This document shows positions 1 through 64,000 of a stretch of 64,000 nucleotides of DNA, piece after piece. This stretch comes from Nitrosopumilus sp. (lineage in GTDB: Archaea; Thermoproteota; Nitrososphaeria; Nitrososphaerales; Nitrosopumilaceae). The notes under the pieces were generated by a model, which was not told the DNA's origin, did not search any database, and worked only from the letters and a program-made list of their open reading frames with translations. The stretch is taken from the NCBI GenBank assembly GCA_965205425.1, contig CBDBGZ010000009.1:480001-544000 (forward strand). Direction: 5' to 3'. Position 1 is the first letter of the stretch, and each line of letters starts with the position of its first letter. The position numbers were made by a program, and so were the translations under genes.

Positions 1-1
1 T

Positions 2-136
2 ACTATCATCTACATTTGTGGTTATCAGGGAACAATTGATGGAGTAATTGAATACCTAGGATCAAAAGGATTTGTAACTGAACATGAGAAAAAACCTGAT
101 GGAAGTTTTGGCATCAAGTTTGAATCATACGGATAG
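2..136 (+). CDS. 3' fragment of a ferredoxin/flavodoxin-NADP+ reductase-like FAD/NAD(P)-binding oxidoreductase (partial, runs off window start)
   Basis: Manual translation TIIYICGYQGTIDGVIEYLGSKGFVTEHEKKPDGSFGIKFESYG*. The YxCG motif and terminal xFExY are typical of FNR-family C-termini. Confidence 0.65.
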   Translation, partial: TIIYICGYQGTIDGVIEYLGSKGFVTEHEKKPDGSFGIKFESYG

Positions 137-248
137 AATATTTTAAAAAATTATTAGTTAATTTTCATTTCTGGGAATTATTAAAATCAGTTATCTCCAA
201 TAGTTTCATACCTGTGGATTTTTATATTGATTATTTTTTCACCAAAGT

Positions 249-416
249 ATGGCAAAACTCAAGTGTAATGATTATGGGTTTGAGTGTGATTTCATAGTTG
301 ATGGGGAAATGGAGTCAGTTATTAAAGAATTTAGAAAACATACCGATGAAGAACATGGAATAGATTATTCCAAAGAAGCCGTTATGCAATTTCTCTTAAG
401 AAAACAAGGATTATAG
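249..416 (+). CDS. Small metal-binding protein, DUF1059-like (55 aa; below ORF-track cutoff)
   Basis: Manual translation MAKLKCNDYGFECDFIVDGEMESVIKEFRKHTDEEHG... shows the C-x-D-x-G-x-x-C...H-x4-H pattern. An upstream TTTTATA box is present. Confidence 0.75.
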   Translation: MAKLKCNDYGFECDFIVDGEMESVIKEFRKHTDEEHGIDYSKEAVMQFLLRKQGL

Positions 417-421
417 TAAAA

Positions 422-1498
422 TTAAGCATCTAGTCTTTTCATTCTAGCAGACAAAACTGGAAGTTCCTTTTCAATAATTTTCTCTACTGCTGGAACAATT
501 CCTACTCTAGCTTTTACACTTTCTTCATAAAGTTCTGCAATCTGATCTCTGAACAATAATTTTATTCCAGGAAGTGCAGTGATTCCTTCATCAACAGTTC
601 TAGGATCGGATAAATCTAGAACTAGAGTACCTTTCTTCTTTTCTTCCATAATTAATCTAATTCTTTCAAATGTGATTAAGAAATAATCTGAAGTTGTTGC
701 AACAAAAATAATATCATATTTATCAAATCCTGCTAAAACATCATTGAAATCCACAGGAGTTCCTCCAAGAATTGTTGTAAAGCCAGTAGCACGTTCTAAA
801 CTTCTACTAGTGACATCAAATGCAACATCTTTTTTGTTTAGTGTTTTTGCAAGCATTGCTGCAGGCTCACCAGTTCCTATAACAAGTACTTTTTTCTTTG
901 AATCAAGACCTGCTTTTTCATCAACCAGTTTAACTGCGATATCACCTAATGAAATTACATCTTTAGCTATTCCAGTAGTATCTCTCATTCGAATAGCTAA
1001 TCGTATTACACTATCAAATAATTTGTTGAGAATATTTCCAGAAACACCAGCATCTTTTGCATTTGCTAATGACTGAACTATTTCATCAAAGATTTCTTGT
1101 TTTCCAACAACTACAGAATCTAATCCAGATGCCAATCGTAAAAGATGCAAATAAACATCATCACCTTTGTAGACTTCAAGAGTTTGGTCAAAATGGTCTA
1201 TGTCAATTTGTTCTAATGATGACAACGATACCCAAGTATCTTTAATTTGGTTTAACACAAGTGTTTTACCTTCTGCTCTTCTTGCATCAGGAGAATCATC
1301 AGTTTCAACATTGCTTACTGTAAATATTTCAACTCTACTTGCAGTTTGAATAATCATACATTCATCTACACCAGGAATTTTTTTAAATTCTGCACATGCA
1401 GCACCGATATCTTTGAAAGTGAATTTAGACAATGTATGTAATGGTACATTCTTGAATGTGACTCTTGCATTCAATACATCAAATCTAATTTCACCCAA
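422..1498 (-). CDS. Glutamyl-tRNA reductase (HemA)-like paralogue, probably catalytically inactive
   Basis: HLLRLASGLDSVVVG, a Rossmann GTGE motif and DLSDPR are HemA hallmarks. The catalytic TCNR reads TASR and the C-terminal dimerisation domain appears to be missing (358 aa). Confidence 0.85.
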   Translation of the reverse strand: MGEIRFDVLNARVTFKNVPLHTLSKFTFKDIGAACAEFKKIPGVDECMIIQTASRVEIFTVSNVETDDSPDARRAEGKTLVLNQIKDTWVSLSSLEQIDIDHFDQTLEVYKGDDVYLHLLRLASGLDSVVVGKQEIFDEIVQSLANAKDAGVSGNILNKLFDSVIRLAIRMRDTTGIAKDVISLGDIAVKLVDEKAGLDSKKKVLVIGTGEPAAMLAKTLNKKDVAFDVTSRSLERATGFTTILGGTPVDFNDVLAGFDKYDIIFVATTSDYFLITFERIRLIMEEKKKGTLVLDLSDPRTVDEGITALPGIKLLFRDQIAELYEESVKARVGIVPAVEKIIEKELPVLSARMKRLDA

Positions 1499-1509
1499 TC
1501 ATATCACCA

Positions 1510-2232
1510 TTAAGCATTAATTTTGTCACGTCCACCCTTTGCAGTACGGAATACATTCATTCCAATATAGAAATTTTCATGTAATGATTCTAAGTAAATA
1601 ATTTCACGTTCTGTTTCTTTAATTTCTTTTTCAGTTGCATCAGGATTATTTTTTAATTGTTCAAGTTTCTGTTTTGTTTCTTCTAAGAATGAATCAACAC
1701 CGCGTTCATAATTTGATACACCAGCAAATTCAGGACTAAGAACATGCTCAGGAACATATACTGGAGTTTGATCTTGTGGGATTTCAGCAATTCTAGTAAG
1801 TGATTCTTGTTCATCTGCGGAAAGAATTGGTCGTGGAAAACGATCTTGTTTATCTAACCAAAATTCAGGCTCACCCATATCTCGTCTGAAAATTTCTTCA
1901 CCTTGTCTCTTAAACGTATGATCTGATTTAGCTGCGGCATCGGCTTTTACTTCAGCTGCAATTGCCTTGTATTCTTCTTCAGCTGCGGCTTCAGCTTCAG
2001 CTTTAGCTGCTTCTGCTTTTGCAATAGCTTCTTTCACTGCAAGTTCTGCATCTTCAACGGCTTTAGCTGCGGCATCTGCTTTTGATGTTGCTTCTTCAGC
2101 TGCTTTTGCTTCTTCAGCTGCTTTTGTTTCTTCAGCTGCTTTTGCAGTTTCATCTGGAGATGGTTTATCAGATGTTGTTTCTTCAGTAGTTTTTGCTTCT
2201 ACTTCAGATTCTTTTTTCTCTTCAGACAACAA
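1510..2232 (-). CDS. Hypothetical protein with an Ala/Glu/Lys-rich low-complexity helical N-half
   Basis: 240-aa ORF with KAAEE repeats and a TTG start. It ends 11 bp before the HemA-like gene, so the two are probably co-transcribed. Confidence 0.75.
   Translation of the reverse strand: MLSEEKKESEVEAKTTEETTSDKPSPDETAKAAEETKAAEEAKAAEEATSKADAAAKAVEDAELAVKEAIAKAEAAKAEAEAAAEEEYKAIAAEVKADAAAKSDHTFKRQGEEIFRRDMGEPEFWLDKQDRFPRPILSADEQESLTRIAEIPQDQTPVYVPEHVLSPEFAGVSNYERGVDSFLEETKQKLEQLKNNPDATEKEIKETEREIIYLESLHENFYIGMNVFRTAKGGRDKINA
2091..2144. repeat. 18-bp tandem repeat x3 encoding (A/T)KAAEE units
   Basis: cttcttcagctgcttttg / cttcttcagctgcttttg / tttcttcagctgcttttg. Confidence 0.9.
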
Positions 2233-2363
2233 ATTTTACTAAAATTCCCTGAATTTTAATATTCTTGTGAGATTCATCTTGATTCAATCCTAATTCAATA
2301 ATATTTTCTGGAAATTTTATTCAGATCGGTTCAAAACTATAATTTTTGATGAAATAGAAATAA

Positions 2364-2441
2364 TGGCGCCCTCGGCGGGATTTGAACACGCGTCTCAGCC
2401 GTGACAGGGCCGAATTCTAGACCGGGCTATACTACAAGGGC
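2364..2441 (-). tRNA. tRNA-Asp (GTC), CCA encoded
   Basis: Reverse complement GCCCTTG...CGGCC-CTGTCAC-GGCTG...TTCAAAT...CGAGGGC-G-CCA folds into a cloverleaf with one T-stem mismatch. Confidence 0.95.
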
Positions 2442-2662
2442 ACAATTTCATTGAGTCAAACTGCCAGATTAAAAGTTTCTGTCACAACATTACATTTTGT
2501 AAAAGACTAAATTATACAGTTAATGTTATGTTTTCGCCATATTTATTTAATAGATTTACGTTGTTTGTTTATTGGGAATTCTCACATACAAAATCATAAG
2601 GACGGATTCTGACATTCCTAAAAGATTTTCAATTATAATGTCTGAATTCGTTATTGGGGATA

Positions 2663-3586
2663 TCATATCTTCTGATTCATTATTTGAAAGACATAAAGAG
2701 ATAGGCCTTGTAGAAACCATGATAAAATAACAAAATCTAATTTTCTAATCCTGTAAGCATTGTATGCAATTAACCTGTACAACATCTCATTGTCCTGAGT
2801 TGTAACATTTCTTGATGTGACATCTCCTGACATTATCTGTTTGATCACAAAAAAGATTGTTTCGGATTTGTTTCTCTGATGGTACAATTGTACAGGAAAG
2901 TTCCTCTTCATCTCCTTTCTATGAATTCCACTGGTTCTGTAAATTGGAACTGTTCCATATCGAGTTGGAATTATTGCAGCTGTGTTGATCTGTTCTGCAC
3001 CAACATGGTTATTCTCATCATCAAAACCCATGTCACCTAACACAATATCAACTGGAACAATATTGTTGGTTTTGTACAACAATGGCAGAAAATCAGGATT
3101 ATCATGTTGCATGTTGTGGTGTGTCATGACACAGCAAACAAGCTGTGTATTCATGTCAGCACAAACAACAACTTTTAGGAAATTCCTGCGTAACTGTACT
3201 CTTTTTGTATAATAGTATGATGCTGTACTGTAACTGAATCCGCTACCATCAATTCCAGCTAGAACCAGTCTGACTTTTTTGTACAAAATGAATTCCTGCA
3301 ACATTTTATGTAACAGATTTCCTTCCAGTCTTGCAGCTGCCTTTTGTAGTGTGGTGTAATGTGGAATGGTATACAAACCAAGATATTCCTGAATTCCTAC
3401 ACATTCTTCTAAAAATTCTGTAAATCTTCTATAACTCTTTGATTCGTACTGTCGTATTGTCAAGAGTATGAGATGTGTCCAAACAGAATAGATATGATTT
3501 GATTTTGGATGTAAGAACCTAGGAATTCTGCATCTGATGATTATATTGAGTAGTGTTTTGCACATTTTGACGTATGATGAGACCAT
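2663..3586 (-). CDS. IS5/IS4-superfamily DDE transposase (DDE_Tnp_1-like)
   Basis: Motifs PHYTTL, IDGSG, GDMGFD and the YREK-type signature Y-x2-R-x3-E-x6-K (YHQRNKSETIFFVIK). Confidence 0.9.
   Translation of the reverse strand: MVSSYVKMCKTLLNIIIRCRIPRFLHPKSNHIYSVWTHLILLTIRQYESKSYRRFTEFLEECVGIQEYLGLYTIPHYTTLQKAAARLEGNLLHKMLQEFILYKKVRLVLAGIDGSGFSYSTASYYYTKRVQLRRNFLKVVVCADMNTQLVCCVMTHHNMQHDNPDFLPLLYKTNNIVPVDIVLGDMGFDDENNHVGAEQINTAAIIPTRYGTVPIYRTSGIHRKEMKRNFPVQLYHQRNKSETIFFVIKQIMSGDVTSRNVTTQDNEMLYRLIAYNAYRIRKLDFVILSWFLQGLSLYVFQIMNQKI
2704..3584 (-). mobile_element. IS5-family-like insertion sequence (~880 bp)
   Basis: Contains a DDE transposase. One end is GGCCTTGTAGAAA at 2704. The termini are GG...CC, flanked by ATA (2701-2703 and 3585-3587). 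The second inverted repeat is weak, so the upper boundary is uncertain (alternative near 3685). Confidence 0.65.
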
Positions 3587-3738
3587 ACTGTAATCTGCAA
3601 ATACAATCCTAATGGATCTAAATTAGCTAAAATGTATCCATGTGAATTGTTTTTATACATTTCTTCTCTTTTCATACATCAGGGCATGGCTTTCGCTAGA
3701 GAATGGTTTCAATCAAAAGATGCGGACATGTATCCATA

Positions 3739-4932
3739 CGAGACTATTCTCTCAATGCTATCTTCATCCTAGTTAGGATTGTTCGCAGTTATCAGACGAG
3801 GCCTTGTCCCTCAAAAACTCTAACGCGACTTGCAGTCCTAACTATAATTTTGCACAAATTCTCTCCTCTCCTTTAGCATCCAATATATGACACGCAATAA
3901 CTTTGATGCACCAGCTACTGCAGCTTTGGATGATCCTCTTTTCTTTTTAATGCGATTGTAAAATTTTGTAATGTCGCTATCTGGTGCGTATCTAACATGT
4001 GCATGAATTGCCTCCACTAGCAACCATCTTAGCATGGTGCTTCCTCTCTTTGTAATTCTTCCGTGATGTATTGTATCTGCAGAATTTCTCACCGATGGAA
4101 CAATCCCTGCATATGCACATAACTTGCGAGAATTTGAAAATCTACTAATCTCTGCAATTTCTGAGAATATGCTCAATGCAGTGTATGGTCCAACTCCAGA
4201 TATTGATGTCAAAATACACACGTCAGGATTATCATTTACCATGCGACGTATCATGGAATCTATTTTTGCAACCTCCTTTTTGTGAAATTTTATGCTTTGT
4301 AGGTACGAATCTATTCTATAACTCTCCAATTTTCCAAGTGCACGTATGTGTTCTGAGGAAAATGGTGTTGCTTTGATATGGATTCCCTCCTGTAGTGTAA
4401 TACCATGTATGGAATTCTTCATCTTTACAATGATGCGCACAATCTTGTGTCGATGTCTTACAAGCTGTCTGTATTGCACAATTGTGTGATCTGGCACGAA
4501 TGATTCTGCAATGTATCCTCCTCGTAGCAAATTTGCAAGATGGTACGCATCAATTTTATCAGTCTTTTTGAGTGATGATGCTATTATCTTTGTGTTGTAT
4601 GGATTAGATAGTATAACATCAAGATGTAATTTGTCTGTCATGTGTCTGTACAATCCATACCAGACAGATGATGACTCTAAAACATATTTTGCGTTCTTTG
4701 GAATTTTGGATGTAATTTTGCTAATAGCAGAAAAATCACTGGAAATCTTTTTGTTAAATAATAATTTGCCAATCTCATCTACTGCTGCCACCTGTACAGA
4801 GTTCTTGTGAACATCCAATCCTACAAACATCAAATATTTTTTTTCAGGAAGGGTAGTGTGTTTGTTTGCATTTCTTACTTTCTTGATACGAATGCAAGTA
4901 CCATCTAATTTCCTAGCTGATTTTGGCACATA
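3739..4932 (-). mobile_element. IS110-family element (~1194 bp) bounded by a CATA core repeat
   Basis: CATA occurs at 3735-3738 and 4929-4932. No terminal inverted repeats. Excision restores the host reading frame. Confidence 0.75.
3838..4830 (-). CDS. IS110-family DEDD recombinase/transposase
   Basis: RuvC-like DEDD residues in GLDVHK, VLESS and KTDKIDA. Tnp-domain motifs SISGVGP, AYAGIVPSVRNSAD (catalytic Ser) and GRITKRG. The likely start is ATG at 4830 (MFVGLD), not the track's GTG at 4929. Confidence 0.93.
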   Translation of the reverse strand: MFVGLDVHKNSVQVAAVDEIGKLLFNKKISSDFSAISKITSKIPKNAKYVLESSSVWYGLYRHMTDKLHLDVILSNPYNTKIIASSLKKTDKIDAYHLANLLRGGYIAESFVPDHTIVQYRQLVRHRHKIVRIIVKMKNSIHGITLQEGIHIKATPFSSEHIRALGKLESYRIDSYLQSIKFHKKEVAKIDSMIRRMVNDNPDVCILTSISGVGPYTALSIFSEIAEISRFSNSRKLCAYAGIVPSVRNSADTIHHGRITKRGSTMLRWLLVEAIHAHVRYAPDSDITKFYNRIKKKRGSSKAAVAGASKLLRVIYWMLKERREFVQNYS

Positions 4933-5183
4933 TGGTTATGGTTATAGTTATCTTTATGTTGTAGGATGTGATGACATTGATTTTTCAAATCCAGATTCAA
5001 CGATTTGGATTTTTGAAATGAGTCAATGGAAAGCCGGTGCCATACCAAAAAACACTACGGACATTTATGGAGACAATACAGGTAAACAAAATAAATTTAT
5101 TGTTTATCGTGAATATATGGAAGAAATTAGTGTTGAAAAATTAAGAGATTTGGTTGATTCTCACTGGAAAGAGTTTGAATGAG

Positions 5184-5879
5184 TCAAGAAGTAAAAGAAA
5201 AAGAGGCAGATTTTGTTTCTTTTCCATTATCTACTTTGATTGTATAAGTACCAGAATTTTCCCAGCCTGAACCTCCTGCAATTGCTAATGTTGCGAATTG
5301 TCCATCACTTTTCAATGAAGTTTGTTCTGCCCAAACAAGTTCTCCTTGTTGATTTTCTATTGAAAGATTAACTGTTCCAGTTGTATCAGATATTCCACTA
5401 ATAGATATTAGATCTTTGTTGTTGTACGATGATAAATCAGTTTGAATAGATAGTGAAACTGGAGTTGTATTAATTGGAGTATCAGTTACAGTATCACTAT
5501 TAATAATTCCACTAAAAGATATGGCAGCTGCAATTATTATTAATGCTAAACCACCAATTCCCAACATAATTTTTTTATTTTTTGATTGTGAATAAGTTAC
5601 TCTAGATGTTTCGGTTTGAAATGATTGTGTTTGTTGAATAGGTTGAATTTCAGGCATTATTACATCAGGGATTGATGGTTTTTCTTCAAGAGTAGATGAA
5701 GGAGTAAATTCAGGTTTTTTCCCAAGATGTTTTTCAGCTAATTTTTCAACATAATTTCGTTCATAGTTACTAATTACTTCATTATTTTCACATGCTCTAC
5801 AAATTTGTTTTAGAATTCGATCGTCTCCAAAATCCTTATCCAAAAGTGCCTTTACATCATCCAATAATGGATTTGTCAT
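5184..5879 (-). CDS. Hypothetical single-pass membrane protein with a C-terminal beta-sandwich-like domain
   Basis: Hydrophobic segment IMLGIGGLALIIIAAAISF and a C-terminal GTYTIKV motif typical of Ig-like folds. Confidence 0.75.
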   Translation of the reverse strand: MTNPLLDDVKALLDKDFGDDRILKQICRACENNEVISNYERNYVEKLAEKHLGKKPEFTPSSTLEEKPSIPDVIMPEIQPIQQTQSFQTETSRVTYSQSKNKKIMLGIGGLALIIIAAAISFSGIINSDTVTDTPINTTPVSLSIQTDLSSYNNKDLISISGISDTTGTVNLSIENQQGELVWAEQTSLKSDGQFATLAIAGGSGWENSGTYTIKVDNGKETKSASFSFTS

Positions 5880-5925
5880 GTGTATTTTCTCTCAAATTGA
5901 TTATTTATGAATATATGTCAGAAAG

Positions 5926-6102
5926 CTATTTTGAGTAGATTTTTTGGGCTTGGATAATAACTGTTCGGATATAGTCCTTGGCCGTTGAATCAGTTACACC
6001 CATTTGTTTTGCTCTTAGATATAGATCATTTTCTTTTGGATTTGTCAGATAATACTTCAAAAGATAGTTTAGTCTATGAGATCTTTTTTCATCACTTTTC
6101 AT
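5926..6102 (-). CDS. Small hypothetical protein (MKSDEKRSHRLNYLL..., possible HTH-like)
   Basis: The ATG at 6102 is more plausible than the track start at 6192. Basic and helical, 58 aa. Confidence 0.6.
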   Translation of the reverse strand: MKSDEKRSHRLNYLLKYYLTNPKENDLYLRAKQMGVTDSTAKDYIRTVIIQAQKIYSK

Positions 6103-6223
6103 AATTTTATTTTTTTTTAGTGCTAAAAAAGCCAGAGGATTATGACATAACCAACAAAATGGTATAGTATCACAAAATTTGGATAAAAACATATGATCTT
6201 TTTTAAATAATACGAAAAAATGA

Positions 6224-6571
6224 ATGCAAATGAAACGAATTGAGGCAACTGTTCAAGCAACCAAAATTGGTGCAGTCACTGAAGCAATCAGTGAGCTTGT
6301 AGGTGGATTCACCATTCTGGAAGGGAAAGGCAGAGGTTCCGGAGCTAGACAAGAAATGAGATCTGGTAGAGGAACTGGCACTATTACTGCAGAATACAAT
6401 GAAGTTGCAACCGTAAGTACAATTGTAGATGACTCAGAAGTAGAAAAAATTTCCACAGCAATTGCTGATGCAGCTTTTACAGGAAAAGGTGGAGATGGAA
6501 TTGTTATTGTATCCAGCGTGGATAGTGTTCTGAATATAGCATCTAAAAAGAGTGGTTCTGAAGCCCTCTAA
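6224..6571 (+). CDS. glnB: P-II family nitrogen regulatory protein
   Basis: MKRIEATVQ start, GFTILEGKGRG, and the B-loop TGKGGDGIVIVS. Confidence 0.9.
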   Translation: MQMKRIEATVQATKIGAVTEAISELVGGFTILEGKGRGSGARQEMRSGRGTGTITAEYNEVATVSTIVDDSEVEKISTAIADAAFTGKGGDGIVIVSSVDSVLNIASKKSGSEAL

Positions 6572-6733
6572 TCATTTTCTTTTATCAAAAATACACCACA
6601 TCATCGATTGAAAATTTAGTTGCTGAGAGGGTGGTGAATAAACCTCTCAGGTCGGTATCCTTTTGGAGGACATATTTTTTGAAGGGATGGCATAGCATTA
6701 CAATTTGAGTATAAAAGCAAAGGACTTTGAAGA

Positions 6734-6973
6734 TTATTGTTGGCCTTCAATTCCCATTAGGGTTAGTGTTGATCTTATTTTTGGAATTTTCCGAATCTTC
6801 CAAGTTATTGTCTCACGTAGTGCTTCGACTTGACTTGATTCAACTTTAGCCAAAATATCATATGCACCAAAGGTACCATGTACTTCAACAACACCTTCAA
6901 TTGATTTTAGTTCTGAGATAACTGCTTCTTCAGAACCTAGTTCGCAGTTTATGAGGACATAAGCTGTTGCCAT
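6734..6973 (-). CDS. Stand-alone Lrp/AsnC ligand-binding (RAM) domain protein
   Basis: AYVLINCELG, VHGTFGAYDILAKVE, IRKIPKIRSTLTL. Confidence 0.9.
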   Translation of the reverse strand: MATAYVLINCELGSEEAVISELKSIEGVVEVHGTFGAYDILAKVESSQVEALRETITWKIRKIPKIRSTLTLMGIEGQQ

Positions 6974-7112
6974 TATGATTCAATTCCTATTTTCATACTT
7001 AAAATGCTCTATTGAAATATATAAGAATAGTCCAATTTACTTAAAAATTCAACATAAAATTTGATGGTATCATAAACAAATGTTAAATGATTTAAGATTT
7101 TTTGAAAAATTT

Positions 7113-8075
7113 CTAAGATGAGATGTATGTATCATTCATGATTTTTTCTAATTCTTCAATATTTTTTGAAATAGTAATTTTTGAACGAAGTTTTGAACCA
7201 CCTTTCATACCTTTAGTAAATCTCATAGCTTGACCTTTGATATTTGCAAATTTGATTTTGTATTTAGATGTGATATGTAAATAATCAAAAAATGAATCTA
7301 ATCTATCTTTAAAAGAATATTCTTTGTAAGAATTTGTTTTCAAATAGTCATTAATTTGTTCAAACAAAAATGGATTTCCCATAGCTCCTCTACCCACCAT
7401 TACATAATCACAATTAGTATTGTCAATCATAGTTTTAGCATCTTCAGGAGTAGTAATATCACCATTTCCAACAATTGGAACACTAGAAATTTCTTTCAAT
7501 TCTTTAATCAAATCCCAATCAGCAGTTCCAGAATAACCTTGACTGACAGTTCTAGGATGAAAAGTAATCATTTGAATTCCTTCATCTTCTGCAATTTCAG
7601 CAATATCTCTAAAAAGAAATTTACTTGCATCAGTAACTCCTGAACGAATTTTTAGAGTTACTGGTTTTTTTACAGCATTAACAAGAGTATTGAAAATTTG
7701 TTGGGTCAGATTAACTTCCTGCAAGAGTGCACCTCCAGCCATTTGTTGAGTGATATGAGGTGCAGGACAACCCATGTTATAATCAATAATATCAAAAAAA
7801 GGCTCAACAATTTTTGCTGCTTTTTCTAAAGCAACAAGATCAGAACCAAATAATTGAATTGATAGAGGTCGTTCTTCATCAGAGAATTCTATGAACTCTT
7901 GGATTGTTTGCATTTTTTCTTTTAATTGATTTTCCTTGGCAATAATACTGTGAATGTTTGTAAATTCAGTAACAACTAATCCTGCCCCCATTTTTTTACA
8001 TTGTAAACGAAGTGCAGGATCACTTACACCTGCCATAGGAGCTAAGAATGCTTTACTAGAGAATTTAGGAAGCAT
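7113..8075 (-). CDS. dus: tRNA-dihydrouridine synthase
   Basis: LAPMAGVSD, IDYNMGCP, HPRT, GNGDI, VMVGRGAMGNP. Confidence 0.93.
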   Translation of the reverse strand: MLPKFSSKAFLAPMAGVSDPALRLQCKKMGAGLVVTEFTNIHSIIAKENQLKEKMQTIQEFIEFSDEERPLSIQLFGSDLVALEKAAKIVEPFFDIIDYNMGCPAPHITQQMAGGALLQEVNLTQQIFNTLVNAVKKPVTLKIRSGVTDASKFLFRDIAEIAEDEGIQMITFHPRTVSQGYSGTADWDLIKELKEISSVPIVGNGDITTPEDAKTMIDNTNCDYVMVGRGAMGNPFLFEQINDYLKTNSYKEYSFKDRLDSFFDYLHITSKYKIKFANIKGQAMRFTKGMKGGSKLRSKITISKNIEELEKIMNDTYISS

Positions 8076-8135
8076 GTACCAACTTGGTTATTTGGATATA
8101 TTTACCATGTCAAAAAATTATGTAGAATTAAATTA

Positions 8136-10307
8136 TTAATTATCTGGGCAACCGTCTTCATCTTGGAAACCATCATAATCTTCAGGATCAAGTGGACATA
8201 GATCCTCATCATTGATAATATCGTCTAAATCATCATCGTGAACAAATCTCTGTTGTTCTGGAGCAGTGTCAGGGCAACCGTCATGATCATTGTATTTGTT
8301 CCAGGTTTCAGAGTTTGTTGGACAAGCATCAATAGCATCATAATATCCGTCACCGTCAGTATCAGGTCTTGTAGGAGTTGTAGACTCTGCTGCTAACACA
8401 TCTGGGCAACCATCCCAATCAAGATATCCATTAAAGTTCTCTTGTTCATCTAGACATACATCTTTTCTATCATCTATTCCATCACCGTCAATATCTGCAA
8501 ATAAGTAAGATGAGGCAACAGTGGTGGTAGAATCAGGACAACCGTCTTCATCTTGATAGAAATTATAAGTTTCAGGTTCTAATGGACATGCATCAGAGAT
8601 ATCAACAATTCCATCTTGATCAGAATCGGTTGTAAAAACTAGTTTATCTGGACAGCCATCTTTATCTTGGAAACCATTGAATGTTTCAGGTTGAGCAGGA
8701 CAAGAATCTGAAATATCAGGAATTCCATCACCGTCAGAATCTACTGTGAGTTTGTTATCAGGAATTAGATCTGGACAACCGTCAGAATCTAGATATCTAT
8801 TGTAAGTCTCCCTAGCATTTGGACATTGATCAACATTATCGGTAACACCATCAAAATCAGCATCACCAAATGAATCATATGCTAAAGTGTCTGGGCAACC
8901 ATCATCATCTTGGAAACCATTGTATCTTTCAGCTAGTGTAGGACATGAATCATATTCATCTGGGATGCTATCATAATCAGAGTCAGGTAAAGCAGATTTT
9001 GAAAATCCTGCAATGTCAGGACAACCGTCAGTATCTAAGAAATCGTTATAATTTTCTGGTTCATCAATACATTGATCCCATCTATCATCAATTCCGTCAC
9101 CATCAACATCTGGAAATACGTAAGAGGAAACAATAGAACCAGATGAATCGGGACAACCATCACCATCTTTAAAGAAATTATAAGTTTCAGGTTCTAACGG
9201 ACATGCATCAGAGATATTTAAAATTCCATCTTGATCAGAGTCTAAAAGAGAATCATAACTGTCTGGGCAACCATCAGAATCTTGGAATCCATTATACGTT
9301 TCTGGTTGGTTTGGACATAAATCTAGATTATCAACAATTCTGTCACCATCTGAATCATATGTAACAGAATTGTCTGCTACTAAATCAGGGCAACCATCAT
9401 CGTCTTGGAATAAATTGTAAGTTTCTTTGGAATAAGGACATACATCAAATTGATTTAAAATTCCATCACCGTCAGAATCACCAGTTATTGAAAATTCAAT
9501 TTCATCTGGACAGCCATCATCATCTTGGAATTTGTTAAAATTTTCACGTTCCAGCGGACAGGCATCTACAGAATCAAGAATACTATCATAATCAGAGTCA
9601 ATCAAGCCATCAGAATCTGCACCGAGTGTATCAGTACAACCGTCCCAATCTAAGAAACCATTATAATTTTCAGGCTCATTTAGACATTGATCCCATCTAT
9701 CATCAATTCCGTCACCGTCAGTATCAGGAAATACGTAAGATGAATCAACTGAATCAACATTATCAGGACAACCATCAGAATCTAAGTAAAAGTTGTAAGT
9801 TTCAGGTTCTAATGGACATGCATCTACAGAATCAGAAATTCCATCTTGATCATTGTCTCTCAATGTAGAATCATCATCAGGACAACCGTCTTTGTCATCA
9901 ATTCCATTGAATGTTTCTGGTTGGTTTGGACATAAATCCATGAAATCTGGATAACCGTCACCGTCAGTATCAGCAATTCCATCTGAACCTTCAGGGGATA
10001 AATCTGGACAACCATCATCATCTTGGAATTTATTGTAATTTTCTTTTACAGTTGGACAGTTATCTATATGATCTTGAATTCCATCATAATCAGCATCATA
10101 CCATGGGACAAAGTCTGCTGGACAACCATCTATGTTGTTACCATATTCTGAATCATAATCTTCTAAGAGATGAGGACAAAAATCAAGATTATTTGGAACT
10201 CCATCATTATCAGAGTCAATTTCCTCATTAGCAAATACACTACTTGGCATCATGCCAATAGTTGATGTTAGTAAAAGTAAAAATCCTAAAAGATATTGTT
10301 TTTTCAT
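8136..10307 (-). CDS. Secreted thrombospondin type-3 (TSP3) repeat Ca2+-binding protein 1
   Basis: Signal peptide MKKQYLLGFLLLL (start 10307, GGAG upstream) and ~17 units of DxDxDG...CP...E...N...DxDGCPD. Confidence 0.9.
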   Translation of the reverse strand: MKKQYLLGFLLLLTSTIGMMPSSVFANEEIDSDNDGVPNNLDFCPHLLEDYDSEYGNNIDGCPADFVPWYDADYDGIQDHIDNCPTVKENYNKFQDDDGCPDLSPEGSDGIADTDGDGYPDFMDLCPNQPETFNGIDDKDGCPDDDSTLRDNDQDGISDSVDACPLEPETYNFYLDSDGCPDNVDSVDSSYVFPDTDGDGIDDRWDQCLNEPENYNGFLDWDGCTDTLGADSDGLIDSDYDSILDSVDACPLERENFNKFQDDDGCPDEIEFSITGDSDGDGILNQFDVCPYSKETYNLFQDDDGCPDLVADNSVTYDSDGDRIVDNLDLCPNQPETYNGFQDSDGCPDSYDSLLDSDQDGILNISDACPLEPETYNFFKDGDGCPDSSGSIVSSYVFPDVDGDGIDDRWDQCIDEPENYNDFLDTDGCPDIAGFSKSALPDSDYDSIPDEYDSCPTLAERYNGFQDDDGCPDTLAYDSFGDADFDGVTDNVDQCPNARETYNRYLDSDGCPDLIPDNKLTVDSDGDGIPDISDSCPAQPETFNGFQDKDGCPDKLVFTTDSDQDGIVDISDACPLEPETYNFYQDEDGCPDSTTTVASSYLFADIDGDGIDDRKDVCLDEQENFNGYLDWDGCPDVLAAESTTPTRPDTDGDGYYDAIDACPTNSETWNKYNDHDGCPDTAPEQQRFVHDDDLDDIINDEDLCPLDPEDYDGFQDEDGCPDN

Positions 10308-10390
10308 TCTCTCTGACTCCGCTATTATCAAGTATTTATTAAGTCTCACGTTAAATAGATTCTTTTAAAATTAAAAACTAGCCAATCCGG

Positions 10391-12559
10391 TTATGGATCT
10401 GGACAACCATCTAAATCTCGGTCACCATCATAATCTTCAGGATCAAGTGGACATAGATCCTCATCATTGATGATATCGTCTAAATCATCATCGTGAACAA
10501 ATCTCTGTTGTTCTGGAGCAGTATCAGGGCAACCGTCCCAATCTAGGTATTTGTTCCAAGTTTCTGGGCTTGTTGGACAAGAGTCAGTCACGTCTGGATA
10601 TCCATCAGCATCAGAATCAGCGTACATTGGAGTAGTGGATTCTGCACCTGGAATATCTGGACAACCATCTCTATCTAGATAATCATTGAAATTTTCTGGT
10701 TCATCAATACATTGATCCCATCTATCTTCAATTCCATCACCGTCAGTATCTGGGAATTGGTATTGTGGATTAACTGAATCTGCAGAGTCTGGACAACCGT
10801 CAGAATCTAGATACATGTTGTAAGTTTCAGGTTCTAATGGACACATATCAAATACATCTGGAATACCATCACTGTCAGAATCTAAGTATGATGTAAGTTT
10901 ATCTGGACAGCCGTCATCATCTAACAAACCATTGTAAGTTTCAGGTTGATTTGGACATGAATCAAGAATATCTGGAATACCATCACCGTCAGAATCAGCA
11001 GTCATTTTATTATCAGCAATGTAATCTGGACAACCGTCAGAATCTAGATACATGTTGTAAGTTTCTTTTGATAGAGGACATTGATCTAAATCATCAAAGA
11101 TTCCATCACCGTCAGAATCACCAATAGTCTGATAATCAATACCATCAGGACAACCGTCTTCATCTTGGAATTTATTGTATCTTTCAGCTAATGTTGGACA
11201 TTGATCTAAATGATCTGCCAAACCATCATAATCAGAATCAATCATATCACCAGCAGTTGTTCCTTTAATGTCTGGACAACCGTCCCAATCTAGATAATCA
11301 TTGAAATTTTCTGGTTCATCAATACATTGATCCCATCTATCTTCAATTCCATCACCGTCAGTGTCTGGAAAAGTGTAAATTGAATCCATTACATCAACAT
11401 TATCTGGGCAACCGTCAGAATCTAGATACATGTTGTAAGTTTCACGTTCTAGTGGACATGCATCTAAATAATCAGGAATACCATCAAAGTCTTTGTCAGA
11501 TGTAGAGTTATTATCTGGACAACCATCTTTATCTAAAATACCATTGTAAGTTTCAGGTTGGTTTGGACAATGATCTAAGTTATCAATAATACCGTCACCG
11601 TCAGTATCAAAAGCAAATTTGTTATCTGCTACATAGTCAGGACAGCCATCTTGATCATTAACCATGTTGTAAGTTTCAGGACTAAATGGACAAGAATCTA
11701 AGGTATCTGGAATACCGTCACCATCAGCATCACCAGTAAATGTAAATTGTAATTCATCAGGGCAACCATCTTCATCTTGGAATTTATTGTAATTTTCACG
11801 ATCAAGTGGACAATCATCCATGTCATCAGGAATTCCATCATAATCAGCGTCTGGAGCTTCTAATGAAGTAGTGCCTGGAACATCAGGACAACCGTCCCAA
11901 TCTAGATAATCATTGAAATTTTCTGGTTCATCAATACATTGATCCCATCTATCTTCAATTCCATCACCATCAGTATCTGGGAATTGGTATTGTGGATTAA
12001 CTGAATCTGCAGAGTCTGGACAACCGTCAGAATCTAGATACATGTTGTAAGTTTCAGGTTCTAAGGGACATGCATCCAAAGAATCAGAAATTCCATCTTG
12101 ATCAGAATCTTTGTGAGTTATATCATCATCAGGGCAACCGTCTTTGTCATCAATTCCATTGAATGTTTCTGGTTGGTTTGGACATAAATCCATAAAATCT
12201 GGATAACCGTCACCGTCAGTATCAGCAATTCCTTGTGTACCTTCAGGTGTCAAGTCTGGACAACCGTCTTGATCTTGGAATCTATTGTAAGTTTCTTTTA
12301 CAGTTGGACAGTTATCTATATGATCTTGAATTCCATCATAATCAGCATCATACCATGGGACAAAGTCTGCTGGACAACCATCTATGTTGTTACCATATTC
12401 TGGATCATAATCTTCTAAGAGATTTGGACATTGATCCAGATTGTTTGGTACTCCGTCACCGTCATTATCAATTTCTTCATTGGCAAATGCGCTACTTGGC
12501 ATCATACCAATAGTTGATGTTAGTAAAAGTAAAAATCCTAAAAGATATTGTTTTTTCAT
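10391..12559 (-). CDS. Secreted TSP3-repeat protein 2
   Basis: Near-identical signal peptide to protein 1 and ~17 repeat units. Confidence 0.9.
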   Translation of the reverse strand: MKKQYLLGFLLLLTSTIGMMPSSAFANEEIDNDGDGVPNNLDQCPNLLEDYDPEYGNNIDGCPADFVPWYDADYDGIQDHIDNCPTVKETYNRFQDQDGCPDLTPEGTQGIADTDGDGYPDFMDLCPNQPETFNGIDDKDGCPDDDITHKDSDQDGISDSLDACPLEPETYNMYLDSDGCPDSADSVNPQYQFPDTDGDGIEDRWDQCIDEPENFNDYLDWDGCPDVPGTTSLEAPDADYDGIPDDMDDCPLDRENYNKFQDEDGCPDELQFTFTGDADGDGIPDTLDSCPFSPETYNMVNDQDGCPDYVADNKFAFDTDGDGIIDNLDHCPNQPETYNGILDKDGCPDNNSTSDKDFDGIPDYLDACPLERETYNMYLDSDGCPDNVDVMDSIYTFPDTDGDGIEDRWDQCIDEPENFNDYLDWDGCPDIKGTTAGDMIDSDYDGLADHLDQCPTLAERYNKFQDEDGCPDGIDYQTIGDSDGDGIFDDLDQCPLSKETYNMYLDSDGCPDYIADNKMTADSDGDGIPDILDSCPNQPETYNGLLDDDGCPDKLTSYLDSDSDGIPDVFDMCPLEPETYNMYLDSDGCPDSADSVNPQYQFPDTDGDGIEDRWDQCIDEPENFNDYLDRDGCPDIPGAESTTPMYADSDADGYPDVTDSCPTSPETWNKYLDWDGCPDTAPEQQRFVHDDDLDDIINDEDLCPLDPEDYDGDRDLDGCPDP

Positions 12560-12569
12560 TTAGATACAC

Positions 12570-15005
12570 CTATTGGTCAGGACATCCGTCTGAATCTCTA
12601 TCACCGTCATAATCCTCAGGCTCTAGAGGACACATGTCATCTTCATTGATAATATCATCTAAATCAGCATCGTGTTTGTATCTTGATTGTTCTGGTGCAA
12701 TATCAGGGCAACCGTCTTGATCATTGTATTTGTTCCAAGATTCTTTTTCATTTGGACACAAATCAATTTCATCATTTATACCATCTTCATCACTATCAAT
12801 AGTTACATTACCTATTGGTATGCTATCTGGACAACCATCATAGTCAACATATCTATTCCAAACTTCGTTTTGTTCTGGACACATATCCATTACATCAGGA
12901 ACACCGTCACCGTCAGCATCAGGCTGAGTATCATCAACATCAGGGCAACCGTCATCGTCTTGGAATCCATTATAGTTTTCAGCAACTAAAGGACAATCAT
13001 CATAAACGTCATTGATTCCATCATTGTCAGAATCTATTACAAATGATTCAGATACAGAATCAGGGCAACCGTCATCGTCTTGGAATTTATTGTAAGTTTC
13101 TTTTGCAGTTGGACATGCATCTATTGCATCAGGAATACCGTCTTGATCACGATCATTCTTTAAAATATAATTATCTGGGCAACCGTCTAAATCAAGAATT
13201 CCATTGAATGTTTCTGGTTGGTTTGGACAATGATCATTATAATCATTGATTCCATCACCATCAGAATCTGGAGTACCTTTGTTATCTCCAATATAATCTG
13301 GGCAACCATCTTCATCTTGGAATTTATTATAAGTTTCAGGGACTAATGGGCATTCATCAAATTTATCTGGAATTCCATCAAAGTCAGAATCTAATGTAGT
13401 TATGAAATCAGGATAATCAGGACAACCGTCATCGTCTTCAAAGCCATTGTATCTTTCTCTATCAAGTGGACATTGATCAACAGAATCTAATATTCCATCT
13501 CCGTCAGAATCAGATTCTGTAGTATTATCAGGGCAACCGTCTTGATCTTGATAACGATTCCAAGTCTCTGCTGTAGAAGGACATTCATCTAATGAATCTC
13601 TAATTCCATCTCCGTCAGAATCCATTACAGAAACATCAGGACAACCGTCTTGATCTTGATAGCCATTGAAAGTTTCTGGTTCAAGTGGACATTTATCATT
13701 CAAATCGAAAATTCCATCTCCATCATTATCTGAACCAAATAATCCAATTGTGCCATCAGGACAACCGTCATCGTCTTCTATGTTATTGTAATTTTCTTTT
13801 GCAGTTGGACATGCATCTAAATAATCTGGAATTCCATCAAAATCTCTGTCAGATATAGAATCACTGTCAGGACAACCGTCTCTATCTAAAACACCATTGA
13901 ATGTTTCTGGTTGGTTTGGACATAAATCTGAAAAGTCATTAATTCCGTCACCATCAGAGTCTGGAACTCCTTTATTAGATCCTATAAAGTCTGGACAACC
14001 GTCAGTATCTTTGAACATGTTGTAAGTTTCTTTTACATTTGGACATTGATCAACACTGTTTGGAATTCCATCAAGATCAGAATCAACATCACTAGAATAA
14101 GGAGGAATATCAGGGCAACCGTCTTGATCTTCAAAACCATTGTATCTTTCTGGATCTAATGGACATGCGTCATTGACATCCATTATTCTATCACCATCAG
14201 CATCATTTAGTGTACCATCAAATGATGGAAGTATATCAGGGCAACCGTCATAATCTGCAAATCTATTGAAAGTTTCAGGATGATCAGGACAAATATCAAA
14301 TTGATCTGCAATTCCATCGCCATCTGAATCATTAAATGTAGAATCTAATGCAACATCAGGACAACCGTCAGTATCTCTATAACCATTGTAAACTTCAGGT
14401 TCTGTAATACACAAATCAACTTTGTCTAGTATTCCATCATTATCAGTATCAGTAAAATCAAAATCATTTATGCCATCAGGGCAACCGTCATCGTCTTGGT
14501 ATCGGTTATAATTTTCAGAACTTAATGGACATGCATCTGCAAAGTCTGGAATTCCATCCATGTCTCTATCACCTGCACCATAAGAATCAGGACAACCGTC
14601 TCTATCTAAAACACCATTGAATGTTTCTGGTTGGTTTGGACATAAATCAACTAAATCAATAAAGCCATCACCATCAGAATCAGGTGCACCACCATCTCCA
14701 CTTCCAGGTAGTGTATCAGGACAACCATCTTGATCTTGGAATCTATTGTAATGTTCTTTCAGATTAGGACACTGATCAAGATGATCTTCTATTCCATCAT
14801 AATCCTCATCATACCATGGAACAAAATTTGATGGACATCCATCTACTGTTCCTTCATAATCTTCTTGTAAATTAGGACATGTATCTATAGAATCATCAAC
14901 TCCGTCATTATCCAAATCATCGGCAGCAAAAACTGGATTTATTGGCATACTAGTCAAAGTAGCCACAAGCAAGAATAGGAATGATACGGAGTGTATTTTT
15001 TTCAA
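12570..15005 (-). CDS. Secreted TSP3-repeat protein 3
   Basis: TTG start, signal peptide ending VFA, ~20 repeat units. Confidence 0.9.
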   Translation of the reverse strand: MKKIHSVSFLFLLVATLTSMPINPVFAADDLDNDGVDDSIDTCPNLQEDYEGTVDGCPSNFVPWYDEDYDGIEDHLDQCPNLKEHYNRFQDQDGCPDTLPGSGDGGAPDSDGDGFIDLVDLCPNQPETFNGVLDRDGCPDSYGAGDRDMDGIPDFADACPLSSENYNRYQDDDGCPDGINDFDFTDTDNDGILDKVDLCITEPEVYNGYRDTDGCPDVALDSTFNDSDGDGIADQFDICPDHPETFNRFADYDGCPDILPSFDGTLNDADGDRIMDVNDACPLDPERYNGFEDQDGCPDIPPYSSDVDSDLDGIPNSVDQCPNVKETYNMFKDTDGCPDFIGSNKGVPDSDGDGINDFSDLCPNQPETFNGVLDRDGCPDSDSISDRDFDGIPDYLDACPTAKENYNNIEDDDGCPDGTIGLFGSDNDGDGIFDLNDKCPLEPETFNGYQDQDGCPDVSVMDSDGDGIRDSLDECPSTAETWNRYQDQDGCPDNTTESDSDGDGILDSVDQCPLDRERYNGFEDDDGCPDYPDFITTLDSDFDGIPDKFDECPLVPETYNKFQDEDGCPDYIGDNKGTPDSDGDGINDYNDHCPNQPETFNGILDLDGCPDNYILKNDRDQDGIPDAIDACPTAKETYNKFQDDDGCPDSVSESFVIDSDNDGINDVYDDCPLVAENYNGFQDDDGCPDVDDTQPDADGDGVPDVMDMCPEQNEVWNRYVDYDGCPDSIPIGNVTIDSDEDGINDEIDLCPNEKESWNKYNDQDGCPDIAPEQSRYKHDADLDDIINEDDMCPLEPEDYDGDRDSDGCPDQ

Positions 15006-15143
15006 AGCCTAAAAATACGTCGAGGATCCAGTTATTAAACCTCACTCTGGAATCGGCTAAAAATATCAATAGTTTTGAGTAAAGTTTCCTTGTTGGACAA
15101 AAATCTCGATCAATTTAAGTAAACAAGAACACGATCTGAATTC

Positions 15144-16172
15144 ATGAGTTGTTCTGGAGAAACTGTTGAAGAAGAAGAGCAATTACTTCAGATCAAACCG
15201 GTGATATCTGCACAATTAAAAAAAGCAAAGTATGGTATAGCAGACCATTCAACTGTAGGACTTTGTCATTGGACAAAAAAATCATTCAAACATGAAGGCA
15301 GTTGTTACAAACACAAGTTTTATGGAATTTCAACTCATAGATGTATGGAATTTTCTCCTGCTGGCATGTATTGTGAAAATAGATGTGTGTATTGTTGGAG
15401 ACCAATGGAATTTTATGATTCAATGGAAATGAAACCAGAACAAGTTGCAGAGCCAGAACAAATTTTAACAAAGTTAATGGCTGAAAGAAAAAAATTGATC
15501 AATGGCTTTTACGGTGATTCAAGAAATGATAAACAAAGATTAGATGAATCATTATTACCTGCTCATTATGCAATTTCACTTTCTGGAGAACCTACAATGT
15601 ATCCCAAACTTCCAGAGCTTATCAAATACTTAAAATCACTTGAAGCTACAAAATCAATTTTTCTTGTTACCAATGGTCAAGAACCAGACATGATACAAAA
15701 ATTACAAGATGAAGATGCATTACCAACACAATTGTATCTATCAACAAACGCTGCAGATTATGAATCATTTATGAGAATAAACAAGCCAAAATATGACGAT
15801 TCATGGGAAAGATGGAATAAAACACTTGACATGTTAAAGGATTTGAATACAAGAACGGTGTTAAGAATTACTTTAATCAGAGATTACAATGATCAAAAAG
15901 AATCAATTCCTGCATTTGCCGAAATGTTTAGAACGGCAAGTCCACATTTTATTGAAATTAAATCATACATGCACATTGGGCGTTCAACTAATAGATTAGA
16001 ACATGCAAACATGTTGGAAATGGAAGAAGTGAAAAAATTTAGTGACGAAATTGCAAAACAGAGTAAAATATTTTCAATAATGGATGAAAGCATTGTTTCA
16101 AGAATTTCAATATTACAAAACAATGAACGATTTATTGATCGTTTTATTCCTACTTATTCAGATACCATCTAG
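15144..16172 (+). CDS. taw1: 4-demethylwyosine synthase (radical SAM, Tyw1/Taw1)
   Basis: CHWTK, CYKHKFYGI, CENRCVYCWRP (CxxxCxxC), ISLSGEPT. Confidence 0.93.
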   Translation: MSCSGETVEEEEQLLQIKPVISAQLKKAKYGIADHSTVGLCHWTKKSFKHEGSCYKHKFYGISTHRCMEFSPAGMYCENRCVYCWRPMEFYDSMEMKPEQVAEPEQILTKLMAERKKLINGFYGDSRNDKQRLDESLLPAHYAISLSGEPTMYPKLPELIKYLKSLEATKSIFLVTNGQEPDMIQKLQDEDALPTQLYLSTNAADYESFMRINKPKYDDSWERWNKTLDMLKDLNTRTVLRITLIRDYNDQKESIPAFAEMFRTASPHFIEIKSYMHIGRSTNRLEHANMLEMEEVKKFSDEIAKQSKIFSIMDESIVSRISILQNNERFIDRFIPTYSDTI

Positions 16173-16707
16173 AGAATTTTTTTAATGCTTTGTATCTGTG
16201 AGATAATTCATTTTTATTATTTATTTCAGCAAATGTTTTTGTTGAGTTATTTGGAATGAAAATAGGATCATATCCCCAACCTTTTCCTTTTTGGGTTTTT
16301 GATATTTTTCCAAATTGTTTTCCTTCAAAAGATTCCAGAAGTGTTTTGTCACAGTATGTTATGATTGAGACAAATTTTGCCTTTCTGTTATTTTTTAGCA
16401 GATTAAGGATTCCTTTATTCCCAATTGTTTTGAAAACATATGATGAATATGGTCCTGGAAAACCTTCAATTGAATCAATGAATAAACCATCATCTTCAAT
16501 TATGATAGGTTTTTTGAATTTAGAAAATGCATCTTTTGCTTTTACTATTGCTATATCATGAAGGGAATTTGACTGAATTTCTTCTAAATTAGATTTTAAA
16601 AAACCAAGACTTATTCCAAAAGAATCTAAAATTTTCTTAGCTTCTTGATACTTGTGGTTATTTGAGGATACAAAAAATAGATCAAACGACTTGTGCATAC
16701 CTACCAC
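16150..16707 (-). CDS. rdgB: Non-canonical purine NTP pyrophosphatase (RdgB/HAM1)
   Basis: SSNNHK, EEIQ, EDDGLFID, GFPGPYS, GWGYDPIF, SHRYKA. The start may be at 16698. Confidence 0.92.
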   Translation of the reverse strand: MVGMHKSFDLFFVSSNNHKYQEAKKILDSFGISLGFLKSNLEEIQSNSLHDIAIVKAKDAFSKFKKPIIIEDDGLFIDSIEGFPGPYSSYVFKTIGNKGILNLLKNNRKAKFVSIITYCDKTLLESFEGKQFGKISKTQKGKGWGYDPIFIPNNSTKTFAEINNKNELSHRYKALKKFSRWYLNK

Positions 16708-17308
16708 GACTTTCTATATCTGAGACTAGTTTAGTAATTTTGACATAGTAGGCACTGCCAACAATGGATTTGTAACCATTGAGGAAATTCCTCCAAGAAG
16801 AAATCATGATTTTTGCATGTGCACTATTAAGAATCTCTTTTATCAACCTCAAATCAACAGCATGATCTTCAGGTTTTATTGAAATTTGAGATAAACCAAA
16901 ATCAATTACATAAACTCTACTTTGAAATAAAATAAAGTTTGACGTTGTTAAATCACCATGCATAACTCCGTTCTTGTGTAATGTGCCGACTAATTTTCCA
17001 ATATCTTTGGATAGTTTAATGATTTTTGATTCAGATAAATCATGTACAGTAGTTCCAGGAATTTCTTGCATTGTAATAGATGTCTTTTCTAAATCTACAA
17101 AGTAAACAAGAGGAGCAGGGATTCCATATGACTTTACAAGAGATAACATTTGAGATTCTTTGATTGTTCTTTGTTTACGAATTTTTGAATCTAGTAAAGA
17201 ATTTCTATATTTTTTAGCTTTTCTAATTTTTAATATTGCCTTAGAATTTTGCCAATTTGTTTGATATAGATCTGCTTCAGCTCCTTTTTTGACTAATTTC
17301 ATTAACAT
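16682..17308 (-). CDS. bud32: KEOPS kinase Bud32
   Basis: KKGAEA, HGDLTTSN, IDFGL, C-terminal RGRY. Confidence 0.93.
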   Translation of the reverse strand: MLMKLVKKGAEADLYQTNWQNSKAILKIRKAKKYRNSLLDSKIRKQRTIKESQMLSLVKSYGIPAPLVYFVDLEKTSITMQEIPGTTVHDLSESKIIKLSKDIGKLVGTLHKNGVMHGDLTTSNFILFQSRVYVIDFGLSQISIKPEDHAVDLRLIKEILNSAHAKIMISSWRNFLNGYKSIVGSAYYVKITKLVSDIESRGRYAQVV

Positions 17309-17339
17309 TATATCCAGAAGAATTCAATAAAAATTAATC

Positions 17340-17663
17340 ATGGATGATGGAGAGAAAAGAATCAAACAAGAAGATTGTAGTGAGGATAAATTAGGAGCAG
17401 GAATTTTAACATTAACAAATAAGAGATTAGCATTTGATAAAACAAATGCAAGAATAATGGATTTTTCGAAACATTTTGGGGATACTGTATTAGATATTTC
17501 ATTAGACAAGGTGACAAAAACATGGAAAGAAGGATTGTTAATGAAAAAAGTGTGTTTCACAGCAAAAACTGACGAAGGAGAACAAACTTTCAAGTTTGGG
17601 GTTTTTAATACAAAAAGTTGGGTTAAAACAATTGATCAGACAATTAATGAAAATAAAAATTAA
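17340..17663 (+). CDS. Hypothetical protein, PH/GRAM-like fold candidate
   Basis: GILTLTNKRLAF motif and a C-terminal W-containing helix (KSWVKTI). Confidence 0.65.
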   Translation: MDDGEKRIKQEDCSEDKLGAGILTLTNKRLAFDKTNARIMDFSKHFGDTVLDISLDKVTKTWKEGLLMKKVCFTAKTDEGEQTFKFGVFNTKSWVKTIDQTINENKN

Positions 17664-18652
17664 TAATCTACTTTAACAGAATCTAATCTCCAAGATTGTG
17701 TAACAAATGTATCTTTTAATGAAACACCTTGTTTAATTTGAGATTCTAATAAACCAGTCCAACATATTTGACTACCACAATCACCTGCATATCTTAAAGG
17801 AACTACAAAAAATTTGCAACTATGTCTTTTACATACATCTTTGAGCATTTCAGACAATCTTTTGTTAGCTGCAACACCTCCAACAATCATCAATTCTTTT
17901 TTTCTAGTAAATGACAAAGCACGTTCTACGGCTTCGCTAATCATTGCAAATGCAGTTTCTTGGAGTGAATAACATGCATCTTCTTTACTTTTCATTGCCA
18001 CAGATTTTGTTGCAGATAATAATCCAGAAAAAGATACATCATTTCCCTTAACAGAATAAGGTAATGTTACATAATTTGTAGAAGAATTTGCCAACTCTTC
18101 GATATTTTTTCCACATGGAGAAGCATATCCAATTGATCGTCCAAATTGATCAAGTAGTTGACCCAGTGTAATATCTAATGTTTCACCAAAAACTCTCCAT
18201 TGCTTATTTAGAAATGCCAAAAGCATAGTATGTCCTCCAGATACTAAAAGTACTAGAGGATTTGTTGCGCCAGTAAGTAATTTTCCTAATTCAATATGTC
18301 CAATTGCATGATTAACTGGATAGATGGGTATTTTGTAAAATGAGGATAAAGATCTTGCAACTACTGCTCCAACACGTAAACAAGGACCCAAACCAGGACC
18401 AGCAGCATACGAAATAATGTCTAAATCTTTGATTGAAACATTTGCTTCTTTTAGACAATCAGCTAGAACTAGTGAACTATTCTCAATATGATGACGAGAT
18501 GCTTCACGAGGATGAATCCCTTCTCCTTCTTCAGGTCGATAAATTTTTCTAACATCAGAAAGGATCTTCCCTTTTTTTCCTTTTTTTTCAATTATTGCAC
18601 ACGAGAATGTGTGAGCTGTGCTTTCAATTCCAAGACCCAACATATTATCCAC
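17660..18652 (-). CDS. kae1: tRNA N6-threonylcarbamoyltransferase Kae1
   Basis: GIESTAHT, GPGLGPCL, VNHAIGHIE, VSGGHT, GGVAAN. Confidence 0.95.
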   Translation of the reverse strand: MDNMLGLGIESTAHTFSCAIIEKKGKKGKILSDVRKIYRPEEGEGIHPREASRHHIENSSLVLADCLKEANVSIKDLDIISYAAGPGLGPCLRVGAVVARSLSSFYKIPIYPVNHAIGHIELGKLLTGATNPLVLLVSGGHTMLLAFLNKQWRVFGETLDITLGQLLDQFGRSIGYASPCGKNIEELANSSTNYVTLPYSVKGNDVSFSGLLSATKSVAMKSKEDACYSLQETAFAMISEAVERALSFTRKKELMIVGGVAANKRLSEMLKDVCKRHSCKFFVVPLRYAGDCGSQICWTGLLESQIKQGVSLKDTFVTQSWRLDSVKVDY

Positions 18653-19832
18653 GACTTAGAGTAGAAACAATTTTGATAACATCGCCATTTTTTAGTTTTT
18701 GATCACCACTAATTCTTTGTTTTGTTTTACAATCAATTGCATGCAAGAATCCTTTTGCAATATCTGCATGAATTAAACCTGCCAAATCTTTAGCCGTAGA
18801 CTCTTGTGGAATTAATTTTGTATCAGGTAAAATAACACCATCCTTGTTTGTTAGTTTTGTCTCGTCTTCTACAGGATATACTACAATAAATTTTAGAGAA
18901 TCAAATACTGCAGTGTTCAAAATCTTTTGAATGCCAGTAGACGGAATTTTTGAAAAAACTGATTTTACTAAATCAAGAGCTTTTTGTTGTGGAGGTGGAA
19001 TTTCTTTTCCTTCAACAGTTGTAAAACCTTCATCACCAGAAGAATAGTTCACAATGCCAGCTTTTGATGCTTTACGTAAAAGTAATTCAGTTTCTGCACT
19101 ACATGGAATAACATTGTCTGGGATTTTTTTGATAATGTCAAGGTCTTGACAAAGATCTGCCTTGTTTGCTGCAATGATCATAGGTTTTGTATTTTTTCTT
19201 AATTCTTTTACAAAGGTTTCAATATCATCATCATTCCATTCTTTTGGATTTTTAGCCATAAATCCCAACTTTTGAAGAATTTCTTGAACTTGAAAATCTT
19301 TAATTCCTAATCCAGAAAATCTTTTTGCAATACCATCAGTAAGTTTTGCTCGCTTTTGATCTATTTCACGAGTCATTTTATCCCATTCTCTTTTCAAAAT
19401 ATCTGCAAACCATTGATCAAATTCATTTTGAACAAAAGCTACATCTTCTAATGGATCATGGGTTCCAACTGGTACAGGTTGTCCTTGTATGTCAGTTGTT
19501 CCAGCAATATCAACAACGTGAATCAAAACTTCAGCTTGTCTTGCATCATCAAGGAATTGATTTCCCAATCCCTTACCTTCATGTGCACCAGGAACTAGCC
19601 CTGCAACATCAATGAGTTTAACTGGAATGAACCTAGTACCATTTACACACAACTCATTATCATGTTTTATTTCAAAATGTTTGCAAGCACAGTCTGATTT
19701 CACATAAGCAACTCCAATATTTGGCTCAATTGTAGTAAATGGGAAATTTCCGGAAGCTACAGGAGTTTCAGTTGCAGCAGAGAAAAATGTAGATTTCCCA
19801 ACATTTGCTTTTCCCAATAACCCAATTTGCAA
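18645..19832 (-). CDS. ychF: Redox-regulated ATPase YchF (OBG family, TGS domain)
   Basis: GKANVGKST, NFPFTTIEPN, DVAGLVPGA, NKAD. Confidence 0.93.
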   Translation of the reverse strand: MQIGLLGKANVGKSTFFSAATETPVASGNFPFTTIEPNIGVAYVKSDCACKHFEIKHDNELCVNGTRFIPVKLIDVAGLVPGAHEGKGLGNQFLDDARQAEVLIHVVDIAGTTDIQGQPVPVGTHDPLEDVAFVQNEFDQWFADILKREWDKMTREIDQKRAKLTDGIAKRFSGLGIKDFQVQEILQKLGFMAKNPKEWNDDDIETFVKELRKNTKPMIIAANKADLCQDLDIIKKIPDNVIPCSAETELLLRKASKAGIVNYSSGDEGFTTVEGKEIPPPQQKALDLVKSVFSKIPSTGIQKILNTAVFDSLKFIVVYPVEDETKLTNKDGVILPDTKLIPQESTAKDLAGLIHADIAKGFLHAIDCKTKQRISGDQKLKNGDVIKIVSTLSRG

Positions 19833-19904
19833 TAATATAAAAAATCTAATTCTACTTATTAGTATTGCAGAAATCGTTTAATCTATGGATTATGATTTCA
19901 GTAC

Positions 19905-20453
19905 ATGTCAATTGTAATTACTGGTAATCCAGGAGTTGGAAAACATACCATTACACATGAAATTATTGAGAGATTGGAATTTGATGTGTTAGATATCAAT
20001 ACTATTGCCAAAGATTCAGGATTATTTGAAGAGAATGGGAATTCAAATGATGTAGATGTTGAAGAACTAGAAAAAATCCTAAAACAAAAGATTTCTGAAA
20101 AAAATGTAATTGTGGGACATTTGGCACCCTATGTTTTAAGAAAAAATCAAGTAAAAATTATGATTGTATTAAGAAGAAACCCTTATGATTTAATTCCAGT
20201 TTATAAAGATAGGAAATACTCTGATAAAAAAATCAAGGAAAATATAGAAAGTGAAATTTTAGGAATTATTGCACATGATGCAATTAATAAATTTCAAGAA
20301 AAAGTATTTCAAATTAACGTCAGTGATAAAACAATTTCAAAAGTTGTAGAAAATGTCATTTTGGTTATGACAAAGAATATTGGAAATGAAGAAGTTGATT
20401 GGCTAGAATTAGTACGAAAAAATAATGATTTGGGAAAATTTTTTGTTGATTGA
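19905..20453 (+). CDS. AK6/Fap7-type adenylate kinase
   Basis: ITGNPGVGKHT P-loop and IVGHLA. Confidence 0.85.
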   Translation: MSIVITGNPGVGKHTITHEIIERLEFDVLDINTIAKDSGLFEENGNSNDVDVEELEKILKQKISEKNVIVGHLAPYVLRKNQVKIMIVLRRNPYDLIPVYKDRKYSDKKIKENIESEILGIIAHDAINKFQEKVFQINVSDKTISKVVENVILVMTKNIGNEEVDWLELVRKNNDLGKFFVD

Positions 20454-20466
20454 TTAAATAACGCCT

Positions 20467-21996
20467 TTGATTTGGGTTAATTACTTGTTTGAAATATCCA
20501 AAACTGATTTAGCTGGAAGAATAGGTACACTCTACACAAATCATGGTAAAATTGAGACACCAGCATATGTTCCAGTAATTCATCCTGTAAAACAAACCAT
20601 CCCATCTAAAAAAATCAGAGAAATAGGTTTTGATTTAGTAATTACTAATGCATACATTACCAGAAATAATTACGGCGATGAAGCAATTGAAAAAGGAATT
20701 CACAAAATAATTAATTTTGATGGTGGAATCATGACAGATTCTGGAGGATATCAAGTTCTTGAATATGGGGATGTTGATGTATTACCACCAGATATGGCAA
20801 ATTTTGAAAAAGGTATCTTAACAGATTTTGCAATTCCACTTGACAAGCCAACAGGATATGGAATGCCAATTAAAAAAGCAGAGGCCTATGTGAAACATAC
20901 TCTAAATGTTTGTAAACAAACTCTAGAAGATAGTGCTGACAATGGTCAGATTTGGATAGGCCCAATTCAAGGAGGAGAACACTTTGATTTAGTTGGTAAA
21001 TCTACAAAAAGTTTAGTCAATATGGGATTTCAAATGCTTGCATTAGGAAGTCCAGTTGAATTTATGGAGTCATATGAATATAGATTATTAGCTCAGATGA
21101 TAGTGGCTGCAAAAAAACAGATGCCACATTCAATTCCTCTACATCTATTTGGTGCAGGACACCCTCTTACCATACCATTTGCAATAGCTTTGGGATGTGA
21201 TACTTTTGATTCAGCATCTTACATGCTCTATGCTAAACAACTAAGATACATTACAGATGATGGTACTCGCTATTTATCAGATATTTCCATATTTCCTTGT
21301 AATTGTGAAATATGTTCAAAATATACTCCAGATGAATTTCGTCAATTAGAAACTATTGAAAAAATCAATGAATTGGCAGTTCATAATCTGTATGCAATTA
21401 AGCTTGAAGTTGATAAAGTAAAACAAGCAATCCATGAAGGTAGATTATGGGAATATGTGATTAAAAAGGCAAGAGCTCATCCAAAATTATTTGAGATGAT
21501 TGAAGTTATGACTGAAAATTATGAATTTCTTGGTTTGAGTACGCCTAAATTTAAAGAGAAAGCTATTTTCTTATTCAGTAGAGAGGATCAATATAGACCA
21601 GAAGTTCAATCTTTCCATAAAATTGTTAGAAAGTTCAAATCAAAGAAAAAGAAAATAATCATCACTAAAGAATCCAATACAAAGCCAGGATATCTTTCTC
21701 GACAATATATTGGATTAAAAAAGAAACTCAAAGAATTTGAGTCATTCCAAATTTGCCAATATAATCCAGTTTTAGGATTAATACCAATTGAAATTTCAGA
21801 TATTTTTCCTGCTGCTCATCATGAAACATCTAGATTAGATTTTGAACCAAAGGAATTTCCTACATTTGAAAAAACATGGAATGATTTCATTTCAAACAAC
21901 AAATTTTCAGAAATACATTACGATAAAGAAGATGAATTCTTAAAATATTTTGTAAAAAGTTTGCCAAAAGAGATCAAGAAAAAATCTTTTGCATAA
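20467..21996 (+). CDS. tgtA: Archaeosine tRNA-guanine(15) transglycosylase
   Basis: ETPAYVPV, MTDSGGYQ, HLFGAGHP, DTFDSASY, CNCEIC...H zinc site. Confidence 0.93.
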   Translation: MIWVNYLFEISKTDLAGRIGTLYTNHGKIETPAYVPVIHPVKQTIPSKKIREIGFDLVITNAYITRNNYGDEAIEKGIHKIINFDGGIMTDSGGYQVLEYGDVDVLPPDMANFEKGILTDFAIPLDKPTGYGMPIKKAEAYVKHTLNVCKQTLEDSADNGQIWIGPIQGGEHFDLVGKSTKSLVNMGFQMLALGSPVEFMESYEYRLLAQMIVAAKKQMPHSIPLHLFGAGHPLTIPFAIALGCDTFDSASYMLYAKQLRYITDDGTRYLSDISIFPCNCEICSKYTPDEFRQLETIEKINELAVHNLYAIKLEVDKVKQAIHEGRLWEYVIKKARAHPKLFEMIEVMTENYEFLGLSTPKFKEKAIFLFSREDQYRPEVQSFHKIVRKFKSKKKKIIITKESNTKPGYLSRQYIGLKKKLKEFESFQICQYNPVLGLIPIEISDIFPAAHHETSRLDFEPKEFPTFEKTWNDFISNNKFSEIHYDKEDEFLKYFVKSLPKEIKKKSFA

Positions 21997-22034
21997 TTAA
22001 AAATAAGAAAAAAGAATGTGCTAAAAGATGCTGC

Positions 22035-22337
22035 TTATAGAGCGGCGTCTTCTGCCCAACCTTTGATGAAGATACCGTTTTTGTGAAGAGGTACTGGTTG
22101 TCCAGCAGTGTAATTCATTGGCCTCATCCAAAAGATTGATTTTGTTGGGCATACACCGATGCATGCACCATCAGAAATACATCTTTCTGGGTAGAAAACA
22201 AATGCTTTACCTCTCTTCCAGCCTTCAACAGGTTTTACCCTAAGGACATCAGGACCAAGAGTTGTACAGATTTCTACACATAGTGCACATCCTATACATC
22301 TTTGTTCGTCAATGTCTGGAAGTATTGCTATTGGCAT
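22035..22337 (-). CDS. Dicluster ferredoxin
   Basis: CIGCALCVEIC and CISDGACIGVCP motifs. Confidence 0.92.
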   Translation of the reverse strand: MPIAILPDIDEQRCIGCALCVEICTTLGPDVLRVKPVEGWKRGKAFVFYPERCISDGACIGVCPTKSIFWMRPMNYTAGQPVPLHKNGIFIKGWAEDAAL

Positions 22338-22382
22338 TACAAAATTAAGATTGATTGGTGACTATTTAAACCATGATTGAAA

Positions 22383-22401
22383 TTCATAACCCTGTTATGA
22401 A
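22383..22401. promoter_or_regulatory. Inverted repeat TTCATAAC-cct-GTTATGAA upstream of the ferredoxin promoter
   Basis: Perfect 8-bp arms located ~10 bp upstream of the minus-strand TTTAAA box. Confidence 0.55.
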
Positions 22402-22478
22402 AAAGATCGATTCAAAAAATATGTACAGAATCTAGATTAAAAAATTTAAAAAACAAAAAGATAACGTGATGTGCACGT

Positions 22479-22691
22479 TTATTTTCTCATTGCGTCTATT
22501 TGACCAGAAGTTACCCAGTCAAGTAGTTCTGCTGAAGATGGATTAAGGTCTGCTTTTTGATTCATCAGATTGTTAACCCAGATCCAGTTAATTTGGTTTA
22601 GAAGTACTTTATTTCCTTCATCGCCTGCACGAGTTTTTGCTACGACAGCTTGATCTTGTTGAGCTATCCACTCATCATAGGTTCGTCCCAT
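22479..22691 (-). CDS. Small hypothetical protein (70 aa)
   Basis: Clean ORF with an upstream TATA-like TTTAAT and a downstream T-tract. Confidence 0.75.
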   Translation of the reverse strand: MGRTYDEWIAQQDQAVVAKTRAGDEGNKVLLNQINWIWVNNLMNQKADLNPSSAELLDWVTSGQIDAMRK

Positions 22692-22804
22692 GAGGATCGG
22701 ATCTTAGCTTACACTAATTAAAGCTTTTGTAGATTCCATGACAGGCATAATGATCGGATATACGCTAAGAAGGTATTAAGGTAGATGCGGATTCATTTTA
22801 ATTC

Positions 22805-24070
22805 TTGAATGTTAAAGTTTTAGGTGCTGCAAATGAAGTAGGCAGATCTGGATTTTTAGTAGATTGTAACGGTACAAAATTACTATTAGATTATGGAGTA
22901 ATGTTTGGACGTAGAGGTTCACCTCCACAATATCCACTACATGTAAAACCAAAAGATTTGGATGCCATCATTATCACACATGCACATTTAGATCATTCAG
23001 GAAATGTCCCATCACTTTTTGTTAGTGGAAATACTGACGTATACGCTACCCCCCCAACATTTGACCTTTCAAAATTATTGATCAATGATATGCTAAAAAT
23101 TGAAAAAAATTCACATCCATTTGATTTACCTGAATTAAATAATATGATGAAAAATGCTAAAGAAATTGGATTCAAGCAAAAAGTAGCCAAAGGAAATGCA
23201 ACTTTTGAATTCAGAGAATCAGGACATGTGATTGGTGGAAGTACTGTATTGGTAGAATCAGAGAAAAAACGTCTTTTCTACACAGGAGATATCAAAACAA
23301 ACGGTTCTCGAATGCTTCGAGAAATGGATTTGGATATAGGAGAAATTGATTTGTTAATTACTGAGAGTACATATGCAAAGACTGAACAAAAACCAAGAAA
23401 AGAATCAGAAACAGAATTAATAGAGTTTGCAAATCAAGTCATGGATAGAAAAGGAATATTGTTTATTCCTTCATTTTCAGTTGAACGTTCTCAAGAAATT
23501 GCTTGTATCTTAAGAAGTGCAAATTTCAAACATAAAATCATCATGGATGGAATGGCACTAAAAGTAAATGAAATTATGTTTAAACATCCAGAATATCTAA
23601 GAGATCCTAAAGTATTTTCTGAAGCAATTAAAAGTGCAACTGCGGTAAGAGAACATTCAGAAAGAAAACGAGCAATGGGCGAACCTTGTGTTGTGATTTC
23701 TCCTGCTGGAATGTTGGTAGGAGGAAATGCAGTTTATTATCTTCAACAATTATCTTTTGATAGTAAAAATGGAATAGCTCTTGTATCGTATCAAGGTGAA
23801 GGTACACCTGGTAAAAAATTACTAGATACAGGAATGGTATCAACTAGAGGAAAAGATCTTAAAGTCCAGGCTGAAGTGAGACAATTCCAATTTTCTGGGC
23901 ACGCAGACAGAAAAGAGTTATTCGATATGATTAAACAAATTAAAGGAAATCCAAAGGTGTGTACTGTTCATGGTGATGCAGAATCATGTGAGATGTTTGC
24001 CAAAGAAATTCATGAACAATTTGGTTTAGAAACATTTTCACCTGCGGTAAATGAAGAAATTACCATCTAA
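22805..24070 (+). CDS. Beta-CASP metallo-beta-lactamase ribonuclease (aCPSF2-like)
   Basis: THAHLDHSG, GHVIG, YTGD, ESTY, FSGHAD, VHGD. Confidence 0.9.
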   Translation: MNVKVLGAANEVGRSGFLVDCNGTKLLLDYGVMFGRRGSPPQYPLHVKPKDLDAIIITHAHLDHSGNVPSLFVSGNTDVYATPPTFDLSKLLINDMLKIEKNSHPFDLPELNNMMKNAKEIGFKQKVAKGNATFEFRESGHVIGGSTVLVESEKKRLFYTGDIKTNGSRMLREMDLDIGEIDLLITESTYAKTEQKPRKESETELIEFANQVMDRKGILFIPSFSVERSQEIACILRSANFKHKIIMDGMALKVNEIMFKHPEYLRDPKVFSEAIKSATAVREHSERKRAMGEPCVVISPAGMLVGGNAVYYLQQLSFDSKNGIALVSYQGEGTPGKKLLDTGMVSTRGKDLKVQAEVRQFQFSGHADRKELFDMIKQIKGNPKVCTVHGDAESCEMFAKEIHEQFGLETFSPAVNEEITI

Positions 24071-24071
24071 G

Positions 24072-24914
24072 ATGCAAAATAATTGCATCATAAACGTAGA
24101 TAATTCAATCAATAGTGGTCAAGTATTTCTTTGGAAAAAAAATGGCAAAAATTGGTACGGTGTTAATGGTAGAGATATTTTAAAAATATCCGATTCTGGA
24201 ACTGTAAAATCTTATCAAAACATTAAAACTGATTTTTTTCGAAAAAGAGACAATATTGAAAAAATAATTAAATCAATTTCAAAAGATGATATTACAAAAA
24301 AAGCAGTTAAACAATACTTAGGATTAAGAATACTTGAACAAGATCCTTTTCAGTGTTTAATTTCATTTATTGTGTCATCAAACTCTAACATTCAAAAAAT
24401 CAAAAGTAGTTTAGAAAATGTTTCAAAAAAACTTGGAAATAAAGTAGAATTTGATAATCAAGAATTTTTTTTATTTCCTAAACCATCTAAACTTGCTAAA
24501 GCATCAATAAATGAGATTAAAAGCTGTGGTGTTGGATACCGTGCTAAATTCATTAAGGAAGCTGCAAAAATGGTATTGTTTAAAAAAATTGATTTTGAAT
24601 CTTTACAAAAAAATAGTTACCAAGAAGCAAAAGAAAAAATTTGTCAAATTCCAGGAGTTGGAAACAAAGTAGCTGATTGTGTTTTGTTATTTTCATTAAA
24701 CAAACTAGAATCTTTTCCCTTAGATAGATGGATGATAAGAATATTAGAAAAATATTATTCGGAACAATTTCAACTTGAAACTAAAACTATTACAGAAAAA
24801 CAATATGAGATTCTTCATAAAAAAATTGTAAATCATTTTGGTCCATTTGCAGGATATTCACAACAATTTCTTTTTAAGATGGAAAGAGAAAATTACCAAA
24901 AAAAGTGGCTGTAA
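24072..24914 (+). CDS. 8-oxoguanine DNA glycosylase/AP lyase (Ogg1-like, HhH-GPD)
   Basis: QDPFQCLISFIVSSN, GVGYRAK, HhH IPGVGNKVADC, FPLD. Confidence 0.9.
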   Translation: MQNNCIINVDNSINSGQVFLWKKNGKNWYGVNGRDILKISDSGTVKSYQNIKTDFFRKRDNIEKIIKSISKDDITKKAVKQYLGLRILEQDPFQCLISFIVSSNSNIQKIKSSLENVSKKLGNKVEFDNQEFFLFPKPSKLAKASINEIKSCGVGYRAKFIKEAAKMVLFKKIDFESLQKNSYQEAKEKICQIPGVGNKVADCVLLFSLNKLESFPLDRWMIRILEKYYSEQFQLETKTITEKQYEILHKKIVNHFGPFAGYSQQFLFKMERENYQKKWL

Positions 24915-25166
24915 ACCCTTAAAGTATGAAAATATCACTGTAAAAGAATTCAGAGAGTGTATTTTAGTAGAATTATGTTAAATTTGACATAATTTTATCA
25001 AAGATTAAGGCAACACCTCATGCCCTCTCTTGTACCCTGAGAACTTGTGATACTCATAGTCAGTAAAGGAGTTTGGCATTTACACTTACAAAAGGTCTTC
25101 ATCGATTCCATTATGACAAGGATCTAAATGAAATGCACGGATCGTTTTGTGCTATGTAATGGTGTA

Positions 25167-25382
25167 CTACATTCGTTTTACTGTCCGAACAAGCTGTAAC
25201 TGTCTCCTATTTTTTGTATTTCTTGGCCTTGTTCGTAACACAAAATTACAACACGGGCAGTGCTTTCCATCCCAATACATGAAAATATCACAAATTGAGC
25301 ACATCTTTTGGCCCTGAATGTATCTATTAATTCCATGAGTTCTTTTTGCCTTGTGTGATTCACAGATTCCTTTGCAGACCAT
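25167..25382 (-). CDS. Small Cys-rich zinc-finger protein
   Basis: CKGIC...CSIC...CPCC...LRTRPR. Confidence 0.75.
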   Translation of the reverse strand: MVCKGICESHKAKRTHGINRYIQGQKMCSICDIFMYWDGKHCPCCNFVLRTRPRNTKNRRQLQLVRTVKRM

Positions 25383-25601
25383 TTATGAAATTGTACCTGA
25401 AAATACAATATATCAACCAATAGGTCATCTTTTTGTATTAGATTAGTTGTATAATTGATTCAATTTGATCATATTCTCAATATTTCTACAGTAAGATCCA
25501 AAGCTGAGAATTAATTATTCTTAAAGCATGTTCAACCATATAAAACTAGCAAAAAGACCAAGAACAATTCCTATCCATAACAGGAATAACTGTTCCACAG
25601 T

Positions 25602-26213
25602 TTGATTCTCTATCCAAAGAGATTCAAAAACAATACAAAACTACAGAAGAAAAGCGATTGTCAAAACAAAAAAGAAAACGCAGTGACAATTACTGACGAT
25701 TCTCATGGTGACGCGCCACAGTTCAAAAAGTTACTTGATGAGGCACTACAAAACATTGAGAATTCTCCTAATGTAACATCATCTGAGAAATTACATGTTG
25801 GATGCGATGGTGCATATGATTCCAATGATAATTTTGATGAATGTGAAAAGAGAAATGTAATTCCAATTATTCCAATAAGAAAGAATTTCTCAGGTAAGGC
25901 AAAGGGCAGTACTGCAAGAAAGAAGCAAGGTTTCATGCAGCTTGGTAATTGTAAAATGAATCGTAAAAATGTGAAAATGTTTAATCATTTAACAAATGAG
26001 CAAAAGATACAGAATAGAAACAAATGGAAAATTAGAGTTGGTTATGGAAGACGCCAGTCTGCAGAGATTGCAATTTCCACATTCAAGAGGGTTCTTGGAG
26101 AGAATATTTCAGCCAGAGTTTGGTGTAACGTGATAAGGGAGATAAAATTCAAGGTCATGATTTACAATTTGATGATTGATGATGCATTAGCACAAGAGAT
26201 GAATCAGAATTAG
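25602..26213 (+). pseudogene. 5'-truncated IS5-family (IS903-like) transposase
   Basis: HGDAPQF, CDGAYDS and GYGRRQSAEIAISTFK (YREK-type) are present. The first catalytic-Asp region is absent. An IR-like end GAATTGGGAAACAAAGT lies near 26250-26266. Confidence 0.8.
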
Positions 26214-26311
26214 ATGTTTGATTTGTTTTGAGAATGAAAGTGTTAAGCAGAATTGGGAAACAAAGTTTACCACACTAAACCCTTAAAATGGTAATTAATT
26301 GCTAGGTTTTT

Positions 26312-26386
26312 GGGCCCATAGCTCAGCATGGATAGAGTGCCGGACTTCTAATCCGATGGTCAAGGGATCGAAGCCCTTTGGGCCCG
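26312..26386 (+). tRNA. tRNA-Arg (TCT), no encoded CCA
   Basis: GGGCCCA...TGGGCCC acceptor stem, anticodon loop CTTCTAA, atypical T-loop ATCGAAG. Confidence 0.93.
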
Positions 26387-26425
26387 CTTAACAAAATTAT
26401 TATTCCAAGTTAAGAGTAAAAATTT

Positions 26426-26776
26426 ATGAAAGATTTAGAATTCAAATTAAATTCGACAGAGATTCATCCAAATTCAGAAATTAAAGGAACAATATCAGTA
26501 TCATACCCAGGAAGATATGACGGCGTTGTGATAAATACACAAATTTTGGATTCAAACGAACATATTATTTACAAATCATATAATGAAAAGAAAATCTCTC
26601 AGAATGTTTCAAGATTATTTATCAACAAAGATGTAATGCCTGAACATAAAGCAGAATTTACTGCATTAATTGATTTTAAGCCAGAACAAGAACATGAAGT
26701 AAAATTTAGAGTTTCAATTATAGAACAGCATAAAGAAATTGAAAGTCAGATAATTTTTGCAAAATATTCTAACTAG
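26426..26776 (+). CDS. Hypothetical protein (beta-rich)
   Basis: 116-aa ORF with an upstream TATA-like element. No recognised motif. Confidence 0.65.
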   Translation: MKDLEFKLNSTEIHPNSEIKGTISVSYPGRYDGVVINTQILDSNEHIIYKSYNEKKISQNVSRLFINKDVMPEHKAEFTALIDFKPEQEHEVKFRVSIIEQHKEIESQIIFAKYSN

Positions 26777-27237
26777 AATCTACTCTTTTCTACTATAATT
26801 GAACCTTTCATCCATGGATGAGGTGTACAATGATAATGTACTTCTTGAGGTTCAGTAAACAGAAATTCGTATGAATCTCCAGGTTTTAAAACGCCAGTTG
26901 AACCAAAGTCTCCACTATAACCATCTGCATGACGGTGATCAGGAGTAACAGTATGAGCAGTATCATCATTATTCATCCATTGTACATTATTTGTGAATGT
27001 CAATAGAACAGTTGGATCATTTGGAACATAGTTTTCATTACCCTCAATTAATGCACCTGGAACAATTTCGATTACAAAAAATTCTTCTTCAGGATGTAAA
27101 ATATGATCAGCTACAGATGGTTTTGCCAGGGATTCAGGAAGATAAAATGAAGTGTAAAAGACGGTAACTGTACTCATTCCAACAAGTAATGCAATCAAAC
27201 CTATACCATATGCATGACTTGATGTAGGTGAACTCAT
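26773..27237 (-). CDS. Membrane-anchored plastocyanin/cupredoxin (complex III partner)
   Basis: N-terminal TM helix, type-1 Cu ligands in HTVT and YHCTPHPWM. Confidence 0.92.
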   Translation of the reverse strand: MSSPTSSHAYGIGLIALLVGMSTVTVFYTSFYLPESLAKPSVADHILHPEEEFFVIEIVPGALIEGNENYVPNDPTVLLTFTNNVQWMNNDDTAHTVTPDHRHADGYSGDFGSTGVLKPGDSYEFLFTEPQEVHYHCTPHPWMKGSIIVEKSRF

Positions 27238-28829
27238 TATTTTTTCACTCCATCAAGATCTGAAGAATTAATATTTGGATTTGTATCAGTTCCAACTCCT
27301 AAATCAGCTTGAGTTTTTGGTGTAGGTACTTCAGGTGCTAATTCTTTTGTTTCAGGTTTATCATTAGATGTTCCTTCACTTTCAGGTAGTTTACTTTGTT
27401 CTACTGTTGCTTCTGGCTCTGCAAGTTTTGGTTTCTCTTCAACTACAGGAATAGGTGCTGGTGGAGGTGCATTCTTTTGTTGACTCATTGCATATCTGTA
27501 AACATGGAAGAATGCTGCAAACACAAGCAAAATTATTCCAATATAGAACAATGAGATGTTCTTCATTCCTATCAAAGCTGCATTGTATGCTGCAATGTTC
27601 AAGAATACTTGGAATGCTAATAGTGCAACCAATAACCAGTTTATCCATTTTTCAGATAAATTGATAGTAGCTACCTTTTGCGGACCATTACTTTTTGCAA
27701 GTTTTGATTTTCTTTCTGCTTCATTTGCTAGTTTAATCATCATGTAAGTAAATCCAAATCCTAATGGTACCAACAAGATCATTGTAGAATAGAAGAATAG
27801 TGGATCAATTACCAAACGCTCTACTAACGGGATTGAGATGTCTGGTGAGATATAGAATCCCCAGTATGTTGTAACCATAATTTGGGCAAGACTGGTAATA
27901 CCAAATGCAGTAATTATTGGTCTATCTCTCCATGAGAATTTCTTGTATCTATCGATAAATGGAATTAGTACAAACGATATGATAAACAACAACGGCCACA
28001 GTAAGCCTGTAACAAATTTGTCATATTGCGTTCTCATGAATGCATAAATTCCTGTAAGATACCACTCAGGAACTGTAACACCAGGCGGTACAGTGGGTTC
28101 AAACTTGAATCCCATATCGATTGGGAAGACGCCACCAGTAATCAAAATAGCACCACCAATTGCCATAACCATTGGCACATCAAATACCAAGAATCTTGGG
28201 AAGTGTACTGCCATTAACCCTAGCATTACAATAGGTAACAAGAACACATGTTGTGCATAGAATCTTAATACAAAGTCGGAGAATCCACTACCCAGCGCCG
28301 CATCACGAATTGTAGGTCCCACAACGGGAATTGATGTCGTTAACGACGCGGCAATACTAATTGCAAGTTCCGCTCTTTCACTGAATATAACATCATATCC
28401 TGTAAAGGCTTCAAGAATAGTAACAGTACCAAGAATGACACCAGTCATCCACAAAACTTCGTTTCTAATTTTGTATCTTCCACTAAAGTATTGATAATAC
28501 ATGTGAAGAACAGCTAAAAGAACCATAGCGTTTGAACCATGGTAGTGAATATTTCTAATATGAAAACCGAATGGAACTTCATCATTGATGAATTGAACAC
28601 TATCCCAAGCTCTATCCAGAATTGGTTGATAGTAAAACATTAGCAAAGCTCCTGAAACTCCAAGAATTATGAATACAATGAATGTGAGCATTCCTAAAAA
28701 TCCAAACGGACTTACAAATCTTGCAGGGAATGAAAATTTAATTGCAGTGAAGATAGTTCTGTCTACTCCATCCCAAAGCCAATAAAGGAATGCTACAACC
28801 CCAGTTTTTCTTTCAAGCGAAACGGCCAT
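27237..28829 (-). CDS. petB: Cytochrome b of the bc complex
   Basis: RNIHYHGSN, LHMY, FYAQHVF, AVHF, PEWY, plus extra C-terminal TMs and a Pro/acidic tail. Confidence 0.93.
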   Translation of the reverse strand: MAVSLERKTGVVAFLYWLWDGVDRTIFTAIKFSFPARFVSPFGFLGMLTFIVFIILGVSGALLMFYYQPILDRAWDSVQFINDEVPFGFHIRNIHYHGSNAMVLLAVLHMYYQYFSGRYKIRNEVLWMTGVILGTVTILEAFTGYDVIFSERAELAISIAASLTTSIPVVGPTIRDAALGSGFSDFVLRFYAQHVFLLPIVMLGLMAVHFPRFLVFDVPMVMAIGGAILITGGVFPIDMGFKFEPTVPPGVTVPEWYLTGIYAFMRTQYDKFVTGLLWPLLFIISFVLIPFIDRYKKFSWRDRPIITAFGITSLAQIMVTTYWGFYISPDISIPLVERLVIDPLFFYSTMILLVPLGFGFTYMMIKLANEAERKSKLAKSNGPQKVATINLSEKWINWLLVALLAFQVFLNIAAYNAALIGMKNISLFYIGIILLVFAAFFHVYRYAMSQQKNAPPPAPIPVVEEKPKLAEPEATVEQSKLPESEGTSNDKPETKELAPEVPTPKTQADLGVGTDTNPNINSSDLDGVKK

Positions 28830-29418
28830 ATCCAATTACTCCATTATCATTTGCATTAAACTTCGGCGGCATGATGAATACTAAACCATCTGAATCAATA
28901 TCTAAAGTTAATTTTGGTAATGTGTTTGATGGTGCAGCTTGTACTGATGCGGGACCAACAAAAGCAGTTCCAGTGATTGGATCATACATACTACCATGAC
29001 AAGGACATTCACCTCTTTTCCTCCCATCATCAGGCCAATATTTCCAAAGACACCAAAGATGTAAACAAATCATACTATAAGCTCGTAAAGAAGTTATATC
29101 GTTTTTTCCTCCACCTAATTCTTCAGGAAGTCTAATGAACTGCCATTTACGAAATGCTTCTGCATCAAGTGCAGCATCACCAGTTGCAGGATATGTAATA
29201 ACTTCAGCATTATTAATGGGATAAGTATTGATATTTGCTTGAGTGCCATCGGGCAAAATTACTGGGACTCTTTCAAGAGATGCCTGATTTGGATTTGGCA
29301 TGAAATTACCAAATGGGACAAACGGAGTAAATGCTAATCCTGTGCCTGCTGCACCCATTAATTTTAGAAAGTCTCTTCGGGATAATCCGCCAGACTTTTT
29401 TGTCCCCAACTCTGACAT
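28813..29418 (-). CDS. petC: Rieske [2Fe-2S] protein with Tat signal
   Basis: SRRDFLK, CLHLWC and CPCHGS. Confidence 0.93.
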   Translation of the reverse strand: MSELGTKKSGGLSRRDFLKLMGAAGTGLAFTPFVPFGNFMPNPNQASLERVPVILPDGTQANINTYPINNAEVITYPATGDAALDAEAFRKWQFIRLPEELGGGKNDITSLRAYSMICLHLWCLWKYWPDDGRKRGECPCHGSMYDPITGTAFVGPASVQAAPSNTLPKLTLDIDSDGLVFIMPPKFNANDNGVIGYGRFA

Positions 29419-29460
29419 TCAGCTATCGTACTCGCCAAATTGCTTATAAACCTATTTCAG

Positions 29461-32400
29461 TCATTTAGGAGGTTTTTGTCTGATGATAAAAATGAAGACA
29501 ATTCCGATCGCAATTCCAATGATTATTCCAATTCCCATACCAAGATTGAATGTAAAATCAGTAAGTGAATTTACAGAACCATTTGATTGATTAATTGTTT
29601 CAGTTTTAGTTTCAGAATTGTCTGAAACATGTGAAATTGGTTCAATCTCCATAGATTGCTTTTCAATTTTTTCAATCATTTCTGGAGAAATGTTTGTAAA
29701 CTTTGCGGAAAGTGTAATCGGTTCAGTAGTTGAAGAACCTCCAAATAAAGTTGAATGTGTTAAAAGGGTGTATGTTCCAGTTTGATTAATTGGAACATAG
29801 AGTACAGTTGATGTATCATCCTTATTTTTTACTGGGAAAAATCCACCACCTTGACTAAAAATAGAATTTCCAAGCCAATCAAGTGAAGCCCATCCTAGAA
29901 AATGACCAAAGATTCCTGAGGGAACATTAGTTTGTACTATTTGTCCAGATGGATCCATTACAAATATAGACAGATTAGTATCATCACTATTCCAAGATAA
30001 TTCTATTGCGGCAGAATTGATGGATTCATTTTGAATATCAAAATAATATTGGCGCCAATCACCAGCCATATATCGGTTAACCATATCAAATGCACCTTTT
30101 GTGTATCCATTTCCATAAAGAATATCATCAGTTTGTATTCCTTTAATCAAAATGGTAGAATCATCTTCAACTATTTGTTGTTTGATTACAAAAGATACTG
30201 GAGCATTAACTGTATGTATATCACTTTCAAAAGTTAAAAATCCTTGATATACACCTGTTTGATAATCATTTGGAGTTACTAATGTTACATCAACTGTAGA
30301 TGATTTTTTTGGAGGAACATAGATTGTTTCAGATTCTAACCATAGTAAAGGCCATTTGTCTTTCTCATAGTAGCTAGCAGAAATTGTATAGTCCATTGAA
30401 GTTGAATTTTGTTTTGTATCACCTAACCAATAAGAAAATTTTGTTGGTACTGGATATACACCAACCAAAGGAATACCTTCAAATTTTTCAGCAGGTTCTG
30501 AAACCCTTAATTCTTGAACAGTTCCCCATGAACCAGCTCTATTTACCATAGATAATTCATCACTAGCAATTTTTGTGTCATTATCATTGTCAATCCAATC
30601 ATATAGATACAAAGATGAAATTTGAAGATCATCTGCATAAACATCAGAAGTGTTATTCATGAAATTATCAAATAGAAAATTCACGTTGAGTATCATTAAT
30701 GATGATTCCTCAGGTATAGGATTTTTGTCATTGAAAAATTTCCCAAGATCATTTTCGTTTCCTAATTCAGACAATTTCACATAGTTTGGAATAAAAGTAT
30801 CAGTTTTGTTTAAAATAGAATCTTGTTGTCGAACAATTGTTGTTCCATTAAATTGAGTTTTTGTAATTAATGACAAAGTTTGTGGTGTTACATCAATCGT
30901 AAGAGTGTCATTAGTTGGATTTTCAATTGTAAAAGTTGTTGTAGTTCTATCTCCAGGAAGTAATTGTCCTCCAAACCAGCTAGTCATAGGAAATGAGTGT
31001 GTAGGTAGTTGAAAATTCTCAAATCCAACGGATGTGGAATTGAATTGTTCAATGGCAGGATCAAGAATTTTTTTGATATTATTATATGACTCATCATTAT
31101 GTACTATGAAAACTCCGTTTTCACCATGAACATAATCTAAAGCTGATTCAATGTTTGCTAAACCAGAACCCTGAGTGAATGGATCATTATTTAGATCAGT
31201 TGCAGTTGACATTAAGATATTTTTAATAGAAAATGAATCATATTCTTGAGATTGTTTTTTCATTTCTTCAATTAACACTGCTGCGCTACCAGAAACTATA
31301 GGTGCTGCCATACTTGTTCCGCCAAACAATGTAAAGGATTCATCTTTAGAATCTTTTTGAGTTTTTAAAACATTTGAAGGTGTAAATCCGTGAGCTCCAA
31401 TACTCATAACATCAGGTTTAGGATCTCCAATGGAACTAGGTCCTCTACTAGAAAAATCAACTACATGATTATAATGGGTAATTGTATTTCCAAACCTGGG
31501 TTGATCTTTGAATGAACCATACCCAACAAAAACATTATTTGTTGTAGCGCCAACAGAGATTCCAAAAGGAGAAGCATTTGGTAATCCAATTGTTCCATAT
31601 CCATGACCAGAATTTCCAGCACTAGAAATTATTGTCACACCTGGATAATCATCATCTAATGAATTTGGTGTTGACAAAACACTAAGAACTAATGATAACA
31701 CATCTAATCCCGGTGATGCTTTAAATGAAGGGAAATTTGAAACCCCCCAACTATTAGAAATTATATCAACACGAGGTTTACCAGAAAATTTCCATTCGTG
31801 ATCTTGATTTTCAAATCCTGCAGACCATAGCCATCCATAAACGGTATCACCAAACCACAATGCCTTTACTGGAATGATTTTAGCATCAGGAGCTACACCA
31901 GTTATGAAATGTTTTTTTGAATCATTGTAAATATCGTAAGGTACATGCCCACGAGAAGTAATTGATGCAGCACTAGAAGTACCATGTCCCATAAAATCAG
32001 TCATCAATCCAAAAAATGCACCATTAGGATCTAATGCAGGAAGTAGTGTTCCATTAATTGCATTTAATGAATCATCAATGTTTGTATAGTTATTTTCAAT
32101 AACTCCATAAACATCTAAAACCCGTGCACCAAAAGTTCCCGCACTATAATCATTTTTTCCATCATCATTAGAATCAAAAACCAGAAACTCATTTCCACTA
32201 CCTAATACAATTGGTTTTTCATCAGTAAAATCAAAATCATAGTTTGGTTCTTCTCCAGGTTTTAAATCAAATCTAGTGTAATCCTTCCATGAAGTACTAA
32301 GATCTGGAATTAGTGTATCGTACACTCCAGGTTGAAATGAGTCAACTAAAAGTACGGGTACAACTTGAATTCTTGCATATGGACCTTGTAAACCACCTTG

Positions 32401-33258
32401 ATATATCACACCAACGTGGTACACACCGCTTTTTGATTTAATATAATTTCTATTGTCATCTCCAATTTTCATGTCATTTGATAATGTACCATTGAAAATG
32501 ACTGCGTTTCCAATCTGTGGAAAAAATGAATTGTAAATTGGAATTTTACTTCCTTTTCCATCTTGAGATAAATCAAGAAATACACCATCTCTTGAAACAT
32601 ATGCAGATGATGTCATGTGTGAAGGAATCGGTTTACTGTAATTTCTAATAATTTCATTGTCATCAATGTATGCAAAAAAAGTTGCATTGGTTAGAATAAT
32701 TCCCTGTCCATCAGGATCAAGCATTATTGGATGATTGATTTTATCACGTGCAAGAGAATGTTGAATGTCAGGATTTGAAAAATCAACTCCAGTATCTACA
32801 ATTGCAATAACAGTGCCATTTCCAGATGCATTATATTTCGTTTTAGCTAAACTAGAACCAGTAATTTCACCAATTCTTGATGCATCTTGAAATTCTTCAT
32901 TTGAATTATGAAAATCTAATTTGAAATCTTCAATCACATGATAACCTTGAGAAATTAGATTAGATGCAGATTTTTCAGAAAGCACAGAAACTGAAAAAAA
33001 ACCAGCATCAGATTGAATTTGATACAATGAGTTGAGTTTTAAAGAATCATTTTCAGATAAATTATTTCCAAAAATTAAATACCGTTTGAAATCATTTTCA
33101 CTAAAGAAATTTGAATCAACATCAATGATATCTGAATTAAAAATTAGTGGATTTTGAATATCATCCTCATAAATTGATTCTTTTGGAACAAATCCATATG
33201 AATTTGTTAATGTGGATGAAAATAAAATTATGACAAAGAAAATAGCCGCTTTGGGCAT
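29461..33258 (-). CDS. Large membrane-anchored subtilisin-like (S8) serine protease
   Basis: Catalytic motifs IVDTGVD, GHGT, SAGNSG and GGTSMAAP, with a signal peptide and a C-terminal TM. Confidence 0.92.
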   Translation of the reverse strand: MPKAAIFFVIILFSSTLTNSYGFVPKESIYEDDIQNPLIFNSDIIDVDSNFFSENDFKRYLIFGNNLSENDSLKLNSLYQIQSDAGFFSVSVLSEKSASNLISQGYHVIEDFKLDFHNSNEEFQDASRIGEITGSSLAKTKYNASGNGTVIAIVDTGVDFSNPDIQHSLARDKINHPIMLDPDGQGIILTNATFFAYIDDNEIIRNYSKPIPSHMTSSAYVSRDGVFLDLSQDGKGSKIPIYNSFFPQIGNAVIFNGTLSNDMKIGDDNRNYIKSKSGVYHVGVIYQGGLQGPYARIQVVPVLLVDSFQPGVYDTLIPDLSTSWKDYTRFDLKPGEEPNYDFDFTDEKPIVLGSGNEFLVFDSNDDGKNDYSAGTFGARVLDVYGVIENNYTNIDDSLNAINGTLLPALDPNGAFFGLMTDFMGHGTSSAASITSRGHVPYDIYNDSKKHFITGVAPDAKIIPVKALWFGDTVYGWLWSAGFENQDHEWKFSGKPRVDIISNSWGVSNFPSFKASPGLDVLSLVLSVLSTPNSLDDDYPGVTIISSAGNSGHGYGTIGLPNASPFGISVGATTNNVFVGYGSFKDQPRFGNTITHYNHVVDFSSRGPSSIGDPKPDVMSIGAHGFTPSNVLKTQKDSKDESFTLFGGTSMAAPIVSGSAAVLIEEMKKQSQEYDSFSIKNILMSTATDLNNDPFTQGSGLANIESALDYVHGENGVFIVHNDESYNNIKKILDPAIEQFNSTSVGFENFQLPTHSFPMTSWFGGQLLPGDRTTTTFTIENPTNDTLTIDVTPQTLSLITKTQFNGTTIVRQQDSILNKTDTFIPNYVKLSELGNENDLGKFFNDKNPIPEESSLMILNVNFLFDNFMNNTSDVYADDLQISSLYLYDWIDNDNDTKIASDELSMVNRAGSWGTVQELRVSEPAEKFEGIPLVGVYPVPTKFSYWLGDTKQNSTSMDYTISASYYEKDKWPLLWLESETIYVPPKKSSTVDVTLVTPNDYQTGVYQGFLTFESDIHTVNAPVSFVIKQQIVEDDSTILIKGIQTDDILYGNGYTKGAFDMVNRYMAGDWRQYYFDIQNESINSAAIELSWNSDDTNLSIFVMDPSGQIVQTNVPSGIFGHFLGWASLDWLGNSIFSQGGGFFPVKNKDDTSTVLYVPINQTGTYTLLTHSTLFGGSSTTEPITLSAKFTNISPEMIEKIEKQSMEIEPISHVSDNSETKTETINQSNGSVNSLTDFTFNLGMGIGIIIGIAIGIVFIFIIRQKPPK

Positions 33259-33289
33259 TAATTAAATTGAGTTTATTGTATTATTATAA

Positions 33290-34285
33290 CTATCTTCCTC
33301 GTGCAAGAATAGCAATTTGTAATGCAACAATAATTCCTATAGATGCAATAATTGGAAATAGTAATGAGTTGAGTTGCGATGATGCTTCACTGATGAATTC
33401 AACAGAATTGGTAATTGTTCCTGTACTTTCATCAATTTTGTTACTTGCTATCTCCAATGTGGAATCAAATCCTGCAATTTCAGACTTTAATGTATCGAGT
33501 TCATCAGAGGTGTTCTTTAAAATAGAATTTAATTTGATTATTTGTTCAGAAATTCCCCCTAGATCTTGACTTAGAACATTTGTTGCTGCAGAACCATGAG
33601 ATGTGGTTCCTTGACTAAATGCAACTACATGAAATACATGGGTTCCTTCTTCAATTGGGGTATAATCTACATAATACAATCCTTGATGTAATGTCTTAAA
33701 TGAATTAGATAGCGGTACAGAAATTCCCGAAGGTAAATGAACATGAGTAGTACCCAATAATTCAGAGGGTTGATTTCCAATTAAAAGACCATCACTAGTT
33801 GTTTGGACAAATACCCGTATTGGTTGACTTATTGCTGCAGTTTCAGGAGCAAAAACCAAAGTGTTTACAAATCTTTCAACAGTTACATCAAGCAATTCAG
33901 TTGTAGATGAAAATTTTACATCTGTTGTTTTAGATATGCCTTGCTGCGTACTAATTAATTTGACAGTGTATGTTCCATAAGGGAAATTTGATGATGGTTC
34001 TGGCCAAGTTAATAAATTAAAATTAAAAGAACCAGTCTCATCAGTAGTTATTTGATGAAATTTTGCAATTGTTTCATCTGGTGCAAATAATTGTATTGCC
34101 AGATTTTCTTCAGGTAATCCTTGACCATAAATTTGTAAACTATGTGCAGGGGCATAGACTTTGCTGTTTGTAGATAGTTCAAGTCCTGTAAAAGGTTCAT
34201 AAGAATCTGCTTGTTGTGAAAAAGAATCAGTGACGTTTACAAGTAAAAAAACAATCAAAACAGAAAATAAAATTTGAAATTTCAT
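33290..34285 (-). CDS. Secreted protein with coiled-coil stalk and C-terminal TM anchor (putative S-layer anchor)
   Basis: Signal peptide, beta-rich domains, a heptad-like ISEQIIKLNSILKN... segment, and a terminal TM ending ARGR. Confidence 0.7.
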   Translation of the reverse strand: MKFQILFSVLIVFLLVNVTDSFSQQADSYEPFTGLELSTNSKVYAPAHSLQIYGQGLPEENLAIQLFAPDETIAKFHQITTDETGSFNFNLLTWPEPSSNFPYGTYTVKLISTQQGISKTTDVKFSSTTELLDVTVERFVNTLVFAPETAAISQPIRVFVQTTSDGLLIGNQPSELLGTTHVHLPSGISVPLSNSFKTLHQGLYYVDYTPIEEGTHVFHVVAFSQGTTSHGSAATNVLSQDLGGISEQIIKLNSILKNTSDELDTLKSEIAGFDSTLEIASNKIDESTGTITNSVEFISEASSQLNSLLFPIIASIGIIVALQIAILARGR

Positions 34286-34359
34286 TTTAACTAATTGTCA
34301 ATGTTCTCCTAGATATTACTTGTGAAAAAATTGTGCATAACTTACGTTAAGAGGTATTC

Positions 34360-34374
34360 AAAAAAAAGAAAAAA
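34360..34374 (-). terminator. Oligo-T terminator downstream of the S-layer gene
   Basis: Minus-strand T-tract ~12 bp after the stop codon. Confidence 0.6.
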
Positions 34375-34386
34375 GGGTAATTTGAA

Positions 34387-37300
34387 CTAGTTTACGCTTA
34401 CAGTTGTAGTAACTGGTGGTGATAATGCCGTTGGATTATCGACAGATTCCCATACAAATGCAGTTGCTGTGTAAGTTCCTGCGTCTGTTGGAATCCATGA
34501 TAATGCTGGGCTGAATGATTGACCAGCAGATAGTGAACCTGTAATCCATGCTAGTGAGACTGTAACACCGTTACCATCTTGAATCTGTACCAAGTATGCG
34601 AATGATTGCTCTCTATCTTGACCATTTGCTAAGTCAGCGCTGATTTGCACCTGTTGATCAACAGAAACAGCATCTAAGCTGTTACCGAAGGCATCAACTG
34701 TTCTCAAGTTAGCAGCTGGTGCTCTCTCGAGAGGTGGTACAACAGTACCGATTAGTGAAGTGGCAGTGATATCAAGTTCATCTGCAGTTGTGTACGGATC
34801 TGGTAATGTATTGTCCTCATATTCTGCGGTGACAGTGTCACCTTCTGCGACTCTGAGTCTGTGACCAGATGATTCGTCAGTAATTGTAAAGAATACAGTA
34901 CCTTCGAAAATTCCGGTTGCCTCATTAGTCTCAGTTACAGTAAGGTCAATACCTCCGGCATCGGAGTCAGACCACACATCGACATCGAAGTTGTCGACTG
35001 CTTCTGGATTTAAGTTCATGTCTGGATCAATTATTCTTACAACACCTGTTCCGCTTGCTGGATAACTGGCTTCTAACCATTGTACTTCACCGATGTTCCA
35101 TCTGACAAGTGCTGAACCGACTACAGTTTCATCCTCTGAGAATTCAAAGGAGACTGTAATACCGTCATCGTCATCAGTTGGTAGCAGTCCATCAGTTGGA
35201 CCTGCGCCATCAGCAGAAATTGCACCTGAAGCATCGCCTTCAGTACCATCGCCATCTGCATCATGTGATGTAAATCCAGTAAGGATTACTTCGCCTGTGA
35301 AGATGCCTGTGTCGGTTCCAGTTTCAACGAGTTTATAGTTATCAAGGTCGAATCCTCTTGTTGAGACCTTTATTGGGTCATCACCAGAATCTCCTACCTC
35401 GTCAACTAGATCACCGTCAAAGTTGTGATCTGGAGCGACTACGGTAATGTAGACTTTGTCAGTCCAAGTGTATACTTTTTGGTCGAGCTCGACAGTTGCA
35501 CCGAAGTTTGATGTGAAGACTGTGATGTTTACATCTTCATCTTCATCACCTACATAATCTGAACCGGATGGACCCCAATCAGTGTACTCTAAGATGATTT
35601 CTTCGCCTCTTTCAAGGTTGTCTCCATCTAAAGCATCAGGAATCTCGATAACAATCTGGAAGATACCAGTACTGTCACCTGTTTCTCTGAAATCTGTTGG
35701 TTCTGGGTCAAATGCTGCAGTAACTGAACCATTAGTGGCTTCATCGCCCATGGTAGTAGTTTCTGCATCAGAGTCCCATTCAATTAAGTCCAAGTCATAA
35801 GTCTCAGCACTATCATTGTCTAGATCGAAGTCTGGCTCAATGAGTGTTAAGATCATGTCAGAACCGATAATGTATACGGATTTGTCGGATTGTAATACAC
35901 CGTTTCTTAGGTCAAAGGTAGCAGAATCAGTTACGGTGTTAACATCACCAGATGCATCAGCTGGGTCTGTGTATTCTACTTGGAGAATATCTCCTTGTAG
36001 GATACAGAAGTCCTCACCTGAATAATTGGCTGCTACATCGAATCTATCTTCTGTGTTACCTAAAGCATCATTATCGTTGTCTTCTAATTCCTCATAAATT
36101 GAACTATTTGGACAAGTTGAGCTTGCTGGACCGTCAGTGAATTTTACAGTTATATCAGCTTCGTAAATACCTGCATCTGGTGCGATTTCATTAATCGGAC
36201 CAAAGTTTCTAATATCACCAGGGGTGGTATTATCAGCACCGACATCGATTAATCCTGATACTGCAGTTGAACCTGCATATCCGAGGATTACCTCATCAGA
36301 ACCTCTTATTACGGAGATTTTGACTGGGCCGAAACCGGTTGTTGATGGTTGGTCGATTGAATCTTCACCAGATGGGTTTACGTCAAAGTCTGGATCATTT
36401 ACTCTTACGTGAATAGTTAGATCTCCACTTGGCAATTCTTCCTGTTTACCTGCTGCATTATCTATATTCCCGTCAATTCCAGTTTCGTGGATTGGGAATA
36501 CAGATCTGCCTGCTGGTGCTGCGGAGGCTGCTAAGTCAGATTCAGCTACGGTACCAAATGGTACTGGGTAGACTGTTCTGTCAAGACTTACTGAACCGGT
36601 GTTAGCGCGGACACCTGCAGAATCGCCGACTTCGACGATTTCACCTGAGGCATCTCTAAAGTCAACATAGTTGACTTCAATGTCTAGACCGGTTGTTGTT
36701 ATAATAGCTGTGGTGTCAGTGACAGCACAATATTGTGCTGGGATTTGGAAGTCGCCTATAAATACACCGGTTTCTGCACCTGTTTCAATTAGAGAAAATC
36801 CAGTTGCTGCAAGTCCAGTATCGGTAATATCTGCGGATTTGAAGTCCGCATTACAGTCACTATCAGCGTTAGGAGTTGACCAAATGGCATCATCAAATGT
36901 AACATCTAATAATCTACCAAGTTCACCGAAACTCAATGATTGAGTTTCGACAGAACCAACGGTATCATATGTAGGTACTCCGCTATCAGTAACTACAGTA
37001 AAGATGTCAGTAAGATCAGAGTCTACGTTTAGATCCAAGTCTTCTAGAGTAATAATTACAGTGTCAGCGATCTTGTAAGAGTCTTGATTTAGTGATACAA
37101 CGCCAGAGTGGCTTGGAGCTTCTTCTTGATCAGATACTGGAGTGACTACACCGTCTGAACCTAGGTCTGCATATGAGACTCTTGGTGCATCTTCGTCAGT
37201 TAGATCCTCAATTACAATGAATGAAGGATCATCTGCGATTGGTGTGATACCTGCAAAGGTACGAACGTCCTGTATGTTAAGCTGGTTAACCATGACATAT

Positions 37301-39546
37301 TCAAGTGAACCTTCAAAGGTACTTGTGTTGTCACCTGATTCTTCAGCTTCAATTCTGATAATTTGGTTTGCAAATCTTTCAGAAGATTGCACACCATCAT
37401 CAGTGAAACCGAATGAGAAGAAGTCAGCTACAATAGCTTCTCTATCATCAATACCTGTGACACCATTCATTAGACCTTGACTAGCTGCTTGTGTTCCATC
37501 ATAATCAAATTCAACCAAGAGGCCGAGGTTTTGATTATCTGGATCATATGCATCTGAATCAACGGTAAATAATGCGGCGTCAAGGTCATCTAATGTTACG
37601 TATCCTTGTCCTGTTCCATTTGCTACAAGAGTTACAGCATTGGCGGTTGCGCCAGCTTGTGCTGAATATCCTGGAGTTTCAGATAGAATAGAACTGGTTT
37701 GGTTCAGTAAGAATATACTTACTTCACTTGCACCAAAGGATTCTACATTATAATTGAAGAAGTTGAATGCGACACCGTCGTTGTCAACTGGATCTGGATT
37801 ATTGTTAATTGAATCTCGTAGTTCGGTCATGGTTGTATCAAGATCTACTACGACAATACCAATTTCTGTATCGTCGTTGGCGGTTTGTGAGAGAATTAAT
37901 CTTTCACTGAAATCGTCAACCTCTCCAGTTGATGATGCATTTGTAATGGCAGTTGGTGATAATGTACCTAAGGTGAAGACACTTGTTGAACCAACTGCTA
38001 AATTACCTTCAACACTTGAAGCACCTACGCTTCTAGTAGAGTTGAAAATGTTAACTGTTGGAGTATCAGTTCCTTCGCCAATGGTAAACGGATCACCAGT
38101 GCTTAATGCTGGAATGAGTGTTACATCTGTATTGTCTAAATCTAAGTCTTCATCAACTCTGCTGTTTTTGTTTTGATCACCGTCAACGACGATTACTGGA
38201 ATCTCTTCACCAGAGCTCCATTCATCATCAACTGGTACGATGTCAATACTTGCAAAGTCGAATCCCACAAGAACAGTTATGGGTGTTTCATTATAATCAA
38301 CAGATGCCGAGGTTCCCCTATTTGCATCAGTTGTTATTTTTAGTACTGATAAATCAGATTCATCATATGTACCAAAGACACCACTGTTTGGACCTTGTTC
38401 GGTAATTGTTACAGGAACGGATCCAGTACCTAATTGATTTGTTGCAGCTGACACACCAAATGCTGTTGCATCGTCTGGTGTTGAACCTGCATCAAGTTGG
38501 TCTAGCATGGAATCACCGTTATCCTGGATGGTTAGCACTGGGGCTGTTGAGCCTTGCACGTTAGTATCAATAAGCAAATTACAGTTATCTTCACACATTA
38601 GTGCGGATAATGAATTTGAAATATTGATTGCTGCACCACCGGACTCACCGTTTTCATCGAATACTTGGTAATGCGGACCAACAGATATACTGTTGTCTGC
38701 GTTTGTACCAAATGTCCAAGAGTCCTCATCAGTTGGGTCAATGTTTAACCACAAGTCAGTAATTGTTGCATGGACTTGTGCTCCATTTGGATAGACAGCT
38801 CTATCTAAACTTGAACCAGCAAATTGATCAACAGTATCAAAAGTTAATGTGGTTGATTGAGCACCACCACCTTTGTTGTACTGTACGACAACATTACCAG
38901 TTGGGTTTAGTTCATAGAGTTGGATAATTGGATAGTATGTTGGATCCATACCAATTTGTCCACTTACGCCTGTTCCATTCGAGATATCTTTTGCTTCTCT
39001 TACTACATTGTTAGCATTGGTTGCACCACTTGCGTGAGCTAGTGTACCACATGCTTCAGGAGTTTCAGTACCATCAACACCAACACCGGCATCGTTTACG
39101 GCGATTGCAATGGTTTCGGTAAAATCGACAGTACCTGTATTAGAACCAACTGTAGTATGTGAGTTACAGAAAGTACCAAAGTCTAAACCATCAGTATCAG
39201 TAGTTGTTGTACTGTCTGCGATTTGGGCTTGGGTAACATCTGCAAAGTAACCATACCAGTTACCGTCAACAGCTTGAACCATTCTCAGATCCTTACCATT
39301 AACAGTGACGTCTGGTTCACCTTTTGCCTCATCTGTATCATTGATATCTGAATCAATTATGACTACCTCAATTACTTGAGGACCTGACATGTAATTGTCA
39401 AACTGTGAGTTTTCTGCGGAAACAAATAGGTTTGCGTTGGCTGCAAATGCTGGTTCCATTCCTGGAATTGCAAATGTCATACCACCGGCAAACATAATTG
39501 TCATTAATGTAAGACTAGTTATTTTACGTCCTATTTCGTTATTCAT
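34387..39546 (-). CDS. Major S-layer protein (thaumarchaeal SlaA/NmSLP-type)
   Basis: 1719 aa and very acidic. Signal peptide MNNEIGRKITSLTLM...AFA, repeated Ig-like units with ETGxxTGxF, and the C-terminal LAWITGSL...FVWES. Codon usage is richer in C-ending codons than in neighbouring genes. Confidence 0.88.
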   Translation of the reverse strand: MNNEIGRKITSLTLMTIMFAGGMTFAIPGMEPAFAANANLFVSAENSQFDNYMSGPQVIEVVIIDSDINDTDEAKGEPDVTVNGKDLRMVQAVDGNWYGYFADVTQAQIADSTTTTDTDGLDFGTFCNSHTTVGSNTGTVDFTETIAIAVNDAGVGVDGTETPEACGTLAHASGATNANNVVREAKDISNGTGVSGQIGMDPTYYPIIQLYELNPTGNVVVQYNKGGGAQSTTLTFDTVDQFAGSSLDRAVYPNGAQVHATITDLWLNIDPTDEDSWTFGTNADNSISVGPHYQVFDENGESGGAAINISNSLSALMCEDNCNLLIDTNVQGSTAPVLTIQDNGDSMLDQLDAGSTPDDATAFGVSAATNQLGTGSVPVTITEQGPNSGVFGTYDESDLSVLKITTDANRGTSASVDYNETPITVLVGFDFASIDIVPVDDEWSSGEEIPVIVVDGDQNKNSRVDEDLDLDNTDVTLIPALSTGDPFTIGEGTDTPTVNIFNSTRSVGASSVEGNLAVGSTSVFTLGTLSPTAITNASSTGEVDDFSERLILSQTANDDTEIGIVVVDLDTTMTELRDSINNNPDPVDNDGVAFNFFNYNVESFGASEVSIFLLNQTSSILSETPGYSAQAGATANAVTLVANGTGQGYVTLDDLDAALFTVDSDAYDPDNQNLGLLVEFDYDGTQAASQGLMNGVTGIDDREAIVADFFSFGFTDDGVQSSERFANQIIRIEAEESGDNTSTFEGSLEYVMVNQLNIQDVRTFAGITPIADDPSFIVIEDLTDEDAPRVSYADLGSDGVVTPVSDQEEAPSHSGVVSLNQDSYKIADTVIITLEDLDLNVDSDLTDIFTVVTDSGVPTYDTVGSVETQSLSFGELGRLLDVTFDDAIWSTPNADSDCNADFKSADITDTGLAATGFSLIETGAETGVFIGDFQIPAQYCAVTDTTAIITTTGLDIEVNYVDFRDASGEIVEVGDSAGVRANTGSVSLDRTVYPVPFGTVAESDLAASAAPAGRSVFPIHETGIDGNIDNAAGKQEELPSGDLTIHVRVNDPDFDVNPSGEDSIDQPSTTGFGPVKISVIRGSDEVILGYAGSTAVSGLIDVGADNTTPGDIRNFGPINEIAPDAGIYEADITVKFTDGPASSTCPNSSIYEELEDNDNDALGNTEDRFDVAANYSGEDFCILQGDILQVEYTDPADASGDVNTVTDSATFDLRNGVLQSDKSVYIIGSDMILTLIEPDFDLDNDSAETYDLDLIEWDSDAETTTMGDEATNGSVTAAFDPEPTDFRETGDSTGIFQIVIEIPDALDGDNLERGEEIILEYTDWGPSGSDYVGDEDEDVNITVFTSNFGATVELDQKVYTWTDKVYITVVAPDHNFDGDLVDEVGDSGDDPIKVSTRGFDLDNYKLVETGTDTGIFTGEVILTGFTSHDADGDGTEGDASGAISADGAGPTDGLLPTDDDDGITVSFEFSEDETVVGSALVRWNIGEVQWLEASYPASGTGVVRIIDPDMNLNPEAVDNFDVDVWSDSDAGGIDLTVTETNEATGIFEGTVFFTITDESSGHRLRVAEGDTVTAEYEDNTLPDPYTTADELDITATSLIGTVVPPLERAPAANLRTVDAFGNSLDAVSVDQQVQISADLANGQDREQSFAYLVQIQDGNGVTVSLAWITGSLSAGQSFSPALSWIPTDAGTYTATAFVWESVDNPTALSPPVTTTVSVN

Positions 39547-39573
39547 GTTATTGATAATTTTCTTAAAAATTAG

Positions 39574-39601
39574 TATAAAAGTCTAATGGACAAATTGTCC
39601 A
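39574..39601 (-). promoter_or_regulatory. S-layer gene TATA box with adjacent palindrome TGGACAA-A-TTGTCCA
   Basis: CTTTTATA ~28 nt before the ATG (near-leaderless). The palindrome with 7-bp arms is at 39587-39601. Confidence 0.6.
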
Positions 39602-39762
39602 CAATTATCACATTTTTTATAAATATTTTAGTAAAAATCAAACATTATTGTAATTTCTAGATAGTTTGATCATAATAATCATAGTTTACCTCATTAAACA
39701 GTAAATGATCGACAGATTTTTGATGTTTTATGTATGATTTATGAAATTTTTGTAGCCTATTT

Positions 39763-41094
39763 TTATGCCTTGATCTCTTGTCCTAGTAGAGTTTTGTATA
39801 ATGAAATAGCATCAGACTCGTCCTTTGGTCCTACAACAACTGCAGAACCTTTTTTCATGAAACTTACAGATAATTCATTTGTTCTCAAAGATAATCCCAA
39901 GTCTCCTTGATTATCAATTGTGAATCCTTTTTCTTTTCCAATTGCAGTAACACCACCAACATCAAGATCAAATGTTTGTGTTGGAGTAATAGAATAAGTT
40001 CTCTTACCGCGATTACGTCCACACAATTCTTCTAAAATTAATTCTTCTTTTTGTACAACTTCAAGTTTTCCTGTTCCACATATTGGACATTCTTCAGCTC
40101 TAAATGTTCTAGTACTATTGAAATCAAGATTTTCTAAATCAATATGTAAAATTCTTTCAGAAAGATTAGGGGTTTTTCCAGTAATTATTTTAACAGCTTC
40201 TGCAACTTCAATTGCACCAACAATAGAAAGTATTGGTGGATGAACTCCTTCAATGCTACATGTCGGCATTGTATCTTCATCTAATTCAGGAAACATGCAA
40301 AAGTAACATGCAGATTTTTTTGGTAAAACAGTAAAGGCTTGTCCAGATGTTCCAACTGCAGCTCCTGTAACAAAGGGGATCTCAAAGTTAACACATGCTT
40401 TGTTTAGTGCATATCTTGCATTGACACTGTCAAGTGCATCAATAACAACATCACAGCCTTCAACAACTTCCAATGCAGTATAATCATTTACAGATATAGC
40501 TAGAGCTTCAATTTTACAATCAGGATTTAGTTTCTGTAATTTTTTTGCAGCTACTTCTACTTTGACTTGTCCTACATCATCTTCATCAAACATCATTTGT
40601 CTATGTAAGTTTGATAATTCAATTACGTCTCTATCAACAATGCGTAATGTTCCAATACCCATTGTAGCTAGTCTAGAAATAATAGGATGCCCCAAACCAC
40701 CAGTTCCAACAACACAAACTTTGGCATTTTTTAATTTTAATTGTCCACCATATCCAATTTCTTCTAACATTACTTGCCTTGAGAATTTATCCAACTCTTT
40801 GGGAGAAAGTTCCTCAGAGCCTCCAGCTACTGCAGGTAAAATGTAAACTTTATCACCATCTTTTAGAATTGTTTGCATTCCATCAGAGAACTTTGCATTC
40901 TTTCCATTGATGTAGATATTTATCAATGAGCGTGGAGTGCCATCACCTTCCAAAACTCTACGCTTAAAGTCATCACCCATAGTTTCTGAAATTTTTGCAA
41001 ATGCATCAGTAAGAGAATCAGCTGAGATCTCAATCTTCTTTTCTCCACCACTTTGATTTAGTACAGATGGAATTGTAAATGTAATATTTGCCAC
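39763..41094 (-). CDS. ThiS/MoaD ubiquitin-like domain fused to a ThiF/MoeB (E1-like) adenylyltransferase
   Basis: Ubl domain ending ILPAVAGG, followed by GTGGLG, DRDVIELSNLHRQ, CYFC...TCSIEG and CPIC. Confidence 0.9.
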   Translation of the reverse strand: MANITFTIPSVLNQSGGEKKIEISADSLTDAFAKISETMGDDFKRRVLEGDGTPRSLINIYINGKNAKFSDGMQTILKDGDKVYILPAVAGGSEELSPKELDKFSRQVMLEEIGYGGQLKLKNAKVCVVGTGGLGHPIISRLATMGIGTLRIVDRDVIELSNLHRQMMFDEDDVGQVKVEVAAKKLQKLNPDCKIEALAISVNDYTALEVVEGCDVVIDALDSVNARYALNKACVNFEIPFVTGAAVGTSGQAFTVLPKKSACYFCMFPELDEDTMPTCSIEGVHPPILSIVGAIEVAEAVKIITGKTPNLSERILHIDLENLDFNSTRTFRAEECPICGTGKLEVVQKEELILEELCGRNRGKRTYSITPTQTFDLDVGGVTAIGKEKGFTIDNQGDLGLSLRTNELSVSFMKKGSAVVVGPKDESDAISLYKTLLGQEIKA

Positions 41095-42308
41095 TAGTTA
41101 ACTACCGCCGATATTTCTCCAACATCTGCCTTCATTACAGTTGGTTTTTCTAAAACTTCCATGATAGATTCAGTTGCTTTTAATCCATTACCAGTAACAT
41201 AGCATACTACTTTGTCATTTGCATCAATTTTTCCTTGTTCAACCATTTTTTGTAGAACAGATATAGAAACTCCACCAGCAGGTTCTGTAAATATTCCTTC
41301 AGTTTGAGCAAGAAGCAAAATTGCATCAAGTATTTCTTTATTGTTTGACTCTTCTGCAAATCCATTATATTGTTGTAAACGCTTCAAAACATATCTACCA
41401 TCTCCAGGATCACCAATTGCTAAACTCTTTGCAACAGTGTCAGGATGCTCAACTGGAATTACCTCTTTACTGTTTTTCTTAAATGCATCAACAATTGGGG
41501 CACAACCATGTGGTTGAGCTGCAATCATGTGCATGTTTGAAACATCATCAAGTAATGAAACTGTTTGTAGTTCTTCAAATCCTTTACAAATTGCATTAAG
41601 CATGGCACCACTTCCAACAGGAACTATAAGTTGATCAGGGACTTGCCAGTCAAGTTGTTCTGCAACTTCAAATGAAAATGTTTTAGAACCTTCAACATAA
41701 TGTGAACGCATGTTAATATTCACTACACCAATTCCTTTACTATCACCTATTTGTGCAGCTATTGTGTTTGCATCATCATATGTTCCATCAACTGCAATGT
41801 AATTTGCACCATAAGATAGTGCTTGTGCTATTTTTGCCATTTCAATATTACTTGGTGCAAATACATGACATGGTAATCCAGCTTTAGCTGCATGTGCTGC
41901 AGTTGCAGATGCCAAATTTCCAGTTGATGCACAACCAACAGCTGACAATCCAAATTCTTTTGCTTTTGATATTGCGACTCCAGCCGGCCTGTCTTTGAAT
42001 GAAAATGTGGGATTTACAGAATCATTTTTGATGTAAAGATTGTTTAATCCTAATTTTTTTCCAAGATTATCAGCTTTGATAAGAGGAGTCATCCCTGCAC
42101 CAATACTAACAATGTTTGATTTTTCTTCTATTGGTAATAATTCAAAATATCTCCAATAGGTATGCTCACGATTAGAAAATGTCTCTTTTGTAATTGTAGG
42201 AAAATTATATTTTACATCAAGTGGTCCAAAACACTCATCGCAAATGTACTTGAAAGCAGTATCGTATTCTTTTTTACATTCTCTACATTGTAATGAAGTT
42301 CTAGTCAA
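41094..42308 (-). CDS. thrC: Threonine synthase-like PLP enzyme with an N-terminal Zn ribbon
   Basis: NPTFSFKDR, ASTGN, PVGSG, TGNGLK. The likely start is TTG at 42308, preceded by AAAGGAG. Confidence 0.85.
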   Translation of the reverse strand: MTRTSLQCRECKKEYDTAFKYICDECFGPLDVKYNFPTITKETFSNREHTYWRYFELLPIEEKSNIVSIGAGMTPLIKADNLGKKLGLNNLYIKNDSVNPTFSFKDRPAGVAISKAKEFGLSAVGCASTGNLASATAAHAAKAGLPCHVFAPSNIEMAKIAQALSYGANYIAVDGTYDDANTIAAQIGDSKGIGVVNINMRSHYVEGSKTFSFEVAEQLDWQVPDQLIVPVGSGAMLNAICKGFEELQTVSLLDDVSNMHMIAAQPHGCAPIVDAFKKNSKEVIPVEHPDTVAKSLAIGDPGDGRYVLKRLQQYNGFAEESNNKEILDAILLLAQTEGIFTEPAGGVSISVLQKMVEQGKIDANDKVVCYVTGNGLKATESIMEVLEKPTVMKADVGEISAVVN

Positions 42309-42355
42309 GATCAGTATCTCCTTTGAGAACATACATAAAAAATCCTAATATCAAG

Positions 42356-42370
42356 TTAAGTATTACTTAA
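42356..42370. promoter_or_regulatory. Palindrome TTAAGTA-T-TACTTAA over the thrC-thiF promoter
   Basis: Perfect 7-bp arms. The sequence is AT-rich, so chance occurrence is possible. Confidence 0.45.
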
Positions 42371-42492
42371 TTTTAGGGATTAAAAAATATAATGAAACAT
42401 AGTAATGATAAGGTGAAAAATAGGAAAAACCAAATTTGTCAAAAATTAGAATTAAGAGGAAGGTTTTTAGTTATTTTTGAAAATATATTTTC

Positions 42493-43071
42493 ATGAATAC
42501 TAAAATTGCAATTCCAATAGTTCTGGGTGTAATTGTAGTAATAATTGGAATATTTGTAATAACTAATCAAGAATCAGAAATTATGGAAGTTGAAGATGAT
42601 GCAGTAAATCAAGAATTACAACCAACAGAAGAATTTCCTCCAGAGATTCAAGAAAAAATAGATGAAATTGTTAAAGTAAATTTAGAAAATGAATATTCAC
42701 CCAAGGATAGAGAATGGATAACATCAGGACCATTTCAAATTGATCGAAGTGAATATATTTTAGGAGAGAAAATTTTTCTCAGAATTGGGGGATTAGCACC
42801 TGATGAAAAAGGTCAAGCTGCATTTCTAAGACCATTAAACAGTACGCATTATACTGTGTATATTGCAATTCCGTTTGATGGTTCAGGTAAAACAGCATTC
42901 AATTACTATTTAGAACCTGATCTTTTAGAATCAAAAGGAATTTGTTCAGTTGATGATTTGGTTGGAGATTGGAGAGTGGTATTTAGAGGAACAGAATATC
43001 CTAATTTAGGATTTAAAATTACCGAAGATATTCTTCCAGGGGATGAAGAAGACTATGAGCCAGTTTGTTAA
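42493..43071 (+). CDS. Hypothetical membrane-anchored protein
   Basis: N-terminal TM, acidic linker, beta-rich domain. Confidence 0.75.
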   Translation: MNTKIAIPIVLGVIVVIIGIFVITNQESEIMEVEDDAVNQELQPTEEFPPEIQEKIDEIVKVNLENEYSPKDREWITSGPFQIDRSEYILGEKIFLRIGGLAPDEKGQAAFLRPLNSTHYTVYIAIPFDGSGKTAFNYYLEPDLLESKGICSVDDLVGDWRVVFRGTEYPNLGFKITEDILPGDEEDYEPVC

Positions 43072-43075
43072 TTTG

Positions 43076-43402
43076 TTATTTTAAAACATTATGAAAACAA
43101 ACTGATTTTCCTAAATGACAAGCAGGTCCAGAAGGTTCAACCAAGTAAATGATTGCATCAAAATCACAATCAACTAAAATTTCTTTAATTTTTTGTGTGT
43201 TTCCTGATTCTTCTCCTTTCATCCAAAGTTTATTTCTTGAACGACTCCAGAACCAAGATTTTCCAGTTTTTCTAGCAAGTTCTAATGATTCTTTATTTGT
43301 ATAAGCTAAAGTCAAAACATCTTTTGTATTTGCATCTTGAACTATTACAGGCACAAGACCTCCGCTTTTCTCAAAATCTATTTCATCAATAGTTTTTTCC
43401 AT
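43076..43402 (-). CDS. hisI: Phosphoribosyl-AMP cyclohydrolase
   Basis: WSRSRNKLWMKGEESGN, DCDFD, ACHLG..CF. Confidence 0.95.
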   Translation of the reverse strand: MEKTIDEIDFEKSGGLVPVIVQDANTKDVLTLAYTNKESLELARKTGKSWFWSRSRNKLWMKGEESGNTQKIKEILVDCDFDAIIYLVEPSGPACHLGKSVCFHNVLK

Positions 43403-43425
43403 AAATGGAATTAGTAAAATAGCTA

Positions 43426-44229
43426 TTATAATCTTACATGAATTTCATTGTTTTTCAAATGTAATTTGACACCATTTACTCCATGGGTTTCGTAGTGAAA
43501 AATTGAAGCTGCAAGTGCGGCATCTACATTTGATTTCTTGAAAATTTCAATCATATCATCAGGTTTTCCACAACCTCCTGAAGCAATAACAGGAATAGAG
43601 ACAGATTCAACAACTTTGGAAGTTAACAAAATATCATATCCATCTTTTGTCCCATCTTTATCAATACTTGTAAGCAGAATTTCACCAGCTCCTAACTTTT
43701 CAGCATTTTTAACCCATTCAATTACATCAATACCAGTTCCTTCTTTTCCACCATAAATGAAAACTTCAAACCAAAATTGTTTGTCATTTTCAGTGAAGAG
43801 ATTTTTTGTATCATCAATGTTAAAATTTCTTTTAGCATCAACAGCTACTACAACACATTGACGACCAAATATCTCCATTAGATCTGTAATAACTTTAGGA
43901 TTTTTTATAGCACCTGTGTTAATACCAACCTTATCAGCACCATTAAGTAAAATATTTCTAGCATCTTCTAAAGACTTTACTCCACCACCAACAGTAAATG
44001 GAATATCAATTACAGATGCAACTTTTCTAACAAGTTCTTTGATTGTTTCTCTTTGTTCATCAGATGCAGTAATATCTAAAAAAACTAGTTCATCTGCACC
44101 TTCATTACTATATCTTTCAGCAAGTTCTACAGGATCACCTGCATCTTTGATGGATTCAAAATTTAGTCCTTTAACTACTCTACCATTTTTTACATCTAGG
44201 CAAGGAATAATTCTTTTAGTTAATGTCAT
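43426..44229 (-). CDS. hisF: Imidazole glycerol phosphate synthase cyclase
   Basis: RIIPCLDV, GADELVFLDITAS, LTSIDKDGT. Confidence 0.96.
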   Translation of the reverse strand: MTLTKRIIPCLDVKNGRVVKGLNFESIKDAGDPVELAERYSNEGADELVFLDITASDEQRETIKELVRKVASVIDIPFTVGGGVKSLEDARNILLNGADKVGINTGAIKNPKVITDLMEIFGRQCVVVAVDAKRNFNIDDTKNLFTENDKQFWFEVFIYGGKEGTGIDVIEWVKNAEKLGAGEILLTSIDKDGTKDGYDILLTSKVVESVSIPVIASGGCGKPDDMIEIFKKSNVDAALAASIFHYETHGVNGVKLHLKNNEIHVRL

Positions 44230-44933
44230 GATAGTTTTTTTGCCTCTTCAATTGTTATTTTTTTCTCATATAGTGCCTTACCAAGAATCACACCAAATAC
44301 TTTCCTTTCTTTAACATCTTTTACATCATTAATGTTTGAGATTCCTCCACTAGCTATAACATTGACATTTGTTAAACTACATGCCTGTTCTAAAAATTCC
44401 AAATCAGGACCTTCAAGAGTTCCATCACGACTAACATTTGTTAGTAAAAATTCTGTAAAACCCATTTCAATAAATTCATTAATTGCAGGAATTAATTTAA
44501 TTCCAGTTCCTTTTTGCCAACCATGAATTACAATTTCTCCATCTTTATGATCTACAGAAATTACAATTTTTTCTGATCCCAGTTCCGATAGTAATAATTT
44601 CAAAAGAGGTTTATCTTTGAAAGCTAGAGTACCCAATACAATTCGTTCCGATAATTTTGCTATTTCTAAAACTAATGATTTGTCTCTTAAACCTCCAGCA
44701 ACTTCCACAGGAATTGATACTGTATCAAGAATTTTTTTAATAATTTCTACATTTGATCCAATTCCAAGTGTTGCATCCAAGTCAACTAAGTGAAGGATAT
44801 CAGCTCCTGCAGATTCCCACTGTTTTGCAATATCTACAGGATTGTTACTATACACAGTTTTTTGGTTAGGATCACCCTTGTACAGTCTAACAACTTTGCC
44901 ATCCATTAGATCAATTGCTGGAATTATTTTCAT
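44226..44933 (-). CDS. hisA: ProFAR isomerase
   Basis: IIPAIDL, LHLVDLD, DGTLEG, ASGGI. Confidence 0.95.
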   Translation of the reverse strand: MKIIPAIDLMDGKVVRLYKGDPNQKTVYSNNPVDIAKQWESAGADILHLVDLDATLGIGSNVEIIKKILDTVSIPVEVAGGLRDKSLVLEIAKLSERIVLGTLAFKDKPLLKLLLSELGSEKIVISVDHKDGEIVIHGWQKGTGIKLIPAINEFIEMGFTEFLLTNVSRDGTLEGPDLEFLEQACSLTNVNVIASGGISNINDVKDVKERKVFGVILGKALYEKKITIEEAKKLS

Positions 44934-45535
44934 TTCTTACACTCTTTTAGAAAATTCTCTAACATTATTTTTCCAACAGTGCTGGATTTTTCAGGATGAA
45001 ATTGTGTACCAAAAAAATTATCATATTCAACAACTGCAGGAACTTTGAGTCCATAATCGGATTCAGCAGTAATCACATCATTTGATTCAGGTTTTGCTCT
45101 ATACGAATGAACAAAATAAGCCCAAGAACCATCTTCAACACCCTCAAGAATTATTCCAGGTTTTTTTATTTCAAGATTATTCCAGCCCATATGAGGTACT
45201 TTCATTGAGGGTGGAAGAATAATTACCTCACCATCAATTACATTCAGACCTTTCTCTTTTCCTTCTTCACTTTTTTCAAAAAACATTTCCATTCCAAGAC
45301 AAATACCCAATACTGGCATATTTCCCACATAATCTTTGAATTGAATTTTAGAGAAATCTCTTATGCTATTCATAGCAGGATCAAAATTTCCTACACCAGG
45401 AAGTAAGATCCCAGAATAGATATTTTTATCATCAAAATTAGTAATAATATCAACAGTAGCTCCTACTTTTTCAAGAGAAGTTTTTAGGCTGAAAATATTT
45501 CCAGCGCCATAATCAAAAATTGCAACATTTACCAT
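44930..45535 (-). CDS. hisH: IGP synthase glutamine amidotransferase
   Basis: LPGVG, GICLG, PHMGWN, QFHPEKS. Confidence 0.96.
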   Translation of the reverse strand: MVNVAIFDYGAGNIFSLKTSLEKVGATVDIITNFDDKNIYSGILLPGVGNFDPAMNSIRDFSKIQFKDYVGNMPVLGICLGMEMFFEKSEEGKEKGLNVIDGEVIILPPSMKVPHMGWNNLEIKKPGIILEGVEDGSWAYFVHSYRAKPESNDVITAESDYGLKVPAVVEYDNFFGTQFHPEKSSTVGKIMLENFLKECKK

Positions 45536-46131
45536 TACATTGAACCTTTTGTACTTGGAATTCCTTTCTGCTTTTTATCTATTGTAGATGCATTTCTTAA
45601 TGCAACAGCAAGTGATTTTATGGCAGCCTCAACTTTGTGGTGATCATTATCCCCATACTTTACAGTAAGGTGAATACAGCTGTTAAGATTTTGGAGTAAA
45701 GATTGGAAGAAATGTTCTAGATCTTCTTTTGATACATCTTCAATTTTACTCCGTTTGATAGATAATGTCAATTTCCAATATGGTCGCTTTACTAAATCAA
45801 TTGAAGCTTCAGCTAATGATTCATCCATGGGTACTGAAGCATAGCTAAATCGCGTAATTCCTTTTCTTGAGCTTAGTGCCTTGTCAATTGTTTGTCCTAT
45901 GGTAATCGCTGAATCTTCAATCAAGTGGTGTTCAATTCCGTCATTAGATTTTGCGACAACGTTAAGATCCATCATGCTGTGTTTACCAAAAGATATTATC
46001 AAGTGATCAAGGAAATTTATTCCAGTTTTGATAGAGGTTTTTCCAGATCCATCTAAATTTACAGAGACAGAAACACTGGTTTCCTTTGTATTTCGTTTAA
46101 TTGATGCTTTTCTAGGTGCCATATTTCTCAC
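45535..46131 (-). CDS. hisB: Imidazoleglycerol-phosphate dehydratase
   Basis: [31 protein letters not shown]. Confidence 0.95.
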
Positions 46132-46148
46132 AGATTATGTAATGTGCA

Positions 46149-47123
46149 TCATTCTAAATTTAATACCTTTGGTAGTAGATTGATTGAATCTATTACCAAA
46201 ACAGCATCATTTTGTTCAAATAGTTTTAATTTTTCTTGAGGGTTTTTGCTAGTCCCCATAATGCCACAAAATATCGTTTTATGTCCTAGTTCAGATGCCT
46301 TTTTTGCCATTATCAAATCCTCCATAGAATCGCCAACATACAGAGTGGATATTGCTTTTAATCCTTGAATGGAATTTAAAAGAGATTGAGGATTAGGTTT
46401 TGCAAGTTCACGAGGTTCATCTTCAAGAAACATGGAACAATTTAAATCAAATTTATTCAATAGTGATTTTAAAGAATAACTTACTGATTCTTTTCCTCTA
46501 CCAGTAACCATAGAGATTTTTGAATCAAACTTTTTGATTAGTTTTTCAAGTAATGACTCACTTAGAATTACATCATCTTGTTCAATTAAACCAGGAGTAG
46601 AAAAACTAGAAATGTTGTTAAATAATTTTTTGTATAATTCAGGTCCATAAAAAAGTTGATCAAATATTTGATACAATGGATTTTCATGATGAGTTCCAGG
46701 ATAAGATAATTGTTTTTTAATATCTGAAATATCAACCATAGTTTCAAGATATTTTTCTACAGATGTAATACCACTTGAATCAGAGTTTTTTATTACGTCA
46801 AAAATGAAACTATTTTGATCTTTTTTCAATAAATTGGCAGCTACTAGTGAAAGTATTGCAGCATATGTTAAATCAACTTCATCGTTAAATCCCCCAGTAG
46901 ATTTGAATCCATCAATAATTTTAAAATCAACATCAATTGCATTATCTATTTTTGCAAAATTCTTTAAAACATACTGAGTTGTTTTTATTATTGCAAGATC
47001 ATATGATTTTGTAATATCAATTAATACTCCATCACAATCAAAAATTATTGCATTTACTTCATCCAAAATTTTTATTTTAGAATCATCTATGTAGATTCCG
47101 TCAGATATTTCTGTTAGAGTCAT
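46149..47123 (-). CDS. HAD-family hydrolase (candidate histidinol-phosphate phosphatase)
   Basis: FDCDGVL, VTGR, KPNP, VGDSMED. Located inside the his operon. Confidence 0.85.
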   Translation of the reverse strand: MTLTEISDGIYIDDSKIKILDEVNAIIFDCDGVLIDITKSYDLAIIKTTQYVLKNFAKIDNAIDVDFKIIDGFKSTGGFNDEVDLTYAAILSLVAANLLKKDQNSFIFDVIKNSDSSGITSVEKYLETMVDISDIKKQLSYPGTHHENPLYQIFDQLFYGPELYKKLFNNISSFSTPGLIEQDDVILSESLLEKLIKKFDSKISMVTGRGKESVSYSLKSLLNKFDLNCSMFLEDEPRELAKPNPQSLLNSIQGLKAISTLYVGDSMEDLIMAKKASELGHKTIFCGIMGTSKNPQEKLKLFEQNDAVLVIDSINLLPKVLNLE

Positions 47124-48190
47124 CCCAATAAATCACGAATAGCCAGTAAAAACTTTGAATTCATTTCTTTTGTACCAATGGTAACTCTAAGACATCCATT
47201 ATGGTTTCCAATTTTTCCTAGTTTACGAATTGAAATTCCTTGTTCAGCAAGAGCAGAATAGACACGTTTGTAGGCTCCATGAGCATCAAAAAGTACAAAA
47301 TTAGCCTTAGAATCAAACACTTCAAAGGCATCATATTTTCTTAATGTTTCAATAATTCGTTTTCTTTCAATTTTGATGGTATCAATGGTATCTTTCATTA
47401 CATTTGATTTTCCCAAAGCTTGAATTCCAGATTCAATAGTGATTGTACTAATTGGATATGGGTATTGTAAGATGGTCATAAAAGCCTCAGTGAATTTTTT
47501 ACTTGCAATAAAATAACCAAGTCTAAGACCTGCCAAACCAAATGATTTTGAGAGAGTTTGAACTATAATTAAATTATTTTGGGATTTAACCATACTAGAA
47601 AGAGAGTATTCACCAAATTCTCCATATGCTTCATCAATAATCACAAGGCCGTTAAAAGATCTGATCAGTTTTTGGAGATCACTTTTTTTAAATTGGAATC
47701 CTGTAGGATTATTTGGAGAATCAAGATAAAGAATGTCTGCATTTTTAGATTGTTTTATGAAATCTTTAATGTTTAATTTCATATCATTTGAAAATGGTAT
47801 TGCAATGAGTGGTATGTCATACAGTTTACAACGTTCTTCAAAAAATCCGAAGGTAGGATTTGAAGTCAAAATTTTGGTTTGTTTTGATGCAAAATTTGAG
47901 AGAATCAAATCTAAAATTTGATCTGAACCATTACCTACACCTATCATCGAAGAGGGTATTTTGATAAATTTTGAAATTGTGTTAATTAGTTTCTCAACTC
48001 CACCAAGTGGATATTCTCTAACGTCAGAATTTTTTCTTGCAAAAGAAATTATATCATTTTGGAATTGTTTTGGGATTACATAATTTTCATTTGAATCAAG
48101 TTTCACTGCATCTTGAATGAATTCTGGTTTTTGATAACCTCCAATCAAAGTAAATTTATCAATTTTTTCTTCAAGCCAATTTTTTTTCAA
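47120..48190 (-). CDS. hisC: Histidinol-phosphate aminotransferase
   Basis: LDSNEN, GNGSD, SPNNPTG, DEAY, TLSKSFGLAGLRLG. Confidence 0.95.
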   Translation of the reverse strand: MKKNWLEEKIDKFTLIGGYQKPEFIQDAVKLDSNENYVIPKQFQNDIISFARKNSDVREYPLGGVEKLINTISKFIKIPSSMIGVGNGSDQILDLILSNFASKQTKILTSNPTFGFFEERCKLYDIPLIAIPFSNDMKLNIKDFIKQSKNADILYLDSPNNPTGFQFKKSDLQKLIRSFNGLVIIDEAYGEFGEYSLSSMVKSQNNLIIVQTLSKSFGLAGLRLGYFIASKKFTEAFMTILQYPYPISTITIESGIQALGKSNVMKDTIDTIKIERKRIIETLRKYDAFEVFDSKANFVLFDAHGAYKRVYSALAEQGISIRKLGKIGNHNGCLRVTIGTKEMNSKFLLAIRDLLG

Positions 48191-49461
48191 TTTAATCTAC
48201 CTCGTACTGCTTCATAATGATTAGAAAGTCCTTCAGCATTTGTTAAAGCTTCAAGATGTTTTGAAATTTTTGACAAGGATTTTTTGGATGACCTAATCTG
48301 AGTATTTACCTTGATGAAATCTAAAACAGATAATGATCCTCTAATTTTTCCAAATCCATTGGTAGGAAGAATGTGATTTGAGCCTAAAACATAGTCACTT
48401 GCAGATGAAGGAGTGTCATTTCCAACTAAAACTAGGCCTGAAGAAGTTATTTTTGAAGACATTGATTCAGAATTTTTAGTCATTATTTGCAAGTGTTCAG
48501 GAGCTAAGATATTTGCAAGTTTTATCATGTCAGAATTTGTTTTGCATATCCCAATAAATCCATTATTTCTTAGACTGAATTTAACAATTTTTCCTCTTTG
48601 TATTTTAGAAAGTGATTCAAAAATAATTTTGTTAACTGATTTTGCAAGCTTTTCAGATGTAGTTATCAAGTAACAAAAAGTATCATTACTGTGTTCTGCT
48701 TGAGAAATTAAATCCAATGCAACATATCTTGGATTGGTTGAATTATCTGCAATAATGCCTAATTCAGTAGGACCTGCAAGCATATCAATTCCAGTTTGAT
48801 TACTAATAAGGGATTTTGCAGAGGTTACAAATGCTCCACCAGGACCTACAATTTTATCTACCTTAGAAATTGATTTTGTACCATAAGATAATGCTGCAAT
48901 AGATTGTATACCTCCCGTTTTGTAAATTTCATTTGCACCACATACATCAGCAGCTACAATCGTTAATGGATCTATTTTACCATTAGAATTTGGCGGAGAT
49001 ACAACTACAATTCTTTTAACTCCAGCAATTTTAGCCGGAACTACAGACATAATTACAGAGCTTGGATATCTTGCCAGGCCACCAGGAATATAACAGCCTA
49101 CACTTTGAATTGGAATAAATTTTTTTGATATTTTTATTCCATCATTATTGATTGTTTTATTTTTTAATAAAGATCTAACAGAAGATTCTGTTTTGATGAG
49201 TCTAGCTTTCGCTAATCGTAATGCATCAAGTTCAGTTTTTGTAATCTCAGAATATGCCTTTTTAATTTCACTTTGAGATACTTTTAATGTGGAAATGTTT
49301 GCTTTGCTAAATTTTTTTTCATATTTTCTGACTGCATCATCGCCATTCTTTTTGACATTTTTTAGTATAGATTCAACGATATCTTTGTTGTTTTGAGGCT
49401 GTTTTGGAACGGTTTTGGCTGCAAACTTTTCAACATTAGTTACTTTGATTATTTTCATCAA
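48187..49461 (-). CDS. hisD: Histidinol dehydrogenase
   Basis: YIPGG, GPGG, DMLAGPTE, SQAEH, APEHL, NHILPT. Confidence 0.95.
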   Translation of the reverse strand: MMKIIKVTNVEKFAAKTVPKQPQNNKDIVESILKNVKKNGDDAVRKYEKKFSKANISTLKVSQSEIKKAYSEITKTELDALRLAKARLIKTESSVRSLLKNKTINNDGIKISKKFIPIQSVGCYIPGGLARYPSSVIMSVVPAKIAGVKRIVVVSPPNSNGKIDPLTIVAADVCGANEIYKTGGIQSIAALSYGTKSISKVDKIVGPGGAFVTSAKSLISNQTGIDMLAGPTELGIIADNSTNPRYVALDLISQAEHSNDTFCYLITTSEKLAKSVNKIIFESLSKIQRGKIVKFSLRNNGFIGICKTNSDMIKLANILAPEHLQIMTKNSESMSSKITSSGLVLVGNDTPSSASDYVLGSNHILPTNGFGKIRGSLSVLDFIKVNTQIRSSKKSLSKISKHLEALTNAEGLSNHYEAVRGRLN

Positions 49462-50435
49462 TTTTCTTCGTCACGCTTTATCTCCTCAAGTTCAAGTATT
49501 TGTCGCGGTTCGTGAACTACAAGACCTTGAGCAATCTTCCTTAATTTAGGAATGAGTTTGTGAAATTCTTCTTTTTTAATGACTGTATTTACACCAAACC
49601 ATCCTTGTTCACTTAGTGGACTAATTGTAGGTTTTTTGAGGGATGGCATCTGTGTCAAAAGTTTCTTAAGATTTTTTTCTTCAACATTTAGATAAATGTG
49701 TAAGAACTTTCTACCATTAACTGCACCTCTCATTAAAGTTACAATATCAAAGATTTTTTCACGTTTCTTAGGATCTTTCAATGATTTTTTATTAACAATC
49801 AAATGTGCTGTTGATGTAAGAACTTCATCAACAATTTTTAATTTATTTTGTTTTAGTGTAGTTCCTGTTTCTGTAACATCCATAATTGCATCTACGTCCT
49901 CTGGAGGCTTTGCTTCAGTTGCACCAAATGATAAATGAATTTGAACATTTTTGTTAGTTCCTAATCTAACCCAAGGAGTAACAATTAGAGGATCTTTAGA
50001 ACCATAATATTTTTTGTATGATTTGCATTGTTTTAGAAATTTTGAAGCAGTCGTTAGATATTCAGAAGAAATTCTGAGTGTTTTTTTCTTTTTGCCATAA
50101 TCTGCAATCATTTCATCAAGATTTTTGTATCTGTATTTATCAGGAAAAGCAATTACTAATCTAATTTTTCCATATTCTAAATCTAAAATAGGTTCAACAT
50201 CAGAATTTGTTTCTCCAACCCAGTCTTTGCCAGTAATTCCTACATCATACAATCCTTCTGCAACTAATGTTGGAATTTCTTGTGGGCGAAGCATTTTGAC
50301 AATAATACTAGGATCATCTAAATACACTCGATAAGTTCTGCTTTTTCGATTAACTTTAGTCCATGATTTCTCTAATAGTTTGAATGTGGCATCTTCTAAA
50401 CTTCCTTTAGGGATAGCAAATTTTACTTCAGACAT
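49458..50435 (-). CDS. hisG: ATP phosphoribosyltransferase (long form)
   Basis: AIPKGSL, RPQEIP, GITGKD, GATE, DVTETGTTL. The likely start is MSEVK at 50435. Confidence 0.95.
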   Translation of the reverse strand: MSEVKFAIPKGSLEDATFKLLEKSWTKVNRKSRTYRVYLDDPSIIVKMLRPQEIPTLVAEGLYDVGITGKDWVGETNSDVEPILDLEYGKIRLVIAFPDKYRYKNLDEMIADYGKKKKTLRISSEYLTTASKFLKQCKSYKKYYGSKDPLIVTPWVRLGTNKNVQIHLSFGATEAKPPEDVDAIMDVTETGTTLKQNKLKIVDEVLTSTAHLIVNKKSLKDPKKREKIFDIVTLMRGAVNGRKFLHIYLNVEEKNLKKLLTQMPSLKKPTISPLSEQGWFGVNTVIKKEEFHKLIPKLRKIAQGLVVHEPRQILELEEIKRDEEN

Positions 50436-50473
50436 TTTCAATTTTTTCACTTTTTAGGTATATAATCGCATGT

Positions 50474-51730
50474 TTAAATTTGCTCAAGTAATTCTTTAGC
50501 TCTATCAAGTGAAATTTTCTTTTCTTCAATCATTTTTTGAACAATTTGATCAATTTGATCAGGTGTAGCGCCGGCTGCAGCTGCTAAATTTCTAGCATGA
50601 AGATGCATGTGTCCTTTTTGAATTCCCTCAGTGGCAAGAGCCCAAATTGCACTATAATTTTGAGCCAATCCTGTTGCAGTCATCACGCATGCTAATTCTT
50701 GAGCAGATGAGGCTCCAAGGAGCTTTGTACAAACTTTGGCCACAGGATGAACATTTGCAATTCCACCAACAATACCCACAGATAACGGAATTTCTAAAGT
50801 TCCAACTAAATTTCCATCACTATCCTTACTCCATTTACTTAGAGAGCGATATTTTCCAGATTGCGCAGCATATGCATTTGCTGCAGCTTCAATTGCTCTA
50901 CTATCTTGACCCACAGCATTTGCAACAGCTATAGTTCCATTCATTATGCCTTTGTTATGAGTTACAGCTCTATACACATCATTATCGGCAAATTCAAATG
51001 CAGAAATAATATTATCAACAACTTTTTCGCCACCTACTGCTTCTTTTTCAAATACTGCTTTTGCTTTTACCATTCGTCTAATAGAATAATTAGATAGTAT
51101 TCTTAATAATGCTCTTCCGCCAGTAATTTTTTCAATTAAAGGAGAAATAGCTTCGCACATAGTATTAGTAACATTAGCACCCATTGCATCACCCACGTCA
51201 ATAAGTAATTCAACAATTAGCATTTTTCCTGAAGGTGTATTGATTTCTTTACATGAAATTTCTTTTGCACCTTTACCCATTTTAGACAAAGTATTACTTT
51301 TTGAATTTGCCAATTGAATAATTTCATTTGTAGAATTTTTTATTTCAGATATAGCTAATGGAATATCAACATCCAACATTTGAATTTGACCAATGCTAAA
51401 AGATTCATCAGCAAACACTTCAAATCCACCTTTAATCCGTGCTATTTTAGCTCCCTTTGATGCAGCAGCTATTACTGAAGGTTCTTCAATCACCATTGGA
51501 ACTACGTAATCCTTACCATTAATCTTAAAATTTGTGGCAACTCCCAATGGAAGTGAAAATGTTCCAATTGCATTTTCAACCATTTTATCTGCTTTTTCAA
51601 AAGAAATTCCTCCATTATCATTTTGTAAAATTTCCAACTCTTCAGTTGAAAGATTTGCAAAGTTTCCAACAATATCTAATCTTTCTTTTCTAGATTTTTC
51701 AAAAAATTTTGAAATGGATGAATCTGGCAT
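50474..51730 (-). CDS. hmgA: HMG-CoA reductase, class II
   Basis: ENAIG, EEPSVIAA, DAMGAN, THNKGIMNG, GIQKGHM. Confidence 0.92.
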   Translation of the reverse strand: MPDSSISKFFEKSRKERLDIVGNFANLSTEELEILQNDNGGISFEKADKMVENAIGTFSLPLGVATNFKINGKDYVVPMVIEEPSVIAAASKGAKIARIKGGFEVFADESFSIGQIQMLDVDIPLAISEIKNSTNEIIQLANSKSNTLSKMGKGAKEISCKEINTPSGKMLIVELLIDVGDAMGANVTNTMCEAISPLIEKITGGRALLRILSNYSIRRMVKAKAVFEKEAVGGEKVVDNIISAFEFADNDVYRAVTHNKGIMNGTIAVANAVGQDSRAIEAAANAYAAQSGKYRSLSKWSKDSDGNLVGTLEIPLSVGIVGGIANVHPVAKVCTKLLGASSAQELACVMTATGLAQNYSAIWALATEGIQKGHMHLHARNLAAAAGATPDQIDQIVQKMIEEKKISLDRAKELLEQI

Positions 51731-51731
51731 T

Positions 51732-52823
51732 TTATTTCAATATCCTCAATAGTTTATCATCCATACTATCTGGAAAACCTTTTCTATCAGTATTTGAAGT
51801 AATTACATACAGACTACCATCTGGACTTTCTACCACGTCTCTAACACGTCCTATACCACTTAGTATTGATTTTTGAGAACTAAGTCCTTCATCAAAATCT
51901 AGTTGATAGAGATTTGCAGATCTCATAGAAGCCATAATAAATGAAGATTCAAAATCCAAGGTCTCCCCAGAATAATACAATATGCCTCCAGGTTCTATAC
52001 TTGGATCATAGCAAAGAATTGCATCTACAAATTTTTCATTTCCAGAACATTGTTGCTCAGGCCATCCATAGTTTTTGCCTGCTTGAATCAGATTAATTTC
52101 ATCATTTTTTTCAGGTCCAAATTCTGCTACAAACAAATTTCCACTATCATCCCAAGTCATTCCTTGAGGATTTCGGTGTCCCAATGAATAAACAGGTGAA
52201 TCAGAAAATGGATTATCATTTGGAATTGTACCATCATCATTAATTCTTAAAATTTTACCAGACAAAGAATTAAGATCTTGTGGAAGATGTGAAGCATCAG
52301 AAACTGTACCTGTTCCTACATACAATTTGTTATCTGGTCCAAATTTAATAAAACCTCCATTTGTAAATGAAGACCCAGGGATTTTATCTAATATGGTTTC
52401 AGCACTAACAAGTTTATTTTCGGATTCAGTAATTTGTAAAATCTTATTCCACAAAATATCATTTTCTTCATAAGTCATGAAAACATACATGAAATGATTT
52501 GTAGAAAAATTTGGATGTAATGCAATTCCTAACAATCCACCATCAAATACATCTGCAGTACGTAAAGTAGCTAATGGGAATTCTAACAATGTGTTATTTT
52601 GAATTACTCTAATCAATCCATCTTTTTCAGTAACAAAAATTCTATCATCAGAAATTGCGATAGCTCGAGGTTTAACGAGATTTTCAGCTATTACAGTTAC
52701 AAAATCACTATCAGAATTTGAATTTGGTTCTGGTAAAGGTATAGGATCATTTGGAGATGTTAAAACTAATACAGAAAACACTATAGCAACAACAATTACA
52801 GCGATTTGTATTTTTTTATCCAT
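51732..52823 (-). CDS. Membrane-anchored PQQ-dependent glucose/sorbosone dehydrogenase-like beta-propeller
   Basis: GLLGIALHPNF, FGPDNKLY, SGKILRI, GHRNPQG, NYGWP. Confidence 0.88.
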   Translation of the reverse strand: MDKKIQIAVIVVAIVFSVLVLTSPNDPIPLPEPNSNSDSDFVTVIAENLVKPRAIAISDDRIFVTEKDGLIRVIQNNTLLEFPLATLRTADVFDGGLLGIALHPNFSTNHFMYVFMTYEENDILWNKILQITESENKLVSAETILDKIPGSSFTNGGFIKFGPDNKLYVGTGTVSDASHLPQDLNSLSGKILRINDDGTIPNDNPFSDSPVYSLGHRNPQGMTWDDSGNLFVAEFGPEKNDEINLIQAGKNYGWPEQQCSGNEKFVDAILCYDPSIEPGGILYYSGETLDFESSFIMASMRSANLYQLDFDEGLSSQKSILSGIGRVRDVVESPDGSLYVITSNTDRKGFPDSMDDKLLRILK

Positions 52824-52905
52824 GAAAAGACAATCTTTTCAAATCCTATTAATTACTTTCAAGAATTTGATAAAGCGTATATACGGCTCAACTTCATTTA
52901 TGTTC

Positions 52906-52980
52906 AGCGGGGTGGGGAAGCCAGGTCATCCCGGCGGGCTCATAACCCGCAGTTCAGTAGTTCAAATCTACTCCCCGCTA
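52906..52980 (+). tRNA. Initiator tRNA-Met (CAT)
   Basis: A1-U72 pair, GCGGG-CTCATAA-CCCGC anticodon arm with three consecutive G-C pairs, and an upstream TATATA box. Confidence 0.93.
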
Positions 52981-54333
52981 CTTATTTTTATAAACATAAA
53001 ACCATGAAAGAGATTTATCAAATTTTGATGATTTGTTTATTGTTCCAATTCTCTGTGAGGGTCTAGTTAGATGCCTGTGAGCAGATATTTTTGGTAGATA
53101 GAGTTGTTTGTTGATCTTCCTTGAAATTTCAAAAGGTATTTTTCTAGAGGCTTTTCTTCCACAACGAATACACTGAAATCCTTGATTCAGACCCTTAGAT
53201 TTCATTTTTTTATTACATTTTTTACATTCGGGGTTAGATTTTGAGATGTTCTTTACAAGAGAAATTACATCAAGGAATTCTAGATTAATAATTCTTGGAT
53301 AATTTTTTGAAGCCTTTCTAACTCCACCTCCTACACATATTTTGTCTCCCTTTAACAAATTTGAAGCAACGACAGTCATTCCAGTGGGTTTGTAAACAGC
53401 ACACCAAAATTCATGATTATTAGAAGTGATTTTAAAAAAAACATGACCACCTTTTACAATTTTTGGAATATTTGATACTATTCCAGTGATTTTTCCAGAA
53501 GAATATGGTTTCATATTTTCAAAATTTAATTCATTTTTCAAATGATCACCAGTTCCCTGATTGGATTTGAAGATCATATAGCCATCTAATTTTTCAGATG
53601 TTTTGAGAATTTTAGTAGCATAAACCAAAGAATCCACATTTTCGCCCCGTACACCATAAAAAACAGGATCTGGACCATGTGGAGTAATTAAAACTCGACC
53701 TTTCTTTGTATCAAAGCTGTTAAACGTGTTCGGAGATGTTTTTTCCTGCATATTTTTTACACTGTTATTGGAAATTTTTCTTTCTTTTCCAAATTTTGAT
53801 TTTTTACGATAGCTTAAAAGTTCCAATGTATGATCATGAAAATCATATCCTATTGCACCTATAGCACCAACTAATCCCTGACCATTACCCTGATAGTAAA
53901 TTTCAAGTTTATTTTTTTTAGCAAATGTTTTTGCATTATTACGATTAATCAATTGCCATAAAGCTAATTTGCTAAATTTAGTGAATTCAGATGGAATACT
54001 ATCACTCTCAAAAAATACAAGTCCCGGATTAGCACCATTTTTAGTATCAGAGTATTTTGAAACAAGGTTTTTAATTTGGTTTTTAATTTTAGATGGATTT
54101 TTTGTTTTTATTTTAAAAGAAACTGCACCATTTCCTCTAGTTTTCCATGGAATGTTAGGATTGAATCTGATTAATCGTGGAAAATCCAAAAATTCAATTT
54201 TTTGTTTTTGGAGTGAATCTACAATTTTGTATGCTAAAAAGGTGGTACACATACCTTTAGGGGAATCAGTATCATCAAATCCAACATTAAGTACAGTTTC
54301 CTTTTCCATGACTTGTTTTAACTGATTAGACAT
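52978..54333 (-). CDS. tiaS: tRNA(Ile2) agmatinylcytidine synthase
   Basis: GFDDTDS..GMCTT, NPNIPWKTRGN, PHGPDPV, SNQGT, Zn ribbon, HLTRP. Confidence 0.93.
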   Translation of the reverse strand: MSNQLKQVMEKETVLNVGFDDTDSPKGMCTTFLAYKIVDSLQKQKIEFLDFPRLIRFNPNIPWKTRGNGAVSFKIKTKNPSKIKNQIKNLVSKYSDTKNGANPGLVFFESDSIPSEFTKFSKLALWQLINRNNAKTFAKKNKLEIYYQGNGQGLVGAIGAIGYDFHDHTLELLSYRKKSKFGKERKISNNSVKNMQEKTSPNTFNSFDTKKGRVLITPHGPDPVFYGVRGENVDSLVYATKILKTSEKLDGYMIFKSNQGTGDHLKNELNFENMKPYSSGKITGIVSNIPKIVKGGHVFFKITSNNHEFWCAVYKPTGMTVVASNLLKGDKICVGGGVRKASKNYPRIINLEFLDVISLVKNISKSNPECKKCNKKMKSKGLNQGFQCIRCGRKASRKIPFEISRKINKQLYLPKISAHRHLTRPSQRIGTINKSSKFDKSLSWFYVYKNK

Positions 54334-54391
54334 TTTTAGTTGTTGTAAGCTTCAGTTGATTTAAATTAATAACGTATCATTCCAAGCTGAA

Positions 54392-55387
54392 TTGATCATA
54401 GTAGATGAAGCAAGAATTTTCAAAGAAATAGAAGAAAAAAACCCTGCATCTATTTCATTAAATGGACCAGATGGCATGTTACCTCAAATTCAAGATATGG
54501 CAATTAAAATTTCAGCAAAATATGACATTCCAGCATATGTTTTAGCAGATACCACATGGGGAACTTGTGATTTGAATACTACAGGTTCAAAAGTACTAGG
54601 AGCAGAAATTCAATTTAACATTGGACATACAATTAATACTGAATCATTAGAAAAAAATTTAGTTTTAATTGATGCATTTGACGATGTTGGATTTGATAGT
54701 GTTGCAGAACAATGTACAGATATCTTAAAAGGGAAATTGATTTCGCTTGTTACAGACAGTCAACATTTACATCAAATAGATAAAGTTGAAAAAATTTTTA
54801 TAAAAAATGGAATTAAAGTGAAAATTGGAAAAGGAAAAGGACAGTTAAATGACGGTCAAGTATTTGGTTGTGAATTCTATCCTGCAACAGAATTAAAAAA
54901 AGAAGTTGATGCCTATGTATTTTTAGGACAAAGTAATTTTCATGCAGCAGGAATTGCATTATCAACAAATTTACCAACATTTGTTTTAGATCCTTATTTT
55001 AATGAAGTAAGAGAAGTAACAGAATTTGCACGTTCACTCAAAAAGAAAGCGTCACTAGCAATATTCAAAGCAGCAGAAGCAAAATCATTTGGAATAATTA
55101 TTGGGTTAAAAGAAGGACAACTATCAAAAGTATTTGGCTTGAAATTTAAGAAGGAGTTAGAAAAAGAAGGAAAATCAGTTCAGTTATTTGCACTTACAGA
55201 TATTACAAATGAACGATTAAACAATCTTAGAGGTATTGATGCATTTATTCAGGTTGCATGCCCAAGAATTTCCACAGATAATCAATTTGACAAGCCAGTA
55301 TTGTCTACACCTCAGGCTAATGCACTTCTAAAAGTTTTACGAAAAGAAGACATTGGTGAATATTTAGAAATTCCACACTGGTTATAA
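54392..55387 (+). CDS. dph2: Diphthamide biosynthesis Fe-S enzyme Dph2
   Basis: WGTCD, GQVFGC, VACPRI. Confidence 0.92.
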   Translation: MIIVDEARIFKEIEEKNPASISLNGPDGMLPQIQDMAIKISAKYDIPAYVLADTTWGTCDLNTTGSKVLGAEIQFNIGHTINTESLEKNLVLIDAFDDVGFDSVAEQCTDILKGKLISLVTDSQHLHQIDKVEKIFIKNGIKVKIGKGKGQLNDGQVFGCEFYPATELKKEVDAYVFLGQSNFHAAGIALSTNLPTFVLDPYFNEVREVTEFARSLKKKASLAIFKAAEAKSFGIIIGLKEGQLSKVFGLKFKKELEKEGKSVQLFALTDITNERLNNLRGIDAFIQVACPRISTDNQFDKPVLSTPQANALLKVLRKEDIGEYLEIPHWL

Positions 55388-55996
55388 TTACAAAACTAAT
55401 TTTTTAAATCTATCATCATTAGAGAGTTTTTCAAATAATTTTAATTTTTTAGCTTTTATTTTGTATTGTGTTCCTTGAGAAATTGCACATTCAAGTAAAT
55501 CCAAAGCTTCTTCGTTTTTAGACATCATTACAAAGCTACAGGATTTATCAAATAAAACATCCCCATTTTCCGGATAATCATTCAAAATTAGATTACAGCA
55601 TTTAATAGATTCATCATAATTTTCCATAGAAAATAAAATTCGTTCTTTATGATATAATGCAATATTGTATTTTGGATTGTTATTTAGAAGGTTATTACAA
55701 ATGGATAAAGCAGCAACAAAATTTCCCTGTTTCCGAAATGAGGATATTTTGTTTACCAATACTAAAAGATCATCAGGAGAAATCTCTAAAGCTGCATCAT
55801 AACATTTCATAGCAGCATCATAATCTTTGAGTTTATTCAAAGCATATCCCTTATTGTTAAGAGAGCTTAAATGATTAGAATTTTCAGATAAAATTTTATC
55901 ATAATATGAAATTGCTTCATGTAATTTCCCTTGTAAAAATAATCTATTACCTTCATCCAATATTGAATTTGTTTTTGGATCTTCCATTTCGATCAA
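55388..55996 (-). CDS. Tetratricopeptide repeat protein
   Basis: TPR-like units (LNNKGYAL...AMKCYDAALEISP). Confidence 0.85.
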   Translation of the reverse strand: MIEMEDPKTNSILDEGNRLFLQGKLHEAISYYDKILSENSNHLSSLNNKGYALNKLKDYDAAMKCYDAALEISPDDLLVLVNKISSFRKQGNFVAALSICNNLLNNNPKYNIALYHKERILFSMENYDESIKCCNLILNDYPENGDVLFDKSCSFVMMSKNEEALDLLECAISQGTQYKIKAKKLKLFEKLSNDDRFKKLVL

Positions 55997-57069
55997 GACT
56001 CTGATTTGATCAAGATTTTTCCAAATAGTCCTTTGCCTTTGAGCATTTTTGTGTGAGCTTCAGCAGCTTCTTCTAACGAATACACAGAATCAATAATAGA
56101 TTTTATTTTTCCTTGAGACATCCAGTATAGTCCTTGTTCTAATTCAGCTCTTGTACCTTGAGTTGAGCCTAAAATGTTAATTCCCTTAAAGAAAATATGA
56201 CGTAAGTCAGTTTTAACATCATAACCTGTTGTTGCACCAGTAGTGACAATTGTTCCACCATAATTGAGTAAGGTTAATTCTTTGTTCCAGTGAGAACCAC
56301 CAATGTGTTCAAAAATTACATCAACACCAGGAGCATCACCTAATTGTTTAGGGATTTTTTTTGCAATTGATCTTACTTCTTTATGCCAATCTTCTTTTCG
56401 ATGATCTACAGCAAAATCTGCTCCAAGTTCCAATAATTTATCTAATTTATCTGGACTTGCAGTTGCAATAACAATACATCCAAAAAGTTTTGCAATTTGA
56501 ATCCCATAATTACCAACTCCGGAACTTCCACCCATAATCAAAACTATTTGTCCTGGTTGAATTTTTGCTCTACCAACTAACATATGCCATGAAGTTAACA
56601 TAGTCATTGATGCAGCTGCTGCGTCATCATATGAAACATCTTCAGGAATTTTTACGACGTTAACTTCTGGAAGATGTGTAAATTCACAATATCCTCCCCA
56701 AAGAGGGCCTGTTTCAAAACCCCAAATAGTACGTTTTTTGCAATCAAATTCTCTACCTGCCGTACATCTTTTGCAAACTCTACATGACATATTACCATGA
56801 GAAACAACTCTATCTCCAATTTTGATATTTTTTACATCACTTCCAATTGCTGTTACTTCTCCGGCAGCATCTGTTCCAGAAATATGGGGTAATGGAATAG
56901 CTAAGGGTTTACCCCTCATTCCCCAAATATCATCATAATTTAGTGCAGTAGCTTTTACTTTGATGATTACTTCATTGGATTTTGGTTCAGGGATAGGAAT
57001 ATCTTTAATTTTTAAGATTTTAGAAAAATCATCATCATCTGTATATTGATCATATACCAGAGCTTTCAT
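55993..57069 (-). CDS. MDR-superfamily zinc-binding dehydrogenase/enoyl reductase
   Basis: ALNYDD in place of the catalytic-Zn Cys motif, structural CxxCxxC...C, GGSSGVG, GKILI. Confidence 0.88.
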   Translation of the reverse strand: MKALVYDQYTDDDDFSKILKIKDIPIPEPKSNEVIIKVKATALNYDDIWGMRGKPLAIPLPHISGTDAAGEVTAIGSDVKNIKIGDRVVSHGNMSCRVCKRCTAGREFDCKKRTIWGFETGPLWGGYCEFTHLPEVNVVKIPEDVSYDDAAAASMTMLTSWHMLVGRAKIQPGQIVLIMGGSSGVGNYGIQIAKLFGCIVIATASPDKLDKLLELGADFAVDHRKEDWHKEVRSIAKKIPKQLGDAPGVDVIFEHIGGSHWNKELTLLNYGGTIVTTGATTGYDVKTDLRHIFFKGINILGSTQGTRAELEQGLYWMSQGKIKSIIDSVYSLEEAAEAHTKMLKGKGLFGKILIKSES

Positions 57070-57119
57070 GATTTTTATCTAATTTGTGGAGATATATGAT
57101 TTATCAAGATCTTTCAAAC

Positions 57120-58163
57120 TGTTCTTTCCAAAAATTATTTCGTGTCACTTTCATGAGTAATTCCTCCATAGAATGCTTGGGTCTATGAGTATTTCGTTTG
57201 TTATCATCTTGGAGTGATACGCATCAGATGGTGTCTCCATATTATCCAAGTCTAGTGCGCCATGAACTCTAATGTGATTGTACCAATGCATAAACTGCTC
57301 CACTGACTCAAAGTATTCTATTTTACACTCAAAGATATCCCAGAACTTTTCTAGCTTACCATTTGTTTGTGGATGTCTCACTCTTGTACGAGAGTGCTTT
57401 ACGTGATGTCTCATTAGTTGCTGCTCAAAGTCTACTGGCTTGTTATGATCAAGAGTATTGACATTTGATGTGAACTGTTTTCCATTATCAGATAGTACGG
57501 ATGCTGGTCTACCGTGATTCTTTATTGCATCAGATAGTACTGCAGAAGAATTCACAGATGTTGCCTCATCATACACTCCGAAACCCGTGATAAATCGTGA
57601 GGCATCATCTTCAAATGCAATTAGTTGTTTTCCTGCCCAGCGTGAATCATGTATTGTGTGCCAGTCAGTATGCCACAGTGAATTTGAATATTCACGTTCA
57701 TACCTGATCCACTTTCTTCTCATCTTTTTCCGTGGTTGCTCAACTGATAATCCTTCATCTAGCATAATCTTGTGGATGCGATTGTGGTTTATCTTGGTAT
57801 TGTACAATTTTGATATGATTTTCTCAAGGTATAGTGCGTTTGTATGAAATTTTTCTTGAACTTGTTTGACTAGCTCTATCTCGTGTACAGTGACTGGCTT
57901 TTTTGGACGCCCTGGCCTTTTGAGTGTGGGAATCTTTTTGGTTTTTTTGTACTGAGAGTAGACTTGTTGTACTCTTCTAGGCGTTATCTTGAGGATTACT
58001 GAAATATCTAAATTCTTGACTTTTTCATTTTTAGATTGTATAATCCACCTGATCTTATTCTCATCTAACTTTACCATAGGTATGCCACGATACCCACGCA
58101 TACGATAGTATGGGAATGATGCTCTCCTAGTTAAGGGGTGAAATAATTTCCGGAAAAGATACA
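57120..58163 (-). mobile_element. IS481-family element (1044 bp) with 13-bp target site duplication AGATCTTTCAAAC
   Basis: TGT...ACA termini, imperfect inverted repeats TGTTCTTTCCAAAAATTATTTC / TGTATCTTTTCCGGAAATTATTTC, and the duplication at 57107-57119 and 58164-58176. Confidence 0.92.
57151..58077 (-). CDS. IS481-family integrase-core (rve) transposase
   Basis: LWHTDW, EDDASRF, LSDNGKQF, HPQTNGKLEK, YNHIRVH. Start at MVKLDENK (58077). Confidence 0.92.
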   Translation of the reverse strand: MVKLDENKIRWIIQSKNEKVKNLDISVILKITPRRVQQVYSQYKKTKKIPTLKRPGRPKKPVTVHEIELVKQVQEKFHTNALYLEKIISKLYNTKINHNRIHKIMLDEGLSVEQPRKKMRRKWIRYEREYSNSLWHTDWHTIHDSRWAGKQLIAFEDDASRFITGFGVYDEATSVNSSAVLSDAIKNHGRPASVLSDNGKQFTSNVNTLDHNKPVDFEQQLMRHHVKHSRTRVRHPQTNGKLEKFWDIFECKIEYFESVEQFMHWYNHIRVHGALDLDNMETPSDAYHSKMITNEILIDPSILWRNYS

Positions 58164-58213
58164 AGATCTTTCAAACCACAAACAATTATAATCATAAAAA
58201 CAAAATTCTCATT

Positions 58214-58765
58214 ATGTCTGAAAATGCAATCTTCCCAGGAGACAAAATAGCATCCATAGAAGAATATGAGGCAGGAAATAATGCTTTTGACGATGGAGAT
58301 ATGGTAAGAGCAGCAACAATAGGTGAAAAAGACATTGATAAAGTATCACGAACTGCAAACGTTAATCATCCAAAACTTCTATCCATACCAAAAGTGGGGG
58401 ATGTCATAATTGGTACCGTTGCTGCAATAATGTCATCTATGATTGCAGTATCAATTGATTACATAAATGGAAAACCTACCACATCAAAAGTAGAATGTGT
58501 TTGTGGAACACGAAATTTGAGAATTCGAAATGTTGCATTAGTTAATGACATTGTTTCACTAAAAATTCTTAATCATCTTAATGGTACTATTCATGCATCA
58601 ATTAGTGAACCAAATTTAGGAATTATATTTACTAAATGTAGAAAATGTGGAGGAAAAGTTGTTCCAATGCGTGATGCAATAAAATGTACAGACTGTGCAT
58701 GGATTGATGAGAGAAAACTTTCTGCAAACTTTGGAAATAGTGATTTCGTAAATTTAAGAGGTTAA
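58214..58765 (+). CDS. csl4: Exosome RNA-binding subunit Csl4
   Basis: FPGDKIASIEEY, S1 domain PKVGDVIIG, Zn ribbon CRKC...CTDC..ERKLS. Confidence 0.92.
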   Translation: MSENAIFPGDKIASIEEYEAGNNAFDDGDMVRAATIGEKDIDKVSRTANVNHPKLLSIPKVGDVIIGTVAAIMSSMIAVSIDYINGKPTTSKVECVCGTRNLRIRNVALVNDIVSLKILNHLNGTIHASISEPNLGIIFTKCRKCGGKVVPMRDAIKCTDCAWIDERKLSANFGNSDFVNLRG

Positions 58766-58768
58766 AAA

Positions 58769-59584
58769 ATGATACATGTTTCGTTCCAAGGTGAACGAGG
58801 TGCTTATAGTGAAGCTGCAGGGAAATCATTTTTTAATGAACAAATAGAAACTGTTCCTTTAACAACATTTGCAGAAGTATTAGAAAGTACATCAAATGAT
58901 AAAACACAATATTCTGTTTTACCAGTAGAAAATTCACTTGAAGGAAGTGTTGGTGAGAGTTATGATTTGTTATATTCAACATCTCTAAATGCAACAGGTG
59001 AAATTTACCATAGAATTGAGCATTGTTTAATTGGAACTGGAAACATTGATGAAATAGATACAGTGTATTCTCACCCTCAAGCTTTAGGTCAATGTAGAAA
59101 GTTTATTGAAGAACATGATATGAAAACAATTCCTACGTATGATACTGCAGGAAGTGTAAAAATGTTGAAAGAACTAAACAAAAGAAATTGTGCATGTATT
59201 GCTAGTAAAGATGCAGCTGAAAGATATGGAATGCCTGTAATTCAAGAAAACATTGCAAATAATCTGAATAATTATACTAGATTTTTGATTTTATCTAAAA
59301 AAAATAGTTCTGAAACTAGTAATGATAAAACATCAATAATTTTTTCAATAAAACATGAACCAGGCTCATTATTTCGAATAATTGAAAATTTTCATGAAAA
59401 TAATGTCAATTTAACAAAAATTGAATCAAGACCAACTAAAGAAAATACTTGGGAATACAATTTCTATGTAGATTTTGAGGGACATGAAAATAACTCGAAG
59501 ATTTTAGACATGTTGAAAAAAATTAAAGACGAAACTCTATTTATGAAAATTTTAGGTTCTTATCCTTCAGCAAAATTAAGCTAA
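58769..59584 (+). CDS. pheA: Prephenate dehydratase
   Basis: GAYSE, PVENSLEG, SHPQALGQC, NYTRF, ACT domain KIESRP. Confidence 0.95.
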   Translation: MIHVSFQGERGAYSEAAGKSFFNEQIETVPLTTFAEVLESTSNDKTQYSVLPVENSLEGSVGESYDLLYSTSLNATGEIYHRIEHCLIGTGNIDEIDTVYSHPQALGQCRKFIEEHDMKTIPTYDTAGSVKMLKELNKRNCACIASKDAAERYGMPVIQENIANNLNNYTRFLILSKKNSSETSNDKTSIIFSIKHEPGSLFRIIENFHENNVNLTKIESRPTKENTWEYNFYVDFEGHENNSKILDMLKKIKDETLFMKILGSYPSAKLS

Positions 59585-60081
59585 AAACCTTTAGGTTTTC
59601 TTAAAGTAAAACCCATACTAAATCCAATAATTACCATTCCAGATGTAATCACCATAAGATCAAAAGTAAACCATATTGGATCAGAGCTTCTAATTAATTC
59701 CCCAATAATATGTAATTCAGAATTACCAGTATTTTGAATGTGAATTTTTGTTTCACCATCTTCCAAATGAATCCATTCTAAAGTCAATGGTTCGTCAACT
59801 CTATTTTTGAATGATTCTACAGTATTTTCAGAGTCAGGAGAAGGAATTTGTAAACCTAAACCTGGACTTGTAAGTTTAAGATCAAATGCAGCACCAAAAA
59901 TTTCCAAATGTTGTGGTGAATGGTTAGGTGCAGGAATTGTATAAAATGCAGAATCACCTACTCCAACAACATAATCTTCATGAATTGTAATTGTTCCAAT
60001 ATGAGTAATTAACGAATAGCCTCCAATTGCAATAATTGCAGTTCCAATAATCATTCCAATAATAGTTCGTTTAGAAAGCAT
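59581..60081 (-). CDS. Hypothetical membrane protein (N- and C-terminal TM)
   Basis: Two hydrophobic helices flank a beta-rich domain. Confidence 0.75.
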   Translation of the reverse strand: MLSKRTIIGMIIGTAIIAIGGYSLITHIGTITIHEDYVVGVGDSAFYTIPAPNHSPQHLEIFGAAFDLKLTSPGLGLQIPSPDSENTVESFKNRVDEPLTLEWIHLEDGETKIHIQNTGNSELHIIGELIRSSDPIWFTFDLMVITSGMVIIGFSMGFTLRKPKGF

Positions 60082-60117
60082 ATACTGGAATACTCTAGAT
60101 ACTGTTTAAAAAATTAT

Positions 60118-61548
60118 CTACATTAAAGAAACATCATGAGGCTGACTTTCTGCAAATCCAGCTCGTGACATTTTGATAAATTCTGCATTTTCTTGCATTT
60201 GTGGAATTGTATGAGCACCACAATAACTCAAGCCAGAACGTACACCACCAGTAAGTTGTTTTAGAATATCAGTTACAGTACCTTTGTAAGGAACCATTGC
60301 TTCAACTCCTTCTGCAACATAATCATTAAGGTCATCATCAAGAGACATCGAGCCAGTTTCTTTAGATTTTCTTCCAATTGAAGCAGCAAGTGATGCCATT
60401 CCACGATATACTTTGAATCGTTTTCCATTTTTAGTCAAAACAGTACCTGGAGATTCATCAGTTCCTCCAAGCATGCTGCCTACCATTACAGTAGAAGCAC
60501 CAGATGCTAATGCTTTGGTTGCATCACCAGAAGTTCTAGTCCCACCATCTGAAATAATTGGAATACCATGATCCTTTCCAACTTTTGCACAGTCCATTAC
60601 TGCAGTTAATTGAGGAACACCAGAACCAGTAATTACTCTAGTAATACAAATTGAACCTGAACCTACACCCACCTTTACTGCATCAACTCCTGCTTTAATC
60701 AAATCTTCTGCTCCTTGAGCAGTCGCAATATTTCCTGCAATTAATTCACAATCTGGAAATGCTTTTTTGATATTACGAACTGTGCTAATTGCATTTTCAC
60801 TATGTCCATGAGCTATGTCAACTACTAGTACATCGACACCTGCTTCCAAAAGAGATTCACTTCTTTCTAAAAAGTCACCTTTTACTCCAACTGCTGCACC
60901 AACTAATGGTCTACCTTTCCCATCTTTTGATGCATTTGGAAAATCAGCATTGTTTGTAATATCCTTACTTGTGATCAGACCTTTTACAATTCCTGAATCA
61001 TCAACAATTGGTAATTTTTCAATTCTATGTTTATGTAAAATTTCTTTAGATTCATCCAAAGTAACTCCAAGTTTTGCAGTTACAACGTCTTTAGTCATTA
61101 CATCCTGAATTTTGTTTGATCTATTTGCAAACAATAAATCTCTCTCAGTTACAATACCAATTAATTTCGAGTTTGAATCTACAACCAATAATCCTGAAAT
61201 TTCTTTATCCTCTGCATAGTCAAGTGCTTCTTCAATAGATTTGTCTTGGGATATTGAATAGGGGTTTTCAATCATTACACTGCCTGAACGTTTTACTTTG
61301 AGAACTTCATTTGCTTGTTCTGAAATAGTCAAAAATCTGTGAATTATTCCTATGCCTCCTGCACGTGCCATTGCACCTGCCATGGAAGATTCAGTCACAG
61401 TATCCATGTTTGCACTAACAAAAGGAATGTTAATTGAAAGATTTCTAGATAATTTTGTCGTTAGATCTGTCTGACTTCTACTAGTAATATCTGAATATTT
61501 GGGTAAGAGAAGAACGTCGTCAAAAGTTAATCCTTCTTTGAATTCCAA
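60118..61548 (-). CDS. guaB: IMP dehydrogenase
   Basis: [11 protein letters not shown] pair, [17 protein letters not shown]. Confidence 0.96.
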
Positions 61549-61578
61549 TGAAACCTTGTTAAGAAAGTAAAATATTGA

Positions 61579-62457
61579 TTATAAGCCTTTGTGTTGCTTG
61601 GAGATATGTGAGGCGATCGTTATAGCGTCTTTAGTTGCACCTACATTATGCGTGCGAATAATATCAGCTCCATTCATGACAGAAACAGTTTCTGCTGCAA
61701 TTGAACCAAATAATCGATCAGAAGGATTGTCTTTTCCTAAAATTTTTCCTATGAATGACTTGTTAGAAACTGAGATCAGAATGGGGTGATTCTGTTTTAT
61801 GGTATTTAGATTTTTTATAATTAAAAGATCTCTGTCTAACCAATCAGATTTAATTTTTGTATAAAAAGATCCTTTACCAGTTTTTCTAAAAAACCCAATA
61901 GCAGGATCTAAGACAATTTTTTCAAGAGGAATATGTGATTTTTTTGCAATCATTAAGCTCTCTCTAAGTAGTTTTTTAGTTACAGTGATGGGATTTCCCA
62001 CAGATGTCTTTGAGTCAAATGCACATAAAATTAGTGAAGGAGTAAATTTTGAAATAACTTCTTGCATTTTTTTGTCATATTTTAGTCCAGAAATATCATT
62101 GATTATTTCAACTCCATTCTCTAAAGCATCTTTAGCAACACTTGCTCTACAAGTATCAACAGATATTGGAAGATTTGTAAAATTTTGAATTACTTTTATT
62201 GCATTTAGAATTCTTTTTGACTCTGTTTTTTCTGAAATAGTTGTAGACAGATATGGAGCAGTAGACATTCCTCCGACATCAATAAAATCTACCCCTTGAT
62301 TTTCCATTTGTTTTACGGCATTTTTTATTAACGTTTTACTGGTATTGACAGACTTTTTGTAAAATGATTCAGGACTAGTATTTAAAATCCCCATAATACG
62401 CACAGGGTTTTTTCCACCCACACCTATGTTTGCAATTTTTGCCACATGGTTTATCAA
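61579..62457 (-). CDS. folP: Dihydropteroate synthase
   Basis: MGILNTSPESF, DVGGMST, SVDT, INDISG, LDPAIGF, SNKSF, RTHNV. Confidence 0.9.
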   Translation of the reverse strand: MINHVAKIANIGVGGKNPVRIMGILNTSPESFYKKSVNTSKTLIKNAVKQMENQGVDFIDVGGMSTAPYLSTTISEKTESKRILNAIKVIQNFTNLPISVDTCRASVAKDALENGVEIINDISGLKYDKKMQEVISKFTPSLILCAFDSKTSVGNPITVTKKLLRESLMIAKKSHIPLEKIVLDPAIGFFRKTGKGSFYTKIKSDWLDRDLLIIKNLNTIKQNHPILISVSNKSFIGKILGKDNPSDRLFGSIAAETVSVMNGADIIRTHNVGATKDAITIASHISKQHKGL

Positions 62458-62469
62458 ATCTAATACAAT

Positions 62470-63216
62470 TTGAGTGATATGATGATTCTAGGTTGGAAAA
62501 AGCAATACATTAAGATTTTAAAAGAATTCGATTATGATGAAAAAAAGGATAAAGAATCAACTATTATTTTAGATTCTATTTTAAAAAAAACGGATATCAA
62601 TAAAAAAATCATTGAGTTAGTAAAAAATGAAACAGTTTTCATAATTGGTTCAGGACCATCTTTATCATCAGCCATTCCAATATTAAAAAAATATAAAAAA
62701 AATGTAAAAATTGTTGCAGATAGTTCAGTTAAACCACTTGTAGAAAATGGGATAATTCCAGATATTGTGGTTACGGATTTAGATGGAGACGAAAGAGTAT
62801 TGGAAAAAATTGGAAAAACAAATTCAATTTTTGTTGTACATGCACATGGAGACAATATAAAAAAATTAGAGTTTACAAAAAAATTTAAAAATTGTATTGG
62901 AACCACTCAAACATCACCACAAGGTAAAATTGAAAATTTTGGAGGATTTACAGATGGAGACAGAGGAGTTTTTCTAGCAGAACATTTTCAGGCAAAAAAA
63001 ATTATTTTATTTGGAATGGATTTTGGCAAACGAATAGGAAAATTTTCAGAAACCAAAAAATCAGACAGAAAAATAAAATTGATGAAATTAGAAAAAGGCG
63101 AATCTCTTTTGAAATGGCTATCCACCTTTACAAAATCTGAATTGTTTACGACATCAAAATCAATTGAAGGATTTAAAAAAATATCATACAATGAACTGGA
63201 TATTATAATTACCTAG
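62470..63216 (+). CDS. mptE: 6-hydroxymethyl-7,8-dihydropterin pyrophosphokinase (MptE-like)
   Basis: IGSGPSL, VVTDLDG, HAHGDN, GGFTDGDR, GMDF. Confidence 0.88.
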   Translation: MSDMMILGWKKQYIKILKEFDYDEKKDKESTIILDSILKKTDINKKIIELVKNETVFIIGSGPSLSSAIPILKKYKKNVKIVADSSVKPLVENGIIPDIVVTDLDGDERVLEKIGKTNSIFVVHAHGDNIKKLEFTKKFKNCIGTTQTSPQGKIENFGGFTDGDRGVFLAEHFQAKKIILFGMDFGKRIGKFSETKKSDRKIKLMKLEKGESLLKWLSTFTKSELFTTSKSIEGFKKISYNELDIIIT

Positions 63217-63251
63217 AATGCATTTAATACCCATTCCTCATTAATCAAATC

Positions 63252-63821
63252 ATGAAATTCTCAGAGGAACAAGTAAAGGAAATTGTTGCTTTGAAGGAAA
63301 GTTTGATCGAGCAGATCGATAAGCACCAAGATGGAATTGAAATGCTAGAAAAAAATATCACTGTTTTAGACTTGTTCTTAAAAGACTCAAGTTTTACAAA
63401 AGCTTCTCAACTAGAACCAAGAAAACAGACAGAAACAAAGCCAAAAGTAACCGAAAAACCTGTAGAAAATTCAATTCCAATTAAAAGAAGCAATGATGGT
63501 AAAATTATTGCTAATGCATTTGTTACACCAGAACAAGTTTCCATAGTTTTAGATAATGAAATTATAATTAATGCAGACACTCCACCTTTCAAATCATTCT
63601 TTTTAGATAGAATAATAGGAGAAATGAAAAAGAAAGATGTCGTAGAAGCAGAAAATGGAAAAATCCAAAAAGAATCAGTTATTGATTACATTGTTAATAA
63701 AAATGGAACAGACATTAGAGAAATAATAATTAAAAATTATAGACAAAAGGAAAGAGTAAACGAGTTAATTAATACAGCAGGATGGTCATTGACTCGAATG
63801 CTTGAAAATGTAAACAAGTGA
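63252..63821 (+). CDS. Hypothetical protein with an N-terminal coiled coil
   Basis: 189-aa ORF directly upstream of guaA. Confidence 0.75.
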
Positions 63822-63825
63822 TTGT

Positions 63826-64000
63826 ATGGATAAGATAGTAGTTTTAGATTTTGGGTCACAGTACAGTCATTTGATTTGTAGACGAATTAGAGAATTTTCG
63901 GTATATGCAGAACTTGTTCCTTATGATATTAGTTATGAAGAATTAGAAAAATTAAAACCCACAGGGATTATTTTTTCAGGAGGTCCATCAAGTGTTTATA
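63826..64000 (+). CDS. guaA: GMP synthase (5' part; runs off window end)
   Basis: Manual translation [23 protein letters not shown]...[11 protein letters not shown]. Confidence 0.92.

Follow-up and report, generated by a model that had tools for sequence, protein, structure and literature searches.

The gene annotated as a glutamyl-tRNA reductase (GluTR) near the start of the window (the whole 64,000-nucleotide stretch of Nitrosopumilus DNA analyzed in this study) encodes, on the evidence of its sequence, a pseudoenzyme, designated HemA2, which arose by one hemA duplication inside Nitrosopumilaceae. Comparison with orthologues and with the canonical enzyme showed that HemA2 has lost its nucleophile and pocket residues, has an intact dinucleotide site, has gained two motifs and is under purifying selection, and comparison of loci showed that HemA2 and the long form of its neighbor, protein X, have been passed on and relocated together as a single unit. 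With the fold kept, the catalytic residues lost, purifying selection acting and an active paralogue present in the genome, HemA2-X is a real, conserved pseudoenzyme-partner module that is mis-annotated, as public databases label HemA2 glutamyl-tRNA reductase.

The hemA2 gene (422–1498, minus strand; TTG start) was recognized as encoding a 358-aa, Cys-less GluTR paralogue from its ORF, motif reading, Pfam matches and a structural model. Its product consists of a catalytic domain, an NADP(H)-binding Rossmann domain and a spinal helix, without the dimerization domain. The Pfam families GlutR_N and Shikimate_DH (PF01488, 69 bits) both scored above their cut-offs, no Pfam match to the dimerization domain was found in the 358 residues, and the TIGR01035 score of 188.3 bits fell below the equivalog cut-off of 209.55. 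An AlphaFold2 model built on a 60-row alignment had a mean pLDDT of 89.6, and its best seven fold matches were all GluTR chains. The Pfam results, the model and the invariant dinucleotide site described below agree with the initial annotation, according to which the protein ends at 358 aa without a dimerization tail and has an intact Rossmann fold.

The Ala53 codon (1340–1342, minus strand), located by motif reading and alignment, lies in the column of the thioester-forming Cys, and the surrounding motif reads QTASRVE versus QTCNRIE in the canonical HemA of the same genome. In an alignment of 63 HemA2 rows with 37 canonical HemA rows, this column contained Cys in all canonical rows and in none of the HemA2 rows, where seven different replacements were found (Ala in 42 rows, Ser in eight, Pro in four, Thr in three, Asn in two, Gln in two and Gly in one, with one gap). 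Cys48 of the Methanopyrus kandleri GluTR is described as the nucleophile and as conserved throughout GluTRs in the accessible part of PMC3778395. Contigs from two of four sequencing runs compared (X2, 701–1667; X5, 1294–1464) cover the Ala53 codon without difference; X2 may be the source sample. Since the contigs of two runs agree at this codon and none of the 63 orthologues has the Cys, its loss is not a sequencing error. The initial reading of TASR for TCNR is thus confirmed, and neither strain-specific decay nor sequence error, which had been named as grounds for rejecting it, was borne out.

The glutamate-binding motif is degenerate, as had also been noted initially, and reads GKQEIFDEI (residues 132–140; 1079–1105, minus strand) where the canonical HemA of the genome has GEEQILGQI. 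Glu114 and Gln116 (in the numbering of the genome's HemA), which we take to be glutamate-pocket residues, are invariant in the 37 canonical rows and retained in none of the 63 HemA2 rows, in which the former column holds Lys, Arg, Asn, Trp, Ser, Asp or Thr and the latter Glu, Ser, Lys, Gly and others. Arg54, Glu56 and Ser109 (same numbering) are retained in HemA2, and His99 in 36 of the 63 rows; the roles of these four residues are likewise assumed. In the numbering of HemA2, Arg55 and Glu57 are kept in 62 of 63 rows and Ser128 in 61 of 63. The free variation at the pocket positions is better explained by an inactivated pocket than by one that has been re-built. HemA2 may accordingly be regarded as inactive in the canonical reaction, while a Cys-independent reaction may be possible.

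The Rossmann dinucleotide-binding domain (545–919, minus strand), recognized by its invariant residues, was found to be as conserved at its dinucleotide site as in the canonical enzyme. G208-T209-G210, S231, R236, A267-T268-T269, D295, S297, P299 and R300 are present in all 63 HemA2 rows, with the exception to this conservation at residue 232 (Arg in 27 rows, Met in 22, Lys in 12 and Leu in two), where an Arg would presumably contact the 2'-phosphate. Two features are specific to HemA2. An insertion of about 15 residues (1271–1315, minus strand; alignment and model) with a conserved PDxRR, in which Asp71 occurs in 61 and Arg73 in 60 of the 63 rows, is absent from the 37 canonical rows; it is disordered in the model of HemA2 alone (pLDDT below 50 at residues 65–74) and is a candidate partner-binding segment. 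The DHFDQ motif (residues 101–105; 1184–1198, minus strand), identified by alignment, has His102, Asp104 and Gln105 in all 63 rows and is not conserved in canonical HemA. Further invariants of HemA2's own are Asp271 and Phe316-Arg317, and 41 columns are invariant across 60 rows. In the earliest-branching rows (L055:3444-4547 and L069:3476-4600), the sequence around residue 316 is like that of canonical HemA, which may be a result of gene conversion from hemA. Of the dimerization domain, 54–66 residues remain in 21 of the 63 proteins; 41 end at the spinal helix, another carries an internal deletion, and the last helix is missing from all 63.

A canonical hemA, which the initial annotation had proposed to look for, was found elsewhere in the genome, where it encodes 423 aa and lies in the heme cluster, flanked by hemB and a precorrin-2 dehydrogenase-like gene. 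HemA2 is 45–47% identical to the genome's own HemA, and hemA2 was outside the hem cluster in all loci read. The source genome contains two near-identical copies of the canonical hemA-hemB cluster (G000:C5:25170-26180 and G000:C4:235921-236931), which, given an assembly contamination of 5.2%, more likely stem from a mixture of strains than from duplication.

HemA2 was detected in all 24 congeners (in one only in part) and in 96 of 151 Nitrosopumilaceae genomes, and was missing from the other 55. In other families of the order, 11 of 16 genomes gave matches, and the five of these loci that were read contained only the Cys-bearing form; sampled genomes of the Nitrososphaeraceae and Nitrosocaldaceae types yielded canonical HemA only. 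A quick maximum-likelihood analysis was run on 84 rows, with 16 of the 23 HemA2 rows from Nitrosopumilus omitted. In the resulting tree, the 47 HemA2 rows formed a single clade (SH-aLRT 100) nested among the canonical HemA proteins of Nitrosopumilaceae, indicating one hemA duplication inside this family. The dimerization domain was lost about six times on the HemA tree. The dN/dS of hemA2, calculated by the Nei-Gojobori method for 208 of the 253 pairs among 23 Nitrosopumilus rows (pairs with dS outside 0.05–1.5 were dropped), had a median of 0.13 and a range of 0.05–0.28, which corresponds to purifying selection, and in two matched genome pairs it was 0.044 for hemA2 versus 0.016 for canonical hemA and 0.124 versus 0.096.

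Gene X (long form, 1510–2232, minus strand) encodes a 240-aa protein of an uncharacterized family confined to ammonia-oxidizing archaea, as determined from its ORF and by profile searches. It ends 11 bp upstream of hemA2 on the same strand, exactly as first described, and, judging solely from this spacing, the two genes are inferred to be co-transcribed. The description of X as an Ala/Glu-rich protein holds for its first 100 or so residues (1936–2232, minus strand), a variable, Ala/Glu/Lys-rich, low-complexity region differing in length and sequence among orthologues, and does not hold for the conserved last 140 or so. The conserved part comprises the long-form motif IFRRxMGEPEF...PxPxL (1822–1920, minus strand), found in all 96 genomes with hemA2 and in none of the 55 without it, and an ancient core (1513–1764, minus strand), a helical hairpin ending in GMNVFRTAKGGR; the short form of X usually precedes the carboxyltransferase gene. 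In every one of the 64 hemA2 loci, which represent about six distinct neighborhoods, X is the gene directly upstream of hemA2 and has the same orientation. The conservation of the gene pair, together with the single HemA2 clade and the median dN/dS, supports the initial proposal of a conserved pseudoenzyme under selection and paired with its upstream gene.

A profile of the conserved C-terminal part detected X in 148 of the 151 Nitrosopumilaceae genomes and in all six genomes of two other ammonia-oxidizer families, while in 41 other members of the class it gave just two weak matches, to long unrelated frames. Long X was detected in all 96 genomes with hemA2 and in none of the other 55; long forms had been used to build the profile, but the IFRRxMGEPEF motif was absent from all 26 short forms read. 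Adjacency and common descent inflate this agreement. Still informative are five hemA2-bearing genomes of the Nitrosotenuis group, in which the long form adjoins hemA2 and the short form adjoins pccB; their congeners without hemA2 have short X only. Searches of Pfam, NCBIfam, PDB sequences and a protein atlas returned no family match for X, just coiled-coil noise and unnamed Nitrososphaerota clusters, and PF13822, the carboxylase epsilon subunit, had no match in the genome or among the members of X. No coherent signal of covariation between HemA2 and X was obtained from 73 pairs (effective number 41), and the correlation between their trees (r 0.88) is accounted for by shared ancestry. A search for HemA2-X fusions among 203 candidate proteins of 421–2000 aa gave two matches, both single-record and with the appearance of assembly chimeras.

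The pccB-accC-accB genes, which encode a carboxyltransferase, a biotin carboxylase and a biotin carrier, lie about 4.4 kb to the left of the window start. The window itself begins with the 3' end (1–136, plus strand) of a ferredoxin-NADP-reductase-like (FNR) gene, whose whole product has 280 aa, followed by a gene (249–416, plus strand) for a 55-aa DUF1059 protein with Cys/His motifs, which is convergent with hemA2 and occurs in many hemA2 loci. An FNR gene flanks the X-hemA2 pair in most loci and is not adjacent in G165 and G189. Coordinates were listed for 55 family genomes with short X: in 42 of these it ends at most 150 bp before the pccB start, six others have it further off, six have it on a different contig and one has no pccB entry. 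In two other ammonia-oxidizer families short X was beside pccB in all six loci. X is part of a conserved block together with the genes for an RFC-like AAA ATPase, a 371-aa protein and a small Cys-rich protein, and it is possible that the location of X before pccB simply reflects its position in this block. In all three ammonia-oxidizer families read, the gene for the 371-aa protein (L119:5163-6278, some 1.7 kb to the left of the window), which has no Pfam match, is a conserved neighbor of the RFC-like gene and the carboxylase operon. Non-ammonia-oxidizing relatives have pccB-accC-accB without X (four loci, L175–L178, of 15 read), and X is therefore no subunit of these carboxylases in general.

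Long X is away from the acc operon in many genera. In G189 long X, hemA2, pccB and accC are contiguous on one strand, the gaps measuring 11 and 55 bp, and the order in G041, G144 and G054 is X-hemA2-FNR-pccB. These orders suggest that, most simply, hemA2 landed behind X in the carboxylase operon and that the pair was later relocated several times. A frameshifted remnant of short X was observed at the ancestral site before pccB in G086 (L157:1678-1917), which has a long X-hemA2 pair elsewhere. In the window, a tRNA-Asp gene (2364–2441, minus strand) is located just upstream of X and is followed by two ORFs (2663–3586 and 3838–4929) that we take to be transposase-like; two tandem genes farther along (8136–10349 and 10391–12559, minus strand) encode secreted proteins of about 730 aa with DxDxDG..D..D.CP repeats, presumably of the thrombospondin type-3-like kind.

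Published proteomic data for N. maritimus provided an estimate of HemA2 abundance. Nmar_0265, labeled glutamyl-tRNA reductase in PMC12974425, is likely the HemA2 orthologue, an assignment made by gene order (DUF59 Nmar_0262, inositol monophosphatase Nmar_0268 and pccB Nmar_0272) and not by sequence. In the accessible tables of that study, its spectral counts were 72–79 at 23°C, 63–71 at 27°C and 47–56 at 32°C, those of the true HemA (Nmar_0510) were 6 at 27°C and 10–18 at 32°C, and those of PccB, AccC and the biotin carrier at 27°C were 169–182, 196–223 and 29–35, respectively. By these counts the excess of HemA2 over HemA is approximately 11-fold at 27°C and about 4- to 11-fold overall, and the counts per residue, based on the protein lengths in the genome studied here, are about 0.19 for HemA2, 0.014 for HemA and 0.19–0.43 for the carboxylase subunits. 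From 23 to 32°C HemA2 decreased while PccB and AccC slightly increased, which argues against a fixed stoichiometry, i.e. against HemA2 as a fixed subunit of the carboxylase; HemA and HemB also increased with temperature (PMC12974425). There was no entry for Nmar_0264, at the position of X, in the tables searched of PMC12974425, which cover selected proteins, nor for NVIE_013690, which precedes accB in N. viennensis and is probably a short X, in the quantified table of PMC12542715.

The explanation that we tentatively favor, although we would place it somewhat short of an even chance, is that HemA2 is an NADP(H)-binding pseudoenzyme that is bound to long X and tunes the carboxylase. HemA2 and long X would form a stable complex via the new motifs that appeared together in them, long X would tether HemA2 to the acetyl/propionyl-CoA carboxylase of the 3-hydroxypropionate/4-hydroxybutyrate (3HP/4HB) cycle, and HemA2 would serve as an NADPH/NADP+-binding regulatory module matching carboxylation to the supply of reductant. 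The 3HP/4HB steps after carboxylation use NADPH, and this consumption, together with the FNR gene that travels with the pair, suggested the coupling to reductant. The ancestral context of X before pccB points to the carboxylase instead of to regulation of the true HemA, which had been proposed initially and is not favored here. A related possibility, that HemA2 and X form a complex unrelated to the carboxylase and bind NADP(H) as the scaffold or sensor of another process, involving, e.g., the FNR or the products of the RFC-like and 371-aa genes, appears rather unlikely. It would accommodate the FNR gene flanking the pair in most loci, the number of FNR matches in Nitrosotenuis-group genomes (mostly three with hemA2 versus two without) and the frequent distance of the pair from pccB, but not the persistence of short X before pccB across three families, nor the pairs of G165 and G189 without an adjacent FNR gene. 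HemA2 might also regulate the tetrapyrrole (cobalamin/heme) flux by forming a heterodimer with HemA, competing for HemL or sequestering Glu-tRNA, which we consider unlikely. Dead paralogues often control their active kin in the systems described in the accessible literature, most of the dimerization domain persists in 21 of 63 HemA2 rows, 47 of 63 have an Arg matching Arg300 of M. kandleri, a proposed tRNA-stem contact in the accessible part of PMC6399207, and the opposite temperature trends of HemA2 and of HemA and HemB could reflect such control. The location outside the hem cluster, the repeated losses of the dimerization domain with its last helix gone throughout, and the excess of HemA2 over HemA in the accessible counts argue against it, and the tie to X would be left unexplained. 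A decaying or neutral duplicate, to which the truncation, the lost catalytic residues and the dN/dS above that of canonical hemA in both matched pairs could point, is effectively refuted by the presence of HemA2 in every congener and in 96 family genomes, its 41 invariant columns, a dN/dS far below 1 and the abundance of the protein in the accessible counts.

Alternatively, HemA2 could be a Cys-independent, NADPH-dependent acyl-CoA reductase that converts malonyl- or succinyl-CoA to the semialdehyde and is docked on the carboxylase by X, which seems quite doubtful. A CoA thioester substrate needs no enzyme thioester, the Arg presumed to bind the carboxylate is kept while the Glu presumed to bind the amino group is lost, the retention of Arg55, Glu57 and Ser128 is nearly complete, hemA2 is inside the acc operon in G189, and the abundance in the accessible counts resembles that of cycle enzymes. 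Such a reductase would fill a gap in the N. maritimus cycle, as the malonyl- and succinyl-CoA reductases are given as unidentified in the accessible part of PMC6038301, and a 2025 table lists Asd for malonyl-CoA reduction as "lacking strong evidence" (PMC12542715, accessible part). However, Asd is a standing candidate for this step, 55 of 151 family genomes lack HemA2 and sampled Nitrososphaeraceae- and Nitrosocaldaceae-type genomes yielded only canonical HemA, although genomes of these kinds possess the carboxylase, and the pocket residues differ as widely as Ala and Pro or Lys and Trp. Furthermore, no replacement enzyme was found in G069, a hemA2-less genome (93% complete), when its ORFs of at least 100 aa were compared with the source genome: among 832 ORFs, 19 had no match and 18 a weak one, and the sole oxidoreductase among the 22 of these 37 that were scanned occurs in hemA2-positive and hemA2-negative genera alike. 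No match to an aldehyde dehydrogenase was found in G069 at this completeness. The genome is reduced (about 0.84 Mb), encodes 4-hydroxybutyryl-CoA dehydratase and two Fe-ADHs besides the carboxylase, and is of use for narrowing down candidates for the missing reductases of the cycle; its small contig C1 resembles mitochondrial DNA. The extended form, in which HemA2 was re-purposed as a Cys-independent acyl-CoA reductase within a carboxylase-reductase metabolon, appears improbable; if true, it would supply or supplement the long-missing malonyl-CoA reductase step of marine ammonia-oxidizing archaea.

Nitrosopumilaceae are among the main CO2 fixers of the dark ocean, and the regulation of the 3HP/4HB cycle and the enzyme that reduces malonyl-CoA are standing questions. 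The present results offer X as a candidate accessory protein of the carboxylase and HemA2 as a candidate redox-sensing module of X, or a reductase, and they suggest that an abundant protein filed as an ordinary glutamyl-tRNA reductase cannot run the canonical reaction. Two orthologue groups are both labeled hemA in the accessible part of PMC6593220, and relabeling HemA2 removes an annotation error that would otherwise raise the number of hemA genes counted in surveys of the B12 pathway. No description of a Cys-less HemA paralogue or of X was found in the full-text literature searched, which for the most part excludes subscription papers.

In conclusion, HemA2 resembles HemA/GluTR (TIGR01035; PDB 1gpj, 4n7r and 5yjl) in its catalytic-domain and Rossmann folds and its spinal helix, and differs from it in lacking the Cys, Glu114 and Gln116, in its partial or absent dimerization domain, in its new insertion and DHFDQ motif, and in being encoded outside the hem cluster. 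Like the trypanosomatid prozyme and the deoxyhypusine synthase paralogue, it is a dead copy that has been conserved alongside an active paralogue; in the sources accessible for these systems, the prozyme and the deoxyhypusine synthase paralogue activate their own active paralogues, whereas the evidence for HemA2 points to a different partner. Accessory proteins and regulators of biotin carboxylases include the actinobacterial epsilon subunit (PF13822), the haloarchaeal PccX, the plant BADC proteins and PII, and we know of none that recruits a GluTR-derived domain. X differs from the epsilon subunit in having no PF13822 match and shares with it, in its short form, gene adjacency to the carboxyltransferase. 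The likeness to these systems lies in a small protein encoded beside the carboxyltransferase and in the proposed control of the carboxylase by a non-catalytic partner.

What the first reader, a model, noticed from the sequence alone, without database searches (positions are those of the whole stretch)
3735..4932. Archaeal IS110 with recoverable target and donor junctions and two structured non-coding ends (candidate bridge/seek RNA system)
Seen: a CATA core flanks the element, and removing 3739-4932 restores a host frame and the target ...GTAT-CCATATGG-TTATG, which centres on the palindrome CCATATGG. The DEDD residues and catalytic Ser are intact. With the start at 4830 there is ~100 nt of non-coding DNA at each end. 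The upstream end has a TTGCATT...AATGCAA stem. The downstream end has GAGG/CCTC, ATCCT/AGGAT and GAGA/TCTC hairpins. Short, weak matches to the predicted circle junction (TCTCG-TATG-TGCC) occur in these ends: TCGTAT upstream and CTCGTCTG downstream. Known: IS110/IS1111 recombinases are guided by a non-coding-end RNA, usually from one long end. Inference: this is a compact archaeal RNA-guided recombinase whose guide is either unusually short or spans the circle junction.
Basis: partly seen in the sequence, partly recalled or inferred. Interest (0 to 1): 0.8.

Follow-up and report, generated by a model that had tools for sequence, protein, structure and literature searches.

The report
Archaeal RNA-guided transposon with swapped guide
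This is a jumping gene of an ammonia-oxidising archaeon that very probably uses a known kind of guide RNA encoded behind its enzyme gene; its real ends differ from those first proposed, and it looks like a hybrid whose enzyme comes from a lineage that inserts into the ends of sister elements and has picked up a sister's guide.

Summary
The IS110 recombinase is real and intact, but the proposed ends, CATA core, restored host frame and two-ended guide are wrong. Ten right ends and twelve left ends in the genome place the element at 3636-4950 with a one-base T core. The upstream '100 nt' is coding (GTG 4929, 363 aa). The 201-nt 3' end holds a complete two-loop bridge RNA (3842-3724). Across relatives its target arm tracks the flank (0 of 20000 permutations, also in a held-out set). 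No RNA or circle was observed. The scan reported a sister copy of this genome before. New here: (1) the enzyme's parent lineage sits in sister IS110 left ends in 13 of 13 copies, and this copy is a mosaic of that enzyme with a sister's RNA; (2) its flanks come from two different targets, and both fit another copy's guide; (3) the spacing of the two target halves varies by 0-2 nt; (4) a 7-nt echo of the donor guide inside the gene start covaries with it, function unproven.

The parts
3636..4950 (-). Whole IS110-family element, including the core T at both ends (3636 and 4950)
   Evidence: 10 right ends and 12 left ends in G000; empty alleles for both junctions
3838..4929 (-). Recombinase ORF, 363 aa from GTG, with a 33-aa Lys/Arg-rich N-terminal extension; catalytic D39, E85, D124, D127, S283
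   Evidence: the start codon is inferred from frame conservation
4932..4949 (-). Left terminal extension with two extra 6-bp units (ACYATA), read as scars of insertion into a sister left end and then into its own
   Evidence: the scar reading is inference
4927..4931 (-). Left sub-terminal inverted repeat ATGTG, containing the GTG start
4898..4904 (-). 'Echo' site: same-sense copy of the donor-loop 5' arm in non-chimeric relatives; mismatched to this copy's own donor loop (4 of 7)
3772..3842 (-). Target-binding module of the predicted bridge RNA: outer stem, inner stem, internal loop, apical GAGG/CCTC hairpin
3813..3823 (-). Target guide, 5' arm (complementary to the right flank, top strand)
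   Evidence: this copy's own arm scores only 4 of 7 on its own flank
3788..3796 (-). Target guide, 3' arm (same sense as left flank plus core), followed by bases matching the first bases of the left end (handshake-like)
   Evidence: handshake role by analogy with PMC11208158
3724..3769 (-). Donor-binding module: stem, 5' arm (3761-3755), GAGA/TCTC hairpin, 3' arm (3737-3729)
3689..3698 (-). Conserved small GNRA-type hairpin in the 3' trailer
   Evidence: visible in most of 35 distinct right ends; not tested by covariation
3651..3657 (-). Conserved TATA-like box about 30 nt from the GTG once simple ends are joined; candidate junction promoter
   Evidence: position counts over 35 right ends; promoter role is inference from recalled archaeal promoter spacing
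3640..3644 (-). Right sub-terminal inverted repeat CACAT, 3 bp inside the right end
2704..3635 (-). Right flank: IS5-family element that has lost about 40 bp of its left end at the junction
   Evidence: 25 intact IS5 left ends in G000 give the empty allele; NF033579 145 bits; one terminal repeat left at 2704
4951..5182 (+). Left flank: C-terminal part of an interrupted host gene; its N-terminal half lies at G000 C9:1143403-1144809
   Evidence: intact in 5 relatives L002-L005, L011

Best explanation
A 1.3-kb IS110-family element with the IS1111-type layout. SHOWN by sequence comparison: the ends and T core; an intact DEDD/Ser recombinase; a conserved two-module RNA structure behind the gene whose four arms track the right flank, the left flank, the element's left end and its right end; a mosaic origin (enzyme and left end from a lineage whose own target loop spells out the left end of sister IS110s, RNA from such a sister); and flanks from two different targets. 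INFERRED: joining the ends places a TATA-like box upstream of the GTG, giving one transcript for enzyme and bridge RNA; enzyme plus RNA recombine the joined ends with a target at the T core, with 0-2 nt of slack between the two target halves. History: the parent inserted a few bases inside a sister's left end, making a tandem; recombination near the 3' ends of the two genes fused the parent enzyme to the sister RNA and left 6-bp scars. The junctions of this copy were chosen by the guide now found in three other copies, either before this copy's target loop was overwritten by gene conversion (more likely) or by that RNA acting in trans. A later exchange between copies or a one-ended transfer paired the two flanks.
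For: Ends. Structure: 26 pairs, 99.4% of cells paired, 11 pairs with two-sided changes, 0 of 500 shuffles, slid controls 31-48%. Target 5' arm vs right flank, ends set by donor motifs: 30 guides/67 flanks, 5.43 vs 3.60 of 7, 0 of 20000; 6 clusters, 157 of 100000; held-out 17 guides/30 flanks, 5.07 vs 3.43, 0 of 20000. 3' arm vs left flank: 12 guides/30 flanks, 2.86 vs 1.36 of 4, 0 of 20000. Donor 3' arm equals the right end in 71 of 74 rows. Sister targeting: 13 of 13 parent-type copies are followed by a sister's left-end remainder, with a filled/unfilled pair L015/L053. Mosaic breakpoints differ among copies. The other guide scores 7 of 7 on the right flank; 0.3% of random T sites do so for any of 7 guides; it scores 6 of 7 on the host-gene empty allele in 4 of 5 relatives and 5 of 7 in the fifth. 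In-trans action and one-ended transfer are shown for other IS110s.
Against: No RNA, circle or activity was observed. This copy's own guide fits its own flank no better than 25% of random sites. Several relatives also fit their flanks poorly (own scores 2-4 of 7 for 7 of 30 guides). Kin are not independent, and single linkage collapsed 23 of 30 guides into one cluster. The sub-terminal repeat is only 5 bp here and the left extension is 12 bp too long, so this copy may be unable to move. The structure tested was derived from the same alignment. The order of events (conversion vs trans; tandem first) is not proven.
Confidence: 0.85

Rival explanations
1. One reading: element 3739-4932 with a CATA core, two ~100-nt structured ends and a short or junction-spanning guide.
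For: An open frame does remain after removal; the hairpins named exist.
Against: All sister copies extend about 100 nt further right and 17 nt further left; the open frame does not match the real host gene; the upstream stretch is coding.
Confidence: 0.02
2. The bridge RNA is real, but the chimeric copies (this one included) are immobile by-products of host homologous recombination and never transposed as units.
For: Breakpoints differ from copy to copy; two elements share one right flank but carry different target loops and left flanks (G000 C9:87877 and L013); short inverted repeat; echo mismatched in the chimera.
Against: Two chimeras with the same mosaic pattern sit in different right flanks (G000 C5:229268 and C5:208450). 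All 4 sister-type enzymes in G000 are broken while 9 parent-type ORFs are intact. The donor arms of the chimera match its outer ends.
Confidence: 0.35
3. The right junction in IS5 was made by this copy's own RNA through a one-sided (half) match, and the 7-of-7 fit to another copy's guide is chance.
For: The 3' arm, shared by both guides, fits the IS5 left half at 4 of 5 positions plus the core, and the three bases after the donor 3' arm match the flank; half-match insertion is reported for IS621.
Against: Chance of a 7-of-7 fit to any G000 guide is 0.3%, and the second junction's empty allele fits the same guide.
Confidence: 0.1
4. Only the target module works (seekRNA model); the donor module is a dispensable duplicate.
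For: Short target-only seekRNAs support movement in IS1111 elements (PMC11187229); the donor 5' arm matches the left end at only 4-5 positions.
Against: The donor 3' arm follows the right end in 71 of 74 rows and the donor stems covary.
Confidence: 0.1

Closest known systems
IS1111-group seekRNA/bridge elements (ISEc11, ISKpn4, ISPa11; PMC11187229, PMC11208160)
   Same: Long 3' non-coding end holding the guide; short left end; top-strand complement before bottom-strand match; 7-bp left and 3-bp right extensions outside the inverted repeats in non-chimeric relatives; natural reprogramming known (ISEc11/ISXne4).
   Different: Inverted repeat 5 bp here (7-8 bp in non-chimeric relatives) against 7-17 or 11-13 bp; simple internal donor loop instead of the multi-loop of many IS1111s; archaeal TATA-like box; several target guides on one >=95% identical enzyme within one genome.
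IS621 bridge recombinase (PMC11208160, PMC11208158)
   Same: Two stem-internal loop-hairpin modules, four guide arms, handshake-like bases, DEDD plus Ser; profile hit E 7e-19.
   Different: RNA downstream and read against the opposite strand; shared core is one base rather than CT; target half-site spacing varies 0-2 nt; donor 5' arm mirrored by an internal echo, which I did not see described in the passages read.
IS4321/IS5075, IS1111 elements that target Tn21 terminal repeats (seen only as a reference title)
   Same: An RNA-guided IS aimed at the end of another mobile element.
   Different: Here the target is the left end of a sister IS110 that uses the same kind of RNA, so insertion sets up exchange of guide RNAs.
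ISPpu9 with ssr9 (PMC12288879)
   Same: Tandem IS110 modules with nested ends that can combine in different ways.
   Different: There the second module is an RNA-only unit; here two enzyme-coding elements are joined by guide-directed insertion and then fused.

Membership tests
IS110 family | DEDD RuvC-like domain plus Transposase_20 domain with catalytic Ser | tested here: met
   PF01548, PF02371, NF033542 above cut-off; residues aligned to IS621
IS110 family | Conservative insertion at a short core, no target duplication beyond it | tested here: met
   Empty alleles: 25 IS5 ends, host gene in 5 relatives, L053/L015, 130 empty repeat sites in G031
IS110 family | Circular intermediate with a junction promoter | tested here: inconclusive
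   TATA-like box at fixed distance in 35 right ends; assembled contigs of 4 runs cannot show rare circles
Bridge RNA system | Conserved two-module structure with internal loops | tested here: met
   model hits in 28 of 151 genus genomes and 22 of 151 class genomes
Bridge RNA system | Target-loop arms covary with both flanks | tested here: met
   for the clade; not met by this copy's own 5' arm (4 of 7)
Bridge RNA system | Donor-loop arms covary with both element ends | tested here: met
   3' arm 71 of 74 rows; 5' arm ATGG with ACCAT 10 of 10 and ATAG with CTAT 29 of 29 simple left ends; only two main states, so few independent events
Bridge RNA system | RNA is expressed, binds the enzyme and is required | not testable with these tools
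   No RNA run was available
IS1111 group | Long non-coding end downstream of the gene, short left end | tested here: met
   201 nt downstream, about 20 nt upstream
IS1111 group | Sub-terminal inverted repeats of 7-17 bp (11-13 bp in PMC11187229) | tested here: not met
   5 bp in this chimeric copy; 7-8-bp stems in most non-chimeric relatives. Filed therefore as IS1111-like in layout, not as a member
IS1111 group | 7-bp left and 3-bp right terminal extensions | tested here: inconclusive
   Right 3 bp met; left 7 bp in simple relatives but 19 bp here
IS1111 group | Top-strand complement precedes bottom-strand match in the target loop | tested here: met
   against the rule in PMC11187229
IS1111 group | Transposase groups with IS1111 in a tree | not tested
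   No named reference set at hand; nearest annotated plasmid proteins are mostly haloarchaeal IS110s at 32-36%

The most novel reading that the evidence does not exclude
Two unreported layers in an archaeal bridge-recombinase clade. (1) Guide piracy: one lineage aims its target loop at the left end of sister IS110s, and the resulting tandems collapse into active hybrids, so one enzyme collects new target guides. (2) Non-contiguous donor reading: the donor loop's 5' arm pairs not (only) with the element's terminus but with an internal echo site 19-37 nt inside the gene, on the same strand that the 3' arm reads. That would let the RNA hold a single-stranded circle by both arms, or let the complex sit on its own gene start and repress it. 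My odds: sister targeting real about 0.9; hybrids mobile about 0.6; echo a functional partner of the donor loop about 0.5; the single-strand mechanism specifically about 0.2. The probability given is for active hybrids together with a functional echo.
Probability: 0.3. Interest if true: 0.8.

Novelty: new variant of a known kind. Interest (0 to 1): 0.55.

Why it matters
The mechanism class is known, and 662 archaeal IS110 enzymes were already catalogued; I found no paper on a Nitrosopumilus bridge RNA. The value is in the natural experiments. One >=95% identical enzyme occurs with four to five target guides in one genome, which shows how guides are swapped in nature. Tolerance of 0-2 nt between target halves and a one-base core bear on specificity rules for bridge editing. 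The echo gives a direct test of whether the donor loop reads a single strand, an open point raised by two recent preprints.

Tried and rejected
Single-sequence folding of both ends: not better than shuffles. Rfam: only two sub-threshold chance hits. Sequencing runs: no RNA holder listed; contigs of 4 runs showed no joints, which says nothing on circles. Single-sequence AlphaFold of the 363-aa form: pLDDT 33, unusable, not followed up. Fold-back of the echo onto the left terminus in a single-stranded junction: rejected, pairing probability below 0.02 on both strands in 15 of 16 cases folded (0.15 and 0.05 in one); the inverted-repeat hairpin wins. The RNA model found nothing in three distant relatives from Haloferax, Sphingobium and Halanaeroarchaeum, so the echo was not tested outside this clade. 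The reciprocal product of the window's junctions (IS5 tip joined to a left end; the missing ~90 nt of the host gene) was not found in G000; the assembly has 9 contigs. A two- or three-base core (TA, ATA, TAA) fits G000 alone but not the clade. Literature searches for sister-end targeting, chimeric bridge RNAs or a donor-arm echo returned no such report in the listings; most subscription papers and all preprint supplements were out of reach.

Full report
OBSERVATION. The window is G000:C9:480001-544000. The closest named relatives of the enzyme are Nitrosopumilus MAGs at 91-98%. The minus-strand ORF ending at 3838 is an IS110 recombinase (PF01548, PF02371, NF033542 at 241 bits). The four acidic residues and the serine align with IS621 and are invariant in 9 homologues. 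Copies in the same genome with unrelated flanks stay alike from about 3635 to 4945-4951. All 10 right ends of this type stop at the same motif, CACATGGAT, and 12 left ends carry TAACCATATGTG, 10 of them behind a further TAACYA. That explains the error. Removing 3739-4932 leaves an open frame, but it is not the gene's N-terminus as seen in 5 relatives.

LEFT END. The GTG inside the left inverted repeat (4929) is in frame with the catalytic motif in 33 of 36 distinct left ends and stop-free in 32 of 36, although the lengths differ. The enzyme is therefore most likely 363 aa with a basic N-terminal extension, and the left non-coding end is about 20 nt. The TTGCATT stem lies in coding sequence, and the region folds like its shuffles.

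THE RNA. The 201-nt right end folds unremarkably on its own (z -1.05). An alignment of 31 distinct relatives gives two modules, each stem, internal loop, hairpin: 99.4% of cells pair, 11 of 26 pairs change on both sides, 0 of 500 shuffles reach this, and slid registers pair 31-48% (the structure came from the same alignment). A model built from it hits 28 of 151 genomes of the genus and 22 of 151 of the class; Rfam has no matching family. For the guide test, ends were set by donor motifs, not by the guides: 90 non-coding ends parsed, 77 with a right end and 57 with a left end; ends that did not parse were left out. The 5' target arm matched the right flank at 5.43 of 7 against 3.60 for permuted pairings (30 guides, 67 flanks, 0 of 20000; best of three offsets in both). 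After collapsing to 6 clusters the figure was 157 of 100000, with 23 guides in one cluster. The 3' arm matched the left flank at 2.86 of 4 against 1.36 (12 guides, 30 flanks, 0 of 20000). A held-out set (17 guides, 30 flanks from loci fetched or parsed later; some loci again failed to parse) gave 5.07 against 3.43, 0 of 20000. Seven of the 30 guides fit their own flanks at 4 of 7 or less. The donor 3' arm equals the right end in 71 of 74 rows, and the donor 5' arm follows the left end in 39 of 39 simple ends, with only two main states. The bases after each 3' arm often match the first bases across the opposite junction, as the handshake guides of IS621 do (PMC11208158, passages; by eye here, not tested). 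A TATA-like box sits at a fixed distance from the right end in 35 distinct ends; archaeal promoter spacing, recalled and not from a call, would put the start site near the GTG once simple ends are joined.

CORE AND SPACING. Across the clade only a T is shared by both junctions and the empty site. The distance between the two target halves varies by 0-2 nt. In G031 the empty repeat target occurs 130 times, and the listed places show all three spacings, so the junction variants there can be conservative insertions into differently spaced sites.

THIS COPY IS A MOSAIC. Its left end and most of its gene are 93-100% identical per 60-column bin to copies whose own 3' end is different ('parent type'). 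A tract near 3946-3911 and the 3' end from about 3871 come from a sister element whose enzyme is only about 60% identical. Breakpoints differ among the six G000 chimeras. The parent-type target loop spells the left end of sister IS110s. All 13 parent-type copies examined (3 in G000, 10 named loci in two other genomes) are followed directly by a sister's left-end remainder and reading frame, and L053/L015 show one site with and without the insertion. The same loop pattern was found in 3 of 151 genus genomes (not counted in addition). The extra 6-bp units at 4949-4938 are what one insertion into a sister end and one into an own end would leave (inference). In G000, 9 parent-type ORFs are full length, all 4 sister-type ORFs are broken, and the 9 carry four to five different target guides.

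ITS FLANKS. The right flank is an IS5 element cut at its left end; 25 intact IS5 ends give the empty allele. The left flank is the C-terminal part of a host gene whose N-terminal half lies about 660 kb away. The two flanks are thus not one target. This copy's guide scores 4 of 7 on its right flank, as 25% of random sites do. The guide of three other copies scores 7 of 7 (0.3% of random sites for any of 7 guides) and 5-6 of 7 on the host-gene empty allele in 5 relatives. Gene conversion of the loop after insertion is the simplest reading, because G000 C9:87877 and L013 share a right flank but not a guide. Action in trans (shown for IS621; PMC11208160, passages) and one-ended transfer (10.1101/2025.10.25.684509, abstract and section 8) are alternatives.

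THE ECHO. Inside the gene start, 19-37 nt after the left inverted repeat, lies a same-sense copy of the donor 5' arm. It is identical over 7 nt in 19 of 23 distinct non-chimeric left-end/RNA pairs (24 with the chimera, which is mismatched). Private states are mirrored in L039, L045, L055, L205, L208, L238 and L232, including positions where the arm does not match the true terminus. Against: it is not mirrored in L057, L021, L206, L276, L233, L237 and L279, is 6 of 7 in L048, and a 5-of-7 echo occurs in several G154 copies beside a perfect one. Fold-back onto the terminus is not favoured. What remains is pairing of the donor arm with the strand complementary to the echo, which is the strand that the 3' arm reads, either on a single-stranded circle (single-strand excision is reported for IS621: 10.64898/2026.08.31.748434, abstract and section 8) or as autoregulation; a shared antisense partner as in ISPpu9 (PMC12288879, passages) is also open. 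None of these is shown.

COMPARISON. It works like a bridge recombinase and is an IS110-family member. The layout is IS1111-like (PMC11208160 section 12; PMC11187229 passages and section 10), but the repeat-length criterion is not met in this copy and no tree was made, so it is not filed in that group. Natural reprogramming (ISEc11/ISXne4) and targeting of other elements' ends (IS4321, reference title only) are known. Other papers seen: PMC13626964 (abstract), PMC13343696 (passages), 10.1101/2024.06.21.599552 (passages). Searches listed no report of sister-end targeting with guide capture or of the echo; no supplements were read, and they may bear on archaeal entries. This scan reported a sister copy in this genome twice and, in other genomes, a related archaeal element aimed at MITE ends and an IS110 aimed at another IS110's RNA gene; those notes are unchecked.

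VERDICT. A real element with a strongly supported bridge RNA, at other coordinates than proposed; a new variant of a known kind. Interest 0.55, carried by the guide-swapping history, the flexible spacing and the unexplained echo.

Noticed in passing
window 2704-3635: IS5-family element (NF033579) with about 25 intact sister copies; this one lost its left terminal repeat to the IS110 junction and is probably immobile.
   Followed up: partly
G000 C5:229268 copy (L103): The reverse case: an IS5 sits in the IS110 left end, and another insertion splits its donor loop.
   Followed up: no
L200 and L045, right ends: The right end is joined directly to the 3' arm of an element's own target loop. The DNA for that arm is by design a half-target, so this may be self-targeting by half match.
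   Followed up: no
L039 right end; L237 and L238 flanks: Short direct duplications of the right end or of flank DNA (about 35-40 nt) next to the junction.
   Followed up: no
G031, loci L086-L095: A 130-copy repeat is the target of the L027 group; one such repeat has itself inserted into the donor loop of L047.
   Followed up: partly
window 4831-4929 (-): Lys/Arg-rich N-terminal extension of variable length with two conserved short motifs in all close relatives; likely missed by annotation that starts at the ATG at 4830.
   Followed up: partly
window 8136-10349 (-): 737-aa protein with a predicted signal region and many Asp-rich DxDxDG...DGCPD repeats, resembling thrombospondin type 3 repeats (recalled, not searched).
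   Followed up: no
G154 (L270-L275) and G268 (L260-L266): Target-loop arms and flanks are shuffled among copies, as in G000, so guide exchange looks common in these IS-rich genomes.
   Followed up: partly
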